Positions 1 to 64,000 of a stretch of 64,000 bases of DNA are shown here, piece by piece. The stretch is from an uncultured delta proteobacterium (GTDB lineage Bacteria > Myxococcota > Myxococcia > Myxococcales > Myxococcaceae). Position numbers and translations under genes: made by a program. Every line of letters begins with the position of its first letter. Within the stretch, counting starts at the first letter, position 1. The notes below the pieces were generated by a model that worked only from the letters and a program-made list of their open reading frames with translations, ran no database searches and was not told the DNA's origin. Location of the stretch: contig CAVYSY010000006.1 in the NCBI GenBank assembly GCA_963771175.1, forward strand, positions 64,001-128,000, read 5' to 3'.

Positions 1-139
1 ACACGAGCCAACCCGCCCGCCGGGCGGGCGAGCGCCCCGGGCGGCTCGAGCCCTGGACTCGGGTGCGAGGGCAGACCCCCGCCCAGACCCGCCCCCAACG
101 AGGAGCGGGGAGTCCCGGGAAAGCCACCCGAGGAGCAGC

Positions 140-731
140 TCAGCGCAGCTCGACGCGCTCCTTGCCACCCTTCTTCCGCACCCAGGCCTTCGGCTTCGGC
201 GGCACCGCCGGCTCCGGCCTCCTGGGCGTGGTCTCCGCGAGGGCCTTCGACGCCGCCCGGCCTCGGGGCAACACCACCTCGGAAACCGACTGAGGCTCCG
301 CGTCGTCCTTCCAGGCCTTCGGCCGCCGGTCCGTCTTCACCAGCAACCGCAGCTTCTGGTAGTGCGCCGAGCAGTACCCCTTCGAGCGCGCCGGACGCTT
401 GCAACCGATGACCGCGCACTTGCGCCCCCGTGCCTCCGCGACGGGGGGGGCCGCCGGACGGCCCCTCGGCGCCGGCACCACCGCCGCGGCCTCGGCCTGG
501 CGCCCACGGGCCGCGCACGCGCCCCGCGGGCACCGGAACCGCCACGCCCGGCAGGGGTAGCTGCAGCGAACCCATCCGCGAGGCCAGTGGCGCCAGGCGA
601 TGGATGACGTCCGCCAGCTCCTCGAGCACATCCAGACTCTGGCTCATGCGCGCGACGGCCTTGTGCATGGGCGCCAGCCGGGTCCGTAGCTCCGCCTGGA
701 CCATCTCCCGCAACGGTTTCTCAATCGACAT
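140..731 (-). CDS. Myxobacterial basic Zn-finger protein (VegA/'cell wall protein'-like), 1 frameshift in G-run ~442-450
   Basis: ATG at 731 gives [16 protein letters not shown]; after the shift it reads [22 protein letters not shown] (C-x4-C...C-x2-H) with a Lys/Arg-rich tail. Confidence 0.65.
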
Positions 732-920
732 GCTCGCACCATATGCCACCCCGGGGCCCACACCGCCAGTCCCACCGACACCCGCCCCCCTCGCTCTGTC
801 GACCCGCTCACGCCGCCCCCCAGCGTCCACCGCCGCGCACCGGCTGCGAAATGCTGCGGCGCTCCCGTCCCGCTTGGGGCATGGTGCGCGCCGACCGCTG
901 GGCACCAAGGAATCCGAGAC

Positions 921-2976
<2,056 letters not shown>

Positions 2977-3058
2977 CGCCGTGCATGTGAGGTGAGGGTC
3001 TTCCCTGGTTCATCTGAACAGGTGGACGGGGAAGGCCCGAACCGAACCGAGGAGAGCC

Positions 3059-4186
3059 ATGGGATTCACGTTGCAGGTCGACAACTACCGAGCGCTCCGG
3101 AAGGTGCGCTGGAGTCCCTCGGGGGTCTGCGCCATCACCGGACCGAATGGCGCAGGCAAGACGACCCTGCTGTCGGCCATCGAGTTCCTCCGGCACTTCC
3201 TCGAGCGGGGTACTCAAGCGGCTGTCGACTTCTCGGGTGGAACCGCGAACATCAAGCACCAGCATGCGGCGCCAGATGAGTTCATCCGACTCGAGCTGTC
3301 CCAAGGAGATTGCCTTTGGATTGTTGGAGCAAACCTCAAGCCACCTTCGCTTGAGCTTGAGGACAATGTGCGGGTCAAGAAGGAGACTGTCGCCTACCAG
3401 GCTCCCTCCCTGGGTATTGCACACGTCTTGGGCCAGGAGCTGGCTGTTTCAGGAGATTCCATCTTCACCCACGCCATGAGCCTGCTGCCTCTTGCCCACC
3501 GAGAGGCACTCAAAGGTCTTCATGGGCTCGCGTCGAACTTCCGCCTGTATCAGAACCTCCAACACTGGAGCCTGCGCACCACCGGCTCACCCGCCACCAC
3601 GGACCTGTATCTCCATTCAGATGGGCGCAATGCCTTCTCCCTGTTGCGCAACTGGAAGGCAGGACGGAAGGAGCATGAGGAGCGATGGCTCTTCGTCCGC
3701 AATGGGCTGCGTGAGTGCTTCCCAGAGCTCTTCGAGGACATCGAGTTCCTCGTGGCCGGGCAGACCGTCACGGTCCAGTTCTTCTTCCGGGGTCTCCGCG
3801 AGCCGATCGCTACCTACTCGGCGCCACACGGTCTGCTCGTCGCCCTGCTCCATCTGTGTGCCATTGCCTCAGCGCCTGACGGTGGTGCCGTGGCCATCGA
3901 CGAACCGGAGAACGGGCTGCACCCTTATGCCATCCGGACGCTGATGGACCTGGCGAGGGCCCGCGCCGCGGCGAAGGACCTGACCATCCTCCTCGCGACG
4001 CACTCCCCGGTGGTGCTCAACACCTTCAACACCGAGCCCGAGCACGTCTACATCATGGAGCCCGGCCACGAGGTCCTCCCCGTGGCGCTCAGCGAGCACA
4101 GCAATCCGGAGTGGCTCGCGCACTTCTCACTCGGGGACCTCTACAGCGATCAGTCCTTCGGAGCACAGAGGCGTCCCCCCCAGTGA
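3059..4186 (+). CDS. ABC-type AAA ATPase (AAA_21/AbiEii-like)
   Basis: Walker A GPNGAGKT, Walker B/D-loop IDEPENGLHP, H-switch ATHSP; typical C-terminal LGDLY; less GC-biased codons. Confidence 0.9.
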   Translation: MGFTLQVDNYRALRKVRWSPSGVCAITGPNGAGKTTLLSAIEFLRHFLERGTQAAVDFSGGTANIKHQHAAPDEFIRLELSQGDCLWIVGANLKPPSLELEDNVRVKKETVAYQAPSLGIAHVLGQELAVSGDSIFTHAMSLLPLAHREALKGLHGLASNFRLYQNLQHWSLRTTGSPATTDLYLHSDGRNAFSLLRNWKAGRKEHEERWLFVRNGLRECFPELFEDIEFLVAGQTVTVQFFFRGLREPIATYSAPHGLLVALLHLCAIASAPDGGAVAIDEPENGLHPYAIRTLMDLARARAAAKDLTILLATHSPVVLNTFNTEPEHVYIMEPGHEVLPVALSEHSNPEWLAHFSLGDLYSDQSFGAQRRPPQ

Positions 4187-5042
4187 GCGTCCGGGTTCAG
4201 CTCATCGTCACGGGAGAGCTCGAACGCCTTGGCCTGCACCTCTCCCTACGGAAGCTCTTCGCATCCACTGAAGCGGAGGTGGAATTCCTCCCTCCGTTGA
4301 AGACGCAGGACTTCACGTCCAATCGCGTCGGAGCAGTGCTGCCCATGGAGCTGGCATTCAAATCGCTTGCCGGGAAGCTCGCGGGTGCGCTGGTGAGCAC
4401 GGTGTACCCCGGCCGGGGCGGCACGCTGCAGGCGGACCACGTCATCGCGGTGGATGACTGGAGCTGGTCAACGCGGACCAACCCGGGCACGTCCTGGAGT
4501 ACTTCCGCCACGCCGTGAGGGCTCACGTCGACAGCACCTTCCCCACAGCGGCCACTCGCGAACGGGTGTACCAGGCGCTCGCCGAGCGCGGCTCGTTCCA
4601 CCTGCTCGCCCCGATGGTCGAGTCCTACTTCTTCGGAGAGGCGGCCGCGCTCGAACGGGCCAAGGCCTCCCGGGCCCCCAACCAGTTCGACACGGCTCGC
4701 GACCTCGAGGACTTCGAGGTGGATGACCCGGCCTATCTGGCACCAGCGCCCTCCAACGCGCCCTGGAAGACCGAACCGCGCCACCGCCACCCGAAGAACT
4801 ACGTCCGGTATCTCTGCGATCCAACGGGCACTCAACTGCGCGCCTATCGCGAGACGCACGAGGGGCTCGATGCCCTCCAAGCACTCGACTGGACAGCGGT
4901 CCTCCGCAACGAAGTGCACGCGGCCTTCGCACGAGCGCTCGTTGACGATGTCGCCGATGCGTTGAACGTTCCCTCGCCGTGTCCTGGCATCTGCTCGCCG
5001 CTGACCGCTCGCAAGGGAGACGGCCTGCTACGGAACATTTGA
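4183..5042 (+). CDS. ATPase partner, TOPRIM-like/DUF4276-like putative nuclease (frameshift ~4457)
   Basis: GTG overlaps the ATPase TGA; reconstructed LIVTGELE...VIAVDDLE...PMVESYFF...HPKNY acidic motifs. Confidence 0.6.
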
Positions 5043-5084
5043 TGCGGTTGACGTCGCTCGGCCCACTGGGGCACGAGGCGCTCC

Positions 5085-5709
5085 ATGTACATCCCCCGCC
5101 ACTTCCACGAGCAGGACACCAAGCAGCTCTTCTCGCTCATGGAGCGCTTCGGCTTCGCCACGCTGGTGACGACCGAGGCCGGCGTGCCCTTCGCCACCCA
5201 CGTGCCCCTGCTCGCCGAGCGCCACCCCGTGCACGGTGACAGGCTGCTGGGCCACATGGCCCGCGCCAACCCGCAGTGGCGCGCCTTCCCGGAGACGCGC
5301 GAGGCACTCGCCATCTTCCACGGGCCGCACGCCTACGTGTCCCCCACCTGGTACGCGACGCGGCCCAACGTGCCCACGTGGAACTACGCCGTCGTCCACG
5401 CCTACGGCTCGCCCCGCGTCATCGAGGAGCCCGCCGAGGTGCTGCGCATCCGCGGAGTCCTCGGCGAAGTACGAGTCCGGCTCCGCCTCGCCCTGGAGCC
5501 CCGAGCAGGCCGAGGACCACGTCCGCAAGCTCACCGCCGGCATCGTCGCCTTCGAGCTCCGCCTCACCCGGCTCGAGGGCAAGTTCAAGCTGAGCCAGAA
5601 CCGCACCGAGGAGGACCGGCGCGGCGTCCTCGAGGCCCTGGAACGGAGCACCTCGCCGGACGACCAGGCGCTGGCCGAGCTCATGCGGTCCCGCGAGCCC
5701 CGCCCGTAA
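5085..5709 (+). CDS. PaiB-family FMN-binding negative transcriptional regulator (frameshift ~5450)
   Basis: MYIPRHF, GHMARANPQW, GPHAYVSPTWY, VPTWNY and KFKLSQNR motifs. Confidence 0.92.
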
Positions 5710-5850
5710 GCCCCCGGCAACAGGCCCTTTTCCCTCCGCCTCGCGCTCCGTCGTGGAGCGGCCTGACAGTCAAGCCCCCGCTGCACGACGCGGGAAGACG
5801 CCTCAGCTTCCCGGCCGCAACCGCATCACGGCAAAGGGAGGGAAGACATC

Positions 5851-6294
5851 ATGACCAGGACGAAGCTTCTGCTGACGGGCCTTCTCGCGGGCGCGGTGGC
5901 GTTCGGCACGGCGTGCAAGACGGACAAGGGCAACACGAACACCGGCACCAGTACCGACACCACGAACACCGGCCCCGGTACCGACACCACCATGACCACG
6001 GATGCCGGCACGGGCGGCGCGGGCTACGACACCCCGGACCGCAGCCGTCAGGACGTCAACCAGGAGCCCCAGGAGGGCACGCGCGAGCTGGAGCCGGGCG
6101 TCCACGAGGGCCACACCATTGAAGAGCCCTTTGACGAGCCCGGCACCGGCGGCACGGGCCTCGATGAGGAGCCCATCGACAGGACCGACAGCCTGGGCGA
6201 GGAGACCGGCGAGGAGCCGCTCAACCCCGGCGCCCCGGCCAACACGGAAGACCCGATGCAGCGTGACGAGGACCTGCTCGAGCCGGAGCAGTAG
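5851..6294 (+). CDS. Acidic low-complexity lipoprotein
   Basis: Signal peptide with lipobox FGTAC; T/G/E/D-rich disordered body. Confidence 0.8.
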   Translation: MTRTKLLLTGLLAGAVAFGTACKTDKGNTNTGTSTDTTNTGPGTDTTMTTDAGTGGAGYDTPDRSRQDVNQEPQEGTRELEPGVHEGHTIEEPFDEPGTGGTGLDEEPIDRTDSLGEETGEEPLNPGAPANTEDPMQRDEDLLEPEQ

Positions 6295-6357
6295 ACCCCG
6301 CGAGGGCAGTCCCTGACGGGCTCACGCGCAAGGTCCGCGCATCGGCCTCGCTGCTCT

Positions 6358-6432
6358 CGACCTCCTGGGCGCGCGCTGCGAAAACCTGTCCGACAGTCGG
6401 ACAGGTTTTTCAAAAGCGCGCCCGGGAGGTCG
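6358..6432. repeat. Intergenic dyad repeat, unit type B (copy 1)
   Basis: Perfect palindrome AAAACCTGTCCGAC-A-GTCGGACAGGTTTT at 6381-6409, flanked by arms GACCTCCTGGGCGCG / CGCGCCCGGGAGGTC. Confidence 0.9.
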
Positions 6433-6488
6433 GCATCACCTCGGGAGGAATCGGACCACGGACGAGAGGCTCGTGGGCCGAGCCGTTC

Positions 6489-7124
6489 TCAAGGCGTCGC
6501 GGGCGCGGCCTGCTCGCTGGCGGGCGCGGGCGCGGCGGCCTCGGCCGGCACCGGCGGCGCGGCCTGGGCTGCCTCGGCCTCGGCGGCCCGACGCTTCTCG
6601 GCCTGCGCCTTGAGGTTGTCCAGGCCCGTCTGGAAGTGCTCGCCGAGCATCTTCTCGATGAACCCGACTCCGTACCCTCCCAGCACAGGAGGCAGCAGGC
6701 CCTCGTCCACCCACGTCACCTTGGTGCCGCCGCCCTCCTGGGTCCACGTGAGCGAGCCGTGCGCGTTGACCTCCGTGTCCGTCTCGATCATCTCGTCGAC
6801 CCAGACGCCCGAGGCCACGTCGCTCTTGGTGATGGTCATCTTCCCGTGCCCCATCTTCGGGCCATTCCAGGACCACCACCCGCCCACGCCGGAGGCCGGA
6901 CCGCCGTACTCGTACTTCACCTCGGGGTCCATCTTGTTGTTCCACGCGGCCCAGGACTGCCAGGCCTTGAGCTCGTTGACGAGCGGGTGGATGTGCTCGG
7001 GCGCGGCGTTGATGACCACCGAGCGCTCGACGTGCCACGTGCGGGGAAGGAACAGCCCCACGACGACCAGCACCGCCACGAGCCCCACGAGCCCGAGCCC
7101 CACGACCTTCAGAACGCGCTTCAT
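6489..7124 (-). CDS. SRPBCC/polyketide-cyclase-like membrane-anchored protein
   Basis: N-terminal TM helix, then VERSVVINAAPE..W..W..W and FQTGLDNLK, typical of SRPBCC. Confidence 0.85.
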   Translation of the reverse strand: MKRVLKVVGLGLVGLVAVLVVVGLFLPRTWHVERSVVINAAPEHIHPLVNELKAWQSWAAWNNKMDPEVKYEYGGPASGVGGWWSWNGPKMGHGKMTITKSDVASGVWVDEMIETDTEVNAHGSLTWTQEGGGTKVTWVDEGLLPPVLGGYGVGFIEKMLGEHFQTGLDNLKAQAEKRRAAEAEAAQAAPPVPAEAAAPAPASEQAAPATP

Positions 7125-7144
7125 GAATCTCCCCTGCAATCAGG

Positions 7145-8021
7145 TTACGGCCAAGGCGCGGCACTATATGCCGAGGCCTGCTGGCGCCAGAGTTCACGCG
7201 CCTCGTCCACGCCGACCGCCTGGAACTTCACGGGCATTCCGGGCCGGCGAGCCGCCAGACGCCCCCAGTCCGCCCGGATGACCACCGCGACCACCGGGTA
7301 GCCCCCGATGGTGGGATGGTCCGGCCCGAGCACGATGGGCTCGCCCGAGGACGGCACCTGAATGGCACCGCGCACCATGGGCGCGGACAGCTCCCGAGCC
7401 CGTGTCCGTCTGGGGCAGCATCGGCCCGCGCAGCCGCATGCCCACGCGGTCGCTCGCGGGAGACACGGTGAAGGTGTTCCCCAGCAGCACCTCCTCCACG
7501 CCCGAGCCGAAGCGCGCCACGTCCGGCCCCAGCACCACGCGCACCTCGGATGCCAGTGACAGCTCGGCGCGCACCTCCACCCGGGCGCCACCTCCCGCTC
7601 CGAGCGGCAGCACGTCTCCGCGCTTCAACGCCCGACCCTCGTGGCCTCCGAGCCGCGCCACCAGCAGCGTGCCTCGTCCCCCGAGCACCTCGGGCACGGC
7701 GAGCCCTCCCTCCACCGCCACGTAGCGCACCGAGGCCGACTTCGGCGCGGGCACCGGGATGAGCCCACCGTCCTCCACCTGGAAGACCTGGCCGTCCACC
7801 GACACCCACGCGCTCCGCCCGTGCAGCCGCAGCACCAACCGGCCGTAACACTCCAGCGCCGCCGAGCCCCACGCGTTGCCCACCGCGCGGTTGCCCGCGG
7901 CCAGCCACTCGGGAACCAGCGCGCCCCCGGGAGGCACACCGTGGTGCATGCGACCCGCGCGACCTCCGTCCTGCACCAGCACCGGCCCATGGACCTCCAG
8001 CACCTCCAGCCACGCGTCCAT
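7145..8021 (-). CDS. pxpC: 5-oxoprolinase subunit C (KipA/AHS2 family; frameshift ~7395)
   Basis: VQDGGR, SDRVGMRL and GAIQVPSSGEPIVLGPDHPTIGGYPV motifs. Confidence 0.88.
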
Positions 8022-9307
8022 CAGTCCACCCGCTCGAAGCGCACCCGGTCCCCGAGCCGCAGCTGCGCGCCGGAGTCGGGCCGGAAGGGAGTGAAGTCCA
8101 CGGCGGTGCCGAGGAGGTTCCACCCGCCCGGCGAGGCGAACGGGTAGATGCCGGTGCGACGCCCGGCCAGCCCCACCGCGAGCGCCGGCACCCGCGTCCT
8201 CGGCGTGGAGAGCCGGGGCACGGCGATGCGCGCGTCCACCTCGCCCAGGTAGGCGAAGCCAGGGAGGAAGCCCACCGTGCGCACCGTGTACTCGCGCGAG
8301 GCGTGCAGCGACACCACGTCCTCCACCGAGAGCCCCACGCGCTCGGCCACCGCCGACAGGTCCGGCCCGTCGTAGCGCACGCGCACGATGACGAGCGGCG
8401 CCTCCACCACCGGCCCCGAGGCCCCCACGAGCCGGCCCAGCACGCGCCGGGGGTCCTCGGGAGGCGCGGCCGGGTCGAAGTACACGCAGGCGTGCTCCTC
8501 GCCCACCACCACGTCCACCACGCCGGGAGCGGCCTTCAAGGCCTCCTGCACCGCGCGCTGCCCCAGCCGCTCGGGCAGGACGAGCCGCCACGCGCCCTCG
8601 CCGAAGGACTCGGAGCGCAGCGACAGCACGTCCAGCACCGCGCGCACCTCGCGGGCCATCGCCACCGCGCCCGGCGAGTCCCCATGCACGCACAGCGTGT
8701 CCACCGTCCCACCGGTCGCGAGCCGCAGCGCGTTCTCCCGGGCCACCGCGGGGTCGGTCAGCACCGCGCCCGGCTGCCCGCGCGGAATGAGCGAGCCATC
8801 CGGCCGCGTGCCCCGGTCGGCGAAGCCCTCGCGCGCGTAGGTCAGCCCCGCCGCCTGGGCCGCGTCCCGCAGCGCGCCCGAGCCCGGACCGACGAAGGTG
8901 AGGCCCGTGCCGAGCGACTCGACGACTCCGGCCACCACCGCGCGGGCGAGCGCGGGCTCCCGGTTGGCCGCGTGGTACAGGGCGCCATGCGGCTTGGCGT
9001 AGCGCACGGGCACGCCCACCTCGGAGGCCAGGGCCCTCAGCCGGGCGCACTGGGCGGCCACCTGGGCGCGCAGCACCTCGGGGGCGACCCGCACTTCCTG
9101 GCGTCCGAAGTTCGCGCGGTCCTCATAGGAGGGGTGCGCCCCGGCCCGAGTCCCATGGCGCGCGCACAGCTCGAGCGCCCGGCGCATGGAGTGCTCGTCT
9201 CCGGCGTGCCCACCACAGGCGATGTTCGCCACCTGCGCGGACACATAGAGCTGCTCATCCTCGTCGGGTAGCTCGCCGAGGTCGATGTTGAGGAGACACT
9301 CCGCCAT
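8021..9307 (-). CDS. pxpA: Fused 5-oxoprolinase subunits A (LamB/YcsF) and B (KipI/AHS1)
   Basis: LNIDLGE, ANIACGGHAGD, KPHGALY and TLCVHGD, followed in frame by GFLPGFAYL and GIYPFASPGGWNLLG. Confidence 0.88.
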   Translation of the reverse strand: MAECLLNIDLGELPDEDEQLYVSAQVANIACGGHAGDEHSMRRALELCARHGTRAGAHPSYEDRANFGRQEVRVAPEVLRAQVAAQCARLRALASEVGVPVRYAKPHGALYHAANREPALARAVVAGVVESLGTGLTFVGPGSGALRDAAQAAGLTYAREGFADRGTRPDGSLIPRGQPGAVLTDPAVARENALRLATGGTVDTLCVHGDSPGAVAMAREVRAVLDVLSLRSESFGEGAWRLVLPERLGQRAVQEALKAAPGVVDVVVGEEHACVYFDPAAPPEDPRRVLGRLVGASGPVVEAPLVIVRVRYDGPDLSAVAERVGLSVEDVVSLHASREYTVRTVGFLPGFAYLGEVDARIAVPRLSTPRTRVPALAVGLAGRRTGIYPFASPGGWNLLGTAVDFTPFRPDSGAQLRLGDRVRFERVD

Positions 9308-9479
9308 GGCGTGATGCACGCTACCCGAGGTCCGCGCTCCAAGTGCGCCCGCGTGCTCCCCAGCCGAGGCCCCGGTGTCCTGCACGAGACGGCGGGGCCG
9401 CTCCGCGAATACGAAGGCCCGGCCAGGGAAGTCCTCCCCAGCCGGGCCCTCGCTCCCCCCGGGCTACCGCTTCCGGTGA

Positions 9480-10445
9480 CTACTCCTCGCGGCCGCCGAG
9501 CAGCGGGACGACGAGCTCCTGGCCTCCCTCGGTGACGCGGCCCGAGTCCTCGGGCTGGTCCACCGGCGTGGCGTGCACCACCAGCGCGGGGACGTACTCC
9601 TCCACGCTCACGGGGGCGGTGGGGTAGAGCTTCTCCTCCTCCACGCCCGTGCCGCCCTCGACGAGCCGCGAGGGCACGTACGCCACCCGCGCCTGCACGC
9701 CGGCCAGGGAGCACGGGGTGTTGCTGCTCCGAAGCTGCATCACCAGCTCCTCGTACACCTTGTCACGCGACAGGGTGTCCGAGGCGCTCAGCTTGGGCAC
9801 CAGCCGGAAGTCGGACCAGCGCACGTGCAGGCGCGCCACCTGGCCTTTGGGATCCACCGCCGCGTGCACCTTCGAGCCGAGTACGGGGAAGCCCAGCACC
9901 TGGCGCTGCATCCACACGTGCAGCTCCGTGCGCGCCGAGCTGGCGCGGCCCGTGTCCCGGTCGAACGAGGAGGCACGCAGGGCCCGGACGAAGGTCGAGC
10001 GCCCGTCCAGCTCGTCCAGGGGCACGCCGAAGTCCGCCGCGGCCTTGTAGGCCAGCTCGTACGCGGCGCCCTCGGTGAGGGAGGTGGACTGGTTCAGCTC
10101 GGAGCGCTGGCGGTTGAGGTAGGTGACCTTGCCGCGCGAGAGGTCCACCCGCATCGTCGAGCCGCTGGTGTTGCGGTACACGCAGCGGGTGGAGGTGCAG
10201 GAGGTCTCGGGCGACAGCTCGTCGCCCACGGTGCGCGAGGCCAGCGAGGCGTTGAAGGCCGTCGAGAGGCTCGACTTCGCCGAGGCGGACAGCATCCGCT
10301 GCATGATGCTGGCATCCCCCACCTCGAGCGGGAGGGCCTCGCGCGCGAGCTCCTCGAAGGTGGGGCACGTCTGGGCGAGGGCGCTGGCCGGGCCGAGCAG
10401 GCTGGCGGCGACGAGCCCCATCATCACGTTCACGTTCGTCTTCAT
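9480..10445 (-). CDS. Secreted hypothetical protein with FTP/propeptide-like segment
   Basis: Sec signal (..ASALA); HVWMQRQVLGFPVLGSKVHAAVDPKGQV resembles M4/M36 propeptide motifs. Confidence 0.6.
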   Translation of the reverse strand: MKTNVNVMMGLVAASLLGPASALAQTCPTFEELAREALPLEVGDASIMQRMLSASAKSSLSTAFNASLASRTVGDELSPETSCTSTRCVYRNTSGSTMRVDLSRGKVTYLNRQRSELNQSTSLTEGAAYELAYKAAADFGVPLDELDGRSTFVRALRASSFDRDTGRASSARTELHVWMQRQVLGFPVLGSKVHAAVDPKGQVARLHVRWSDFRLVPKLSASDTLSRDKVYEELVMQLRSSNTPCSLAGVQARVAYVPSRLVEGGTGVEEEKLYPTAPVSVEEYVPALVVHATPVDQPEDSGRVTEGGQELVVPLLGGREE

Positions 10446-10474
10446 GGGTGTGTCTCCGTTTTCCGTGCCGGTGC

Positions 10475-11392
10475 TCAGTTGGGGTCCGTGAAGGCCGTCT
10501 CGCCCGCGGGGTCGCAGCCCTCGTAGAAGCTGTAGGCCCAGCCGTGGATGTCGTTCGGATCCGCGTAGATGAAGGTGTAGCGCTCGGTGAGGAGGCGCAG
10601 CAGGGCGTCGCCGGGGGTGCTGCCCACCGAGAGGGCGATGGGGCACTGCGCGTCGCCCTTCCCGTTGACGTCCGCGTAGTACATGTTGTCGAGCCACGCG
10701 GTGCGGATGGAGATGTCGTGCGCGTCGTCCGCGAAGTCCTCGTAGTCGTCCACGAACGAGGAGCCAATCCACATCAGCCCGTGGAAGCCATCCACCTGGT
10801 GCAGGCGCTGGCCGTTCTTCGCCGAGTCCACGTCCTGGAACATGTGCCAGGCGGAGTTGATGTTGTCGTCGTCCATGCTCTGGCAGGACGAGAGGTGGAG
10901 GAACTCCAGGTCCATGTCGCCCACCTGGACGTCGTCGGTGGAGGCGCCCTCGGCCCCATCGAGCGAGCACTGGCCGCTGGAGTCCTTCACGCGCAGCGAG
11001 CCCACCCAGTGCTTGTTGCTGTCGGCGCCGTGCAGGGCGATGATCGCCGCGTCGGCGTCATCGAGGTACGAGTAGTCCGAGCACGAGGTGGACACGGGCG
11101 CGTCCGGGTCGCAGAAGCGACCGCGAGACATGGTGCCGTCCACGTAGGCGCCGTCCTTGTAGAACACGCCGTGGCTGGTGGCCTCGTCGTACCAGGCGCG
11201 CGCCATGTCGTCCCACCAGGAGCGGGTGCCCCCACTGCACTCGGTGGTCCACTGGGTGATGGCGAACATCTTCGCCTCGCGGCTCGCCGCCATGGCGGGG
11301 TGGGAAGACAGCAGTGCCCAGGCGAGGGACAACACAGGCCCCCCCGCGCCGAGCACGCGGAGCAGGGCTCCACGGTTCGGGGTCTTCTTCAT
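10475..11392 (-). CDS. Secreted DUF6345-like putative clan CD cysteine peptidase
   Basis: Signal peptide (..PAMA); IIALHG and LHLSSC motifs resemble a His-Gly/Cys caspase-hemoglobinase dyad. Confidence 0.6.
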   Translation of the reverse strand: MKKTPNRGALLRVLGAGGPVLSLAWALLSSHPAMAASREAKMFAITQWTTECSGGTRSWWDDMARAWYDEATSHGVFYKDGAYVDGTMSRGRFCDPDAPVSTSCSDYSYLDDADAAIIALHGADSNKHWVGSLRVKDSSGQCSLDGAEGASTDDVQVGDMDLEFLHLSSCQSMDDDNINSAWHMFQDVDSAKNGQRLHQVDGFHGLMWIGSSFVDDYEDFADDAHDISIRTAWLDNMYYADVNGKGDAQCPIALSVGSTPGDALLRLLTERYTFIYADPNDIHGWAYSFYEGCDPAGETAFTDPN

Positions 11393-11588
11393 GTGGGATC
11401 TCCTCGTGATGGGCCGCTCAGTGGCAGCCACACCCTCTCAACGGACCCCCCGCCGGATCTTCCCGCGCGTGATTTATTTTCTCACCCGGGGTGGGGGCTG
11501 CTCCGGAGCACGGGGGGATGAAAGAATCCCCGCAACCTCCCGCCCGAATCAGTGTTCACGGAAACAACACCGGACTTCGATTCAGAGG

Positions 11589-12275
11589 ATGAGCACCATG
11601 AACCGCCTTTCTTCTTCCGCCCTCGTCGCCACCCTTCTCCTCACGGGCAGTGCCTCCGCCCAGGACCGTCGCAACCGCGTGGAGCGCGCGCAGGATCGCC
11701 AGGAAGTTCGCCAGGACAAGCGGGAGACGCGGGACGACCGGCGCGACGTGGCCGAGCTGGAGGCCGTGCTGGCGCGCTTCGACTCGGCGCGGGCGAGCAA
11801 GGACGAGCGCGAGATGGCCGCGGTGGAGACGCGGCTGCGCGAGCTGATGAAGCAGGAGCTGGCCGAGGGCCGCGTCGAGCTGGCGGCGGACAAGGCGGAG
11901 GTGCGGCGGGACAACCGGGAGGTGCGCTCGGACCGGCGGGAGGTGGGCCGGGACGTGGGGGCGGGCCGGCCGGGGGTGACCGCGGATGACCGCCGGGACC
12001 TGAGGGACGACCGGCGCGACCGGAGGGACGACGTCCGGGACACGCACGTCGAGGCGGCCTCTCAGTCGGCGCGGGTGGGCATCGCCCGGGAGCTGTCCTC
12101 GCTGGTGGGCAGCCGGCAGCCGGCGGACCTGCAGCGCACGCGCACGCTCCTCACGGAGCTCATCCAGCTCGGCCGTCAGGAGGTGCGCGGGGACCAGCAG
12201 GAGAAGCGCGAGGACCGCCGCGAGCTGCGTGAGGATCGCCGCGAGACGCGTGAGGACCGCCGCCAGGCCCACTGA
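11589..12275 (+). CDS. Secreted charged helical repeat protein
   Basis: Signal peptide ..SASA; many DRRE/EDRR heptad-like repeats. Confidence 0.8.
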   Translation: MSTMNRLSSSALVATLLLTGSASAQDRRNRVERAQDRQEVRQDKRETRDDRRDVAELEAVLARFDSARASKDEREMAAVETRLRELMKQELAEGRVELAADKAEVRRDNREVRSDRREVGRDVGAGRPGVTADDRRDLRDDRRDRRDDVRDTHVEAASQSARVGIARELSSLVGSRQPADLQRTRTLLTELIQLGRQEVRGDQQEKREDRRELREDRRETREDRRQAH

Positions 12276-12282
12276 GGAAGCC

Positions 12283-12310
12283 CGGGGTGGGCGTCTTCCG
12301 TCCCACCCCG
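12283..12310. terminator. Hairpin between convergent genes
   Basis: CGGGGTGGG-N10-CCCACCCCG; no U-tract. Confidence 0.4.
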
Positions 12311-12323
12311 TTGCACCCCGTGA

Positions 12324-12938
12324 CTACATGGGGGGCAGGGACTTGCGGACGCTCTCGCGCGACTCCATGCGAGCGACCCAGGCCTTCACGTGGGGGAAGG
12401 CCTCGAGGTCCACGCCCATGGGGGTGCGCAGGAGCAGCGAGGAGACGAGGGAGAAGTCGGCGATGGAGAGCTTGCCGCAGACGAACTCCTTGTCGGCGAG
12501 CGTCTTCTCCAGCACGCCGAGGTCACGGCGCACCTTCTCCATGCCGGCGGCGTACTTCGCCTCGTCCTTGGTGCGGCCGAACATCTTCGCGTAGACGGTC
12601 TCCATCATCACCTCGCCGGTAGAGGAGGAGAACGTGGTGGCGTGCCACTGGAGCCACTGCTGCACCTGGGCCATGCCGCGCGCGTCGGTGGGCAGCAGCC
12701 CGCTCTCGGGCTTCTTGGCGGCCAGGTAACAGAGGATGGCGTTGGACTCCCAGAGGATAAAGCCATCGTCCTCGAGGGTGGGGACCTTGCCGTTGGGATT
12801 CTTGGCGAGGAACTCGGGGGACTTGTGCTCGCCCTTCATCATGTCGACGTCGACGAGGGTGACAGGGAGGGCGAGCTCGTGGACGAGAGCGCGGACCTTG
12901 AAGGCGGCGCTGGAGAACGGGTGCTGGTAGATCTTCAT
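12324..12938 (-). CDS. Glutathione S-transferase
   Basis: NPNGKVPTL, LWESNAILCYLA and SIADFSL motifs. Confidence 0.95.
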   Translation of the reverse strand: MKIYQHPFSSAAFKVRALVHELALPVTLVDVDMMKGEHKSPEFLAKNPNGKVPTLEDDGFILWESNAILCYLAAKKPESGLLPTDARGMAQVQQWLQWHATTFSSSTGEVMMETVYAKMFGRTKDEAKYAAGMEKVRRDLGVLEKTLADKEFVCGKLSIADFSLVSSLLLRTPMGVDLEAFPHVKAWVARMESRESVRKSLPPM

Positions 12939-13035
12939 GGTGGTGTCCTCGAAGGGGTACGGCGAAAAGAGGGCGCACCATATGCCGAAGCGGGGGGGGG
13001 AGGGGCACTCCGCGGTGAGCCCCGGGGCCCCGTCC

Positions 13036-14661
13036 CTACTGCCCGGCGCCGGCCGAGGAGGGCGGGGCCTCCTGCTCGGGGAGGTAGAAGGCGCCGGAGC
13101 GGGCGGCGAGCACCGCCGCGGTGAGCAGGCCCACCATCACCCCGAAGATGACGATGCCGGCGAGCGTCACCCAGTCGCTGACGGAGGCGGGCTGGAGCAG
13201 CGCGGACAGGGCCGAGCCGAAGTCAAAGCCCGCTGCGGGCTTCGTGCGCACGGCCTGCATCGCGGAGAGGAGCGCCGTCGTCAGCCCGCCCCCCACCACG
13301 CCCGCCACGCCCGCGAGCACGGCGGAGGTGGCCAGCACCGAGCCACTCACCGCCCGCATGACGGGCCGGCTCTGCACCTCGAAGTTGGGGTCCTTCACGC
13401 CCAGCGGCACGAAGCGCGCGAGCAGCAGCAACCCGGGGATGCCCGCCACCATGGTGAGCCAGAAGAACTGCTCCCAGCCCATGGCGTACACGGAGAAGCC
13501 GCTGATGGGGCCGGCGATGACGCGGGGGATGGAGAAGAGGCTGGAGAGGAGGGCGAACTGGGTGGCGGAGAAGCGCTTCTGCGTGAGCCGCAGGAGCAGC
13601 ACGGAGAAGGCCCCGGTGCCCAGCCCCTGCGTCAGCTGCTCGAAGCCGATGGCGCCGTACATGAGGGCCACGTTGGGCTCCCCGGCGCGCGCCACGAGGA
13701 CGTAGCCCACGTTGGAGACGATCTGCACCACGCCGAACAGCCACAGCGCCCGGCCCAGCCCCAGCACCGTGGTCCACGCGCCGCCAATCAGCGTGCCGAT
13801 GATGGTGCCGAACAGGCCGATGGTGCCGAGCGCCACGCCGCGGTGCACGTCGCTGTAGCCCATGTCCACCAGGAAGGGGCGCAGCAGCGAGCCGCCGAGG
13901 TTGTCCGCCAGCTTGTAGAAGAAGACGAAGGCGAGGATCTCCAGCGCCCGGTGCCGGGTGAGGAAACCCACGAAGGGGTACCAGACAGCGTCCTTGAGGG
14001 ACCTGGGCGGGGTGAAGTGCTCCTCGGGCTCGGGGGCGAAGCGGGAGATGAGGAGGGTGGGCACGTAGAGCAGCGCCAGCCCGATGACGACGAACCGCCA
14101 GGACAGCCAGCCGGCCAGGGTGATGGCCGCCGAGCCCGCGATGAACATGGCGGCGCGGTAGAGCGCCACCCGAGCCCCCACCGCGATGCCCTGCTCCTCC
14201 TTGCGCAGCACCTCCACCGCGTAGGCGTCGATGGCGATGTCCTGGGTGGCCGAGGCGAACGCCACCGCCAGGGCGAGCGCGCCCACCACCCAGGCCGACT
14301 CGGGGTGGCTGCCCAGGCCCGCCATGGCCAGGGTGGTGGCGAACAGGGCCACCTGGGCGACGGCCATCCACCCACGCCGCCGGCCCCAGAAGGGCGGCAC
14401 GTAGCGGTCCATGAGGGGGGACCAGAGGAACTTGAAGGACCAGGGAGCCTGGGCCAGGGTGATGAGGCCCACCACCCGGATGTCCACGCCGCTGCTGCGC
14501 AGCCAGTCGGGAATCGCAATCCACACCAGGCCCAGGGGCAGGCCCGAGGAGAACGAGAGCAGCGCAACGGAAGCCGTCCGCCAGGAGGCCATGGCCAACG
14601 CCAGACTCTTCAAGGTCCCCGGACGCTTCGCGGGGGCCTCGCTCTTCACGCCGTCACTCAT
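13036..14661 (-). CDS. ampG: AmpG-family muropeptide MFS transporter
   Basis: FSSGLP, KFLWSPLMD, GRRRGW, SATQDIAIDAY and SATQFALLSS motifs. Confidence 0.92.
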   Translation of the reverse strand: MSDGVKSEAPAKRPGTLKSLALAMASWRTASVALLSFSSGLPLGLVWIAIPDWLRSSGVDIRVVGLITLAQAPWSFKFLWSPLMDRYVPPFWGRRRGWMAVAQVALFATTLAMAGLGSHPESAWVVGALALAVAFASATQDIAIDAYAVEVLRKEEQGIAVGARVALYRAAMFIAGSAAITLAGWLSWRFVVIGLALLYVPTLLISRFAPEPEEHFTPPRSLKDAVWYPFVGFLTRHRALEILAFVFFYKLADNLGGSLLRPFLVDMGYSDVHRGVALGTIGLFGTIIGTLIGGAWTTVLGLGRALWLFGVVQIVSNVGYVLVARAGEPNVALMYGAIGFEQLTQGLGTGAFSVLLLRLTQKRFSATQFALLSSLFSIPRVIAGPISGFSVYAMGWEQFFWLTMVAGIPGLLLLARFVPLGVKDPNFEVQSRPVMRAVSGSVLATSAVLAGVAGVVGGGLTTALLSAMQAVRTKPAAGFDFGSALSALLQPASVSDWVTLAGIVIFGVMVGLLTAAVLAARSGAFYLPEQEAPPSSAGAGQ

Positions 14662-14861
14662 GGCGGCCACTATACCCAGCGGCGCCCTACCTCATAGGAG
14701 AGCCGTACACGCCCGCCTGGGGTTCTGCCAGCCCGTTGACATGCCGCCTCGCACGGCCGCCGTGCGGGCTCCGTCCCTCGCCCAACCTCCGAGCGGGACT
14801 CCAAGCCGTGTTGCCGTCCGAAGCCAACGTCGTGAGCGTTGTCTCTCGGAGGCATTCCACC

Positions 14862-15182
14862 ATGGCGAACCAGGACCGACGGCCCCCCTCTCAGCCCGCC
14901 GAGGACATGTTCGGCCGGCCCACGGACGTGCGGCACGAGAAGGACGAACCCAAGCACCTGCCCTCGCGCGAGCAGCAGGGTGCCCATCAGATTCCCAAGC
15001 GCGACAAGGAAGACGAGGACCGGCGGCATGCCGAGGCGGAAGCCGAGGAGGAGGTGGCCTGCGGCGGCGTCGGCGAGCTCCCCGATGGGGACGGCATCCG
15101 CAGCGAGCTCGGCACCAATCCCCTCCCCGACAGCTACTGGTTGTATTACCCCGACAAGCGGCCCGAGGGCACTGAGCCCTAA
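14862..15182 (+). CDS. Small acidic hypothetical protein
   Basis: GGAGG upstream of ATG; GC3-biased frame. Confidence 0.55.
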   Translation: MANQDRRPPSQPAEDMFGRPTDVRHEKDEPKHLPSREQQGAHQIPKRDKEDEDRRHAEAEAEEEVACGGVGELPDGDGIRSELGTNPLPDSYWLYYPDKRPEGTEP

Positions 15183-15973
15183 CGACAGTCGGGGTCCAAC
15201 AGCTCGGGCCGGTACTCGAAGTGCATCGTGTCGTAGTGGTACCAGCGCCCGCCCCAGATGAAGCCCTCGGCCTCGAAGGCGTCGACGATGACCTGGGGAA
15301 TCCGATTCGCCCAGCGCACCGGCTCCTTCGGCTTCGCCCACTCCCAGTAATGGGCGCGCGCCGTGTTCAGGTCGAGGGACACGCCATAGGAGTGCGCGCT
15401 CTGGCGGTTCGTGTTGGCGATCTTCCGCCAGTTGAAGGTGCCGCCTGGCTTCGTGAGGTACGGCCGCAGCGCCGGCTCCTTCTCCAGCGCCGCTTCGAGC
15501 CGCTTCGCCACGCGCTCGAAGGCCGGCTCCACCTTCCGGTGCACCTTCAGTCGCTGCCCGAGGAAGGAGATGCCCACCAGGTCCACCTTGTCCGCGGAGG
15601 CGCCGTAGGTGGCATGGAAGAGCGGCTCGAAACGGATGCGCCCCGGGTCCTCGTTCTCGCGCGTCACCGGCGCGATGGGCCCCGTCGGGTAGGGCAGGGA
15701 GAAGGTGTCCTCCAGGTCCGGCGCGGCCAGTTTCTCCTCGAAGGACTTCGGCTTCCCGTCATCCCACGGGTACGTCTCGCCGCCCGGGAGCTTCGCCCTC
15801 CACGCGCCTTCCACCCGCACCGGCTCCACCGGGTACCACTTCGCCAGGCACGCCAGCGCGCGCGGCGGCACCTCCGGAGCGGGAGCGGTCGCGGGGACCT
15901 CGGCGCCGGCGCGGCCTCCGAGCACGAGCGCGAGCACGAGGGCCAGGGGTGGGCTGTTCGGGCGAAGTCGCAT
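15179..15973 (-). CDS. Secreted M15-family Zn peptidase (D-Ala-D-Ala carboxypeptidase-like)
   Basis: SAHSYGVSLD, FIWGGRW and DTMHFEYRPEL motifs; signal peptide. Confidence 0.9.
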   Translation of the reverse strand: MRLRPNSPPLALVLALVLGGRAGAEVPATAPAPEVPPRALACLAKWYPVEPVRVEGAWRAKLPGGETYPWDDGKPKSFEEKLAAPDLEDTFSLPYPTGPIAPVTRENEDPGRIRFEPLFHATYGASADKVDLVGISFLGQRLKVHRKVEPAFERVAKRLEAALEKEPALRPYLTKPGGTFNWRKIANTNRQSAHSYGVSLDLNTARAHYWEWAKPKEPVRWANRIPQVIVDAFEAEGFIWGGRWYHYDTMHFEYRPELLDPDCR

Positions 15974-16079
15974 TCACCGATCGTGTCATGCATGCGCGCC
16001 CTCGTCCTGAACACCCCCCTCGCTGCGAACCAGAGGGGCCGGTTGACATCGGCGCGGAGCGGACCAAGCTCGCGAGCCC

Positions 16080-16952
16080 ATGAGGATCCATCATCTGAAC
16101 GGATGCACGTGCTGCCCGAGGGGCAGTCGCCTGCTGCTGGGGCGCGAGGACGCGCGACTGGTGTGCCACTGCCTGCTCATCGAGACGGAGGCCGGGCTGG
16201 TGCTGGTGGACACGGCGCTGGGGCTGGAGGACCTCCAGGCCGAGTCCCACCGGAGCGTGCGGCGCATGTTGGGGCCGATGCGTCCGAGGATGGATCCAGA
16301 GGAGACGATGGCGCGGCAGGTGGAGCGGCTGGGCTACCGGCGCGAGGACGTGCGGCACATCGTGCTGACGCACCTGGATGCGGACCACGCGGGGGGCCTG
16401 GCGGACTTCCCTCGAGCGAAGGTGCACGTGTACGCGAAGGAGCACGCGGCGGCGGTGGTGGATCGGGGGCTGAGGGAGCGCGTGCGCTTCCAGGAGTGCC
16501 AGTGGGCGCACGGCCCGGACTGGAAGCTCTACGAGGTGACGCAAGGCGAGCGGTGGTTCGGCTTCGAGTGCGTGCGCCAGTTGGAGGGCCTACCGCCGGA
16601 GCTCCTGCTGGTGCCACTGGTGGGACACACGAAGGGGCACTGCGCGGTGGCGGTGGACCGGGGAGACGGGTGGCTGCTGCACGCGGGCGACGCCTACTTC
16701 TACCGGGGAGAGATGGAAGCAGACCCGCACTGCCCGGCGGGGCTGCGCTTCTTCCAGACGCTCATCGAGGAGAAGCGTCGGGAGCGGCTGCACAACCAGG
16801 AGCGGCTGCGCGAGCTGGCGCGGGCGCAGGCGGGCAAGGTGCAGGTGTTCTGCGCCCACGACGAGGAGGAGTGGCGGCGGCTGGCCGGGCACGAGGCCAC
16901 GGCGGGCGCGGCGACTACTTCTTCTTCGGAGTCGCGAGCCGCTCGAGGGTAG
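16080..16952 (+). CDS. MBL-fold metallo-hydrolase
   Basis: THLDADH, GHTKGH, HAGDAY and FCAHD motifs. Confidence 0.93.
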   Translation: MRIHHLNGCTCCPRGSRLLLGREDARLVCHCLLIETEAGLVLVDTALGLEDLQAESHRSVRRMLGPMRPRMDPEETMARQVERLGYRREDVRHIVLTHLDADHAGGLADFPRAKVHVYAKEHAAAVVDRGLRERVRFQECQWAHGPDWKLYEVTQGERWFGFECVRQLEGLPPELLLVPLVGHTKGHCAVAVDRGDGWLLHAGDAYFYRGEMEADPHCPAGLRFFQTLIEEKRRERLHNQERLRELARAQAGKVQVFCAHDEEEWRRLAGHEATAGAATTSSSESRAARG

Positions 16953-17133
16953 AGGCGAAGCTCTTGCGCTCGGGGTTGAGCGGCGCGTCCAACTGGCGCT
17001 GCTCGCGCACGGTGGAGGTGGGGGATTCGAGGGGGCCTTCGAGGGCCTCCTTGTCGAAGCGATCCTGTCCGCCGCCGACGCGGCGCAGGGGCTGCGTGCC
17101 ATAGACGCGACGGTAGGGGTCTCTCCCAGCCAT
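16915..17133 (-). CDS. Small hypothetical protein (72 aa)
   Basis: GGAGG RBS before ATG MAGRDPYRR; plausible codon usage. Confidence 0.5.
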   Translation of the reverse strand: MAGRDPYRRVYGTQPLRRVGGGQDRFDKEALEGPLESPTSTVREQRQLDAPLNPERKSFASTLERLATPKKK

Positions 17134-17305
17134 GGGGCACCTCCGGGGGTAGGAGTGACAGAGCATAGGCCGAAGCGGCCCGAGCATGCACGGGGCCGCG
17201 GGAGCAAGGCTCGGCCCCGGGGCAGGCGAGCAACCCCTTGCGCTCGGAGCATTTACGAGCGATCTCCCCTCCATCGGGTACCCTGCGCCCGAGTCCCCGC
17301 CCCTC

Positions 17306-19261
17306 ATGTCCTCCTCGTCGACAGCACCGCTCGCGCCCGAGTCGGCCCTGCTCCGCGTCGCGACTCCTCCCGAGGAGTCGCCCCTGCGCGGCGCCGAGCT
17401 GCGCCTCAAGGAGCTCCTCGCCGAGCTCGACGCGCTCGACACGGAGCTCGACTCGCTCGGCCTGGAGCTGGAGCGCTTCGCCCGCGCCTACGAGGAAGCC
17501 CTCTCCCCCTCCTTCGAGGAGGTGGGCCGCTCCGAGCGGCTCCTGCGCCGGCTCCGCAACCTCCAGGACGCCGCCTCCGCCCTCATCCGCCTCCTGGAGC
17601 GCCCCGCGCCCCCTCCCGAGTCTGATCCCACCTCCCCCGAGCATCCCGCGCGCACCCTGCCGGCCTCGACCTCCGCCGCCCAGGCCCGGGCCGCGGAGTC
17701 CGACGCCTCCGAGGAAGACGAGGACGGGGACGCGGACGCCTTCGAGGACGAAACCCTCCCCGAGGACGAGCAGCCCTCCGAGCAGGAGCTCCTCGCCGAG
17801 CGCGAGGACGAGGTGGTGGTCCTCAAGCGGCTGCACCGTCGTCTCGCGCGGCTGCTGCACCCGGACCTCGCGCAGTCGGACGAGGAGCGCACGCGGCTGG
17901 ACGCCCTCATGGCCCGCGTGAACGTGGCCTACGAGGCCGGAGACCGCACCACGCTGGAGCTGATCGCCGCCAAGGTGGGCGCGGGCGAGACCGCGGACTC
18001 GCTCACCGAGGACGAGCGACTGGCGCACCTCGAGCGCCGCATCCGCACCCTGTCCACCGCCGCCCACTCCCTGCGCCAGCAGCGCGAGAGCCTGCGCGCC
18101 ACCGCCACCGCCCGCCTCCACGAGGAGTCCCGCCGCCGCGCCGCCGAGGGCCGCGACTACCTCGCCGAGACGCGCGCGGAGATGGACGAGGAGCTCCACG
18201 GCCTCGCGCAGGATGCCCGCGCCCGCATGCGCCAGCTCGAGCGCGCCGCGCGCACACTCACGTCCCTGAGGAACAAGCGCATGTCCACGCTCGCCGAGAA
18301 CGGCAAGGGAAAGAAACTCCGCGCCTTCGACCCCGTGCTGGAGAGCCCCCTGGTGCGCCAGGGCGTGCTCCGCCTCGAGCGCCAGCGCGCCACGCCCGCC
18401 GCGCGCGAGCTCGCCCGCCGCCTCGAGGACTCCGTCACCCAGGAGCCCTGGCAGCTCGCCCTCACCCTCATGGCCTTCTTCGCCGAGGCCGCTGGCCGTC
18501 CGCCCCCGGGGCTCGACTCCAGCGAGGCCTGGGCCGAGCGCTACGAGTTGCTGCGCGAGCTCGGCATGCAGGAAGCGCCGGACTACGACCAGGCCCTCAC
18601 GCGGCTGCCGCGCCACCTGGAGCTCGGCATGCGCGCGATGAAGAAGGAGGTCCGCTTCGGCCTCCAACTGCGCGAGGCCGAGCTGCTCGCCGCCGTGCCC
18701 CTGGCGCTCCAGCGCGCGGACGTGGCCGAGCTGGGCCGCTCCGTGCTCTCCGTCATCGGCCCGCAGGAGCAGTGCAAGCGCTGTGGCGAGGAGGTGCTCC
18801 TCCAGCACCTGCTGCGCACCCGAGGGCTCGACGAGCTCAACGGCATGCTGTGCCCGCTGTGCGCCCACGTGCAGAAGAGCTACTGGCTCTACAGCCGCTC
18901 CGAGGGCCAGGAGGCACTGCTGCCCCACGCGCTGAGACTCGGCACGGTGGTGGAGCAGGTGGTGCGGCTCGCGGGCAAGAGCGTGGGCTTCCAGTTCCTC
19001 CCCGAGGAGCGCGAGTCCCTCACCGCGGCCGGGCTGCGCCAGCGCTTCGCGGACCTGTACCTCCAGCCCTATGGCGTGGAGGTGGAGCCGGCGCATGTGC
19101 GGCTCGTGCAGGGCGGCCGTGCTCTCGCCCCGGAGGCGCTGGTGGGCAAGGGCACCGTCAAGCTCGAGCTGGAGGCCGGGTCCGGCCCGCCCGAGAAGGA
19201 AGTCCTCGAGCTGCTGCGCTCGCGCATCGAGCGGCGCTTCCGGCCCGACGCCGCCGGGTGA
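17306..19261 (+). CDS. Coiled-coil J-domain-like protein with Zn ribbon and C-terminal Ubl-like segment
   Basis: LARLLHPDL...MARVNVAY J motif; CKRC...CPLC; acidic linker. Confidence 0.75.
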   Translation: MSSSSTAPLAPESALLRVATPPEESPLRGAELRLKELLAELDALDTELDSLGLELERFARAYEEALSPSFEEVGRSERLLRRLRNLQDAASALIRLLERPAPPPESDPTSPEHPARTLPASTSAAQARAAESDASEEDEDGDADAFEDETLPEDEQPSEQELLAEREDEVVVLKRLHRRLARLLHPDLAQSDEERTRLDALMARVNVAYEAGDRTTLELIAAKVGAGETADSLTEDERLAHLERRIRTLSTAAHSLRQQRESLRATATARLHEESRRRAAEGRDYLAETRAEMDEELHGLAQDARARMRQLERAARTLTSLRNKRMSTLAENGKGKKLRAFDPVLESPLVRQGVLRLERQRATPAARELARRLEDSVTQEPWQLALTLMAFFAEAAGRPPPGLDSSEAWAERYELLRELGMQEAPDYDQALTRLPRHLELGMRAMKKEVRFGLQLREAELLAAVPLALQRADVAELGRSVLSVIGPQEQCKRCGEEVLLQHLLRTRGLDELNGMLCPLCAHVQKSYWLYSRSEGQEALLPHALRLGTVVEQVVRLAGKSVGFQFLPEERESLTAAGLRQRFADLYLQPYGVEVEPAHVRLVQGGRALAPEALVGKGTVKLELEAGSGPPEKEVLELLRSRIERRFRPDAAG

Positions 19262-19279
19262 GCAGCCAGCGCGCGTGAG

Positions 19280-20209
19280 CTAGGACTCGAAGAGCTCCTG
19301 CACGGACCGCACGGACACGGCCTTGCGGAGCCAGCGCTTGAGCTGCTCGATTTCCGCGCAGGCGGCAATGCGCTGGCGGGCCTGCTCGTCCACCTGGAGG
19401 CCTCGGGCTTCAAGTACCTCCAACAGGGCGCTCATCTCCCCTTCCTGGAGGCCCTCCTGCCTGCCCTCCTGCCGGCCTTCCTGCCGACCTTCCTGCCGGC
19501 CCTCCTGCCGACCTTCCTCACGCCCCTTGGCAAGGTACCGCCGGGCGAACTCGCTCTGGTACTCGTAGGTGCCACTGCGCATCAGTGCCTCCAGGGCCGT
19601 GCGTGCCACGTCATTCAGCGAGCACATCACCAGGTCAAAATAGAAGCGCGCCCGCTCGTCTTCAATCCCCACCAGCCCTGGCAGCACCGCCTCGGCGATG
19701 GCCGCCCCCCGCTCCCCCTGCCCATGTGCCATGGCGGACAGCACCGCCAACTCCACCGCCTCTCGCGCCACCTCGGCCCGGGTAACCACCGGAATGCTCT
19801 CCGGCCCCGCCACGTAGGGCCTCAGCACAAAGCCCCGATGGCCCGTCTCCATCGACTGCCCACACCAGCGCGCCACCCCCGCCTCCGGCGCCACCACCAG
19901 CAGCGCCGTGGGGCACCTCAACCTCGCCCTCATGTGGGTGAGGTACACCGGCCACGTAAACCTCTTCTCCTCGTTGGACGAGAGTTGCACCTCCACCACG
20001 ATGGCGAAGCGGGGTCTGGCCTCCCCTAACAGCACCACCAGGTCCGCCCGGTACTCGGTGGGCACCACCTGGTTCAGCTCCGCGGACTCCGCCCGGGCCT
20101 CCGCGTAGGCGGGCAACTCGACACCCAGCGCGTCGCGCAACAACTCGGCCGCCAGGGCCGGACGGTTGCGGAACAACTCCAGGAGGGCCTCGTGCCGGAG
20201 GGAGAGCAT
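19280..20209 (-). CDS. Rpn/YhgA-like PD-(D/E)XK-family protein
   Basis: RADLVV..IVVEVQL nuclease-like core; C-terminal (EGRQ)n repeats and L..WL helix. Confidence 0.8.
   Translation of the reverse strand: MLSLRHEALLELFRNRPALAAELLRDALGVELPAYAEARAESAELNQVVPTEYRADLVVLLGEARPRFAIVVEVQLSSNEEKRFTWPVYLTHMRARLRCPTALLVVAPEAGVARWCGQSMETGHRGFVLRPYVAGPESIPVVTRAEVAREAVELAVLSAMAHGQGERGAAIAEAVLPGLVGIEDERARFYFDLVMCSLNDVARTALEALMRSGTYEYQSEFARRYLAKGREEGRQEGRQEGRQEGRQEGRQEGLQEGEMSALLEVLEARGLQVDEQARQRIAACAEIEQLKRWLRKAVSVRSVQELFES
19441..19520 (-). repeat. 12-bp coding tandem repeat (EGRQ)
   Basis: Repeated CCTTCCTGCCGG-like units encoding GREEGRQEGRQEGRQEGRQEGLQEG. Confidence 0.85.
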
Positions 20210-20244
20210 GCGGCAGGGAAGGTAACCCTACAAGTCATCTTGTT

Positions 20245-20261
20245 GTCAACCCAGGGTTGAC
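20245..20261. promoter_or_regulatory. Perfect 17-bp palindrome, candidate operator
   Basis: GTCAACCC-A-GGGTTGAC in an AT-richer divergent intergenic region 36 bp upstream of the Rpn-like start. Confidence 0.5.
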
Positions 20262-20506
20262 TCAAGAAGTAGTCCCAGAGTTCCCCGCGGGCCTCCAGCA
20301 ACCTGCTCATCGGGGCACTCTCCACCGTGGAGGAGCACCCGGTCTTCCGACTCCAGCATCTGCGCGAAACGAGCCCGGGGAGCGCTCCCGCGGTCCAGGT
20401 CTCAATGACTTTGATGACGCCGGGTTGCGTCCGCTCCACCCCACCGTGAACCGACCATGTCAGACCCGCTTGGGAGACTGGTCGGTCCAAAGGAGGGACT
20501 GACCGC

Positions 20507-20935
20507 ATGGGATATGGGGACTATCGGCGCCGTGGGTCGTACCGCGACCGCGCCCAGTGGGAGGACCCGCGATCGGAGGAGACGTCGAGCACGGGGTGGC
20601 TGCTGGTGGCGGGGGCAGTGGCCCTCTGGCTCTGGAGCAAACTCCAGGAAGAGTCAGGAGCCCGGCGGCAGTCCGAGCAACGCGAGGCGGAGGCCACCCG
20701 GCAGGCCGAAGAGGCGCGCCGGGACGCCGAGGAGGCGCGCCGGGACGCCGAGGAGGCGCATGCACGCGAGCAGCAGATGCGGCGCCGGGCCGAGGAGGCC
20801 CAGGCTGAAGCGAATCGGCAGAAGCAGCTGGCGCAAGCCGCGGAGGCCGAGCTGAAGCGCCAACAGTCCGCCACTGAGGAACAGCAGGTCCCCCAGGATG
20901 AAGAACCCGACCATCCTGGGGCCGGACCTCATTGA
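20507..20935 (+). CDS. Hypothetical single-TM coiled-coil protein
   Basis: TM segment WLLVAGAVALWLW; 21-bp tandem duplication (EARRDAE). Confidence 0.55.
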   Translation: MGYGDYRRRGSYRDRAQWEDPRSEETSSTGWLLVAGAVALWLWSKLQEESGARRQSEQREAEATRQAEEARRDAEEARRDAEEAHAREQQMRRRAEEAQAEANRQKQLAQAAEAELKRQQSATEEQQVPQDEEPDHPGAGPH

Positions 20936-21031
20936 ACGGGGCACCCGAGGTGCGGGCTCGGGACATGGGGTCCCGAGCACCTGAGCTTGCATTCTCGGGA
21001 GCCCTGTCGCGAGCAGTGAGCCGCGGAGGCC

Positions 21032-21652
21032 TCAGCCCTGCTGCCGGCCCTCGATGGCGCACAGGAGGACCGCCGCCGCGATGCCCATGCGACGGTCCAG
21101 CTTGCCGCCCCGGTCCACGGAGAAGTCCAGTTCGATCTTCTGGATGAAGGGGTTGAAGCGCTGGCGGAAGGTGAGGACCGGCGTGCCGCCCACCGTGCCC
21201 TGGAAGGTCTGCGGCACGAGGTTGGACAGCAGGCGACGCACCAGCGCGAGCGCCAGGCTGTCCTCCTGGATGCTGCCCATCTCCTGGTCGTTGGCATCCA
21301 GGACGAGCCACTCGTCGCGCAGGATGGACTTGAGGCCCTTGCGGCGCAGCGCGCCAATCTTGCGGCCCGTCGTCGTGTCGGTGACGTCGTAGGTGGCGCT
21401 GATGTCGAGGATGTTGCGGGCCTTGATGGAGAGGACCTCCTCGTTCATCTCCTCGCTGGTGAAGACGCGCAGATCCTCCTTCAGCTTGAAGGCCTTCATC
21501 TTCGAGTAGAAGGCGACGTTGCCCGCTTCATCGTAGATGTGGAAGGCGCCGCCGAAGAGCTTGAAGAACTTCTTGCGGAGCAGGTAGCGGCTCTGGCCGA
21601 AGCGGCCGGCGGCGAGGTCACTGTTCGGGCGCTGCTGGATGGCGGTCGACAT
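21032..21652 (-). CDS. LURP-one/scramblase (tubby C-terminal-like) protein
   Basis: Repeated beta-hairpin pattern FHIYD..., IKARNILD, LRRKGLKS; C-terminal buried helix LLCAIE. Confidence 0.75.
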   Translation of the reverse strand: MSTAIQQRPNSDLAAGRFGQSRYLLRKKFFKLFGGAFHIYDEAGNVAFYSKMKAFKLKEDLRVFTSEEMNEEVLSIKARNILDISATYDVTDTTTGRKIGALRRKGLKSILRDEWLVLDANDQEMGSIQEDSLALALVRRLLSNLVPQTFQGTVGGTPVLTFRQRFNPFIQKIELDFSVDRGGKLDRRMGIAAAVLLCAIEGRQQG

Positions 21653-21825
21653 GGGAGTCCCCCTTTTTGGGCTGATGCGTGGAGGCGCTGATATAGCGCA
21701 TCGCGGCATGAGGCCGGAAACGCTTCACTCGGGGCGAAGCGGGGCCACTGCCACCGTGCGCGATGACGGACGAGAAGCAGTGCGCCCCGAAGAAGGGCAG
21801 GTAGCCCGCGAGCGAGGGTCGACGC

Positions 21826-22789
21826 CTAGAAGTCGTCGACGGGGTCCGGGTAGACCTCCTCCTCGTCCTCCTCCTCCACCGGAGCGGCGGCGCGGCCCCG
21901 GCCTCGGCCCTGGGGCTCGGGCGGCGCCGATTCAGGGCCCACCACGTACCACTGGCGGCCCTGCTGCACGCGCTTGAGCAGCCCCTCCTGCTCCATGGCC
22001 GCCAGCAGCTTGGCGAACGAGGAGAAGCCGTGGTCGCGCTCGTCGAAGTCCGGCTCCTTGCGGACGATGGTCTCCTTGATGAGCGAGGGGTTGAGCGACC
22101 CCGTCGCCCGCCCGAGCAGGCTCTGCACCACCTCCAGGGCGATCTCCGGCACCTCGGCCTTCCCCTTCTGCCCGTGCGCCTGCTCCTTGGCGGGGCGCTC
22201 GCTAGCCGCATGACCCTTGCCGTGCTTGCGACCCTTGGAGGGCTCCTCGTGCTCGTGGGCCGAGCGCTTGTCCTTGCTCCTTGTCCTTCTCCGCGCGGGT
22301 GCGGGGCCGGAGGTAGATGAACTCGTCGCAGGCCTTCACGAAGAGGGGGCTGGTGGCCTCCTTCACCGCGAGCCCGATGAGCTGCCGACCGTTCTCGCGC
22401 AGCTTGTACGCGAGGGGGCAGAAGTCACTGTCGCCCGAGGCGATGGCGAAGGTGTCGATGTGCTCGCGCGCGTAGCACAGCTCCAGCGCGTCGATGACCA
22501 GGCGCATGTCCGCCCCGTTCTTCCCCGAGCGGGTCGAGGGCGGCACGTCGATGAGCTCGACGCCGAACTCGTGCAGGTTGCCCTTGGCCTCCTTGAAGCG
22601 GGACCAGTCGCAGTAGGCACGGCGGAAGACCACCTTGCCGCGCTCGAGCAGACGGTCCATCGCCGGCTGCAGGTCGAAGTTGCCGGCGGTGAACCCGGTG
22701 TTCGTCACCAGGTTCTCGAAATCGAGGAAGAGCGCGATGCGGTGTTCTTTCTTCGTGTCCAAATAAGCCTCAGCGTTGGGTGCCGCCAA
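21826..22789 (-). CDS. NYN (LabA/DUF88) domain protein with C-terminal OST-HTH/LOTUS (frameshifts ~22200-22280)
   Basis: ALFLDFEN, KNGADMRLVIDA and SGDSDF; C-terminal PDFDERDHGFSSFAKLL. Confidence 0.9.
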
Positions 22790-22934
22790 GGCGGCAAGAG
22801 TGGGGACGCTCGCTCGGAGATTGCCTCTGCTGGCGCCTCACGGGGCGTACCCTACTCCCAACCCGCTCCTGCCACGTGAACTTCCTGGGGGCCGTGGGAA
22901 CTGGCAACCCGGGTCCACCCGAGGCCCGCTCCCC

Positions 22935-23546
22935 TCACGGGGAGCCCGCGTCCGGTGAGGCGAGTCGCTCCAACTCGTCCCAATCGATGGGCGGCACGCC
23001 TCCATCCAGCGGCACGCCCCCATCCGGGGCCGGGGGACGCTCGGCACGGATGCGCTGGCGAGCGACGGGCTTACCGTCGAAGGAAAAGAGCCGGATATAG
23101 GCCTCGATACACTCGGGCCCGAGTCCCGTGAGGTGCTCATCGAACGGTCCGAAGTGTACCGTCCTGCCGTACCAGTAGCCGGGCTCGAGAACCAGGAGAT
23201 CCTCCGGACGGGCCGGCGGCACGATGCCGTCCTCCCTGATGGATCCCACGGCTCCGTACTTGCAGTCCGAAACGCCCCAGAGTTCCACGTCAAAGCCTGG
23301 AATCAGCCGTCTGTCCAGACGCAGTGGGCCCGACTCGGGACTGACCAGGACTCGTGCAGAGAGCCCCAATCCATCATATTGGATGTCTTGGACTTCCAGT
23401 CGGACCCGAGGAGGAACCTGCGCGTCCGCCTTCATGGCCCCATGGTCCGGTGGTGATGGCGATTTCCTCCCGAAGAAAGGAAACCCCGTACAGGCAGCCA
23501 TCAGGAGAAGGGAAGCAGTTCCAAGTTCGAGACGGCTCACTCGCAT
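22935..23546 (-). CDS. Hypothetical lipoprotein (possible immunity/partner)
   Basis: Lipobox LMAAC; overlaps the upstream gene by 10 nt; lower GC. Confidence 0.7.
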   Translation of the reverse strand: MRVSRLELGTASLLLMAACTGFPFFGRKSPSPPDHGAMKADAQVPPRVRLEVQDIQYDGLGLSARVLVSPESGPLRLDRRLIPGFDVELWGVSDCKYGAVGSIREDGIVPPARPEDLLVLEPGYWYGRTVHFGPFDEHLTGLGPECIEAYIRLFSFDGKPVARQRIRAERPPAPDGGVPLDGGVPPIDWDELERLASPDAGSP

Positions 23547-24100
23547 GATGTCCTCGCGCCCTCTTCGTCAACACATGCGCATTCGGGGATGGGATGGCGC
23601 TTGGGGTCATTCCCTGGAACGTTGTGCCCCTGCTTATGGTTCCAGCCACAAGAATGTGCCAGCTCGTGGATGACCGCCTTGATGATGCACCCACGTGATG
23701 CAGGCTCCTCACACCAGTGAGTCTCCTTGACCGGATAGAAACGATGGTGCACGCCCTGGCTGGTCGTGAGAGTGAACGCGAGCAGGATGCTGTCAGGACT
23801 TTCTCTCTCCTCCTTGCATTTCTGCCGACTCCACTCGCTACACGTCACCCTGATATCGCGGCACTGCCGACGCATGCAGCTCATGAGAAGCTCGTCATCG
23901 ATCTTGTCCGCCTCCTCGAGGCACTCCTCGACAGTGGGCAGCTCGATCGAAGCAGGGCAGCTCGTCTTCATCGGTGTCCCTGGTCGATGCGATGTGGGAG
24001 TTGCGCACCCACCCCAGGCAAGAGACCCGAGCATCAACGCGACTCCAAGGGTCCGACGAATCCGGGCGGAACCCACCGTGAGGACTGGGTCCGGTATCAT
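23537..24100 (-). CDS. Cys-rich lipoprotein with metzincin Zn-binding motif
   Basis: Lipobox-like WGGC; IHELAHSCGWNH matches HExxHxxGxxH. Confidence 0.7.
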   Translation of the reverse strand: MIPDPVLTVGSARIRRTLGVALMLGSLAWGGCATPTSHRPGTPMKTSCPASIELPTVEECLEEADKIDDELLMSCMRRQCRDIRVTCSEWSRQKCKEERESPDSILLAFTLTTSQGVHHRFYPVKETHWCEEPASRGCIIKAVIHELAHSCGWNHKQGHNVPGNDPKRHPIPECACVDEEGARTSCE

Positions 24101-24173
24101 TAACCACTTCGAGAGCACCTGCGACTCCTAGCAATCCGCGCGAAGCCTACCTTGAGTCCCTGAGAGTTACTGT

Positions 24174-25289
24174 TCAGAGCGTGTCGCAGAAGCGCTCCAG
24201 CCTCGCGAGCGCCTCGGGCATGTTCGTCCGGCCCAGCCCCAGGCGGAAGTGGTTGCCCGGGAAGTCGTACACGTCTCCCGGCAGGAGCAGCACGCCCTCC
24301 TGGTCCACCAATCGCTGGCAGAACTCCGCCACCGGCATGTCCTTCAGCAGCAGCGGGAAGGCCACGCTCCCCGCCTTCGGGCGCACCCAGCGGAACGTGT
24401 CCGCCCTCCGCGCGAAGAAGTCGTCCAGCACCGTCAGATTGCGCGAGAGAATCTCCCGGCTCCTCGCCAGCACCTTCTCCTTCGCCCTGAGCGCGATCAA
24501 TGACAGCACCTCGCTCGGCGCCGCGTTGCAGATGGTCGTGTAGTCCTTGTACGCCGCGCACCGCTCCAGCAGCGCCGCGTCCCGGCCCACCAGCCACCCC
24601 ACCCGCAGCCCCGCCAGCCCGAACGCCTTCGACATCACGCCCAGGCTCAGCCCCCGGCCCGACAGCTCCACCCCCGCGGGCAGCGTGTCGCTCGGGTCGT
24701 GCTCCAGCAGCCGGTACACTTCGTCCGCCAGCACGTACGCGCCCCGCTCCTCCGCCAGCGCGAACAGGCCCTTCCACGTCGCCGCGTCCGGCAGCGCCCC
24801 CGTCGGGTTGTGCGGGAAGTTCGCCACCACCAACTTCGTGTTCGGCCGCAGCTCGCGCTTCACCGCCTCCAGGTCCAGCGTCCAGCCGTCCTCCTCCCGC
24901 AGCCGAAGCAGCGACACCTCCGCCCCCGTCGCCCGAGCCACCTCGTACAGCGACTGGTACCCCGGCCACGTCACCACCGCGTGGTCCCCAGGCCCCAGCA
25001 GCACGTTCATCAGGACGAAGATGGCCTCCTCGGCCCCCGCGAACGTCAGCACCTGCTCCGGCCCCACTCCGCGGTACAGCCGTGCAATCTCCTCGCGCAA
25101 CGCCGGCAGGCCCGTGGACTCCGTGTAGCCGAGCGTCAGCCGCTCCCACCGCTCGCGACTGTCTCCGTCCGCCAATGCGAGCAACTCGCTCATCCGCCAG
25201 CCCTCGATGTCCGAGGTGCACAGCAGGTGCGGCGCGTTGAACTCCCACTTCGCGAAGTACCGCTCGAGCGTGAAATCCGGAATGCGCAT
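24174..25289 (-). CDS. PLP-dependent class I/II aminotransferase
   Basis: NFPHNPTG, ADEVY and MSKAFGLAGLRVGW motifs. Confidence 0.95.
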   Translation of the reverse strand: MRIPDFTLERYFAKWEFNAPHLLCTSDIEGWRMSELLALADGDSRERWERLTLGYTESTGLPALREEIARLYRGVGPEQVLTFAGAEEAIFVLMNVLLGPGDHAVVTWPGYQSLYEVARATGAEVSLLRLREEDGWTLDLEAVKRELRPNTKLVVANFPHNPTGALPDAATWKGLFALAEERGAYVLADEVYRLLEHDPSDTLPAGVELSGRGLSLGVMSKAFGLAGLRVGWLVGRDAALLERCAAYKDYTTICNAAPSEVLSLIALRAKEKVLARSREILSRNLTVLDDFFARRADTFRWVRPKAGSVAFPLLLKDMPVAEFCQRLVDQEGVLLLPGDVYDFPGNHFRLGLGRTNMPEALARLERFCDTL

Positions 25290-25335
25290 GCCGCCTCGCT
25301 ACCGTGAGCCGAGCGGCTTTGCAAAGAACGCCGCC

Positions 25336-26211
25336 CTACGAGGGGGTGACGGCCACGGGCTTCTCGGGTCTCGCCAGCAGTATCACCGCCGTCAGGATGA
25401 GCAGCCCTCCCACGCCCTGCAGCAGGCTCAGCCGCTCGCCCAGCAAGAACGCTCCCAGCAGCACCGCCACCAGCGGCTCCACCGTCGAGAGCAGCGACGT
25501 CACCACCGGCCCCACCTTCTCCATCCCCGCGAAGAAGGTCAGCACCGCCACCACCGTGGACACCAGGGACAGGCCCGCCACCGCCATCCAGCCCGCCGGC
25601 GTCTGCGGAAACGCCGGCCCCTGCGCCACCATCAATCCCGCGTACACCACTCCCGCCGAGCCCAGAATCACCGTGGAGGCCGCCAGCGGTCCCGCCGGCC
25701 CCACCACCCGCGAGCTCGTGAAGACATACACCGCGTACACCAGCGCCGACATCACTCCGAACACGATGCCTCGCGGGCTCGCGCCCCCGTTCAAATCAAT
25801 CGTCAGCGCCGTCCCTCCGAGCGCCAGCACGATGGCCACCGCTCGCAACCGCGACATCCGCTCGCCGTCCACCACCACCGCCAGCAGCGCCACCAGCGCC
25901 GGGAACAGGTAGAGCAGCAGCGCCGTCAGCCCCGCCGACGCGTGCTTCAGCGCGGAGAAGTACGCCAGGCTCTGCCCCACGTACCCCACCGCCCCGAGCA
26001 GCACCAGGCTACCCAGCACGCGACCTCGGGGCAGCGGCACCCGCCGCATCACCATCACCGCCCCCAGCACCAGCGCCGCCGAGGTGAAGCGCAGGAACAG
26101 CACCGTGGGCGTGTTCGCCCCCGACGCGTACGCCACGCGCCCGAAGATGCCGAGCGCCCCGAAGGACGCACCCGACAGCAGGATGAGGAGGATGCCCACC
26201 GTACGGCTCAT
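25336..26211 (-). CDS. DMT/EamA family transporter
   Basis: About 10 hydrophobic helices in two repeats; LLSTVEP and LLGERL motifs. Confidence 0.92.
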   Translation of the reverse strand: MSRTVGILLILLSGASFGALGIFGRVAYASGANTPTVLFLRFTSAALVLGAVMVMRRVPLPRGRVLGSLVLLGAVGYVGQSLAYFSALKHASAGLTALLLYLFPALVALLAVVVDGERMSRLRAVAIVLALGGTALTIDLNGGASPRGIVFGVMSALVYAVYVFTSSRVVGPAGPLAASTVILGSAGVVYAGLMVAQGPAFPQTPAGWMAVAGLSLVSTVVAVLTFFAGMEKVGPVVTSLLSTVEPLVAVLLGAFLLGERLSLLQGVGGLLILTAVILLARPEKPVAVTPS

Positions 26212-26347
26212 GACGGTGCACCATACCGGGTCCGCGCGAGGTTCAGCGCAGACGTTTCCTTCTCACGGCGTCGCCGGAATCACGCACGTCGGGTTGGCGC
26301 ACCCGCGAACGGCGATGGCCACGACCACCTTCGAGAAACACCGACCT

Positions 26348-26380
26348 CCCGGTCGCGTTCCTCTCGAACTTGTCCACTAA
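26348..26380. repeat. Left half of dyad unit type A (IS target)
   Basis: CCCGGTCGCG-N8-GAACTTGTCCAC-TAA; core half identical to the intact copy at 41804. Confidence 0.85.
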
Positions 26381-28112
26381 AGAGCGATCGATAAATCCCG
26401 TGGGTGGGCAAGGCGGGTGATCCAGAAGATGGGTGGGGAAGCGCAGCCCCACCCCTGGGGTTCGGGAGCGAGAGGCCACCTGATGAAGTAGGCAGGAGAA
26501 GTGAACAGAAGAGCGCGCCGAGCAATGCGAGGGAAGCGTACGGACGAAAGAGCCGGACAGGTCGCAGGGCTGGTTGTTCAAGCAGATGCCGGAGCAGTTG
26601 GTGGAGCCGGAGCACCCGGTGAGGGTGGTGGCGGCGGCGGTGGAGGCGTTGGACCTGAGCGGCTTTCTGGCCGAGGCCAAGGCGGTGGAGGGACACGCCG
26701 GGCGCCCGGTGACGAGCCCGCGGTTACTGCTGGCGCTGTGGGTGTACGGGATTCAGCAGGGAGTGGGGACGGCGACGGAGCTTGCGCGCCGGTGCGAGGA
26801 GGACAGGGCGTACGAGTGGCTGGCCGGTGGAGTGAAGGTGAGCCACGACAAGCTGAGCCAGTTCCGGGTGGAGCACCAGGAGGTGTTGCAGCAGGTGTTC
26901 ACCGACGTGCTCTCGGTGCTGTTGCAGCAGGGGCTGGTAGGCCTGGAGCAGGTGGCGCAGGACGGCACCCGGGTGAGGGCCAGTGCCTCGGCGCCGTCGT
27001 TCCGGCGCGAGCAGTCGCTGCAGGAGTGCCGACAGCAGGCCGAGCTGCACCTGGAGGCGGTGCTGGCGCAGAAGGACGACCCGGAGCTGACGCGTGGGCA
27101 GCAGGCGACACGAGAGGCCAAGGCGCGTGACTACAAGGCGCGGGTGGACGCGGCGCTGGAGGCGATAAAGCAGCAGCGGGCCAGGAAGAAGGGGGCGGAC
27201 AAGGACAAGGTGCGTGCCTCCACCACGGATGCGGATGCGCGGGTGATGAAGATGGCCGACGGGGGCTTCCGGCCCGCCTACAACCTGCAATTCGCGGTGG
27301 CTGGGGAGACGCTGGGTGGGCCGCGAACGATTGTGGGGGTGGAAGTCACCAACCAGGGCAGCGACCTGGGCAGCGTCAGCCCCATGGTGGAGCAGATTGA
27401 GCAGCGCACGGGCCAGGTGCCCGAGCGCCTGCTGGCCGATGGCAACCACGCCACGTGCGAGGACGTGAAGCAGTGCGCGGCCAAGGGGATTGAAGCCCTC
27501 ATCTCGGTGCCTGAGCGCATGGCCAACGCCAAGGAGCAGGGGGACCACTCCGCCGAGGTAGAGGCCTGGCGTGAGCGCATGCGCACGCAGGAGGCCCGGC
27601 AGCAGTACAACAAGTCGCGCGCCAGTCTGGTGGAGAACGTCAACGCGCAGGTGAAGGGACGCTACGGCCTGACGCAGGTGACGGTGCGGGGCCTGGACAA
27701 GGTGAAGAGTGTCGCCTTGCTGGTGGCCCTGGCGCACAACCTGGCCGCACACGGCCAGCCTCTGGTGGATGCGCTGCGGGCGCGCCAGAGCGCGCTGCCG
27801 AGCGGGCTCACCTCCTCGAGCTGACCGCGGGAAACCCGGTCTCCCACGGGGGCGACATCAGCCCGGTGGGCCAGGTCACCGCCTTGCCTGCTGGCTTCTG
27901 ACGACCAGCCCGCTGCTGCGTGTGTGGTGTGACCGGGCCTCAGGCTCCAACGAGGCGATGAGCCCCCGGGCGTGTGTTTGAATTCCGCTCTCGCCTGCTT
28001 CCACCTGCACAACCCCCCTCCAGCTCCGCGCCTCGGGATGGGCGATTACCTCCGCCCACCCCTCCTCTTCCTGATCGCGCTCTGCTCCGGCGAGGGATTT
28101 ATCGACTGCTCT
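26381..28112 (+). mobile_element. IS1182-family insertion sequence, 1732 bp, 19-bp terminal IRs, TAA target duplication
   Basis: IRL AGAGCGATCGATAAATCCC (26381-26399); IRR GGGATTTATCGACTGCTCT (28094-28112), 17/19 match; TAA at 26378-80 and 28113-15. Confidence 0.9.
26501..27824 (+). CDS. IS1182-family DDE transposase (probable 5' frameshift between GTG 26501 and ~26540)
   Basis: EHPVR, GRP..P..LL.LW.YG, QDGTRVRASAS, STTDADAR.MK, PAYNLQ, LADGNH and VENVNA..K motifs. Confidence 0.92.
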
Positions 28113-28237
28113 TAAGTGTACAAGTTGCTCAACATCGCGCCCGGAGGGCGCCCTGTCCTCCGAGACCACAGGCCCCCCGGCCTCGTTCTTCACAAACCTG
28201 TCCGACTGTCGGACAGGTTTTTCGGAACCGAGCCCGG
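28113..28237. repeat. Right half of dyad unit A plus unit B (copy 2)
   Basis: TAA-GTGTACAAGTTG-N8-CGCGCCCGG; then AAACCTGTCCGAC-T-GTCGGACAGGTTT at 28194-28220. Confidence 0.88.
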
Positions 28238-28263
28238 CGGCCCCTCCCGCCCGAACTCGAGGC

Positions 28264-29232
28264 TCAGCGCAGCAACAGCAGCATCAGCGCGAGCAGCACC
28301 AGCAGTACCGCGCCCACCACCCCCACCACCTTCGCCACCGACACCGGCGCCTTGCCCAGCACGAGGTTCGCGTCCTGCCCGTGCACCACCACCCGGTACA
28401 CCTTGCTCCGGTACCGGTACGCCAGCACGTACGCCGGCAGCGCGTAGCGCTTCGTCTCCAGGCTCGACAGCACCACCGCCACGTGCACGTTGCGGAAGCG
28501 CCTCCCGGGGAGGTGCGAGCGCTCCACCTGCTCGCGCGCCTCGGCCTCCACCCCCTTCAATATCTGCCGCCTCGCCCCCGAGCGCGTCACGTCGAAGCGC
28601 TCCACCTGCGCGTCCTCCGGCCCTCGCGGCGCCGCCTCCACCCCCTCCAGCGTGTACCGCTCCGCCAGCCGCTCGCACTCGTCCTCCGTCAGCCCTCGCG
28701 ACGCGGACACCAGGATGTCCTGGAACGTGAGCTCCACCTGCCCCGCGTGCGGCGCCCAGGCCGAGCGGCCGCTCCCCGCATCCGAGTCCGCCGCCCAGCT
28801 CACCCGCGCCCCCGCGCTGAAGGCCCACGCCGGCCACCACATCGGCCGCAGCGACTGCAGCGCCGCCATCGCCGCCAGGTCCGACGGTCGGAAGAAGCGC
28901 TTCTCCGCCAGGAAGCGCATCAACGCCCCGCGCGCCGCCTCCGGGTCCACCGCGAAGGGCACGAAGGCCTCGGCCTGCTCCAGCGGGTCCGCCGTCGTCT
29001 CCACGTGCATCACCGACGCGCAGAAGGCGCACCGCGGCGCCTTCACCTCCGCCGAGTACTCCAGCGAGGCCCCGCACGTGCCGCACCGCACCACCTTCGC
29101 CTGCTCGCGCTCGGCCAGCACCCCCGCCTCGCGCGGCGCCCCCACCGCCAGCCCGCAGATGGGACAGCGCAGGTCCCCCAGCTCCAGCCGGCTCCCGCAC
29201 CGCGCGCACCCCGCCACCGCCCGGGCCGTCAT
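28264..29232 (-). CDS. Zn-ribbon membrane protein (paralog 2)
   Basis: Four CxxC pairs, VVHGQDA motif, C-terminal TM; ATGA overlap with the upstream paralog. Confidence 0.8.
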   Translation of the reverse strand: MTARAVAGCARCGSRLELGDLRCPICGLAVGAPREAGVLAEREQAKVVRCGTCGASLEYSAEVKAPRCAFCASVMHVETTADPLEQAEAFVPFAVDPEAARGALMRFLAEKRFFRPSDLAAMAALQSLRPMWWPAWAFSAGARVSWAADSDAGSGRSAWAPHAGQVELTFQDILVSASRGLTEDECERLAERYTLEGVEAAPRGPEDAQVERFDVTRSGARRQILKGVEAEAREQVERSHLPGRRFRNVHVAVVLSSLETKRYALPAYVLAYRYRSKVYRVVVHGQDANLVLGKAPVSVAKVVGVVGAVLLVLLALMLLLLR

Positions 29233-30137
29233 CGCCCACCTCCGCCGCCCAGCAGCACGTACAGCAGCACCCCGAGCGCCACCACGCCCACCACCGTCAG
29301 CAGCACCTTCACCCACGAGATGGGCACCGTCCCGTACACCTCGCCCGACTGCCCGTTCACCACCACCCGCAGCGGCGGCTTCTCCGGCGCGTAGCGCGCC
29401 GCCAGCACCCAGACGGGCACCAGGCACACGTCCAGCGACTCCGCCTCCAGCCGCGTGTCGTGCCTCACCTCCCGGTGCGAGTCCCCCGGCATGAAGTCCT
29501 CCAACCGGCGGCCCACCCGCGCCAGCGCCTCCTCTCGCGCCAGCTTCAGGCACTCGTCACGCGAGAGCGACGGCTCCTCCGCCACCCACCCCGCCACCAG
29601 CGCCGGCTCGTAGCGCGCCAGCACCCTCAGGTCGAAGGGCTCCAGCTTCTCCAGCTCCGCGTTGGACAGCCCCCGCGAGGCCGTCACCAGCACGTCCGGC
29701 ACGTACTCGGAGTGCTCGCCGTGCAGCGGGCGCCACTCCGTCTTCGTCACCGTGCGCGTCTTCGTCACGGTCTTCCCGTTCTCCGTCGTCGTGTACGTCT
29801 CCGTCTCGGTGTAGTTCTCCCCGATGGAGGCGCTGTACCGGGAGGCCGCCAGGGCGCTGTAGAGGTACGCCGGCACGTACACGCCGCGCACGTCCTGGAG
29901 CGAGGCGCGCTTCAGCCCCGAGTGGCTCCACGGGTTGCGCGTGCGCAGCCAGTGCTTCACCCGCTCGCTCGCGGCCGGGTGGGTGAGCGCGAAGCCCAGC
30001 GCGAAGGTGGGCGCCGGCCTGTCCAGGCTCGGCGGCCTCTCCACCACCGAGGGCGCCGCGCAGTACGGACACACCGCCGTGCGCAGCTCGGGCGCCACCA
30101 CCAGCTCCGCCCCACAGGATTGGCACCGTAGGTTCAT
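29229..30137 (-). CDS. Zn-ribbon membrane protein (paralog 1)
   Basis: CQSCG..CPYC, GVYVPAYLY, LEPFDL and VVNGQSGEV; C-terminal TM. Confidence 0.8.
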   Translation of the reverse strand: MNLRCQSCGAELVVAPELRTAVCPYCAAPSVVERPPSLDRPAPTFALGFALTHPAASERVKHWLRTRNPWSHSGLKRASLQDVRGVYVPAYLYSALAASRYSASIGENYTETETYTTTENGKTVTKTRTVTKTEWRPLHGEHSEYVPDVLVTASRGLSNAELEKLEPFDLRVLARYEPALVAGWVAEEPSLSRDECLKLAREEALARVGRRLEDFMPGDSHREVRHDTRLEAESLDVCLVPVWVLAARYAPEKPPLRVVVNGQSGEVYGTVPISWVKVLLTVVGVVALGVLLYVLLGGGGGR

Positions 30138-30256
30138 TCCCCGCATCTCCGCATCTCCGCCCGGCGGCGGCCCCCTCCCCAAAAAAAGACTGCCACCCCC
30201 TCAACATTTTCCCCATATTGGGTTACATCTACCCCTGCTTGCCCAGATTTCACTCC

Positions 30257-30748
30257 ATGCCTTCTCGGGACGAAATGCCCCTGTCCTGCGTCTCACCGCC
30301 CTCCGCGCCCTCCCTGGTCACGGTCGAGGAGGCGTTGTCGCCGCTCCTGGTGGTGAAATTCGGTCGTTCCGGCTCGGAGCAGGACCTGGATACGTACCTG
30401 ACGGCCCGAGCTACGTACCTGTGGCACGAGCAGCCGCACGTCGTCATCTTCGACGCGCGCCAGGTGCACATGCTGTCGGCCCGGGTGCGCCAGCGCTACA
30501 CCGAGTGGCTGCGCGAGCACGAGGTGGCCCTGCGCCGGTGGACGCTCGGCACGGCCTACATCATCGAGTCCCCCACCGTGCGGATGATGATGAGCGTCGT
30601 CCGCCACTTCGCGTCGATGGCGAATCCGTTCATCGTCACCGCCACGGTGCCGCCCGCCGCCGCGTGGGCGGCCGACCGCCTGTCCGAGGCGGGACTGGCC
30701 CAGGCCGCCGCGCGCATCCGCGCCTACTACGCCGTACCCTTCAGCTAG
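30257..30748 (+). CDS. Hypothetical STAS/SEC14-like protein
   Basis: VVIFDAR...AYIIESP alpha/beta pattern seen in myxobacterial STAS/SEC14-like proteins. Confidence 0.55.
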   Translation: MPSRDEMPLSCVSPPSAPSLVTVEEALSPLLVVKFGRSGSEQDLDTYLTARATYLWHEQPHVVIFDARQVHMLSARVRQRYTEWLREHEVALRRWTLGTAYIIESPTVRMMMSVVRHFASMANPFIVTATVPPAAAWAADRLSEAGLAQAAARIRAYYAVPFS

Positions 30749-30847
30749 GCCCCGGCCCGGCTCCCTTTCGCTGTTGCCTCCGGGGCACGCGGCGGGAAGA
30801 TGGGGCGCCCTGTCCGGCGCACCACCCCTCCCTCGGAGCCCCCTCCC

Positions 30848-31732
<885 letters not shown>

Positions 31733-31737
31733 CTGGC

Positions 31738-32989
31738 ATGGCGCCTCGTCTGACCGTTGCGGTCTTGCTGTTGGCCCTGTCCACCGCGTGCGCCTCCACG
31801 CATGTGGTGCGGCTGGACACGGGGGAGGGGGCGCCCGTGGAGTACAGGCCGCCCACTTCGAGCAAGTCCGTGAGGGTGGACGCCGAAGCGTTCGAGGACG
31901 CGCTGGCGCGGTGGGTACTGAATACGCCCCTGCCCCTCCGCTCGCCCCAGCAGGGCTGGCTGGTGCGTGCCTCCTACCCCAGCGACGCCACGGACACTCG
32001 AAGCTCGCGCCTGATGCGCAAGGGCTTCGGCGACCTCTGCGCGGCGGGCCAGCGCGGGGACGATTGCCTGTCGCTGCTCGATGACGTGGTGGGCCTGAGT
32101 CAGTGGGACAAGCTGGGAGTGGCCCTGGGCCTGTCGCTCGACCCCTTGAGGGAGAGCATCTCCAGGGCGGTGGAGGACACCCTGGCCCCCCAGCTCTTCT
32201 ACACCCTCATCTCCACGGGCCTCATCACCTGGGCCGTCCTGGCGGCCAACCCCGAGCCCGTCTTCACCAAGGCCGCGGCCCTCGTCTCCGCGGTGATGTT
32301 GATCTACCTGGGAGTGGAGAACTTCCTGGAGGTGGTGGAGGCGAGCCGGGAGCTGAAGCGGGCCACCGACAAGGCCACCACCGCCCTGGAATTGGAGCGG
32401 GCCGGCCGACGCTTCGCCTACCGGGTGGGACCGCAGGTGGCACGCGTCTTCGTCCTGGCGGTGACGGTGGCGGTGAGCCAGGGCATGACCGGGGGCGCCG
32501 CGTGGCTGGCGTCGCGGCTGTCGATGCTGCCCCACTTCCCGGAGGCAGCGGCGGTGGGAGCCTCACGGGTGGGTATCCACCTGGCGAACGTGGGACAGGT
32601 GAGCGAGGTGGCTGTCGTCGGGAGCACCGTCGTCATTGCCCTGCCCGCCACGGCGGTCGCCATGGTGGCCCGGGGCCAGGGAGCTGGCCAGGACGCGGCC
32701 GGTGCGAGCGGGCAGCTCCACCACGTCATCTCCAAGCGCATCGCGGCAAGCGCTCGAGAAGCATCGCACGCTTCGAGGCCATTACACCGCGAGGGATCCA
32801 CGGTTCGTCACGCGAGCCGCCGACAAGGCCTCCCACAACGGCTACCAGCGGTGGCACCGCGATGTAGATGACGAAGTCATCGAATGGCTCAAGAGATATG
32901 ACGAAGCAACACCCGCGGAGTTCGAGGCCTTCTTGCGGCAGCTCTACAACCGACCCGCGATGCGTGCGAGGTTCCCCAATGGCTTCTGA
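31738..32989 (+). CDS. SitA5-like polymorphic lipoprotein toxin with His-rich nuclease-like C-terminus (frameshift ~32745)
   Basis: Lipobox LSTAC followed by HVVRLDTGEG, NPEPVFTK and hydrophobic helices; C-terminus HHVISK...HNGYQRWH...RFPNGF. Confidence 0.75.
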
Positions 32990-33705
32990 CGTTCCCTCGC
33001 CCCCCATGCGTTTCTTCGTCCTGAAGAAGCGGAACAAAGGCCAGCACGACACCGAGTACAGCACGGTCAAGCCGAATATCGGTCCCGGGCTGAGCTGTCC
33101 TCAATGCGGGGGCCCCATTGGGATGCTGAGCTGGGAACCCCCGTATCGGGTCGAACTGGAACTCCATGGCAAGGAGTTTGGAGATTTCGTCGAGAGGCGC
33201 TGGCGGCGATCTACTGGTCACCGAGCGCTTCGCCGAAGATTTCAAGGCGGAGGGCCTGACGGGGCTCAGCGGCTTTCACCCGGTCGAGGTGATGCGTGTA
33301 CGCCGCAGGCGTCGTGATCCCAATCCGACTCCACCGCCCAGCTATCTCTTCGTCACCCCGACCTACGGCCCCCCGGCACTGGATGTGGAGCGGAGCCGCT
33401 TCAAGAGCAGCAAGCCCATGAAGCAGTGCACCTGGTGCCGCAAGATCACTCCTGACGCCATCGCCAGCCTCGCCTTGGATGCGGGGACCTGGGGGGGTGA
33501 GGACGTGTTCCGGCCGCGCGGCCTCTGGGGCGTGATCATCGTCTCCGAACGCTTCAAGCGCTTCGCCGAGCGACATGCCATGAGTCACATGACCCTGGTG
33601 CCCATCGAGAATTACGTCTGGGACCCGCTGGGTCTCTATGAAGATGAACATCTCGCAACGGGAGAGCGGTCGCAGGCACCCAGACCCGAAGGCTCGAAGG
33701 AGTAG
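32979..33705 (+). CDS. Double-CxxC immunity protein (SitI-like; frameshift ~33195)
   Basis: Overlaps the toxin stop; CPQCG, LLVTERF, CTWC and IIVSERF repeats. Confidence 0.72.
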
Positions 33706-33714
33706 AATCGCCCC

Positions 33715-35112
33715 ATGATTCCTCCTCGCATCCCGCTGCCGCACTTCCTGCAGCTGCACCAGTGGGTCGCCCACCCCCTGCGGTTCATGGAGGAGTCGGC
33801 GCGACGCCACGGCGACAGCTTCGTGATGCAGTTCCCCAACGCTCCTCCGTTCCTCTTCACCCGAGACCTGGAGATGATCCGCCAGCTCTTCACCGGGAAG
33901 CCCGAGGACTTCTACGTGGGGCCGGTGAACCGGGTGCTGGAGCCCATGGTGGGGAAGAACTCCCTGCTGCTGCTCGATGACCAGGAGCACATCCGCGAGC
34001 GGCGGATGATGACGCCTCCCTTCCACGGCGAGCGGATGCTGTCCTACGGGCTGTCCATGCGCGAGTCCGCCAGCCGCTCCATCGACCGGTGGCCGCTCGG
34101 CAAGGCCTTCACCCTTCACGAGGTGTTCCAGGACATCACCCTGGACATCATCCTCAAGACGGTCTTCGGCCTCGCCGAGGGGGAGACGTTCGAGCGCTTC
34201 CGGAAGCTGTTCGTGCGGATGCTGAACATGGGCTCGCAGGAGGCCGTGCTGTACCTGAGCGCCCTGCTCCCGGCCGAGCGGATGCTCAAGCTGCTCGCGG
34301 TGGGGAGGGACCCCCTCCAGCTCGGGCCCTGGAAGGCCGATGTGAGCCGGGCCCTGCCGTGGACCCAGCTCAGCCGCCTCATGCGCGAGGTGGACACGTA
34401 CCTCTTCGCGGAGATGGCCCGGCGCCGCGCCGAGGGCCTCGAGAAGCACGAGGACGTCCTGTCGATGCTCATGCAGGCGCGTGACGAGCACGGCCAGCCC
34501 ATGTCCGAACAGGCGCTGCGCGACGAGGCCATCACCCTCCTGGCGGCCGGACACGAGACCACCGCGACCACGCTCGCGTGGGCCTTCCACTTCGTCCTCC
34601 AGCACCCGGAGGTGGAGGAGAAGCTCCGGGCGGAGCTCCACCAGGTGGCGGGAACGGGACCGCTCGCCCCCGAGCAGGTGAACCGCCTGGAGTACCTGGA
34701 CGCGACGTTGAAGGAGACGTTGCGACTGCTGCCCGTCGCCCCCGCCGTGGGCCGGGTGCTGCAGCGGCCGATGAAGGTGGGCGAGTGGGAGCTGCCCGCC
34801 GGCATGGCGGTGATGGCGTGCGCCTACCTCACCCATCGCCGCCCGGACCTGTGGCCGGAGCCCGAGCGTTTCAATCCGGAGCGCTTCGTGGGCAAGCGGC
34901 TCAGCCCCTACGAGTACTTTCCCTTCGGTGGCGGGGCGCGGCGCTGCATCGGCATGGCCTTCGCCAATTACGAGATGCGGATCGTCTTCGCCGAGGTCCT
35001 CCGCCGGGTGAAGCTCCGGGCCGCCACGCCCTACGCGTTCCGGGTGTCGCGGCGAGGGGTCACCCTGGCCCCCAAGGGCGGAGTCCCCGTCATCGTCGAC
35101 TCGCGGAGCTGA
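33715..35112 (+). CDS. Cytochrome P450
   Basis: AGHETT, ETLR, PERF and FGGGARRCIG heme motif. Confidence 0.97.
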   Translation: MIPPRIPLPHFLQLHQWVAHPLRFMEESARRHGDSFVMQFPNAPPFLFTRDLEMIRQLFTGKPEDFYVGPVNRVLEPMVGKNSLLLLDDQEHIRERRMMTPPFHGERMLSYGLSMRESASRSIDRWPLGKAFTLHEVFQDITLDIILKTVFGLAEGETFERFRKLFVRMLNMGSQEAVLYLSALLPAERMLKLLAVGRDPLQLGPWKADVSRALPWTQLSRLMREVDTYLFAEMARRRAEGLEKHEDVLSMLMQARDEHGQPMSEQALRDEAITLLAAGHETTATTLAWAFHFVLQHPEVEEKLRAELHQVAGTGPLAPEQVNRLEYLDATLKETLRLLPVAPAVGRVLQRPMKVGEWELPAGMAVMACAYLTHRRPDLWPEPERFNPERFVGKRLSPYEYFPFGGGARRCIGMAFANYEMRIVFAEVLRRVKLRAATPYAFRVSRRGVTLAPKGGVPVIVDSRS

Positions 35113-35163
35113 GCACGACGGGCCTCCCGCTCGCTCCCTCGGAAGCGCCGCTGGAGGCCCGCG

Positions 35164-35589
35164 TCAGGACACCACGAACGTGCCCTCTCCCGTCAGCCTC
35201 ACCTCCGAGTACGCCTCGAGCTGTCGGGTGGTGGGGACGATGAATCCCGGGCCGCGGGTGGTGATGCCCAGGGTTTGAATCTTCACGCGCTGGTCCGTGC
35301 CCGTCAGGAGCGCGTGGGGAATCAGCATGCTGAACTGGATGGACTCGGCATCCGCCGCGTTCGACTGGAGGACGATAGTGACCAGCTTGCCGATGCCCAC
35401 CTCCACCTGACGAATCTCGTCGCCGCGTGCGTTCACCTGACGGTGGCGATCTCGATACTGCATGAGCGGCTCACCGGTGAAGCTGGTCTCCGAGAAGCTC
35501 ACCTGAACATCCCTCCCCCTCAGCTCGAACTGGTTGGGGGAGACGGAAGAAACGGCCGCGCGCTGCTGGGTGGGTTGCACCTGTTCCAT
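35164..35589 (-). CDS. Hypothetical beta-rich protein
   Basis: GAGG RBS; MEQVQPTQQR...; globular beta-strand pattern. Confidence 0.65.
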   Translation of the reverse strand: MEQVQPTQQRAAVSSVSPNQFELRGRDVQVSFSETSFTGEPLMQYRDRHRQVNARGDEIRQVEVGIGKLVTIVLQSNAADAESIQFSMLIPHALLTGTDQRVKIQTLGITTRGPGFIVPTTRQLEAYSEVRLTGEGTFVVS

Positions 35590-35761
35590 GGCTCTGCCTC
35601 GTCTGTCTGGACGGCGCCCCACCAGGAGCGCCGCGAGTTCGGTCAGACAGAGCCGCTCGCGCGAGACTGTGACATGTTGGCTCGAGAACGACCCACCTCC
35701 TCCCGCCCGTGGCGGGTGGGTGCCTTGCGTACAGGGACAGGCCTCCCCACCTTTCTCCCCA

Positions 35762-36793
35762 ATGGGCGGATGGGGGGCAGCACGGGCAATGGCATTCGTC
35801 GGGGCGCTCTGGGCGCTACCGTCCGGGGCGCAACTCCTGGAGCTGCGCCGCTCGCTCGCTCCGCCTCCCGAGCTGCCCGAGCGCCCCGCGTTCGAGGAGC
35901 TCCTCGTCTCCTTCGCGGACCCGGAGCGCGCCCTGCGGGACGGCTTCACCGTGCCGTCCCTCTCGCTCGCCGTGCGCTCACGGGCCTGGGCGTTCGTGCG
36001 GCCCGACTCGTACGAGCAGCAGGAGGCCTGGAGCGCGCTCTCGCTGCCAGCGCAGGACCTGGTCGTGTCCGACCTCCCGGGGGGAGCTCGCCTCGTCACG
36101 CTCCTGAAGCTCGACCCCGAGGTCGAAGAACTCCGGGTGGGCGACCTCGGTCCGTGGTTGCGGGGGCCCAACGGACCGCTGCGGAAACTCCTGCACTCGA
36201 CGCTCGACAAGTTGCCCGGGCCCAGGAAGGGCGCGGAGGTCGCCGCGGGCGTGGCGGCGCTCGGGCTCATCTACCAGTTCGGCACCGAGCGGGCGCACGG
36301 CCTGGGGCTGTCGCCCGTCCTGCGCGGCACCACGCTCGGGGGCAGCCTCTCCGGCTCCGTCGAGCTGCGCTCCGAGCCCCGCTTGCGGAACGCACGCGTG
36401 GACGTGATGGCGAGCTACCGGCTGCCGGCGGCGCTGCGGCTGCTCACCGGCCCTGTCGAGCAGCTCGAGGTGGGAGGGACGGCCGCGCGCACCGACGAGG
36501 GGCTCCTGCTGGACACGCGGTGGGTGAACCTCCGGGGGCGGGTGTCCTGGCTCGAGCTGCGCGTGGGCGTCCACTCCACCCATGCCGAGCCGTACCTCTG
36601 GATGGACGTGGAGACGCTCGTGCAGCGCGAGCACTTCGGCCTGCGCGCCGTGGTCAGCCGCCAGTGGGGCACCGCGAGCTTCCGCTCCATGGGCACGGCC
36701 ACGCTGCGGACGGGCCCGGTGCTGTCCGGGCTCTTCCTCGGCGTCCAGGGTGCGGGGCGCACCTTCGGCCTGCTCAGCATGGGCACGTTCTGA
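35762..36793 (+). CDS. Hypothetical exported protein, possible OM beta-barrel C-terminus
   Basis: Hydrophobic N-terminus; alternating beta strands; terminal Phe. Confidence 0.5.
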   Translation: MGGWGAARAMAFVGALWALPSGAQLLELRRSLAPPPELPERPAFEELLVSFADPERALRDGFTVPSLSLAVRSRAWAFVRPDSYEQQEAWSALSLPAQDLVVSDLPGGARLVTLLKLDPEVEELRVGDLGPWLRGPNGPLRKLLHSTLDKLPGPRKGAEVAAGVAALGLIYQFGTERAHGLGLSPVLRGTTLGGSLSGSVELRSEPRLRNARVDVMASYRLPAALRLLTGPVEQLEVGGTAARTDEGLLLDTRWVNLRGRVSWLELRVGVHSTHAEPYLWMDVETLVQREHFGLRAVVSRQWGTASFRSMGTATLRTGPVLSGLFLGVQGAGRTFGLLSMGTF

Positions 36794-36953
36794 GCGACCA
36801 CGTCAGGGAAGGTCTGGGACGGCCTGGTGGTAATGTCTGGCCAGAAAGCCCCCCGGCTCGGGAGAGGACCGGAGGAGGGTCCTACCCCTCGTCCGCCCCC
36901 TCGGTGCCCCGCGTCCCGAGCAGGAGGCCCCCTTCCGCCAGGAGACGGAGACA

Positions 36954-38069
36954 ATGAAGGTCCACGGTCAGCCGATGCGCACCCTCTGGGTCGAGCCCGA
37001 CGGCGCCTCGGTCGGCATCATCGACCAGACGCGCCTGCCGCACGCGTTCGTCACGCCGCGGCTCACGACACTCGACGAGGTGGCCCACGCCATCCGCTCC
37101 ATGCAGGTGCGGGGGGCGCCGCTCATCGGGGCCGCCGCGGCCTACGGCGTGTGCCTCGCCCTGCGCGAGGACGCCTCGGACGGGGCGCTGGAGCGGGCCT
37201 GCGCGCTCCTGCAGGCCACGCGGCCCACGGCGGTGAACCTGCGCTGGGCGCTCGACGAGATGCGCCGCGCGCTGCACCCGGTGGCGCCCTCGGAGCGGGT
37301 GGCCGCTCGCGTACCGGCGCGCGGCGGACCTCTGTGACGAGGACGTGGCCATCAACCGGGCCATCGGCGAGCACGGGCTGCGGCTCATCGAGGAGGCCTG
37401 GGCGCGCAAGGGACGCCAGGGGCGAGTGAACGTGCTCACCCACTGCAACGCGGGCTGGCTGGCCACGGTGGACTGGGGCACGGCGCTCGCGCCGGTGTAC
37501 CAGGCGCACGACAAGGGGATTCCGGTGCACGTCTGGGTGGACGAGACGCGCCCGCGCAACCAGGGCGCGAGCCTCACCGCGTGGGAGCTCGGGCAGCACG
37601 GCGTGCCGCACACCCTCATCGCCGACAACGTGGGCGGCCACCTCATGCAGCACGGCGAGGTGGACCTGTGCCTCGTGGGCACGGACCGCACCACGGCCCG
37701 GGGCGACGTGGCGAACAAGATCGGCACGTACCTCAAGGCGCTGGCGGCGAAGGACAACGGGGTGCCCTTCTACGTGGCGCTGCCCTCGCCCACCATCGAC
37801 TGGACGCTGGAGGACGGGGTGCGCGACATCCCCATCGAGCAGCGCGATGGCCGGGAGCTGACGGACCTCAGCGGGCGGCTGCCGAGCGGCGAGGTGGTGA
37901 CGGTGCGGGTGACGCCGGAGGGGAGCCCGGTGGCCAACTACGGCTTCGACGTGACGCCGGCGCGGCTGGTGACGGCGCTCGTCACCGAGCGCGGGGTGTG
38001 CGCGGCCTCGACCGAGGGGCTGCTGTCGCTCTTCCCCGAGCGCCGGCAGGTGCGGGGACGGGCTCATGA
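36954..38069 (+). CDS. mtnA: Methylthioribose-1-phosphate isomerase (frameshifts ~37310 and ~38050)
   Basis: [45 protein letters not shown] and FDVTP motifs. Confidence 0.95.
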
Positions 38070-38728
38070 GCGCGCCCGGGCACCTCGCGCTGCGCGAGGC
38101 GATGATTGCCACGGCCCGGAGGATGAACGCCTCGGGGCTGAACCAGGGGACGAGCGGCAACCTCAGCCAGCGGGTGGAGGACGGCTTCCTCGTCACGCCG
38201 ACGGGCATGGACTACGACACGATGGTGCCGGAGGACCTCGTGTTGATGCGCTTCGACGGCACCCACGAGGGCCGCCGCGCGCCCTCGTCCGAGTGGCGCT
38301 TCCACCGGGACCTCCTCGCCGCGCGGCCCGAGGTGGGCGCGGTGCTGCACGCGCACTCGATGTTCTGCACGACGCTCGCGTGCCTGCGCCGGGGGATTCC
38401 GTCCTTCCACTACATGGTGGCGATGGCGGGAGGCGCGGACATCCGCTGCGCGCCCTACGCCACGTTCGGCACCGAGGAGCTGTCGCGTCACGCGGTGGCG
38501 GCGCTGGAGGGGCGCAAGGCGTGCCTGCTGGCCAACCACGGGATGCTCGCGCTGGGCGGGAATCTCGCGAGCACCTTCAAGCTGGCGGTGGAGGTGGAGA
38601 CACTGGCGGCCATGTACTGGCGCGCGCTCCAGGTGGGCGAGCCGGTGCTGCTCGACGCGGCGGAGATGGCCGTGGTGCTCGAGAAGTTCAAGACGTACGG
38701 CCAGCAGCCCGAGCCCCGCCTGGCCTGA
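38066..38728 (+). CDS. Class II aldolase (Ald2/FucA-like)
   Basis: [19 protein letters not shown] and LLANHG motifs; translationally coupled to mtnA. Confidence 0.92.
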
Positions 38729-38835
38729 CGCGGCGTGCTCCCGCGCCCTCCCTGAACGGCATGGGTCCGAGCCCCCGGACATGTCAGACCCATCCGTTAA
38801 TGTCATCACATCACGACGTAACAGGGAGGCCCTTC

Positions 38836-39519
38836 ATGGCAGGACTCATTGAGTCACCCCACGTCTCGGTGAACAAGCTGGGGCGCTACCTCACGGCGAC
38901 CCCCGCGCTGCGCAAGCGCCTCATCCAGGCGCAGAAGCACCCGCCGGACCCGCAGTACCTGCGCTACCCCGAGGCCGCCCAGGCCATCGCCGACTTCCTG
39001 TGCCGCGGCCAGGACGAGGCGCTCTTGCGCCAGCACCAGCACCGCCTGTCCACCACGGTGTTCGAGGAGGAGTTCGACGCGCACCGCGCCCAGCTCTGCA
39101 TCGAGGCCATCGAGCGCTACCGGGAGCTGCACCCGAGCCTCGGCCTCCAGGGAGTGGTGGCCAGCGAGGTGGGACACGAGCCGCCCGCGCTGCAGGTGGC
39201 CGGGGTGAGCATCCGCGTCTGGCCCCAGGTGGTGCTGCAGTCGGTGGACCGGCATGGCCACCACAAGGTCGGGGTGATGAAGCTGTATTTCTCCAAGCAC
39301 CACCCGCTGGACGAGCGCTCGGGGCAGTACATCGCCACGCTGCTGCAGGCCTTCGCCGAGCAGCACCTGGCGCCGCTGGGGCCGGTGGACCCGAGGCTGG
39401 TGCGCGTGGTGGACGTGTTCGCCGGACGCGAGTACCTCGCGCCCAAGGCCCGGGAGCGCCGCCTGTGCGACGTGCGGCTGGCGTGTGAGGAGATCGCCGC
39501 CCGCTGGCCGGTGCAGTAG
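38836..39519 (+). CDS. Hypothetical protein
   Basis: GGAGG RBS before ATG; GC3-biased frame. Confidence 0.7.
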
Positions 39520-39625
39520 AGGACGCTGCCCGCCGGGTGACGCCCGGTGGGGGGCTTCCCTTGTCGTGAGGGGGCCGGGTCGTTAAGACTCAGTCCCTAC
39601 GACATCGACGGGAGGGGCGGCGGCT

Positions 39626-40591
39626 TTGCTGGATGCACTGTGGGAACGGCGGGCGCTGCTCGTCTCGGGCAAGGGTGGAGTCGGCAAGACGACCTTCGCG
39701 GCGGCGCTGGCGCGCGCGGCGGTGGCGCGGGGCCGACGGGTGTTGCTGGCCGAGGTGGAGGTGTCCTCGGATGAGCAGGAGGGCCCCTCGCCCCTGGCCT
39801 CGCTGGTGGGGGCGCGGCAACCCGGCCCCCAGGTCACCGAGGTGGGCGCGGGCCTGTCCTTCGTCCGGCTGTCGCCCATCGAGGGCCAGCGCCTCTTCCT
39901 GCAGGACGTGCTGCCCATCCGGATGATGGCGGACGCGGCCATGCGCATGCGCGCGCTGCGCCGCTTCCTCGAGGCCGCCCCCGCCCTGCGCGAGATGGGC
40001 GTGCTCTACCAGATGCTGCACCTCATCCGGCGCACCCGCCCGGACGGCAGCCCTCTCTATCCGCTGACCATCCTGGACCTGCCGGCCACGGGGCATGCGC
40101 TGGCCCTGGCGGCGCTGCCGGACGCGCTGCTGTCCGTGATGCCCGGGGGGCCCATCGGCCGCTCGGTGCGCGAGGGCATGAATCTGCTGAGGGACCCGGC
40201 CCTCACCGGGGCCCTGCTCGTCACCCTGCCCGAGCCGCTGCCCGTGAGCGAGACGCTGGAATTGGCCACCGCCATCCAGCGCCACCGCATCCCCCTGGCC
40301 GCGGGCGTGCTCAATCGGGTGCCGGAGAATCCCTTCTCGCCGGACGGCCGCGCCGCCGTGGAGCGGCTGCTGGACGAGCACGGGCCGCATCGGGGGCAGC
40401 GGGCGCTCGCGCGGTTGGACCGGGCTCGCAACGCGGAGGCCCGGCTGGCGGGCAACCTCCCCGCCCCGCTCCTCCTCGTGCCCGAGCTGCCCACCACCGG
40501 GAAGGAGCTGGTGGAGCGGCTCGCCACGTACCTCACCCGACCCGCCCCACACGCGTCGCCCGCCCTCGGGCGCGCGGGAGCCCCGTCATGA
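39626..40591 (+). CDS. ArsA/Get3-family ATPase (subunit 1)
   Basis: GKGGVGKTT, DLPATGH and VTLPE motifs. Confidence 0.88.
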   Translation: MLDALWERRALLVSGKGGVGKTTFAAALARAAVARGRRVLLAEVEVSSDEQEGPSPLASLVGARQPGPQVTEVGAGLSFVRLSPIEGQRLFLQDVLPIRMMADAAMRMRALRRFLEAAPALREMGVLYQMLHLIRRTRPDGSPLYPLTILDLPATGHALALAALPDALLSVMPGGPIGRSVREGMNLLRDPALTGALLVTLPEPLPVSETLELATAIQRHRIPLAAGVLNRVPENPFSPDGRAAVERLLDEHGPHRGQRALARLDRARNAEARLAGNLPAPLLLVPELPTTGKELVERLATYLTRPAPHASPALGRAGAPS

Positions 40592-41703
40592 GCCTCCACT
40601 CCCTGCTGCGAGAGAAGCGCGTCCTGGTGCTGTGCGGAGCGGGAGGCGTGGGGAAGACGACGACGGCGGCGGCGCTCGGCGTGGCGGCGGCTCGCGCGGG
40701 CCGCAAGGTGCTGGTGCTCACCATCGACCCGGCGCGGCGGCTCGCCGAGGCCATGGGGCTGACCGAAGGCGGCGCCGAGCCCACGACCATTCCGCCCGAG
40801 CGGCTCTACGAGGGCGGCCAGCCCGGCACCGGCCAACTGGACGTGTGGATGTTGGATCCGCGCGTCGTCTTCGAGCGCTTCGTGAAGCGGCTGTCTCCCA
40901 CGCCGGAGGCGGCGCGCAACATCCTGGAGAACCGCCTCTATCGCTTCCTGTCGGACCTGGTGGCGGGCATGCAGGAGTACGCCGCGGCCGAGGCGCTCGA
41001 CAACTTCCTGGACGAGGGCCGCTACGAGCTCGTCGTGTTGGACACGCCCCCGAGCCGCCACGCGCTGGACTTCCTGGAGGCCCCGGGGCGGCTGGCGCGC
41101 TTCCTGGATGATCGCATCGTCTCGCTCTTCCTCCCGGAGGAGAAGGGGCGCGGGGGGCGGTTGTGGCGCAAGACGTCGCAGCTGCTGGGCAACGTGCTGG
41201 GGAGCATCTTCGGCGAGGGCTTCACCCAGGAGATGCGGACCTTCATGGGGGCTTTCAGCGGGCTGTTCGCCGGCATCCGGATGAGAGCGGATCGGCTGCG
41301 CTCGCGGCTGAGCTCGCCGGACGCGGCCTTCCTGCTGGTGACGTCGCCGGAGGAGGCCTCGCTGGAGGAGGCCTCCTTCTTCCGGGACATGCTGCGCGAG
41401 AAGGGGCTGCCCTTCGCGGGCTACGTGCTCAACCGGAGCTGGGCTCGGGAGGACGGGCTGGCCCACCCCGAGTCGCTCCTGCGGCACGTGGAGGAGCACG
41501 GCGCGGCGCGTGACGGGGTGAAGGCGCTCATCCATCTGGCCGACAACGAGCGTGCGCGCGCCGAGGCCCACCGAGGGCTGCTGGCGCGACTGGCGGAGCG
41601 GCTGCCCGCGGGCGCGGTGGCGGTGGCCGCCCCCGAGGCCGGTGGCGAGCTGGAGGACTTCGGGGGCCTGGTGCGCCTGGGCGAGGCGCTCGCCACCCCG
41701 TGA
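40588..41703 (+). CDS. ArsA/Get3-family ATPase (subunit 2)
   Basis: GAGGVGKTT, TIDPARRL and DTPPSRHALDFL motifs; ATGA overlap. Confidence 0.9.
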   Translation: MSLHSLLREKRVLVLCGAGGVGKTTTAAALGVAAARAGRKVLVLTIDPARRLAEAMGLTEGGAEPTTIPPERLYEGGQPGTGQLDVWMLDPRVVFERFVKRLSPTPEAARNILENRLYRFLSDLVAGMQEYAAAEALDNFLDEGRYELVVLDTPPSRHALDFLEAPGRLARFLDDRIVSLFLPEEKGRGGRLWRKTSQLLGNVLGSIFGEGFTQEMRTFMGAFSGLFAGIRMRADRLRSRLSSPDAAFLLVTSPEEASLEEASFFRDMLREKGLPFAGYVLNRSWAREDGLAHPESLLRHVEEHGAARDGVKALIHLADNERARAEAHRGLLARLAERLPAGAVAVAAPEAGGELEDFGGLVRLGEALATP

Positions 41704-41785
41704 GGCGCTGCCGGGGCCTCCGAAGGAAGTCCTTTCATCCAGGTTGAGGCACGGCATCCGCGCGTCCGAATCGCGGACCTCGCCC

Positions 41786-41929
41786 CCCGGTCGCGCGGCA
41801 CGCGAACTTGTCCACTATGTGTACAAGTTGCGCGAGAACGCGCCCGAGAGGTCTCCCTCCCCCCGGGCGCGCGGCGCGCAAACCTGTCCGACTGTCGGAC
41901 AGGTTTTTCAAAAACGCGCCCGGGAGGTC
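41786..41929. repeat. Intact composite dyad repeat A+B (copy 3)
   Basis: A core GAACTTGTCCAC-TAT-GTGTACAAGTTG at 41804-41830; B core at 41880-41906; both have 8-bp spacers and CGCG arms. Confidence 0.9.
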
Positions 41930-42087
41930 CTCCCCGCCGTGTACTTCGGGGCAGCACCGATGTCTGGAGGTGGGCACTCAGGAGGAGCGAGCGTGCCCGC
42001 GGTCGGACAGCAGGGCAGAGGGGCTCCCGGGCCCCCCTTGGAGACAGCCGCCGCCGTGTCGAGCCTTCGACATAGGAGGTCTGATCC

Positions 42088-43314
42088 ATGGCCCAGAGAC
42101 ATACCGACGATGGCCGGGACGTTCCGGCACGCCCCTCGCCAGCGAACGGCATCCCGAGCAGCGACCGTGAGCGCGAGCGACGAGCCGCCGAGGCCCCACC
42201 GGGCTCCCGCGAGCGCTCCGAGTCCGACGCCACCGGCTGGAGCCCCGAGCGCGACGAGAACCCCGCCGCGCTCGAGGGCCGCTACCACCGCGCCGCCCAG
42301 CTCCGACTGGCCCAGCCGCGCACCGAGCAGGGAGCGCCACCGCCCCGGGACGACACGAGCCGGGACCTGGGCCCCCGGCACCGCATGTTCCACCGGGACC
42401 GCCCCATCGAGAGCCCGGGGCGCTCGCCCACCGATACCGACTATGGCCCCTATGGCCGGGATGATCGCTCGGCCGACTCTCCGTCCGGGCAGGGCGCGGG
42501 GCCGCTGCTGGGCGAGCAGGATAGGGACCACTCGCTGGACATGCGCCACCCGGCTCGGGAGTACCGCCCGTGGGACCGCACCGGAGCCGGCGCCGACACT
42601 CCACCCCTGGGGCGGGGTCCGTACACGGAGCCCGGCGGGCGCGAGACGTTCCGCACGGGTGGAGAGGAGTCGCGGTGGCACGAGGGCCGAGAGCACCGTC
42701 ACGGGCCGCGCGAGGAGCGCACCTGGGAGGAGGACCGCCCCGGGCAGGCGCGAGTCGAGGGCACACGCGAGGGGTACTCGGGGCTGCTGGGCATGGGCCA
42801 GGGCACCGTGCCGCGCGAGACCCGCGCCCCGTCCGAGCAGGGCCGCCGGGGCCGCTGGAAGCGCGAGCCGCTCACCGCGCGGGAGATCATGACGCGCCAC
42901 GTGAAGAGCGCCCGGCTCGACAGCAGCCTGCGCGACGTGGCGCGCATCATGAAGGACGAGGACTGCGGCATCGTGCCGGTGGTGGACGAGCGCGGGCGGC
43001 TGCGGGGAGTGCTCACGGACCGCGACCTGGTCATCCGCACCCTGGCCGAGGGCCGGCCTCCGGACACCCTGCTCGCCCGGGACGTGATGACGGATGACGT
43101 GGAGGCGGTGACCCAGGACGAGGACATCCACAGCATCATCGCGCTGCTGGGCCGCCGCCAGGTGCGTCGCGTCCCGGTGGTGGAGCGCGATGACCGGCTG
43201 GTGGGCATCATCTCGATGGCGGACATCGCCACCCGCGCCGACTACGACGAGGAGCTCCAGGAAGCACTGGACCGCATCTCGGCCCGGCGCTCGTTCTGGA
43301 GCCGCCTCATCTAG
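42088..43314 (+). CDS. CBS-pair protein with long disordered N-terminus
   Basis: AGGAGG RBS; EIMTR..GIVPVVD..GVLTDRD and DVMT..RRVPVV..GIIS motifs. Confidence 0.88.
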   Translation: MAQRHTDDGRDVPARPSPANGIPSSDRERERRAAEAPPGSRERSESDATGWSPERDENPAALEGRYHRAAQLRLAQPRTEQGAPPPRDDTSRDLGPRHRMFHRDRPIESPGRSPTDTDYGPYGRDDRSADSPSGQGAGPLLGEQDRDHSLDMRHPAREYRPWDRTGAGADTPPLGRGPYTEPGGRETFRTGGEESRWHEGREHRHGPREERTWEEDRPGQARVEGTREGYSGLLGMGQGTVPRETRAPSEQGRRGRWKREPLTAREIMTRHVKSARLDSSLRDVARIMKDEDCGIVPVVDERGRLRGVLTDRDLVIRTLAEGRPPDTLLARDVMTDDVEAVTQDEDIHSIIALLGRRQVRRVPVVERDDRLVGIISMADIATRADYDEELQEALDRISARRSFWSRLI

Positions 43315-43348
43315 GGCACGCCCCCTCTCGTCGAGAGAGGGAACATGC

Positions 43349-44150
43349 TCACGCGATGGCGACGGTGACGCCCGAGGCGTCGCTCGTCACCGTGAACTTC
43401 TTGAGATTCCCTGTCTGGAGCGCGGGCCCTGCCGTCACCTCGCCCGTCTTGGTGAAGCGCGAGTCGTGGCAGGGGCAGAACAGATCGTGCCTGCGCCTCC
43501 CTGAATTGGACGGGACACCCCTGGTGGGTGCAGATGGAGTCCACGGCCGAGTACGTCCCGTCCTCGAGCGCGAAGACGAAGAGGAGCTTGCCGTAGCCCT
43601 CGGGAACACCCTGCACGAGGCCACCGGCCGTCTTCAGCTCGGGGAACTGCGAGAAGGGGAAGAAGATCTTCCCATCCACGACGGAGGGGAAGCCCTCCTC
43701 ACCGGCCGCGAAGTCGATGATCAGCACGCCCGTGTCCGCGTCGTAGCGCGAGGTGAAGGAGCGCAGCGGGGCCTTGGCGGGCGGGTACGTCACCGTGCCG
43801 TCCAGGGCGAAGCGCGAGCCGTGGCAGGGGCACACCGCCTCGCCCTGCTCGAAGCCCAGCGGGCAGCCCGAGTGCGTGCAGATGTTGGACGTCACCGCGT
43901 ACTGGTTGCCGCCCGGGTGCATGACGAGCAGTTGCTGCTCGCCGGGCACGCGCAGGGTGACGGCGCCGCCGTCGCGCGACAGGTCCGGGTAGCGCTTCAC
44001 GTCCAGCCGCACGCGCCCGTCCCGCGCTCTTCTCCGCGTCCAGCACCGGCGCGGGAGAGATGTCCGGCGCGCACCCCGACAGCCCCGTCGCCGCCGCGCC
44101 CGCGCCCACACCCACCACCCCCTGAGGAAACCTCGACGACTGGTGCTCAC
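43349..44150 (-). CDS. Tat-exported tandem (double) Rieske 2Fe-2S lipoprotein (several frameshifts)
   Basis: STSRRGFL Tat motif and LSGC lipobox; CTHSGC/CPCHGS and CTHQGC/CPCHDS. Confidence 0.82.
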
Positions 44151-44737
44151 TTGCCCTCCTCCTTGAGCAGGAACTTCGGCTCCAGTCGAGCGCGTCATTC
44201 ACCTTCACCATCAGCAGGCGAGGGGCGCTCCACCTTGAAGGCCTCCAGGCTCACCTTGAAGTTGCCCTCGGCGCTCACGTCCTTGGCCGAGGTGAAGACC
44301 ACCTTCATGGGCACCTCCACCGGCTGCTTCACGCCGTGGAAGGTGAGCTGCCCCTTGAGCAGCACCGCACTGCTCCGAGGGGAAGGTGGTGGGCAGCTTC
44401 ACGCCGCTGGCCACGCCCTTGAACTCGATGGTGGGGAACTTCGGCGGCCTCGGTGGCCTCCTTCATGTGGGCGTCGCGGTTGGCGTTGCCCGAGTCGAAG
44501 TCGGCCACGTTGCGCGCGCACGGCCACCTGCAGGGTGCCGTCGGGGAGGAGGCGCGCCTTGCCCTCGGTGGGGCGCGCGGTGCCCACCACCTCGTGCAGC
44601 TTGTGGATGAGGTGGTAGCTGAGGGAGCTGTCAGCGGACTTCACCGAGAACAGGCGCGCGGCGTTGGCCGCCTCCTGCGCGAGAGCGGGCGCGGACAGCA
44701 GCAGCGAGGCCAGCACGGCCAGGAACGAGCGTTTCAT
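44147..44737 (-). CDS. YceI-family polyisoprenoid-binding protein (several frameshifts)
   Basis: Signal peptide; FDSGNANRDAHM and GQLTFHGVK reconstructed across frames. Confidence 0.78.
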
Positions 44738-44778
44738 GGGAACCTCCAGGTCTCTCAACGAGGATGCTGGAACGAAAT

Positions 44779-45498
44779 TCAGAAGACGATCATCAGGGCA
44801 CCCGCGGTCACGGCGCCCATCGTCGCATAGCCCAGCGCCTGATGGGCCGTGGCGAGATCCACCTGCGAGAGCTTGCCTTCCCTGGTGTCCGTCAGGCGAG
44901 CCCAGCACCACCTGGGAGAGCATGCCGGCAGTGGCCAGGGCCATGAAGATTTTGTGGAAGGTGATGGTGTCCCAGCGGAACTCCTTCTCGAAGGGCTGGG
45001 GGCGAGCACGCCGAGCAGGCCCGTCCCCACGAAGAGGGTCGAGGAGGCCACCACCAGCCCCGTGTGCCAGCCCTCGTACTTGCCGGTGTCACCGAAGCCG
45101 CGGTAGCGATCGTTGAAGTTGAGCTGCCCCACCACCACCGTGGCGGCCAGGGTGGCGGCCATGGCGATGCCCAGGCCCTGGTGGATGCTGAGCATGGTGC
45201 GGCGGCGGGCGATGGCCCTCTCCAGCTCCGGGTCCACCTGGACCGGCGCCTCGGCGGCAGTCGTCGAGGGCTCGAGCAGATCGAAGTCCATCGAGGGCTC
45301 CTCCGCCTGCTGCACCGGCGCATCCGCCGGGGGCTTCGTCTCGGCGGGCTTCGTCTCGGCGGCTTCGTCTCGGCGGGTCGACTCGGAGGACTTCCTGGAG
45401 GTCTTCGACGATTCGGCGGCCCGGGTCGCGGCGTGCGCGTGCGTGACGGGTACGGCAAGGAGTGGAATCAACAGGGCGGCAACAACGGAGCGGAACAT
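44779..45498 (-). CDS. 4-TM, 4-His membrane protein (cytochrome b561-like; frameshift ~44995)
   Basis: SIHQGLG, WHTGL, FHKIFM and AHQALG, one His per TM helix. Confidence 0.6.
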   Translation of the reverse strand: MFRSVVAALLIPLLAVPVTHAHAATRAAESSKTSRKSSESTRRDEAAETKPAETKPPADAPVQQAEEPSMDFDLLEPSTTAAEAPVQVDPELERAIARRRTMLSIHQGLGIAMAATLAATVVVGQLNFNDRYRGFGDTGKYEGWHTGLVVASSTLFVGTGLLGVLAPSPSRRSSAGTPSPSTKSSWPWPLPACSPRWCWARLTDTREGKLSQVDLATAHQALGYATMGAVTAGALMIVF

Positions 45499-45610
45499 CA
45501 CTTCCCCTCTGGCAGCAAGGAACACTGCCCCCAAGTATGCGCGAACGGGCGCTCGCTCGCATGCCTGGTTCATCACGAGGGGACGGAGCTGGGACTCCCT
45601 CGCCCTTCTT

Positions 45611-46096
45611 TCAACCTGCTCGAAAAAAGGGTGTGGGACTCGTCATCCCGACAACAGGCGCCGGGGCGCTCAGGCCGGCGCGGTGGCCGGGGCCTCCGAG
45701 CGCGGCGCGCGTGCCGTGGGACAGCTCCAGGCCCAGCACGCGCGGATCGAAATACGCGTAGAAGCGCGAGATGCGCTCGCCGTCCCACTCGATGATGGAG
45801 ACGCCCGAGTAGTCCACCGCCGCGCCGTTGTGCGCGGTGCCGCTGGTCTCCCACTCGAGGGCCACGCGGTCTCCGGCTTCGATCATGTTGCGGAAGGTGG
45901 ACCTCACCTGGCCCAGCATGCCCTTGTACTCGCGCCAGAACTGGCGCACCCCGTCCTTGCCCTGGTGGGTGCGGCGGGAGGCCACGTTGCTCACCTGCGC
46001 GTCGTCACTGAAGAGCTCCAGGAGGGGCTCCACGTCTCCGCTCTCCTCCAGCCTGGACAGTGCGTCCACGAACCGCTGCGCTCGCTCCATCGCCAT
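45611..46096 (-). CDS. SnoaL/NTF2-like protein (3' end uncertain)
   Basis: LFSDDA, GVRQFW, RVALEW and FYAYFD motifs. Confidence 0.85.
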   Translation of the reverse strand: MAMERAQRFVDALSRLEESGDVEPLLELFSDDAQVSNVASRRTHQGKDGVRQFWREYKGMLGQVRSTFRNMIEAGDRVALEWETSGTAHNGAAVDYSGVSIIEWDGERISRFYAYFDPRVLGLELSHGTRAALGGPGHRAGLSAPAPVVGMTSPTPFFRAG

Positions 46097-46248
46097 GGGG
46101 GTTCCTCGCTCCGAGTCCGAGAGGGTCCTTCCGACTCGGAGGGTGCGCATGGCACCGCGGCGCTGCCCGCTCCACGGGCCGCCCGCTCGGGGAGCGGGTG
46201 GAAGGGGGAGTGCCACCAGGCTCGCATCGCACTAGGCTGGGCTCCGTC

Positions 46249-47051
46249 ATGGAACGTGTCCGCGAGGCCCCGCCCTCCTCCGCCGAGGAGAGCCTGCCCT
46301 CCCTCCAGGAAATGCCCCCTGTCGCGCTGGAGGCGAGCACGCTGCTCGCGCGGATGCGGCTCCTCCGCGAGCCCGGGGCGGCGGTCGAGGAGGTGGACGC
46401 GTTCCTGGAGGACCTCTCGGCGCCCCGCCCCCAGGGAGAGCCCCCGCGCGTGCGGGCGGACGTCATGCTGGACCTCCTGGAGGACGCACGGCTGTGCGCG
46501 CTCACCGGCACGGACGGGCGCCGGGTGGGCGTCGTGGCCCTGGAGGCCCTGCTGGGGCTCGGCTACCCCTACGCCCTCGAGCTCACTCCCGAGATGCTGG
46601 CCCTGGCCCGCGGCTCGCGTCGCAGCCGGCCCGCCTCCCCGGCCATGTCCGCGCGGGACTCGGGCTGGCCGTCATCAACGCCCTGCTGCCGGTGGGGACA
46701 TACGCACTGAACACCCTCGACTCCCACCTGCCCTCCGCCGACGTCCTGGCCGGTGCGCCCCCGGGGGAGCTCCCCCACCTCCTGGAGTACAATCTGCCGC
46801 TGCTCGTGCCGCTCCTGCTCGGGCCTCCGCTGTTGTCGGCCCTGGCCGCGTGGCTCGGGTCCCGGCCCCTGCAACGCGTCTTCAACGGCCTGCAGTGGGT
46901 GCTCGGCCTGGGGGGGTTGTTCCTCGGGCTCAACGGGCACTTCGGCAGCCTCCCGGTGGACGCGGGAGATCGCATCCTCTCGCTGGCCATGGGGGTGCTG
47001 ACCCTGGTCACCGCCCTCTGCCTGCGCCCTCGCGAGGAGCCCGAGTCCTGA
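46249..47051 (+). CDS. Hypothetical membrane protein (frameshift ~46650)
   Basis: LGYPYALE soluble N-domain followed by four TM helices in the next frame. Confidence 0.6.
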
Positions 47052-47058
47052 AAAGACA

Positions 47059-47092
47059 AAGGACCGCGGCGAGGGGGGTGGCCGCGGTCCTT
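47059..47092 (-). terminator. Rho-independent terminator for the lysin gene
   Basis: AAGGACCGCGGC-N10-GCCGCGGTCCTT, followed on the minus strand by TGTCTTTT. Confidence 0.7.
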
Positions 47093-47135
47093 CGGGCCCC
47101 CAGTCAGGAGACGGGGGCCGTGTCGAGAGCGTGAA

Positions 47136-48835
47136 TCAGGTGAGCACGTCGAGCGCGCGCGCGTAGTACTTCTCGCGGTCGGCGAGCCCGTTGTAGCCGC
47201 CGTTGATGCGGCGGGTGACTTCCTTGAAGTTGCCCGCGTCGGCGTAGGAGTTGAGGTTGCGGGTGTTCCAGAACCAGGCGGCGGTGCGGAAGCCCACCTC
47301 GGGGGTGGCGGCCTGGGTGGGGTTGTTCACCAGGTCGAGGCCCAGGGCCTTGCCGGCGGCCGCGTAGTTGGCGCGACCGGTGAGCTGGATGGGGCCACGG
47401 CCCTTGAAGCGCTTGCCGTCACCCGGCTGGGTGTTGCCCAGGTCCTTGCGGCCCTCGTAGGCGGCGCCGGAGGCGATCTCCTCCATGTAGCGGAACTCGC
47501 CGCTCTCGTGGGCGAGCTGCGCGATGAAGGCGGCCTGGCGCTTGGGGGTGTTGATGCCGGCCTCGGCCATGGCCTTGTTGAGGTGGGGCAGGTACTGCTC
47601 GGCCTTGGCGGCCGACAGGTTGGGCATGATCTTCCGCAGCTGCGCGAGCGACACGCCGCCCTTGGTGCCGGGCTCGGAGGGGCCGGTGACGGGGCCGGGG
47701 CCGGTGGTGCCAGAGGAGCCGCCCACCTTGGCGCCGAGCTTCTCGAAGGCCGCGCGGGTCAGGGGCCCGTAGTAGCCGGTGTTGGGCACGCCGTGCTTGG
47801 CCTGGAACTCCTTGAGGGCCGCCTGGGTCTTGGGGCCGAAGACGCCCGGGCCGGTGTTCATGTCGGCCTGGGACAGGGTGCCCGCCTTCACCAGCGCGGT
47901 CTGGAGCTGCTTGACCGCCTCGCCCTTGGCGCCCTTCTCCAGGTCCCCCGCGGGCAGGGACACGCCCTTCAGGGAGCCGGCGGAGGCCGCGGGCTTGGTG
48001 GCCACCGGGGTGGTGGTGCCGCCCGCCGGAGCGGTGCCCGGGTTCGGGTTGCCGCCGGAGAAGGTCACCAGCTCGCCGGTGCTCTTGTAGTTCTTCGGGC
48101 CGCCCACGAGCTTGCCACCCTGGAGCTGGAGGGAGATCTCCTTGCCGGTGGCGGGATCGTTCGCGAAGTAGGTGTCGCCCTTGCGGTGGGTGACGGTGAT
48201 CCAGTGGTCGGTGCCGTTGGAGCCGCCGTTGGAGCCGGCCTTGTAGTCCACGCCGATGACGACGGGACGGCCCGCGTCGATCTGCTTGTTGATGTTGTTC
48301 AGGCTCCAGCCGGGCTTGGAGGCGCCGAGGCCGGCCATCTTCCCGGCCTGGCTCCAGATGAGGCCGTTACCGGAGTAGCCACCGTTCTTGTCGAGGTAGG
48401 CGTCGAGCTCGCCGGGGTTGATGACCTTGCCGGTGATCTTGCTCATCGCCATGGCGGTGGAGGTCATCGCGCAGCCGGCGGCGCTGAGGGAGGAACCGGT
48501 GCCGAGGGAGCGGCCGCCCCACTGCGCATCGCCCTGACGGAACATGGGGGTGCCGTCGGCGGAGGTGGGGAACTGACGACCGTCGTCATCACGCGCCGGG
48601 CCAGCGGCCTTGCCGGAGCGGTGGCGGGAGCGGAGTCGAACTTGTCGCCCTTGGCGGGAGCGGGCTTGGTGGTGCGGGGACGCTCGAAGCTGTCCGGGAT
48701 GGTCAGCTTCTGGCCAACCTGAATCTGGTTGGCGTTCTTGATGTTGTTGGCTTTGGCGAGCTTGTCGACCGAGGTGCTGTACTTCTTCGCGAGGGCCGAG
48801 AGGGTGTCGCCGCTGCGGACGGTATGTACGGACAC
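47136..48835 (-). CDS. LysM + C39-like peptidase + PG-binding + GH19 cell-wall hydrolase (frameshift ~48590)
   Basis: HTVRSGDTL (LysM); QGD..W/GCAMTS/DHWI/NDP (C39); VKQLQ..GVFGPKT..FQ (PG_binding_1); [20 protein letters not shown] and INGG (GH19). Confidence 0.88.
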
Positions 48836-49032
48836 GGGGGACTCCAGAAAAAGGGTCGAAAAAACTGCGTTGACCCATTCTCGCGCGGAACGAGAAAAGG
48901 TTGCTTGGGGGGCGAAAGAAAAGTCGCGATTCCCCGCCCCGGGAGTGCGCGAGGGCCCGGGCACGGAGACGGACCCGCACGCAGGGAGTAGGACCTCACT
49001 GCTCCGCGTGTGACCTACAGCCCCCTGGGCCT

Positions 49033-49916
49033 TCAGGTCTCGAAGTCGAACAGGCAGGCCCCACGAGTGCCGTCCCGGCTCCGCTTGCACTTCTCGCCCG
49101 GACCGCAGGTGCCCGACGCGTCCGGGTCGCAGGCGCGCACGCAGCGATTGCCCAGGCACGAGGAGCCCTCCGGGCAGGGGGCGCCCTCCTTCGAGCAACT
49201 GGACACGCACCGCATCCAGACCTTCCCCGGCTGCTCCATTCGGGAGCGCGTCTCACAGGTCTGTCCCTCGGGACAGGGGGACTGCTGGCAGTTCGTCCCG
49301 CGAACCGAGGCGCAGACCGAGCCGCCCTCGCGGGAGCGGATGCACTCCTGACCGGCGGGGCAGCCCCGCGCCTCGCACGTCGGAAGGCACGAGGGGCCGC
49401 CGGGGCCACCTTTCCGTGGACAGAAGAACCCCTCGGGGCAGCTCTCGGGTACGTCCGGCCGGCACGGCCGACCGCACCGGCCGTTGCAGAGCAATCCCCG
49501 CGCGCAGGCCTTCGCATACTTCTTCGAGAACCGCACGCAGGCCTCCCCTTCCCGCCGGTTTCCCACCAACGTACAGCGCTTCAGGACCTCACCGTTCCAG
49601 GTGGCCACGGTCCCGCAGACGAAGTCGTCACCGCATTCCGCGTCCGTCTCACAATCGCTGTCCGTGCAGTAAAGCCCCCCCAGATTCACGTCGGCGAAAC
49701 AGACGAGTGGCGAGTCACAATCATCGCTTCGTCGGCAAGGCTGCCGCCACGTCGATAGCTGATGCCGCTGCTCCTGCGAGAGCATCGGCGTGACGTTCCG
49801 CTGCTCCGACTCGGACGACGCAACGACTTGGGCCATGAGGAGCTGACGAAGAGGGCCACGAGCGGCACCGTCAGCAGCAATCCCACGAGGATCGCTGCCA
49901 GAGTCCGCCGCATCAT
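49033..49916 (-). CDS. Membrane-anchored/secreted Cys-rich protein (frameshift ~49820)
   Basis: N-terminal hydrophobic [12 protein letters not shown]...; 32 Cys in repeated C-P-x-G-x-x-C modules. Confidence 0.72.
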
Positions 49917-50171
49917 TCCTCCTCCGCCTCGCCCCCATCCCTCTTCGCATCCAGAAGCTCATTGCACTGCTGCTCACACTCCTTGAGCTTCTCCGGAAGG
50001 CAGATCTCTGAAGGGTTGCTGGCCCGCAGTCCCGCAGCTCCAACAGTCTGGCATTATCGAACATGTCCTCGAGCACGGCCCGGTCGATCGTGCCCCCCTT
50101 ACCGAAGGCATGCGGGCAGGCGGTACAGGCAACAGCACCCAAAGCAGAAATGGGGCGCGCCAGCGGCTCAT
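49913..50171 (-). CDS. Small lipoprotein (CPHAFGKGGTID type; frameshifted)
   Basis: Reconstructed hydrophobic leader, TAC-PHAFGKGGTIDRA and Cys-rich tail; stop overlaps the next ATG. Confidence 0.45.
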
Positions 50172-50258
50172 CGGCACCTCCGGAAGAGAACGGTGCACCT
50201 ACCACTGCTCAGCCCCGCGCGGCGCGCATGGCCGAGGAAACTACCACTCCGCGAGGCC

Positions 50259-53204
50259 TCACCCCGCCCGAGCGCCCATGTCTCCGCGTCCGGCGAGCCG
50301 CGCCACCGCCTCGATGAGCTGCGCCGGTTCAATCGGCTTCGACAGGTGCACCTGGAAGCCCGCGCGGTAGGCCCGACGCGCGTCCTCCGCGCTCGCGTAC
50401 GCCGTGAGGGCAATCGCCGGCACCCACTGGTCCCTCGCCTCGGCCCACGCCCGCACCCGCCTCAGCAGCGCGTGCCCGTCCTCCCCCGGCAGGCCGATGT
50501 CCGACACCAGCACGTCCGGCAGTGACGCCTTCAGTCGCTCCATCGCCTCGGTCGCGTTGCTCGCCGTGCTCACCAGCGCTCCCCGCTCGCGCAGCATCAA
50601 GGCAATCAGCTCGCGCGCATCCGGCGCGTCCTCCACCAGCAGCACCGACACCCCGTCCAGCTTCACCGCCGGCACCGCCGGCTCCGCGCCCGGCAGGGCC
50701 TCCGTCTGCGCCTCGGGCAGCACCGCCGGCACCGGCAGCGTCACCGTGAACGTCGAGCCCTTGCCCTCGCCCGCGCTCTCCGCCCGCACCGCGCCCCCGT
50801 GCAGCCCCACCAGGTGGTGGACAATCGCCAGTCCCAGCCCCAGTCCCCCGTGCTCGCGCGTGGCCGAGCCGTCCGCCTGCCAGAAGCGCTCGAAGAGATG
50901 CGGCAGCGACTCGGCGCGAATCCCCTTGCCCGTGTCCGTCACCCGAATCCGCAGCTCCCGCTCGCCGCGGTCCACCCGCACCACCACCCGCCCGCCCGTG
51001 GGAGTGAACTTCACCCCGTTCACCAGCAGGTTCCAGCACACCTGCTGCAACCGCCCCGGGTCTCCCACCAGCATCGCCGTGCCGTTGCCGCCCACGTCCA
51101 CCTCGAGCGCCAGCGTCACGTTCTTCTGCTCCGCATGCGGGCGCACCACCTCCACCGCCGCCTGCACCACCCCCACCAGCTCCACGCCCCTGCGGTGCAG
51201 CGTCAGCTTCCCGGTGATGATGCGCGACACGTCCAGCACGTCTTCAATCAGCTGCGCCAGCGTGCGCGCGTTGCGCTCGATGACGGCCAGGCCCTTCTCC
51301 ATCGCCTTCGCGTCGCTCTGCCGGCTGCGCAGCATCTGCGTCCAGCCCAGCACCGCCGTCAGCGGCGTGCGCAGCTCGTGACTCATCACCGCGAGGAACT
51401 CGTCCTTGGCGCGGTTGGCCGCCTGCGTCTCCGCCATCAGCCGCGTGTTCTCAATCGCCACCGAGGCCATGCGCGCGAGCTGCACGAGAATCGCCTCGTC
51501 CTCGGCGCTGAAGTCCCCCTCGTGCCGGTCCGAGAGCTGGATGAGGCCCAGGTTGCGCCCATCCCGCCCCACCAGCGGCGCCGCCAGCCACCCGCGCAGG
51601 GGCGGGTGCTTCGCCTTGTGCCGGCCAAAGCCGCGCCAGGCCGGGTGGGACTCCAGTTCCTCCTGCGTCAGCCGCATGGGCAGGTTCAGCCGGCACACCC
51701 ACGAGTAGATGCCCGCACCCTCCGGCGGCTCGTGCCAGTCCCGCCACGCCGCGTACTTGTCCGACATCGACGTGGCGAGGATGGACTGCGACCAGCGCCC
51801 CTCCACCGTCAGGCTGGTGACGGCCTGGTGCGCCCCAATCACCTCGCGCGCCTGCTCGGTGATGGCCTCGAGCACACGCTCGATGGAGTCCGCCTCGCTG
51901 ATGATGAGCGCCGCGCTGGCCAGCCCCTGGAGCTGCGTGGCGTGGCGCTGCTCCCGGGCGAGCAGCCGCTCCAGCTCGGCCTCGCCCTGGCGCTGGCGCG
52001 TCACGTCCCGGTGGGCCCCCACCCACTCGCGCACCCGGCCGTCCTTCTCCAGCACCGGCACCGCGCGCGCCAGCATGTGGCGGTAGGCCCCGTCGTAGCA
52101 CCGCAGCCGGTGCTCCAGTTGGAACGGCGCGCGCGTGGAGAGCGACTCCTCCCAGGCGCGCGCGGTGCGCCCCCGGTCCTCCGGGTGCACCGCGTCCAGC
52201 CAGCCCCAGCCCGCGCACTCCTCGCGCGACTGCCCGGTGAAGGCGCTCCAGCCCGGCTGCTCCTCGACGAACTCTCCCGAGGGCGGCGTGGCCCAGATGA
52301 TGTCCGAGGTGGCCGTCACCAGCGAGCGGAAGCGCTCCTCGCTGTGCCCCAGGTCGCGGGCGAGCGCCTCGGCGGTGCGGCGCGAGCGCACCAGGTCCGT
52401 CACGTCGTAGGCGAAGATGGCCACGCCCTCCACCCGCCCGGAGGCGTCGCGCTGGGGGTGGTAGACGATGTCGAAGAACATCTCCTCGGCCGGAGCGGCT
52501 CCCGGGCGCGCCACCTTCACTGGCCGGGCGCGGCCCACGTAGGAGTGCCCCGTGGAGAAGACCCGGTCCATCACCTCGAGGACGCCCTGGCCCTCCAGCT
52601 CGGGGATGGCCTCGCGCACCGGCTGGCCCACCACGTCCCGGCTCCCGTAGAAGCGGCGGTGCAGCAGGTTGGAGAAGATGAAGCGGTGCTCGGGGCCGCG
52701 GGTGATGCTGACGGCGGCGGGCGCCAGCATCAGCATCTCCTGGTAGCGGGCGCGCTCGTTCTCCACGCCGGCGCGCGCGAGCTGCTCGGCGGACAGCAGC
52801 CGCACCCGCTCGTTCTCCGCCAGGCGCCGCTCCGTCACGTCCCGGGTGAAGACGACGAGCCCCTCGCCCGAGGGGAAGGCCCGCGTCTCCAGCCACAGGC
52901 CCGCGGGGGCGAAGAAGTCCTCCAGCGAGACGAGGGTGCGCGCCTCCATGGCCCGCCGCCACGCGGGGGCGAAGGCGCTGTCGGCCACCTCGGGCAGCAC
53001 GGCCCACAACTCCTGTCCCAGGAGGTGCTCACGCGTGCGGCCCACCTGCCGCTCTCCCACCGCGTTCACCCAGAGGAGCTTCCACTCCCGGTCCATCACG
53101 AGGATGCCGTCGGTGACGCCGTCGAGCAGCGGATCAAACCCCGCTGGGGCCGGGCTCTCCGGCCCCCCGGTCGGAGTTCTTGACGGCTCGTGAGTATCCT
53201 TCAT
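50259..53204 (-). CDS. Hybrid sensor kinase (3xPAS-GAF-HisKA-HATPase-REC)
   Basis: SHELRTPL, NLLVNGVKFT, DTGKGI, GGLGLGL; REC LLVED..SDIGLP..KP. Confidence 0.95.
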   Translation of the reverse strand: MKDTHEPSRTPTGGPESPAPAGFDPLLDGVTDGILVMDREWKLLWVNAVGERQVGRTREHLLGQELWAVLPEVADSAFAPAWRRAMEARTLVSLEDFFAPAGLWLETRAFPSGEGLVVFTRDVTERRLAENERVRLLSAEQLARAGVENERARYQEMLMLAPAAVSITRGPEHRFIFSNLLHRRFYGSRDVVGQPVREAIPELEGQGVLEVMDRVFSTGHSYVGRARPVKVARPGAAPAEEMFFDIVYHPQRDASGRVEGVAIFAYDVTDLVRSRRTAEALARDLGHSEERFRSLVTATSDIIWATPPSGEFVEEQPGWSAFTGQSREECAGWGWLDAVHPEDRGRTARAWEESLSTRAPFQLEHRLRCYDGAYRHMLARAVPVLEKDGRVREWVGAHRDVTRQRQGEAELERLLAREQRHATQLQGLASAALIISEADSIERVLEAITEQAREVIGAHQAVTSLTVEGRWSQSILATSMSDKYAAWRDWHEPPEGAGIYSWVCRLNLPMRLTQEELESHPAWRGFGRHKAKHPPLRGWLAAPLVGRDGRNLGLIQLSDRHEGDFSAEDEAILVQLARMASVAIENTRLMAETQAANRAKDEFLAVMSHELRTPLTAVLGWTQMLRSRQSDAKAMEKGLAVIERNARTLAQLIEDVLDVSRIITGKLTLHRRGVELVGVVQAAVEVVRPHAEQKNVTLALEVDVGGNGTAMLVGDPGRLQQVCWNLLVNGVKFTPTGGRVVVRVDRGERELRIRVTDTGKGIRAESLPHLFERFWQADGSATREHGGLGLGLAIVHHLVGLHGGAVRAESAGEGKGSTFTVTLPVPAVLPEAQTEALPGAEPAVPAVKLDGVSVLLVEDAPDARELIALMLRERGALVSTASNATEAMERLKASLPDVLVSDIGLPGEDGHALLRRVRAWAEARDQWVPAIALTAYASAEDARRAYRAGFQVHLSKPIEPAQLIEAVARLAGRGDMGARAG

Positions 53205-53418
53205 GGGCGCGGGGCTCAGGCCCATCAGAACACGGCAACGTCCGCTCGTGCACCCGGATAGGACCCGGGACTGTTGGAAGGAGGCCGGAGGAGCAGCCCG
53301 AGGTGGGAGTAGCGGACACCCAGGGCGCGTGAAGCCCGGCCGGTGAGGGAGGAGGCGGCCCGGGGCCTTCCGGCCTTGTGTGTCCCGGACGCATCCGTTA
53401 GCAGTCGGGCCACACCCC

Positions 53419-54072
53419 ATGTCCACCGACGCCTCGACTCCCCCTGGGCCCCCGCCGCGCTCCGCCAACCGTTTCCTCTGGGTGGCGCTGGCCTCCGCCG
53501 CGTGCCTCGTGGTGCTCGCGGTGGGCCTGCTGCGCACGCGCGAGCAGCCGCCCCTGGAGCGCTATGGCCGGCTCCCGGCCTTCACCTTCACCCGCCAGGA
53601 CGGCCAGCCCTTCGGGCTCCAGCAGCTCCAGGGCCGTCCCTGGGTGGCCAACTTCATCTTCACCCGCTGCCCCACCATCTGCCCCGTCTTCACCCAGAAG
53701 ATGGCGCGCTTCCAGAAGCAGACGACGGGCCTGGGCGGACAGCTCGCGCTCGTCTCCTTCTCGGTGGACCCCGAGTACGACACCCCCGAGCGCCTCACCG
53801 CCTACGCCGCCAAATACGGCGCGGACCCGGCCCGCTGGAGCTTCCTCACCGGAGACTACAACCAGCTCAAGGACATCATCGTCGGCGGCTTCAAGATGGC
53901 CATGGGCCGCGATGACGCGAACGCGCAGGAGCTCGCGAGCATCTTCCACGGCAGCCACTTCGTGCTGGTGGACCGCACCGGGGAGATTCGCGGCTACTAC
54001 AACAGCGAGCACGACGACGCGGTGGAGCGGCTGCTGCGCGACACCGAGCAGCTCGTGCGCAGCGGCGAGTAG
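53419..54072 (+). CDS. SCO-family copper chaperone
   Basis: FTRCPTICP, SVDPEYDTP and HGSHFVLVD motifs. Confidence 0.93.
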   Translation: MSTDASTPPGPPPRSANRFLWVALASAACLVVLAVGLLRTREQPPLERYGRLPAFTFTRQDGQPFGLQQLQGRPWVANFIFTRCPTICPVFTQKMARFQKQTTGLGGQLALVSFSVDPEYDTPERLTAYAAKYGADPARWSFLTGDYNQLKDIIVGGFKMAMGRDDANAQELASIFHGSHFVLVDRTGEIRGYYNSEHDDAVERLLRDTEQLVRSGE

Positions 54073-54096
54073 CGCCCGCGGCCCTTCCGGTGCGCG

Positions 54097-54645
<549 letters not shown>

Positions 54646-54794
54646 ACGCTCCTGGGAGAGGGGGGAGGCCGAGGGGACGAGCGGGCGGAGCCTCGTCTGA
54701 CCGCCCACCCGGAGCCGGGTTCATGACGCGGTGCTTCCAAGCCCCCTCCGCGTGCATACCTTGGCCGGAAAGGGACCTCTGGAGAGGAAGGGAC

Positions 54795-55337
54795 ATGCCG
54801 ATGAGCACGACGGGCCTGGTGGAGAGGCTGAAGGGGGCGGCGGTGAAGGTGGGCACCGAGGGGGTACGCAGGGTCGTGGAGGGCACCGTCGTGGCGGTGA
54901 AGATGATGGACCGCCTCCAGGAGTTGCTGCCCGACCGGGAGCGGGTGATGCGGGTGACGCGCGAGCCGGCCCCGGGTGCCGGACAGCTCCGGGTGGAGGG
55001 GCCCGACCTGGAGCGCCCCATCCCCGCCCGCCCCGTCAGTGCCCGTCCCGTCACCACCCGCCGCCCGGCGAAGGTGTCGCGAGTCGAGGCGAAAGCCACG
55101 GCGGAGCGCGTGCTGGCGGAGGTCGAGGCCGTGCGGGAGCGCATCAAGGAAGCCCGCCCCGCGCGGCGCCCCCTGAAGGTCCGGTCCGACGTGGAGCTGC
55201 CGGAGGACACGCCGAAGCAGCGCAAGACGGCCCGGACGACGGGTCGCAAGACGAGTCCCCTGGCGGCCTCGGCCCCCAAGCGTGTCACGGCGAAGGCGGG
55301 CCTCAAGGCGAAGCGCGGACAGAAGCTCCGCCACTGA
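54795..55337 (+). CDS. Basic hypothetical protein
   Basis: K/R-rich tail KAGLKAKRGQK; GC3-biased frame. Confidence 0.6.
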   Translation: MPMSTTGLVERLKGAAVKVGTEGVRRVVEGTVVAVKMMDRLQELLPDRERVMRVTREPAPGAGQLRVEGPDLERPIPARPVSARPVTTRRPAKVSRVEAKATAERVLAEVEAVRERIKEARPARRPLKVRSDVELPEDTPKQRKTARTTGRKTSPLAASAPKRVTAKAGLKAKRGQKLRH

Positions 55338-55351
55338 GCCGCCGGCCCGAG

Positions 55352-55933
55352 CTACCTGCGCGTCACCTTCGGCGAGGCGGTGGCGCGCGGAACCACCTTG
55401 CTGCGCATCCGCGAGCTCTTCATGGAAATGCCCGAGGCCTTCATCTGCGCGGCCTTCTCGGCGGCGAGCCGCTCGGCCTCGGCCTTGCGAGCGGTCTCGT
55501 CGGCGGCGAGCCGGGCGCGGTACTGGACGAGCGTCTCGCGCATTCCCTCGGCGGTGAGGTCCACCCGGGCCAGGTGCAGCCGGTAGAGCAGGTCCTCGCG
55601 GAGGGTGCCCTTGCCGCGCGCCTGCTCCACGGCGCCCGAGAGGCCGACGACGACCTTGGGCCGCTCCTCCTGCGTCTGCAGGCAGCGGACGATGAGCCCC
55701 TGGACCTGGGGATTGAGCTTGGACACGTCGGGGATGAACACCACCCCCCGGGGCTTGCGCAGCGCCTCGCTCACCAGCTCGGGCTGGCGGACCTCCACCA
55801 ACGGCCCCTCGTGGGAAAAGCTCCTCGCGGCGGCCGCCGCCCAGGTGCGCCGCTCGTCTTCCGTTCCCCCGGTCAACAGCACCGAGGCCCGGTTCGCCAC
55901 GAGCTCCTCTTCGCGATAACCCCGCGGTGTCAA
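55352..55933 (-). CDS. Degenerate sigma54-activator-like AAA fragment protein
   Basis: TTG start; SVLLTGG, VQGLI and LREDLLYRL resemble the bEBP core, but Walker K and GAFTGA are absent. Confidence 0.65.
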   Translation of the reverse strand: MTPRGYREEELVANRASVLLTGGTEDERRTWAAAAARSFSHEGPLVEVRQPELVSEALRKPRGVVFIPDVSKLNPQVQGLIVRCLQTQEERPKVVVGLSGAVEQARGKGTLREDLLYRLHLARVDLTAEGMRETLVQYRARLAADETARKAEAERLAAEKAAQMKASGISMKSSRMRSKVVPRATASPKVTRR

Positions 55934-56025
55934 AGGCAGACCTCCCCCGTCATTGACTGCGTTGACAAAGCCTAACGCAAATCGGGTTTCTCGTCGAATC
56001 CCCCCAAGCACGCCAGGGCCGATAC

Positions 56026-57385
56026 TCAGGCGTGGAGGACCATGACGGGCCGCCGGCACTTCGCCACCAGGGCCCGGGCCACCGACTCGCTGAAGAAACC
56101 GGAATGACCCGGTGCGTCGGAAGTCCCCAGGCACACCAGGTCCACGCCCTCGCGCTCGGTGGCCTGGCAGATGGCGCGGGCCACGTCGTCGCCGGTGACG
56201 CCCTCCATCGTCCAGTGCACCTCCCGGGCCCCCTCCTCCCGGGGCACCAGCGAGCGCAGCCGCTCCATCACCCCCGAGCGCTCCGCCGGGGGCTCGGGCA
56301 CCACGCCGTATTGGTCCATCACCCACGCGCGCTCCGAGCCCCGACGCCGGTGCACGTGCAGCAGGTGCACCCGCCCCCCGGGACGCACCAGCGAGCGGGC
56401 CTGGGCGATGGCGCGAGCACTGGCCTCGGAGAAGTCCACCGGCACCAGCACGGCGCGCGGCGGCACGGCCTTGCGGGCCAGCGGCTGGGTGGGAGGCACG
56501 CACGCCACGGACTGCTCGGCATGGCGCAGCACGCCCGCGGACACCGAGCCATGCCACAGCCGCGCCATCCCCCCGCGCTGGTGCGTCCCCACCACGACGA
56601 GGTCCACCCGCGCGCGCGTGCGCCACGTGCAGCAGGTGGTCCGCGGGGCGACCGAAGCCGGGCTCCAGGTGCAGCTCCAACCGGCCCTCGCCGGGGAGCT
56701 CTCCCACCCGCTCGGCCAGCTCGCGCAGCAGCACGCGCTCCACCTCGGGGTCCAACACCTCGATGCGGCGAACCCCCGGGTCGAGCAGCTCCAGGTGCAC
56801 GGGGGTGTGGATGCCCAGCCGCTCGCGCTCCTCCACGGGCGAGCACACGGAGACGGCCACCACGTCACAGGGGCCCACGCGGCGCAGCTCGTGCAGCCAG
56901 GCGAGGGCGGCGGCGGCGGTGGGCGAGTCATCCGCCCCGACGAGCGTCAGCAACCGGCGCCGGCCTCGCGCCCAGTCGAGGAGCGACTCCCCATCGCGGC
57001 GCACCACCAGCACCGGCCCATGGGCATGCTGCGCGACGCGCTCGTACACGGGGGCGCGACGCCAGGAGACGGGGCTCCAGCCCTCGGCGGCGAGGAGGAG
57101 CAGCCGGGCACCGCGGACGAGCTCGTCCTCGAGAAGCACGGTGCCAGGAGGGCCCTCCAGCAGCCGCACGTCCACCTGGAGACCCGGGGTGCGCAGCCGG
57201 GCGGCCTCGGCCTGGAGACGTCCGCGCGCCTCCTCCTGGGTGACGGGGGCCTCGGGAGCGGGGCGCTCCCGGTCGAGCACGCCGAGGAGCCACAGCGACT
57301 CCCCCAGCCGGGCGGCGATGGCCGCCGAGGCGGTGGCGGCGCGGGCCGCCGGTTCCGACAGATTCGTGACGCAGACCACCGGCAT
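56026..57385 (-). CDS. Triple-domain universal stress protein (frameshift ~56610)
   Basis: VCVTNLS, LVVVGTH..GSVS and VLVPVDFS..DLVCLGT..RPVMV motifs. Confidence 0.88.
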
Positions 57386-57566
57386 GACGGCCTCCCACAG
57401 CGGGCGGACCCTTCACAGGGAAAACCCGCGCCGCAAGGATGACCATCGAGGGATGGCGGTGGAGCCCCCCCTCCCCGTGTCCTCGCGAGCACGTCCCTCC
57501 CCCCTCCCACCGGGAGCGGAGAAGAGAGGGAGGGAGGCTCGGGTGCCGGGAATACGGGGCGCGGAG

Positions 57567-57953
57567 CTACTTCGGCAGCAGCACCGAGTGCCCGTCGTAT
57601 TGGGTGTGGTCCTGGTTGACCCCGTTGCCGCCGCGCAACCCATCCTGCCCGTTGTCCTGCAGGAAGGGCCGCTGCCCGTCGCTGGCATAGAGGTACGGGC
57701 GACCCCAGGGGTTCTGCGGCACGGCCGGGAGGTACTTGGGCACGAGGAAGGAGAGGTCTCCCTCCTCGGGCAGGGAGCCGTGCTCGGCGCGGTAGGCCTC
57801 GAGGGCCGCGAGCACCCGGGTGAAGTCCGCGTGCACCTGGACCGCGGCGGGGTCGTGCTTGCCGCGGAGGCCGAGCACCACGATGACGCCGAGGAGCAGC
57901 AAGGCGATCGGCACGACAAAGAGCATCAGGTGGGGGCGGCGGCGTGGCGTCAC
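57567..57953 (-). CDS. GspG-like pseudopilin-domain protein
   Basis: N-terminal TM; ALEAYR, LVPKYL..NPWGRPYLY and GQDGLRGG..D motifs. Confidence 0.7.
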   Translation of the reverse strand: MTPRRRPHLMLFVVPIALLLLGVIVVLGLRGKHDPAAVQVHADFTRVLAALEAYRAEHGSLPEEGDLSFLVPKYLPAVPQNPWGRPYLYASDGQRPFLQDNGQDGLRGGNGVNQDHTQYDGHSVLLPK

Positions 57954-57973
57954 GGAGACCTCTCGGCCCACGC

Positions 57974-59533
57974 CTACCACAGCGCGCGGAAGAGCGGCAC
58001 CGGATGTGGCTTGCCCTTGAGGCGCACGGGGGGCAGCTCCTCGAAGCCCGCCTCGTGACCGGCCAGCAGGGCGACGGTGCGCTCGCCCACCAGGATTTCA
58101 CCCGGCCCGGCCAGGGCGCACAGGCGCGCGGCCACGTTCACCGCGTCGCCGATGCAGGTGTACTCGGTGCGCATGGCGCCGCCGATGTTGCCGGCCACCA
58201 CCATGCCCGAGTTGATGCCGATGCCCAGCTCGAGCGTGAGGGGCGGCCCTCGCGGGTGGCGGCCCACTCGGCCCGGGCGCGCTCCTTCAGCTCGACCTGA
58301 GGCCATCATCATCTTCGCGGACTGCAGCGCGCGCAGCGGGTCGTCCGCGCGGCCCACCGGGCGCGCCGAAGACGGCCATCAGCCCGTCGCCGAGGAACTT
58401 GTCCAGCGTGCCGCCGCAGGTCGAGCACCGCGTCGGACAGCCCGCCCAGCACCTGGTTGAGCACGCCGCACCACCTGCTCTGGCGGGAGGCTGCTCGGCG
58501 AGCCCGGTGAAGTTGCGGATGTCGGCGAAGAGGACGGTCACCTCGCGCTTCTCGCCGGTGAGCACCACCGCGTCGGGGCTCTTGAGAATCTCCTCCACCA
58601 CCGCGTCGGAGGTGTAGCGGGCGAAGAGCTTGCGCATCCGCTCCGTCTCGCCGGTGCGGCGCATGACGCTCTCAATGCGCGCGGCGAGCTCGTCCATGGA
58701 GGCGCACTTGTTGACGTAGTCGTCGGCGCCGGCGCGCAGGCCCTTCACCCGCTCGGTGTCGGTGTCGTTGGCGGTGAGGATGATGACGGGCACCGCGCCG
58801 GGTGGGGCCTTCCTTGAGGCGCCGGCACAGCTCCATGCCGTCGAGGCCGGGCATGTCCAGGTCGGTCAGGACGATGGCCGGCTGCACCTTGCCCACGCTG
58901 CTCCAGGGCCTCGTAGGGGTCCTGGAAGCACACCACCTCGTAGCCGAGCGACACGAGGCCCTCCTGCACGAAGGCGCAGGCCAGGGGGCTGTCGTCCACC
59001 ACCATGACGCGGTGGTGGCCCCCCTCCTGCGCCGGCACGCTCGGGGTGGCCTCCTGACGGCCGGCGAGGCGGCCCTGGAGGCTGAGGCCCTCGTAGAGCT
59101 GCTTGTAGGAGCAGAACCCGTTCTGCACGAGGATTTCGCCCAGCTTGCGGCCGGTGCGGCGCTGGAGGGCGAGCGCCTCGTCGAGCTGCGACTCGGTGAG
59201 GTACTTGAGGCCCACGAGCAGCTCGCCCAGCGGGGGATGGTCGGGGGCGGAGCCCTGGGGCGCGTGGTGCAGGCCGAGCGCCTCGCCGAGGGCGTCCTGA
59301 ATCTGCTGGCGGGTGACGTAGCCGAGCGAGATGAGGGCCTCGCCGAGCCGCTGGCCATTGAGGGACTGAAGGGCGAGGGCCTCCTCAATCTGATTGGGCG
59401 TGACGATGCCGAGCTTGAGCAGGAGCTCGCCGAAGAGAGGGCTGTCCGCGCGAACCGCGGGGCGGTTGCCGCCATCGGCGCGCGCAGCGGGCGCCAGGGG
59501 CTCCAGGACAGGACGGGTCAACGGGCTCTCCAC
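57974..59533 (-). CDS. Tandem MshEN + receiver + class III adenylate/guanylate cyclase (multiple frameshifts)
   Basis: FGELL/RLGEAL and [37 protein letters not shown] and [11 protein letters not shown]. Confidence 0.85.
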
Positions 59534-59676
59534 CTTCCGAAAAGGGTGACTCCGGGGTCACAGCGTACCCCAGCCTCCCGGGTGGAGAAATCCGCAGTCA
59601 CACTCCCCCGCCCGGTCTCCAGGCGAGCATCGGAAACCTCGCGAACCCCGCCCTCTCCGGATAAGGGCCCCGTGCC

Positions 59677-62541
59677 CTACCCCCGAGGCAGCTCCACGGT
59701 GAAGGTGGAGCCCTCGCCCGGAGCGCTCCGCACGAGGATGTGGCCGCCGTGGGACTCGATGATTTCGCGCGAAATCCACAGCCCCAGGCCGAGCCCCTGG
59801 AACTCCTTGCTCGTCACCGCGCGCTCGAAGCGGTCGAAGATGCGGGACTGGTCCTCGGGGGCGATGCCAATCCCGGAGTCCTTCACCACCAGCCGGACGA
59901 GCCCCTCGCCCGCGGACTCCACACGCACCTCCACCGGCTGGCCGCGCCCGTACTTGGCCGCGTTGGACAGCAGGTTGCCCACCACCTGCTCCAGCCGCAC
60001 CCGGTCCCAGCGCCCCACCACCTGCGCGTCCGCCACCAGCTTCACCTCGCTGCCCGCGCGGGCGAGCGCCTCGGACATGCGCCCCACCGCGTCGCGAGTG
60101 AGCGCCGCCAGGTCCACCTCCTCGCGCTCCAGCTTCATCCGCCCCGCGGTGATGCGGCCCGCGTCCAGCAACTCGTCGATGAGCGCGCCGAGCCGCTCGC
60201 TGGTGCGCTCGGCCTTCTCCACGCGCTGGGCCAGCCCCGGCGTGGTGGCCACGTCCCGCGCCACGCGCGCCAGCATCTGGATTTGCAGCCGCAGCGCGCT
60301 CAGCGGCGTCTTCAGCTCGTGTCCCGCCACCGAGAGGAAGTCGTCGCGCAACCGCACCGCCTCGGTGGCCGCGCCGTACAGCCGCGCGTCCTCGATGGCC
60401 AGCGCCGCCCGCTCCGCCAGACTCTGGAGGAGCATCTGGTCCTCCTCGTTGAAGGGGCGGCCCCCGGCCACGTCCCGCACCACGCCCAGGGTGCCGAACA
60501 CCCGCCCCTTGGCCGCCAGCGGCACCACCAGCAGGCTCTGCGGGCCGTAGCGCTCCAGATAGGGCAGGTACTCCGGCAGCGAGCCCATGGAGCGCGCATC
60601 GTCCATATCCACGTCCGGCAGCAGCACCGCGCGCCCCTGGGACACGACGGTGCCGTGGAGCCCCTCGCCCAGCCCCTGCCGGCGCGCGTGCACCGTGCCG
60701 GCCAGCAACCAGCGCGCCTCCGGGTCCGGGTGGTGGATGGTGACGGGCTCCAGGAAGGCCCCGTCCTCGGCCATGAGCTGCAACACGCACCCGTCGCCGA
60801 TGACCTCGGACACCTTGCGCGCAATCACATCCAGCACCGCGGGCAGGTCCAACCCCGCCTCGGCCAGCAGCCGATCCACCTCCACGAGGATGCGCAGGCG
60901 CGCGGCGTTCCACCGGGACTCGGCCTCCGCGGCCCGGGCCTTGCGCAGCAGGCGCGCGTTGTCGATGGCCATCCCCGCGCGCGCCGCCAGGTCCTCCGCC
61001 AGCGAGCGGTCCGCATCGGTGAAGGGCTCTCGCGCCGGCCCGCGCACGAAGGACATGGCCCCCAGGGTGCGCTGGCGCGCCATCAGCGGCACGATGATGA
61101 ACGAGCCCCCCGCTGGCTTCTCCCCGGACCGGTCCTCCTCCTTCCGCGTGAAGGGAGGCACCAGCCCGGTGACGAGCTGCGAGCGTCCGGTGCGCACCAC
61201 GTCCGTGATGGCCGAGGGCCTCGCGCGCTCCGGGGAGTAGCCTTCAATCTCGTCATGCAGCAGCCCGCGCTCGGGCCGCGAGTGCTGCACGGTGAGCCGC
61301 CGCAGGGCGCCGCGGTCGTCGAGGAAGTCCACCGCGCACCAGTCCGAGAAGCCCCCCACCGCGAGCCGAGCCACCCCGGCCACCGTCGTCTCCCACTCCA
61401 GCGAGCCGGACAGCAGCACGCCCGCGTCCGCCAGCAGTTGCAGCCGCTGCCCGGCGGCCTCGGCCTGGAGCCGCGCCTCGCGCTCGTTCTCGTACAGGCG
61501 CGCCCGCTCCAGGGCCTGCGCGCACTGGCGGGCCAGCCCCAGCATGAGGGTGCGCTCCAGCTCGGTGAAGCGCCGCGCCTGCGCGAAGCCGAAGGCCAGC
61601 ACGCCCAGGCAGCGGTGCTCCACCATCAACGGTAGGAAGGCGAAGGCCTGCCGGGACAGGAGCGTCATGAGCGGGGCGAAGCCGGGGTAGCGCGCGCGCG
61701 CGTCCTCCGGCGACTCCACCCACACCGGCAGGCCGCGCGTCGCCTCGTCGAAGCCGGGCACGTCCGAGCGCAGGGGCATCTTCCGGAAGGGGGCCACCTC
61801 CTCCTCGCCGCAGCCCACCACGGCGATCAGCTCCACCGACTTCCCATCCGCCGAGGCCTGGTGCACGGTGCCGCCCACCGCGCCCACGGCGGGCACGCCC
61901 AGCTCCAGCACGGCGCGCCCCACGTCCTCGCGGGTGAGGGCGCGACCGAAGGCCTCCGTCACCGCCTGGATGCTGGTGAGGCGCAGCAGCTCGGCCTGCT
62001 CGGCCTCGGCACGGGCCTGCAGCGCGGCGGTGCGCCCGGACTCCACCAGCCGACCGCGCTCGATGGCCAGCCCCGCGAGCTGCGCGTACAGGGTGAAGCG
62101 CCGCGTCTCCTCCGGGCAGAAGACGCGCGGCACGGGCGACACCCCCAGCAGCGTGCCCACGCAGCTCCCATTCGAGGCCAGCACCGGCAGGGCCAGCAGC
62201 GACGAGGCCCCCAGCCGCTCCACCGTGGCGGCGAACGCGTGCTCCATCCTCGACTCGCCCAGGTGGAACTCCAACGGGGTGGACTCCAGACGCCCCTGCT
62301 CCAGCAGCCACCGCGCACACGCGGCCACCGCCTCGGGCGGCAGCCCGGGCGAGGCTTGGGTCAACAACGCCCCGGCTGGCTCCCTCCAGGCGATGGCCGC
62401 GCGCTCCAGGCCGAGAGAGGCCGCGGAGCACCGCGCCACCTCCGCCAGCACGGCCGTCGCCGATGAAGCGGACGCGAGCTGCTCCAGCGCGCGCGAGATG
62501 CGCTCCACCGCCGCGACCAGACTGCCTCCGGGCATGTGCAT
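59677..62541 (-). CDS. Multi-GAF (4x) histidine kinase
   Basis: Repeated GAF motifs (..F...E..L...A..A.LAI); GHELKTPL, NAAKY, DSGIGI and GLGLGL. Confidence 0.93.
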   Translation of the reverse strand: MHMPGGSLVAAVERISRALEQLASASSATAVLAEVARCSAASLGLERAAIAWREPAGALLTQASPGLPPEAVAACARWLLEQGRLESTPLEFHLGESRMEHAFAATVERLGASSLLALPVLASNGSCVGTLLGVSPVPRVFCPEETRRFTLYAQLAGLAIERGRLVESGRTAALQARAEAEQAELLRLTSIQAVTEAFGRALTREDVGRAVLELGVPAVGAVGGTVHQASADGKSVELIAVVGCGEEEVAPFRKMPLRSDVPGFDEATRGLPVWVESPEDARARYPGFAPLMTLLSRQAFAFLPLMVEHRCLGVLAFGFAQARRFTELERTLMLGLARQCAQALERARLYENEREARLQAEAAGQRLQLLADAGVLLSGSLEWETTVAGVARLAVGGFSDWCAVDFLDDRGALRRLTVQHSRPERGLLHDEIEGYSPERARPSAITDVVRTGRSQLVTGLVPPFTRKEEDRSGEKPAGGSFIIVPLMARQRTLGAMSFVRGPAREPFTDADRSLAEDLAARAGMAIDNARLLRKARAAEAESRWNAARLRILVEVDRLLAEAGLDLPAVLDVIARKVSEVIGDGCVLQLMAEDGAFLEPVTIHHPDPEARWLLAGTVHARRQGLGEGLHGTVVSQGRAVLLPDVDMDDARSMGSLPEYLPYLERYGPQSLLVVPLAAKGRVFGTLGVVRDVAGGRPFNEEDQMLLQSLAERAALAIEDARLYGAATEAVRLRDDFLSVAGHELKTPLSALRLQIQMLARVARDVATTPGLAQRVEKAERTSERLGALIDELLDAGRITAGRMKLEREEVDLAALTRDAVGRMSEALARAGSEVKLVADAQVVGRWDRVRLEQVVGNLLSNAAKYGRGQPVEVRVESAGEGLVRLVVKDSGIGIAPEDQSRIFDRFERAVTSKEFQGLGLGLWISREIIESHGGHILVRSAPGEGSTFTVELPRG

Positions 62542-62687
62542 GCCCCACCCCCCAGCCCGATCCACACCAGCACCGGGCGTGAAGAGGAGTTTTCCATGAT
62601 TTCCCGCCGTCGCCCACCCGCGCCCGAGCGGAGCGTCCGCTACAGGATGAACGGAAACCTCCGTTCTGTCCGGGCGTCCACCACCGC

Positions 62688-63809
62688 TCAGTGCTCTACG
62701 ACACTGAGGAGGGCGAAGACGATCTCCAGGACGATGAGGAGCACGACGGTGAGCTCGAGGGTGTGGCTTCTATCCGTGTCCACCTCGCCCTTGAGCAGCC
62801 CGTAGGTCTGGGCGAGGAGCTGCTGCTTGCGCGTCACCGAGGCCTGCCAGGCGGGGATGCGCATGCGCTTGACGGCGGCCTCGTACACCTTGGCCAGGTA
62901 GAAATCGCCGATGATTTTGAGGCTGTTCTCCACGCGCTCGATGAACTCGTTGAGGTCCACCAGGGTGGCGAGCGTCTCGCGGGCCAGGGCGCGGTAGGGG
63001 CTGCGGAACAGGGCCCGGAAGCCATGGCGTCGAGCCTGCACCTGGTCATGGGTGCGGCCGATGTGGGCATCCAGCAGGTAGTCGTAGTAGCGGAACTCCA
63101 GGAGCTGGGCGTTGGCCACCTCCAACAAGTCCGGGATGTCGCTGGAGCCGGAGGGCTCGTAGACGAAGGCGCTGTTCCAGTCCACGACGACCAGGTCATC
63201 CACGGTGTAGCTGAAGCGGGACTGGGTGACGGACTCGCGCTCGCGCGCCGAGAGCGGCTTGTCGTCGACCTCCCCCAGCAGCACCCGGGCGAGGTCCGCG
63301 CGGGCCATCAGCTCCTCGGCGGAGGGGTTGCCCTGAATCCGCTCGACGAAGAGGACGGTGTAGCTCTCGTTCTGCTCCCACAGGTGCGGCCCCTGCACGG
63401 CGGGAGCAATCATCATCCGCACCGACTCGATGAGCTCCAGGGCGAGCTCCTCCAGGGCCACGCTGTCGTACAGCTCATCGGCGAGCGCGGTGAGCGCCTC
63501 GAAGGAGGTGCCCGAGGGGACGGGGACGCGGAGGATGATGGAGGCGGCGCCGTGGTCGAAGAGGCGCGCCGTCACGTCCACGGTGACGGGCCCGTGGCGC
63601 AGGGCGAGGGGGCGCCGCCCCAGCTCGAAGGCCAGGGGCGGGTTGGGGAGCTGGAGGTACTGGCTGTTCTCCCGGCCGAGCTTGAGGCGGCGGGTGTCCG
63701 AGGTGAGGACGCGGCGGGCCTGCTCGAGGTTGAGCTCCTCGGCGATGTCAAAGGTGCGGTAACAGAGGACGTGAGCCTTCTCGAAGACGAGCGGAGCCGC
63801 GGACATCAT
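62688..63809 (-). CDS. Hypothetical protein, RMD1/DUF155-like with C-terminal TM
   Basis: QLLEFRYYD...LELTVVLLIVLEI C-terminal pattern. Confidence 0.65.
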   Translation of the reverse strand: MMSAAPLVFEKAHVLCYRTFDIAEELNLEQARRVLTSDTRRLKLGRENSQYLQLPNPPLAFELGRRPLALRHGPVTVDVTARLFDHGAASIILRVPVPSGTSFEALTALADELYDSVALEELALELIESVRMMIAPAVQGPHLWEQNESYTVLFVERIQGNPSAEELMARADLARVLLGEVDDKPLSARERESVTQSRFSYTVDDLVVVDWNSAFVYEPSGSSDIPDLLEVANAQLLEFRYYDYLLDAHIGRTHDQVQARRHGFRALFRSPYRALARETLATLVDLNEFIERVENSLKIIGDFYLAKVYEAAVKRMRIPAWQASVTRKQQLLAQTYGLLKGEVDTDRSHTLELTVVLLIVLEIVFALLSVVEH

Positions 63810-63830
63810 AAGAGGCCACAGCTTAGCCCC

Positions 63831-64000
63831 TCACTCGGCCCACAGGAGGCGCAACGGCAGCTCCAGCGCGCTGAAAGGTTCGGCACGAACGGTCTCCGAG
63901 CCCGAGTGCAGCTCACGCAGCGCGTAGCGACGGCCGTCGAGCTCGAGCTCCTCCAGGGTGCGGACCTCGGGGTCCACCAGCCACACGTGGCGGATGCCCT
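63831..64000 (-). CDS. Uma2-family endonuclease, 3' part (truncated by window edge)
   Basis: GIRHVWLVDPEVRTLE...VRAEPF..LELPL..LW. Confidence 0.85.
   Translation of the reverse strand, partial: GIRHVWLVDPEVRTLEELELDGRRYALRELHSGSETVRAEPFSALELPLRLLWAE

Follow-up and report, generated by a model that had tools for sequence, protein, structure and literature searches.

Dyad units of a myxobacterial genome as modules of IS630-derived mini-transposons, and their probable link to a FadR/GntR-family regulator

What palindromic repeats do between bacterial genes, and how they came to be there, are questions raised by a short intergenic spacer in a 64,000-nucleotide stretch of DNA from an uncultured delta proteobacterium (the window, in what follows). 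The spacer lies between the gene of an ArsA-like ATPase (40588-41703) and that of a CBS-domain protein (42088-43314) and holds two units of one layout, in which an arm, 8 bp, a 27-bp core, another 8 bp and a second arm follow each other. An earlier note, made from the letters of the window, had described five such units with two core types and had suggested a multi-part protein-binding site or a cruciform or RNA stem, such as a REP/BIME-like or nucleoid-organising element. Here, the units were followed through their source genome (G000; an assembly of 9.83 Mb in 58 contigs, 82% complete; other G numbers denote relatives and L numbers loci) and through related myxobacteria. The overall picture that emerges, of modules between IS630 ends, a 27-bp core acting as a regulator's operator and cores replaced in place, would seem to us a probable one.

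Units, cores and their distribution

All five units lie where the earlier note had placed them (Table 1), four of them intact and one split by an IS1182-family element, and the motif AACYTGTCC-N7-GKACARGTT matches the window at the four intact places (seven strand matches) as against none in 100 shuffles. Many further copies exist: the G000 assembly holds 103 units in 72 intergenic clusters, together with a few damaged ones, and the 8+27+8 geometry extends genome-wide, with both arms in register in 95 of the 101 intact units. Instead of two core types there are three, with 71 copies of B, 17 intact copies of A, 13 of the additional type C, and two A cores split by insertions. The spacers, once thought free in sequence and mostly non-complementary, do pair poorly (on average at 3.1 of 8 positions) but follow a type-specific consensus. 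Covariation between them was looked for, and pairing within a copy proved no better than that of spacers drawn from different copies (3.1 against 3.4). A guide-RNA-like reading of the 8-bp spacers was also considered and is ruled out by their fixed consensus.

The pairing of A with B recurs in eight clusters, but the order A before B is not fixed, as five clusters are BA; the rest of the 72 comprise BC (9), ABC (2), BAC, ABA and BB (one each) and single units (45). Tandem units follow each other with a period of mostly 92-96 bp and share their orientation in 26 of the 27 multi-unit clusters. Core B is identical in all 71 copies, none having one to four mismatches, whereas its flanks vary; at the rate of the eight best-conserved flank columns, about 81 changes would be expected where none is seen. 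Mismatches to the type consensus number 1-6 in A and 0-5 in C, and the column counts give AAAC/GTTT or SAAC/GTTG as core ends. With gene gaps taken from a rough purpose-made gene caller, 32 of the 72 clusters lie between convergent genes as against 385 of 3589 background gaps (11%); five lie between divergent genes, and few dispersed cores stand at promoters.

Table 1. Features of the repeat family in the window
Feature	Position	Strand	Basis
Unit 1: single unit, core B (6382-6408), between convergent genes	6356..6434	+	
Unit 2, left half: arm, spacer, left half of core A and TAA loop	26340..26380	+	
IS1182-family element in the core A loop, TAA duplicated; transposase 26574-27824	26381..28112	+	NF033551 above cut-off
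Unit 2, right half: duplicated TAA, right half of core A (28116-28127), spacer, arm	28113..28153	+	
Unit 3: arm, spacer, core B (28194-28220), spacer, arm	28168..28246	+	
Decayed left terminal repeat, IS630-type mini-element	41712..41741	+	TIR motif and profile score
Unit 4: arm, 8-bp spacer, core A (41804-41830), 8-bp spacer, arm	41778..41856	+	
Unit 5: arm, spacer, core B (41880-41906), spacer, arm	41854..41932	+	

The family is dispersed, intergenic and lineage-specific, as had been supposed. The full arm-8-core-8-arm geometry is present in eight of ten sampled congeners and in none of 140 other genomes of the family, while the core alone reaches 55-132 copies in nine of 11 genomes of a second genus. 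Records carrying the core are mostly from Corallococcus and Archangium, with one from Hyalangium, and the same 25-mer is conserved across two genera where the flanks are not. At the locus of units 4 and 5, the spacer is empty in most congeners that have both genes adjacent; it holds A only in G011, where unit 4 occupies the orthologous place and unit 5 is missing, A and B in G000, and a different doublet in G012. Several congeners have taken independent insertions into this same spacer, among them repeat units, a cytochrome P450-like gene and an unknown gene.

The vehicle and its ends

The units belong to a longer element, whose terminal inverted repeats the earlier note missed. Reading outward from the clusters brings out shared ends, with terminal repeats of about 29 bp, and a metagenome scan with that end led to L225, a 1.18-kb autonomous element with the same inverted repeats, TA flanks on both sides, and HTH and DDE_3 reading frames for which the best model is IS630, each frame scoring under the whole-protein cut-off. 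Loci homologous to L225 number 14 in 12 of 200 family genomes (three of 17 congeners), most of them with such ends and none of the 14 with a core inside; an autonomous IS630 with these ends was not found in the 82%-complete G000 assembly. When scored with a profile for which 20 distinct IS ends were the only training set, at a control threshold of 1%, an IS630 end adjoins 30 of the 72 clusters, with both ends at eight (165-381 bp), and 42 clusters have no end recognisable by this profile; all 27 strong matches genome-wide adjoin units. The element at C21:153765-154009 has an empty counterpart, C-TA-G, in both G011 and G002, so TA was duplicated on its insertion. A second empty-site test, at C21:66165, gave no comparable empty allele, the neighbourhood differing at all 13 relatives' loci shown. 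The two 245-bp copies on contig C21 are near-identical mini-elements without a transposase. Fourteen of the 27 strong ends overlap a called stop codon, and the bias to gene ends is explained by insertion into CTAG, often within TAG stop codons. That the units form the interior of non-autonomous mini-transposons derived from IS630, as modules, is close to certain.

At the locus of units 4 and 5 only a decayed left end is left: a 17-base TIR motif matches at 41715 with one mismatch, the 30-base profile scores -1.6 and so falls just below its 1% threshold of -1.3, and no right end is recognised. The left remnant is likewise present in G011. Half-cores as the ends of a separate 91-bp MITE were also considered and given up, all 13 extra half-sites being split, damaged or contig-end units.

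The same module is found between ends that belong to four IS630 lineages. The relatives supplied 140 loci centred on a core: 20 with ends as in G000, four with a second, four with a third and six with a fourth end type, and 106 with none; modules between such other IS630 ends include L096, L114, L265, L274, L277 and L133. IS630s found in G000 have ends of the second and third types, and a 1.07-kb DDE_3 element has those of the fourth. That the interior is conserved while its ends are interchangeable suggested that the core has a function.

Core-less MITEs of 85-135 bp built from the second and fourth end types also occur (C28:137775-137867 in G000, and L303, L304, L308, L315 and L317), so miniaturisation of IS630 is common in this family. 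Furthermore, L251 and L260 of G016, which are near-identical, each consist of two mini-elements in tandem with an internal end in common; the core is C-like in one mini-element and D-like in the other.

Other mobile elements have entered the cores. The IS1182-family element in unit 2 is a later visitor and a passenger; a MITE of about 90 bp with the ends of this element occupies a different A loop, and a third such loop marks the end of contig C56. Both insertions in G000 (2/2, the IS and the MITE) being in A loops, these loops are a hot spot. A role for the IS1182 element as the repeat's driver, or as a repeat-specific IS, is excluded by its general targeting of CTNAG: in G008, 11 of 12 IS1182 relatives with both ends visible lie in CT(C/G)AG sites unrelated to cores and one lies beside a core. 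CTNAG occurs 10,108 times in G000 and in seven of the 17 intact A loops. Another insertion element, starting CAGGGTTG, occupies the centre of B or C cores at no fewer than four places in three genomes (C32:568494-569032 and C46:56265-56305 in G000, L200 and L113), so that core tips attract more than one IS family.

The IS630 ends and the TA duplication bear directly on the proposal of a REP/BIME family, which would be mobilised by a RAYT (TnpA-REP) nuclease. The units do resemble REPs in being extragenic palindromes with a bias to convergent genes, in their mosaic clusters and lineage-specific variants, and in the IS insertions at their hairpin tips. However, none of 16 Y1/RAYT-like loci (PF01797) in G000 and five relatives has a core within about 1.5 kb, the Y1 genes carry short end repeats of their own instead of cores, and the column counts contain no GTAG or CGTC tag at the hairpin foot. 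This reading is largely refuted, and we give it next to no credence. Three of the Y1/RAYT-like genes (L004-L006, at C44:175830-176760, C44:35775-36705 and C21:224175-225135) are related to each other and encode about 310-330 aa. Placed in arrays near the origin and equipped with end repeats of the GGTGTC type, they have no relation to the cores.

A second possibility is that the dispersed copies are kept as RNA hairpins, acting as two-way terminators or stabilising mRNA 3' ends, a role that has been suggested for REPs and for Correia/ERIC elements. The strong bias to convergent gene ends would suit this, as would the long stems into which the units fold (z-scores -3 to -10) and the run of 3-6 T that follows core B, and B only, on both strands. 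The CTAG target already accounts for the gene-end bias, though, and a structure would allow compensatory changes, of which B has none in 71 copies; moreover, the core of G012 is asymmetric. A terminator scan finds no site at 41500-42300, the earlier view that the units are not simple terminators probably holds, and Rfam gives no match at the gathering threshold in the window; two RNA runs (contigs of mixed samples) contain a small share of it. The RNA hairpin is a very unlikely reason for the persistence of the copies.

A linked regulator and its candidate operator

At Corallococcus loci the core often lies upstream of one gene family, of the FadR/GntR type. Its sole homologue in G000 (C44:138080-138802, 240 aa) stands directly after egtD and the only BB cluster and encodes a GntR domain (PF00392), that is a winged helix-turn-helix (wHTH), with an all-helical C-domain of the FadR type. 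The predicted fold is FadR-like and two-domain, with a pLDDT of 86 and a TM of about 0.65 to E. coli FadR; the protein scores under the cut-off of every named NCBIfam equivalog and hence is not FadR, PdhR or NanR itself. In its neighbourhood (C44:136650-140180, L332), the gene lies between the ergothioneine methyltransferase gene egtD and a gene for a 459-aa membrane protein that overlaps its stop codon, and it is possible that the regulator's effector is linked to ergothioneine.

The regulator gene occurs in 42 of 201 genomes. It is single-copy in G000 and in nine of 17 congeners and missing from the other eight, and it reaches at least 14 copies in a second genus, where 19 of 21 genomes have it. 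Five of the 14 copies in G194 are elements of about 1.6 kb, 93-97% alike and with IS630 ends, which hold the core and the regulator gene without a transposase. Multicopy forms (up to at least 14) are seen also in genera that lack the dyad core (L353-L361 and L382-L393; g45, g38, g8 and g43). There, the homology between copies has a sharp boundary at an ATGTCAG box, some 55 bp upstream, and is gradually lost within a variable repetitive tail. The Corallococcus cargo regulator (L093:2330-2889 and others) has a variable low-complexity tail of 130-400 aa with 72-bp internal repeats, which is missing in the 240-270-aa Archangium form.

A core lies 115-288 bp upstream in 84 of the 99 regulator gene copies examined, a set of best matches and hand-picked loci, not a random one, in which a few may be one place twice. 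The other 15, from other genera, are without a dyad core; close to the start, all but one of these 15 (14 of 15) carry a single TGTCAG(A/C)C box, perhaps the ancestral site. In Archangium, the core upstream of the gene is of the type dispersed in that genome: B in G000, A in G011, and C in G016, G013 and G006. In G012 both are an asymmetric 24-mer, uniform in its 33 copies. Genomes with the gene have 11-132 cores (n=14) and those without it 0-22 (n=7), in a comparison of kin that are not independent and with G012 set aside, its core lying outside the pattern. Five near-complete relatives, none of which has the gene (0/5), retain well-formed cores (22 in G009, 13 in G014, eight in G015, three in G008 and one in G010).

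A recognition code fits as well. The E. coli FadR consensus is given as aaCTGGTCnGACC(T/A)Gtt (PMC9329746), and for the FadR subfamily it is stated that HTH position 28 (FadR Arg35) covaries with one base of the TKGT box, at which Arg prefers G/C (PMC4494728). Set against the consensus in this form, core C reads as the FadR site with an internal 8-bp repeat, that is as two overlapping GTC-N-GAC boxes. Cores B and C, both having two such boxes, fit GTM-N-KAC / TKGT..ACMA and differ in the two bases that precede the outer GTC; A and the G012 core fit in their outer half-sites only, and A misfits the inner halves of the double-box model. In the protein, the column after 'SE' corresponds in alignment to the ER motif that PdhR, NanR and NagR have, position 28 being FadR Arg35. 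Its residue is Arg in all 28 copies with TGG cores and another in all 56 with other cores, so that it predicts the core base in 84 of 84 gene-core pairs (rows passing a length filter), and it is the only perfect separator among about 240 columns, the next best reaching 78 of 84. On a tree built without the DNA-binding domain, each trait changes seven times, the changes coinciding and falling in both genera; the independent pairs on well-supported branches are concordant in three of three, which as only three pairs gives a sign test p of 0.25. The core and the DNA-binding domain lie within about 350 bp, and so may be inherited or recombined as a block. The G000 protein has Glu36, a non-Arg residue, which fits a uniform B and a decaying C in that genome. 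Taken together, position, consensus and covariation argue that the core is likely the operator of the linked regulator, and the native core most likely serves to autorepress the regulator gene.

In some places one core appears to have been exchanged for another. When 28 units of G011 were scored against G000, five orthologous places had A in G011 and B in G000 (L444, L448, L449, L451 and L357), with 15-26 of 28 arm positions and 16-17 of 27 core positions alike, and one place had A against C; three further A units of G011 match AB or BA pairs and were left out of the count. L448 is unit 1 of the window (arms 26/28, core 17/27), and L357 is the upstream site of the regulator itself. Five orthologous B-B pairs have 26-27 of 27 core and 20-25 of 28 arm positions alike. 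G011 has A upstream of its regulator, yet its B cores are also well conserved. Recombination through the arms is, we infer, the simplest cause of such replacement.

These observations could be joined as follows. The regulator would bind two overlapping GTC-N-GAC boxes in the 27-bp core. A cargo element with IS630 ends, holding operator and regulator gene and still whole in G194, would have given rise to short operator-only derivatives, which an IS630 transposase might place in trans into CTAG sites, often TAG stop codons; the modules would then duplicate in tandem with a period of about 94 bp, and most of their ends would decay. Upon a change in the regulator's specificity, cores would be replaced in place via recombination through the conserved arms, leaving the cognate type B of a Glu36 protein uniform and the non-cognate A and C to decay. 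Mini-elements that carry the core would scatter dozens of one regulator's sites across a genome; most dispersed cores are at gene ends, an unusual place for a repressor site. Of the multi-part protein-binding site first suggested, the core would keep the part of a probable site, likely that of the FadR/GntR regulator, whereas the best account of the arms and spacers is that they make up the body of an IS630-derived mini-transposon module.

It could be argued instead that this is an ordinary IS630 MITE and that no protein is cognate to its palindrome, in which case the regulator would be a fellow passenger and the uniformity of the core a product of recent amplification, gene conversion and self-repair of the hairpin. 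The MITE nature is shown, cores persist in the five gene-less genomes, physical linkage alone is able to produce covariation, and in-place replacement itself homogenises. Nevertheless, the sole perfectly covarying column is the residue known to read that very base in the FadR family, the G012 core is uniform and matches the gene's upstream site without being palindromic, and the 25-mer is kept in two genera when its flanks are not. We hold the protein-less palindrome to be unlikely, although less so than the other alternatives weighed here.

Chromosome-organising pairs of a protein and its sites, such as MatP/matS, SlmA/SBS and Noc/NBS, are known elsewhere, and by analogy the system might have been domesticated, with a single-copy regulator near the origin binding origin-biased sites and looping or marking the chromosome. 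In G000, G016 and G006, some 43-60 kb separate the gene from dnaA. The cores, whose position relative to the origin had been proposed as a check, are indeed enriched there: in two genomes of one contig each, 15 of 25 and 22 of 60 are found no more than 0.9 Mb away from dnaA; the dnaA contig of G000 carries ten of its 72 clusters, and sites are rare at promoters. Against this, the gene is absent from eight of the 17 congeners and is multicopy mobile cargo in Corallococcus, and an origin bias is common among mobile elements. The proposal shares its binding claim with the operator model and adds a host function only, an addition that we consider improbable.

A further elaboration of the operator model, which we offer tentatively and would not expect to hold, is that regulator and operator form a selfish pair. 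Together, the FadR-type factor and the double operator may hitch-hike on any available IS630 ends and seed 50-130 cognate sites per chromosome, all of which would be rewritten in place once the recognition residue changes.

Known systems and significance

An 87-bp repeat of Myxococcus xanthus, which may or may not be identical with the present one, was reportedly described in 1991. In listings of openly available papers, no description of the present repeat or of its link to a regulator was found, the core sequence occurred in no paper, and a REP/RAYT study searched by name only (PMC3733652) contains no myxobacterial names.

The spread of transcription-factor sites by transposons is a central idea in eukaryotic regulatory evolution. 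To our knowledge, few clear-cut examples from bacteria come with a cognate factor that has been named. Here the factor, the site, the vehicle and natural switches of specificity are all visible in culturable genera, which makes the idea directly testable, and the 84 natural protein-site pairs are a ready test of a GntR recognition code. In annotation, the analysis accounts for an abundant myxobacterial repeat and for a puzzling multicopy 'GntR' family in Corallococcus. If the dispersed sites are bound and functional, they would amount to a transposon-built regulon in a bacterium. Should the selfish pair prove real, it would be a transcription-factor counterpart of REP/RAYT, and a bacterial regulon or chromosome-marking system would have been caught forming and being domesticated beside the origin.

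As judged from its sequence, the vehicle joins the IS630-related MITEs (RUP, Correia, ERIC). In the passages of the review at hand, RUP of Streptococcus pneumoniae, Correia/NEMIS of Neisseria and ERIC are small, non-coding and intergenic, with terminal repeats matching IS630, TA duplication and long stems, and Correia carries an internal protein (IHF) site to which the core may be likened (PMC2229807). As far as those passages go, the present units differ in their modular interior with its period of about 94 bp, in their GC-rich host, in an internal site that matches a co-travelling and covarying regulator, and in a module common to four IS630 end types. The likeness to the FadR subfamily (E. 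coli FadR, 1HW2/1H9T) lies in the wHTH with an all-helical C-domain (TM about 0.65), in a site upstream of the protein's own gene and in the Arg-to-G covariation, as given in part of PMC4494728. Unlike that subfamily, the regulator has about 15-25% identity to solved members, a double overlapping box, and tens to over 100 sites that are spread by transposition and mostly placed at gene ends, and its gene is multicopy and mobile in Corallococcus. Transporter IS (tIS) elements, in the part of PMC9330008 seen, are likewise IS derivatives with a passenger gene between IS ends; the G194 elements depart from them in lacking a transposase, and in a cargo of regulator and presumed operator, the latter multiplying without the gene. 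REP/BIME/REPIN-RAYT systems, according to parts of PMC6006769, share the extragenic palindromes, mosaic clusters, convergent bias and IS hot spots, as well as the lineage-specific co-evolution of a repeat with one protein. Compared with what is described there, the partner here has the fold of a transcription factor and not that of an HUH nuclease, and the repeat travels between IS630 ends without a GTAG or CGTC tag.
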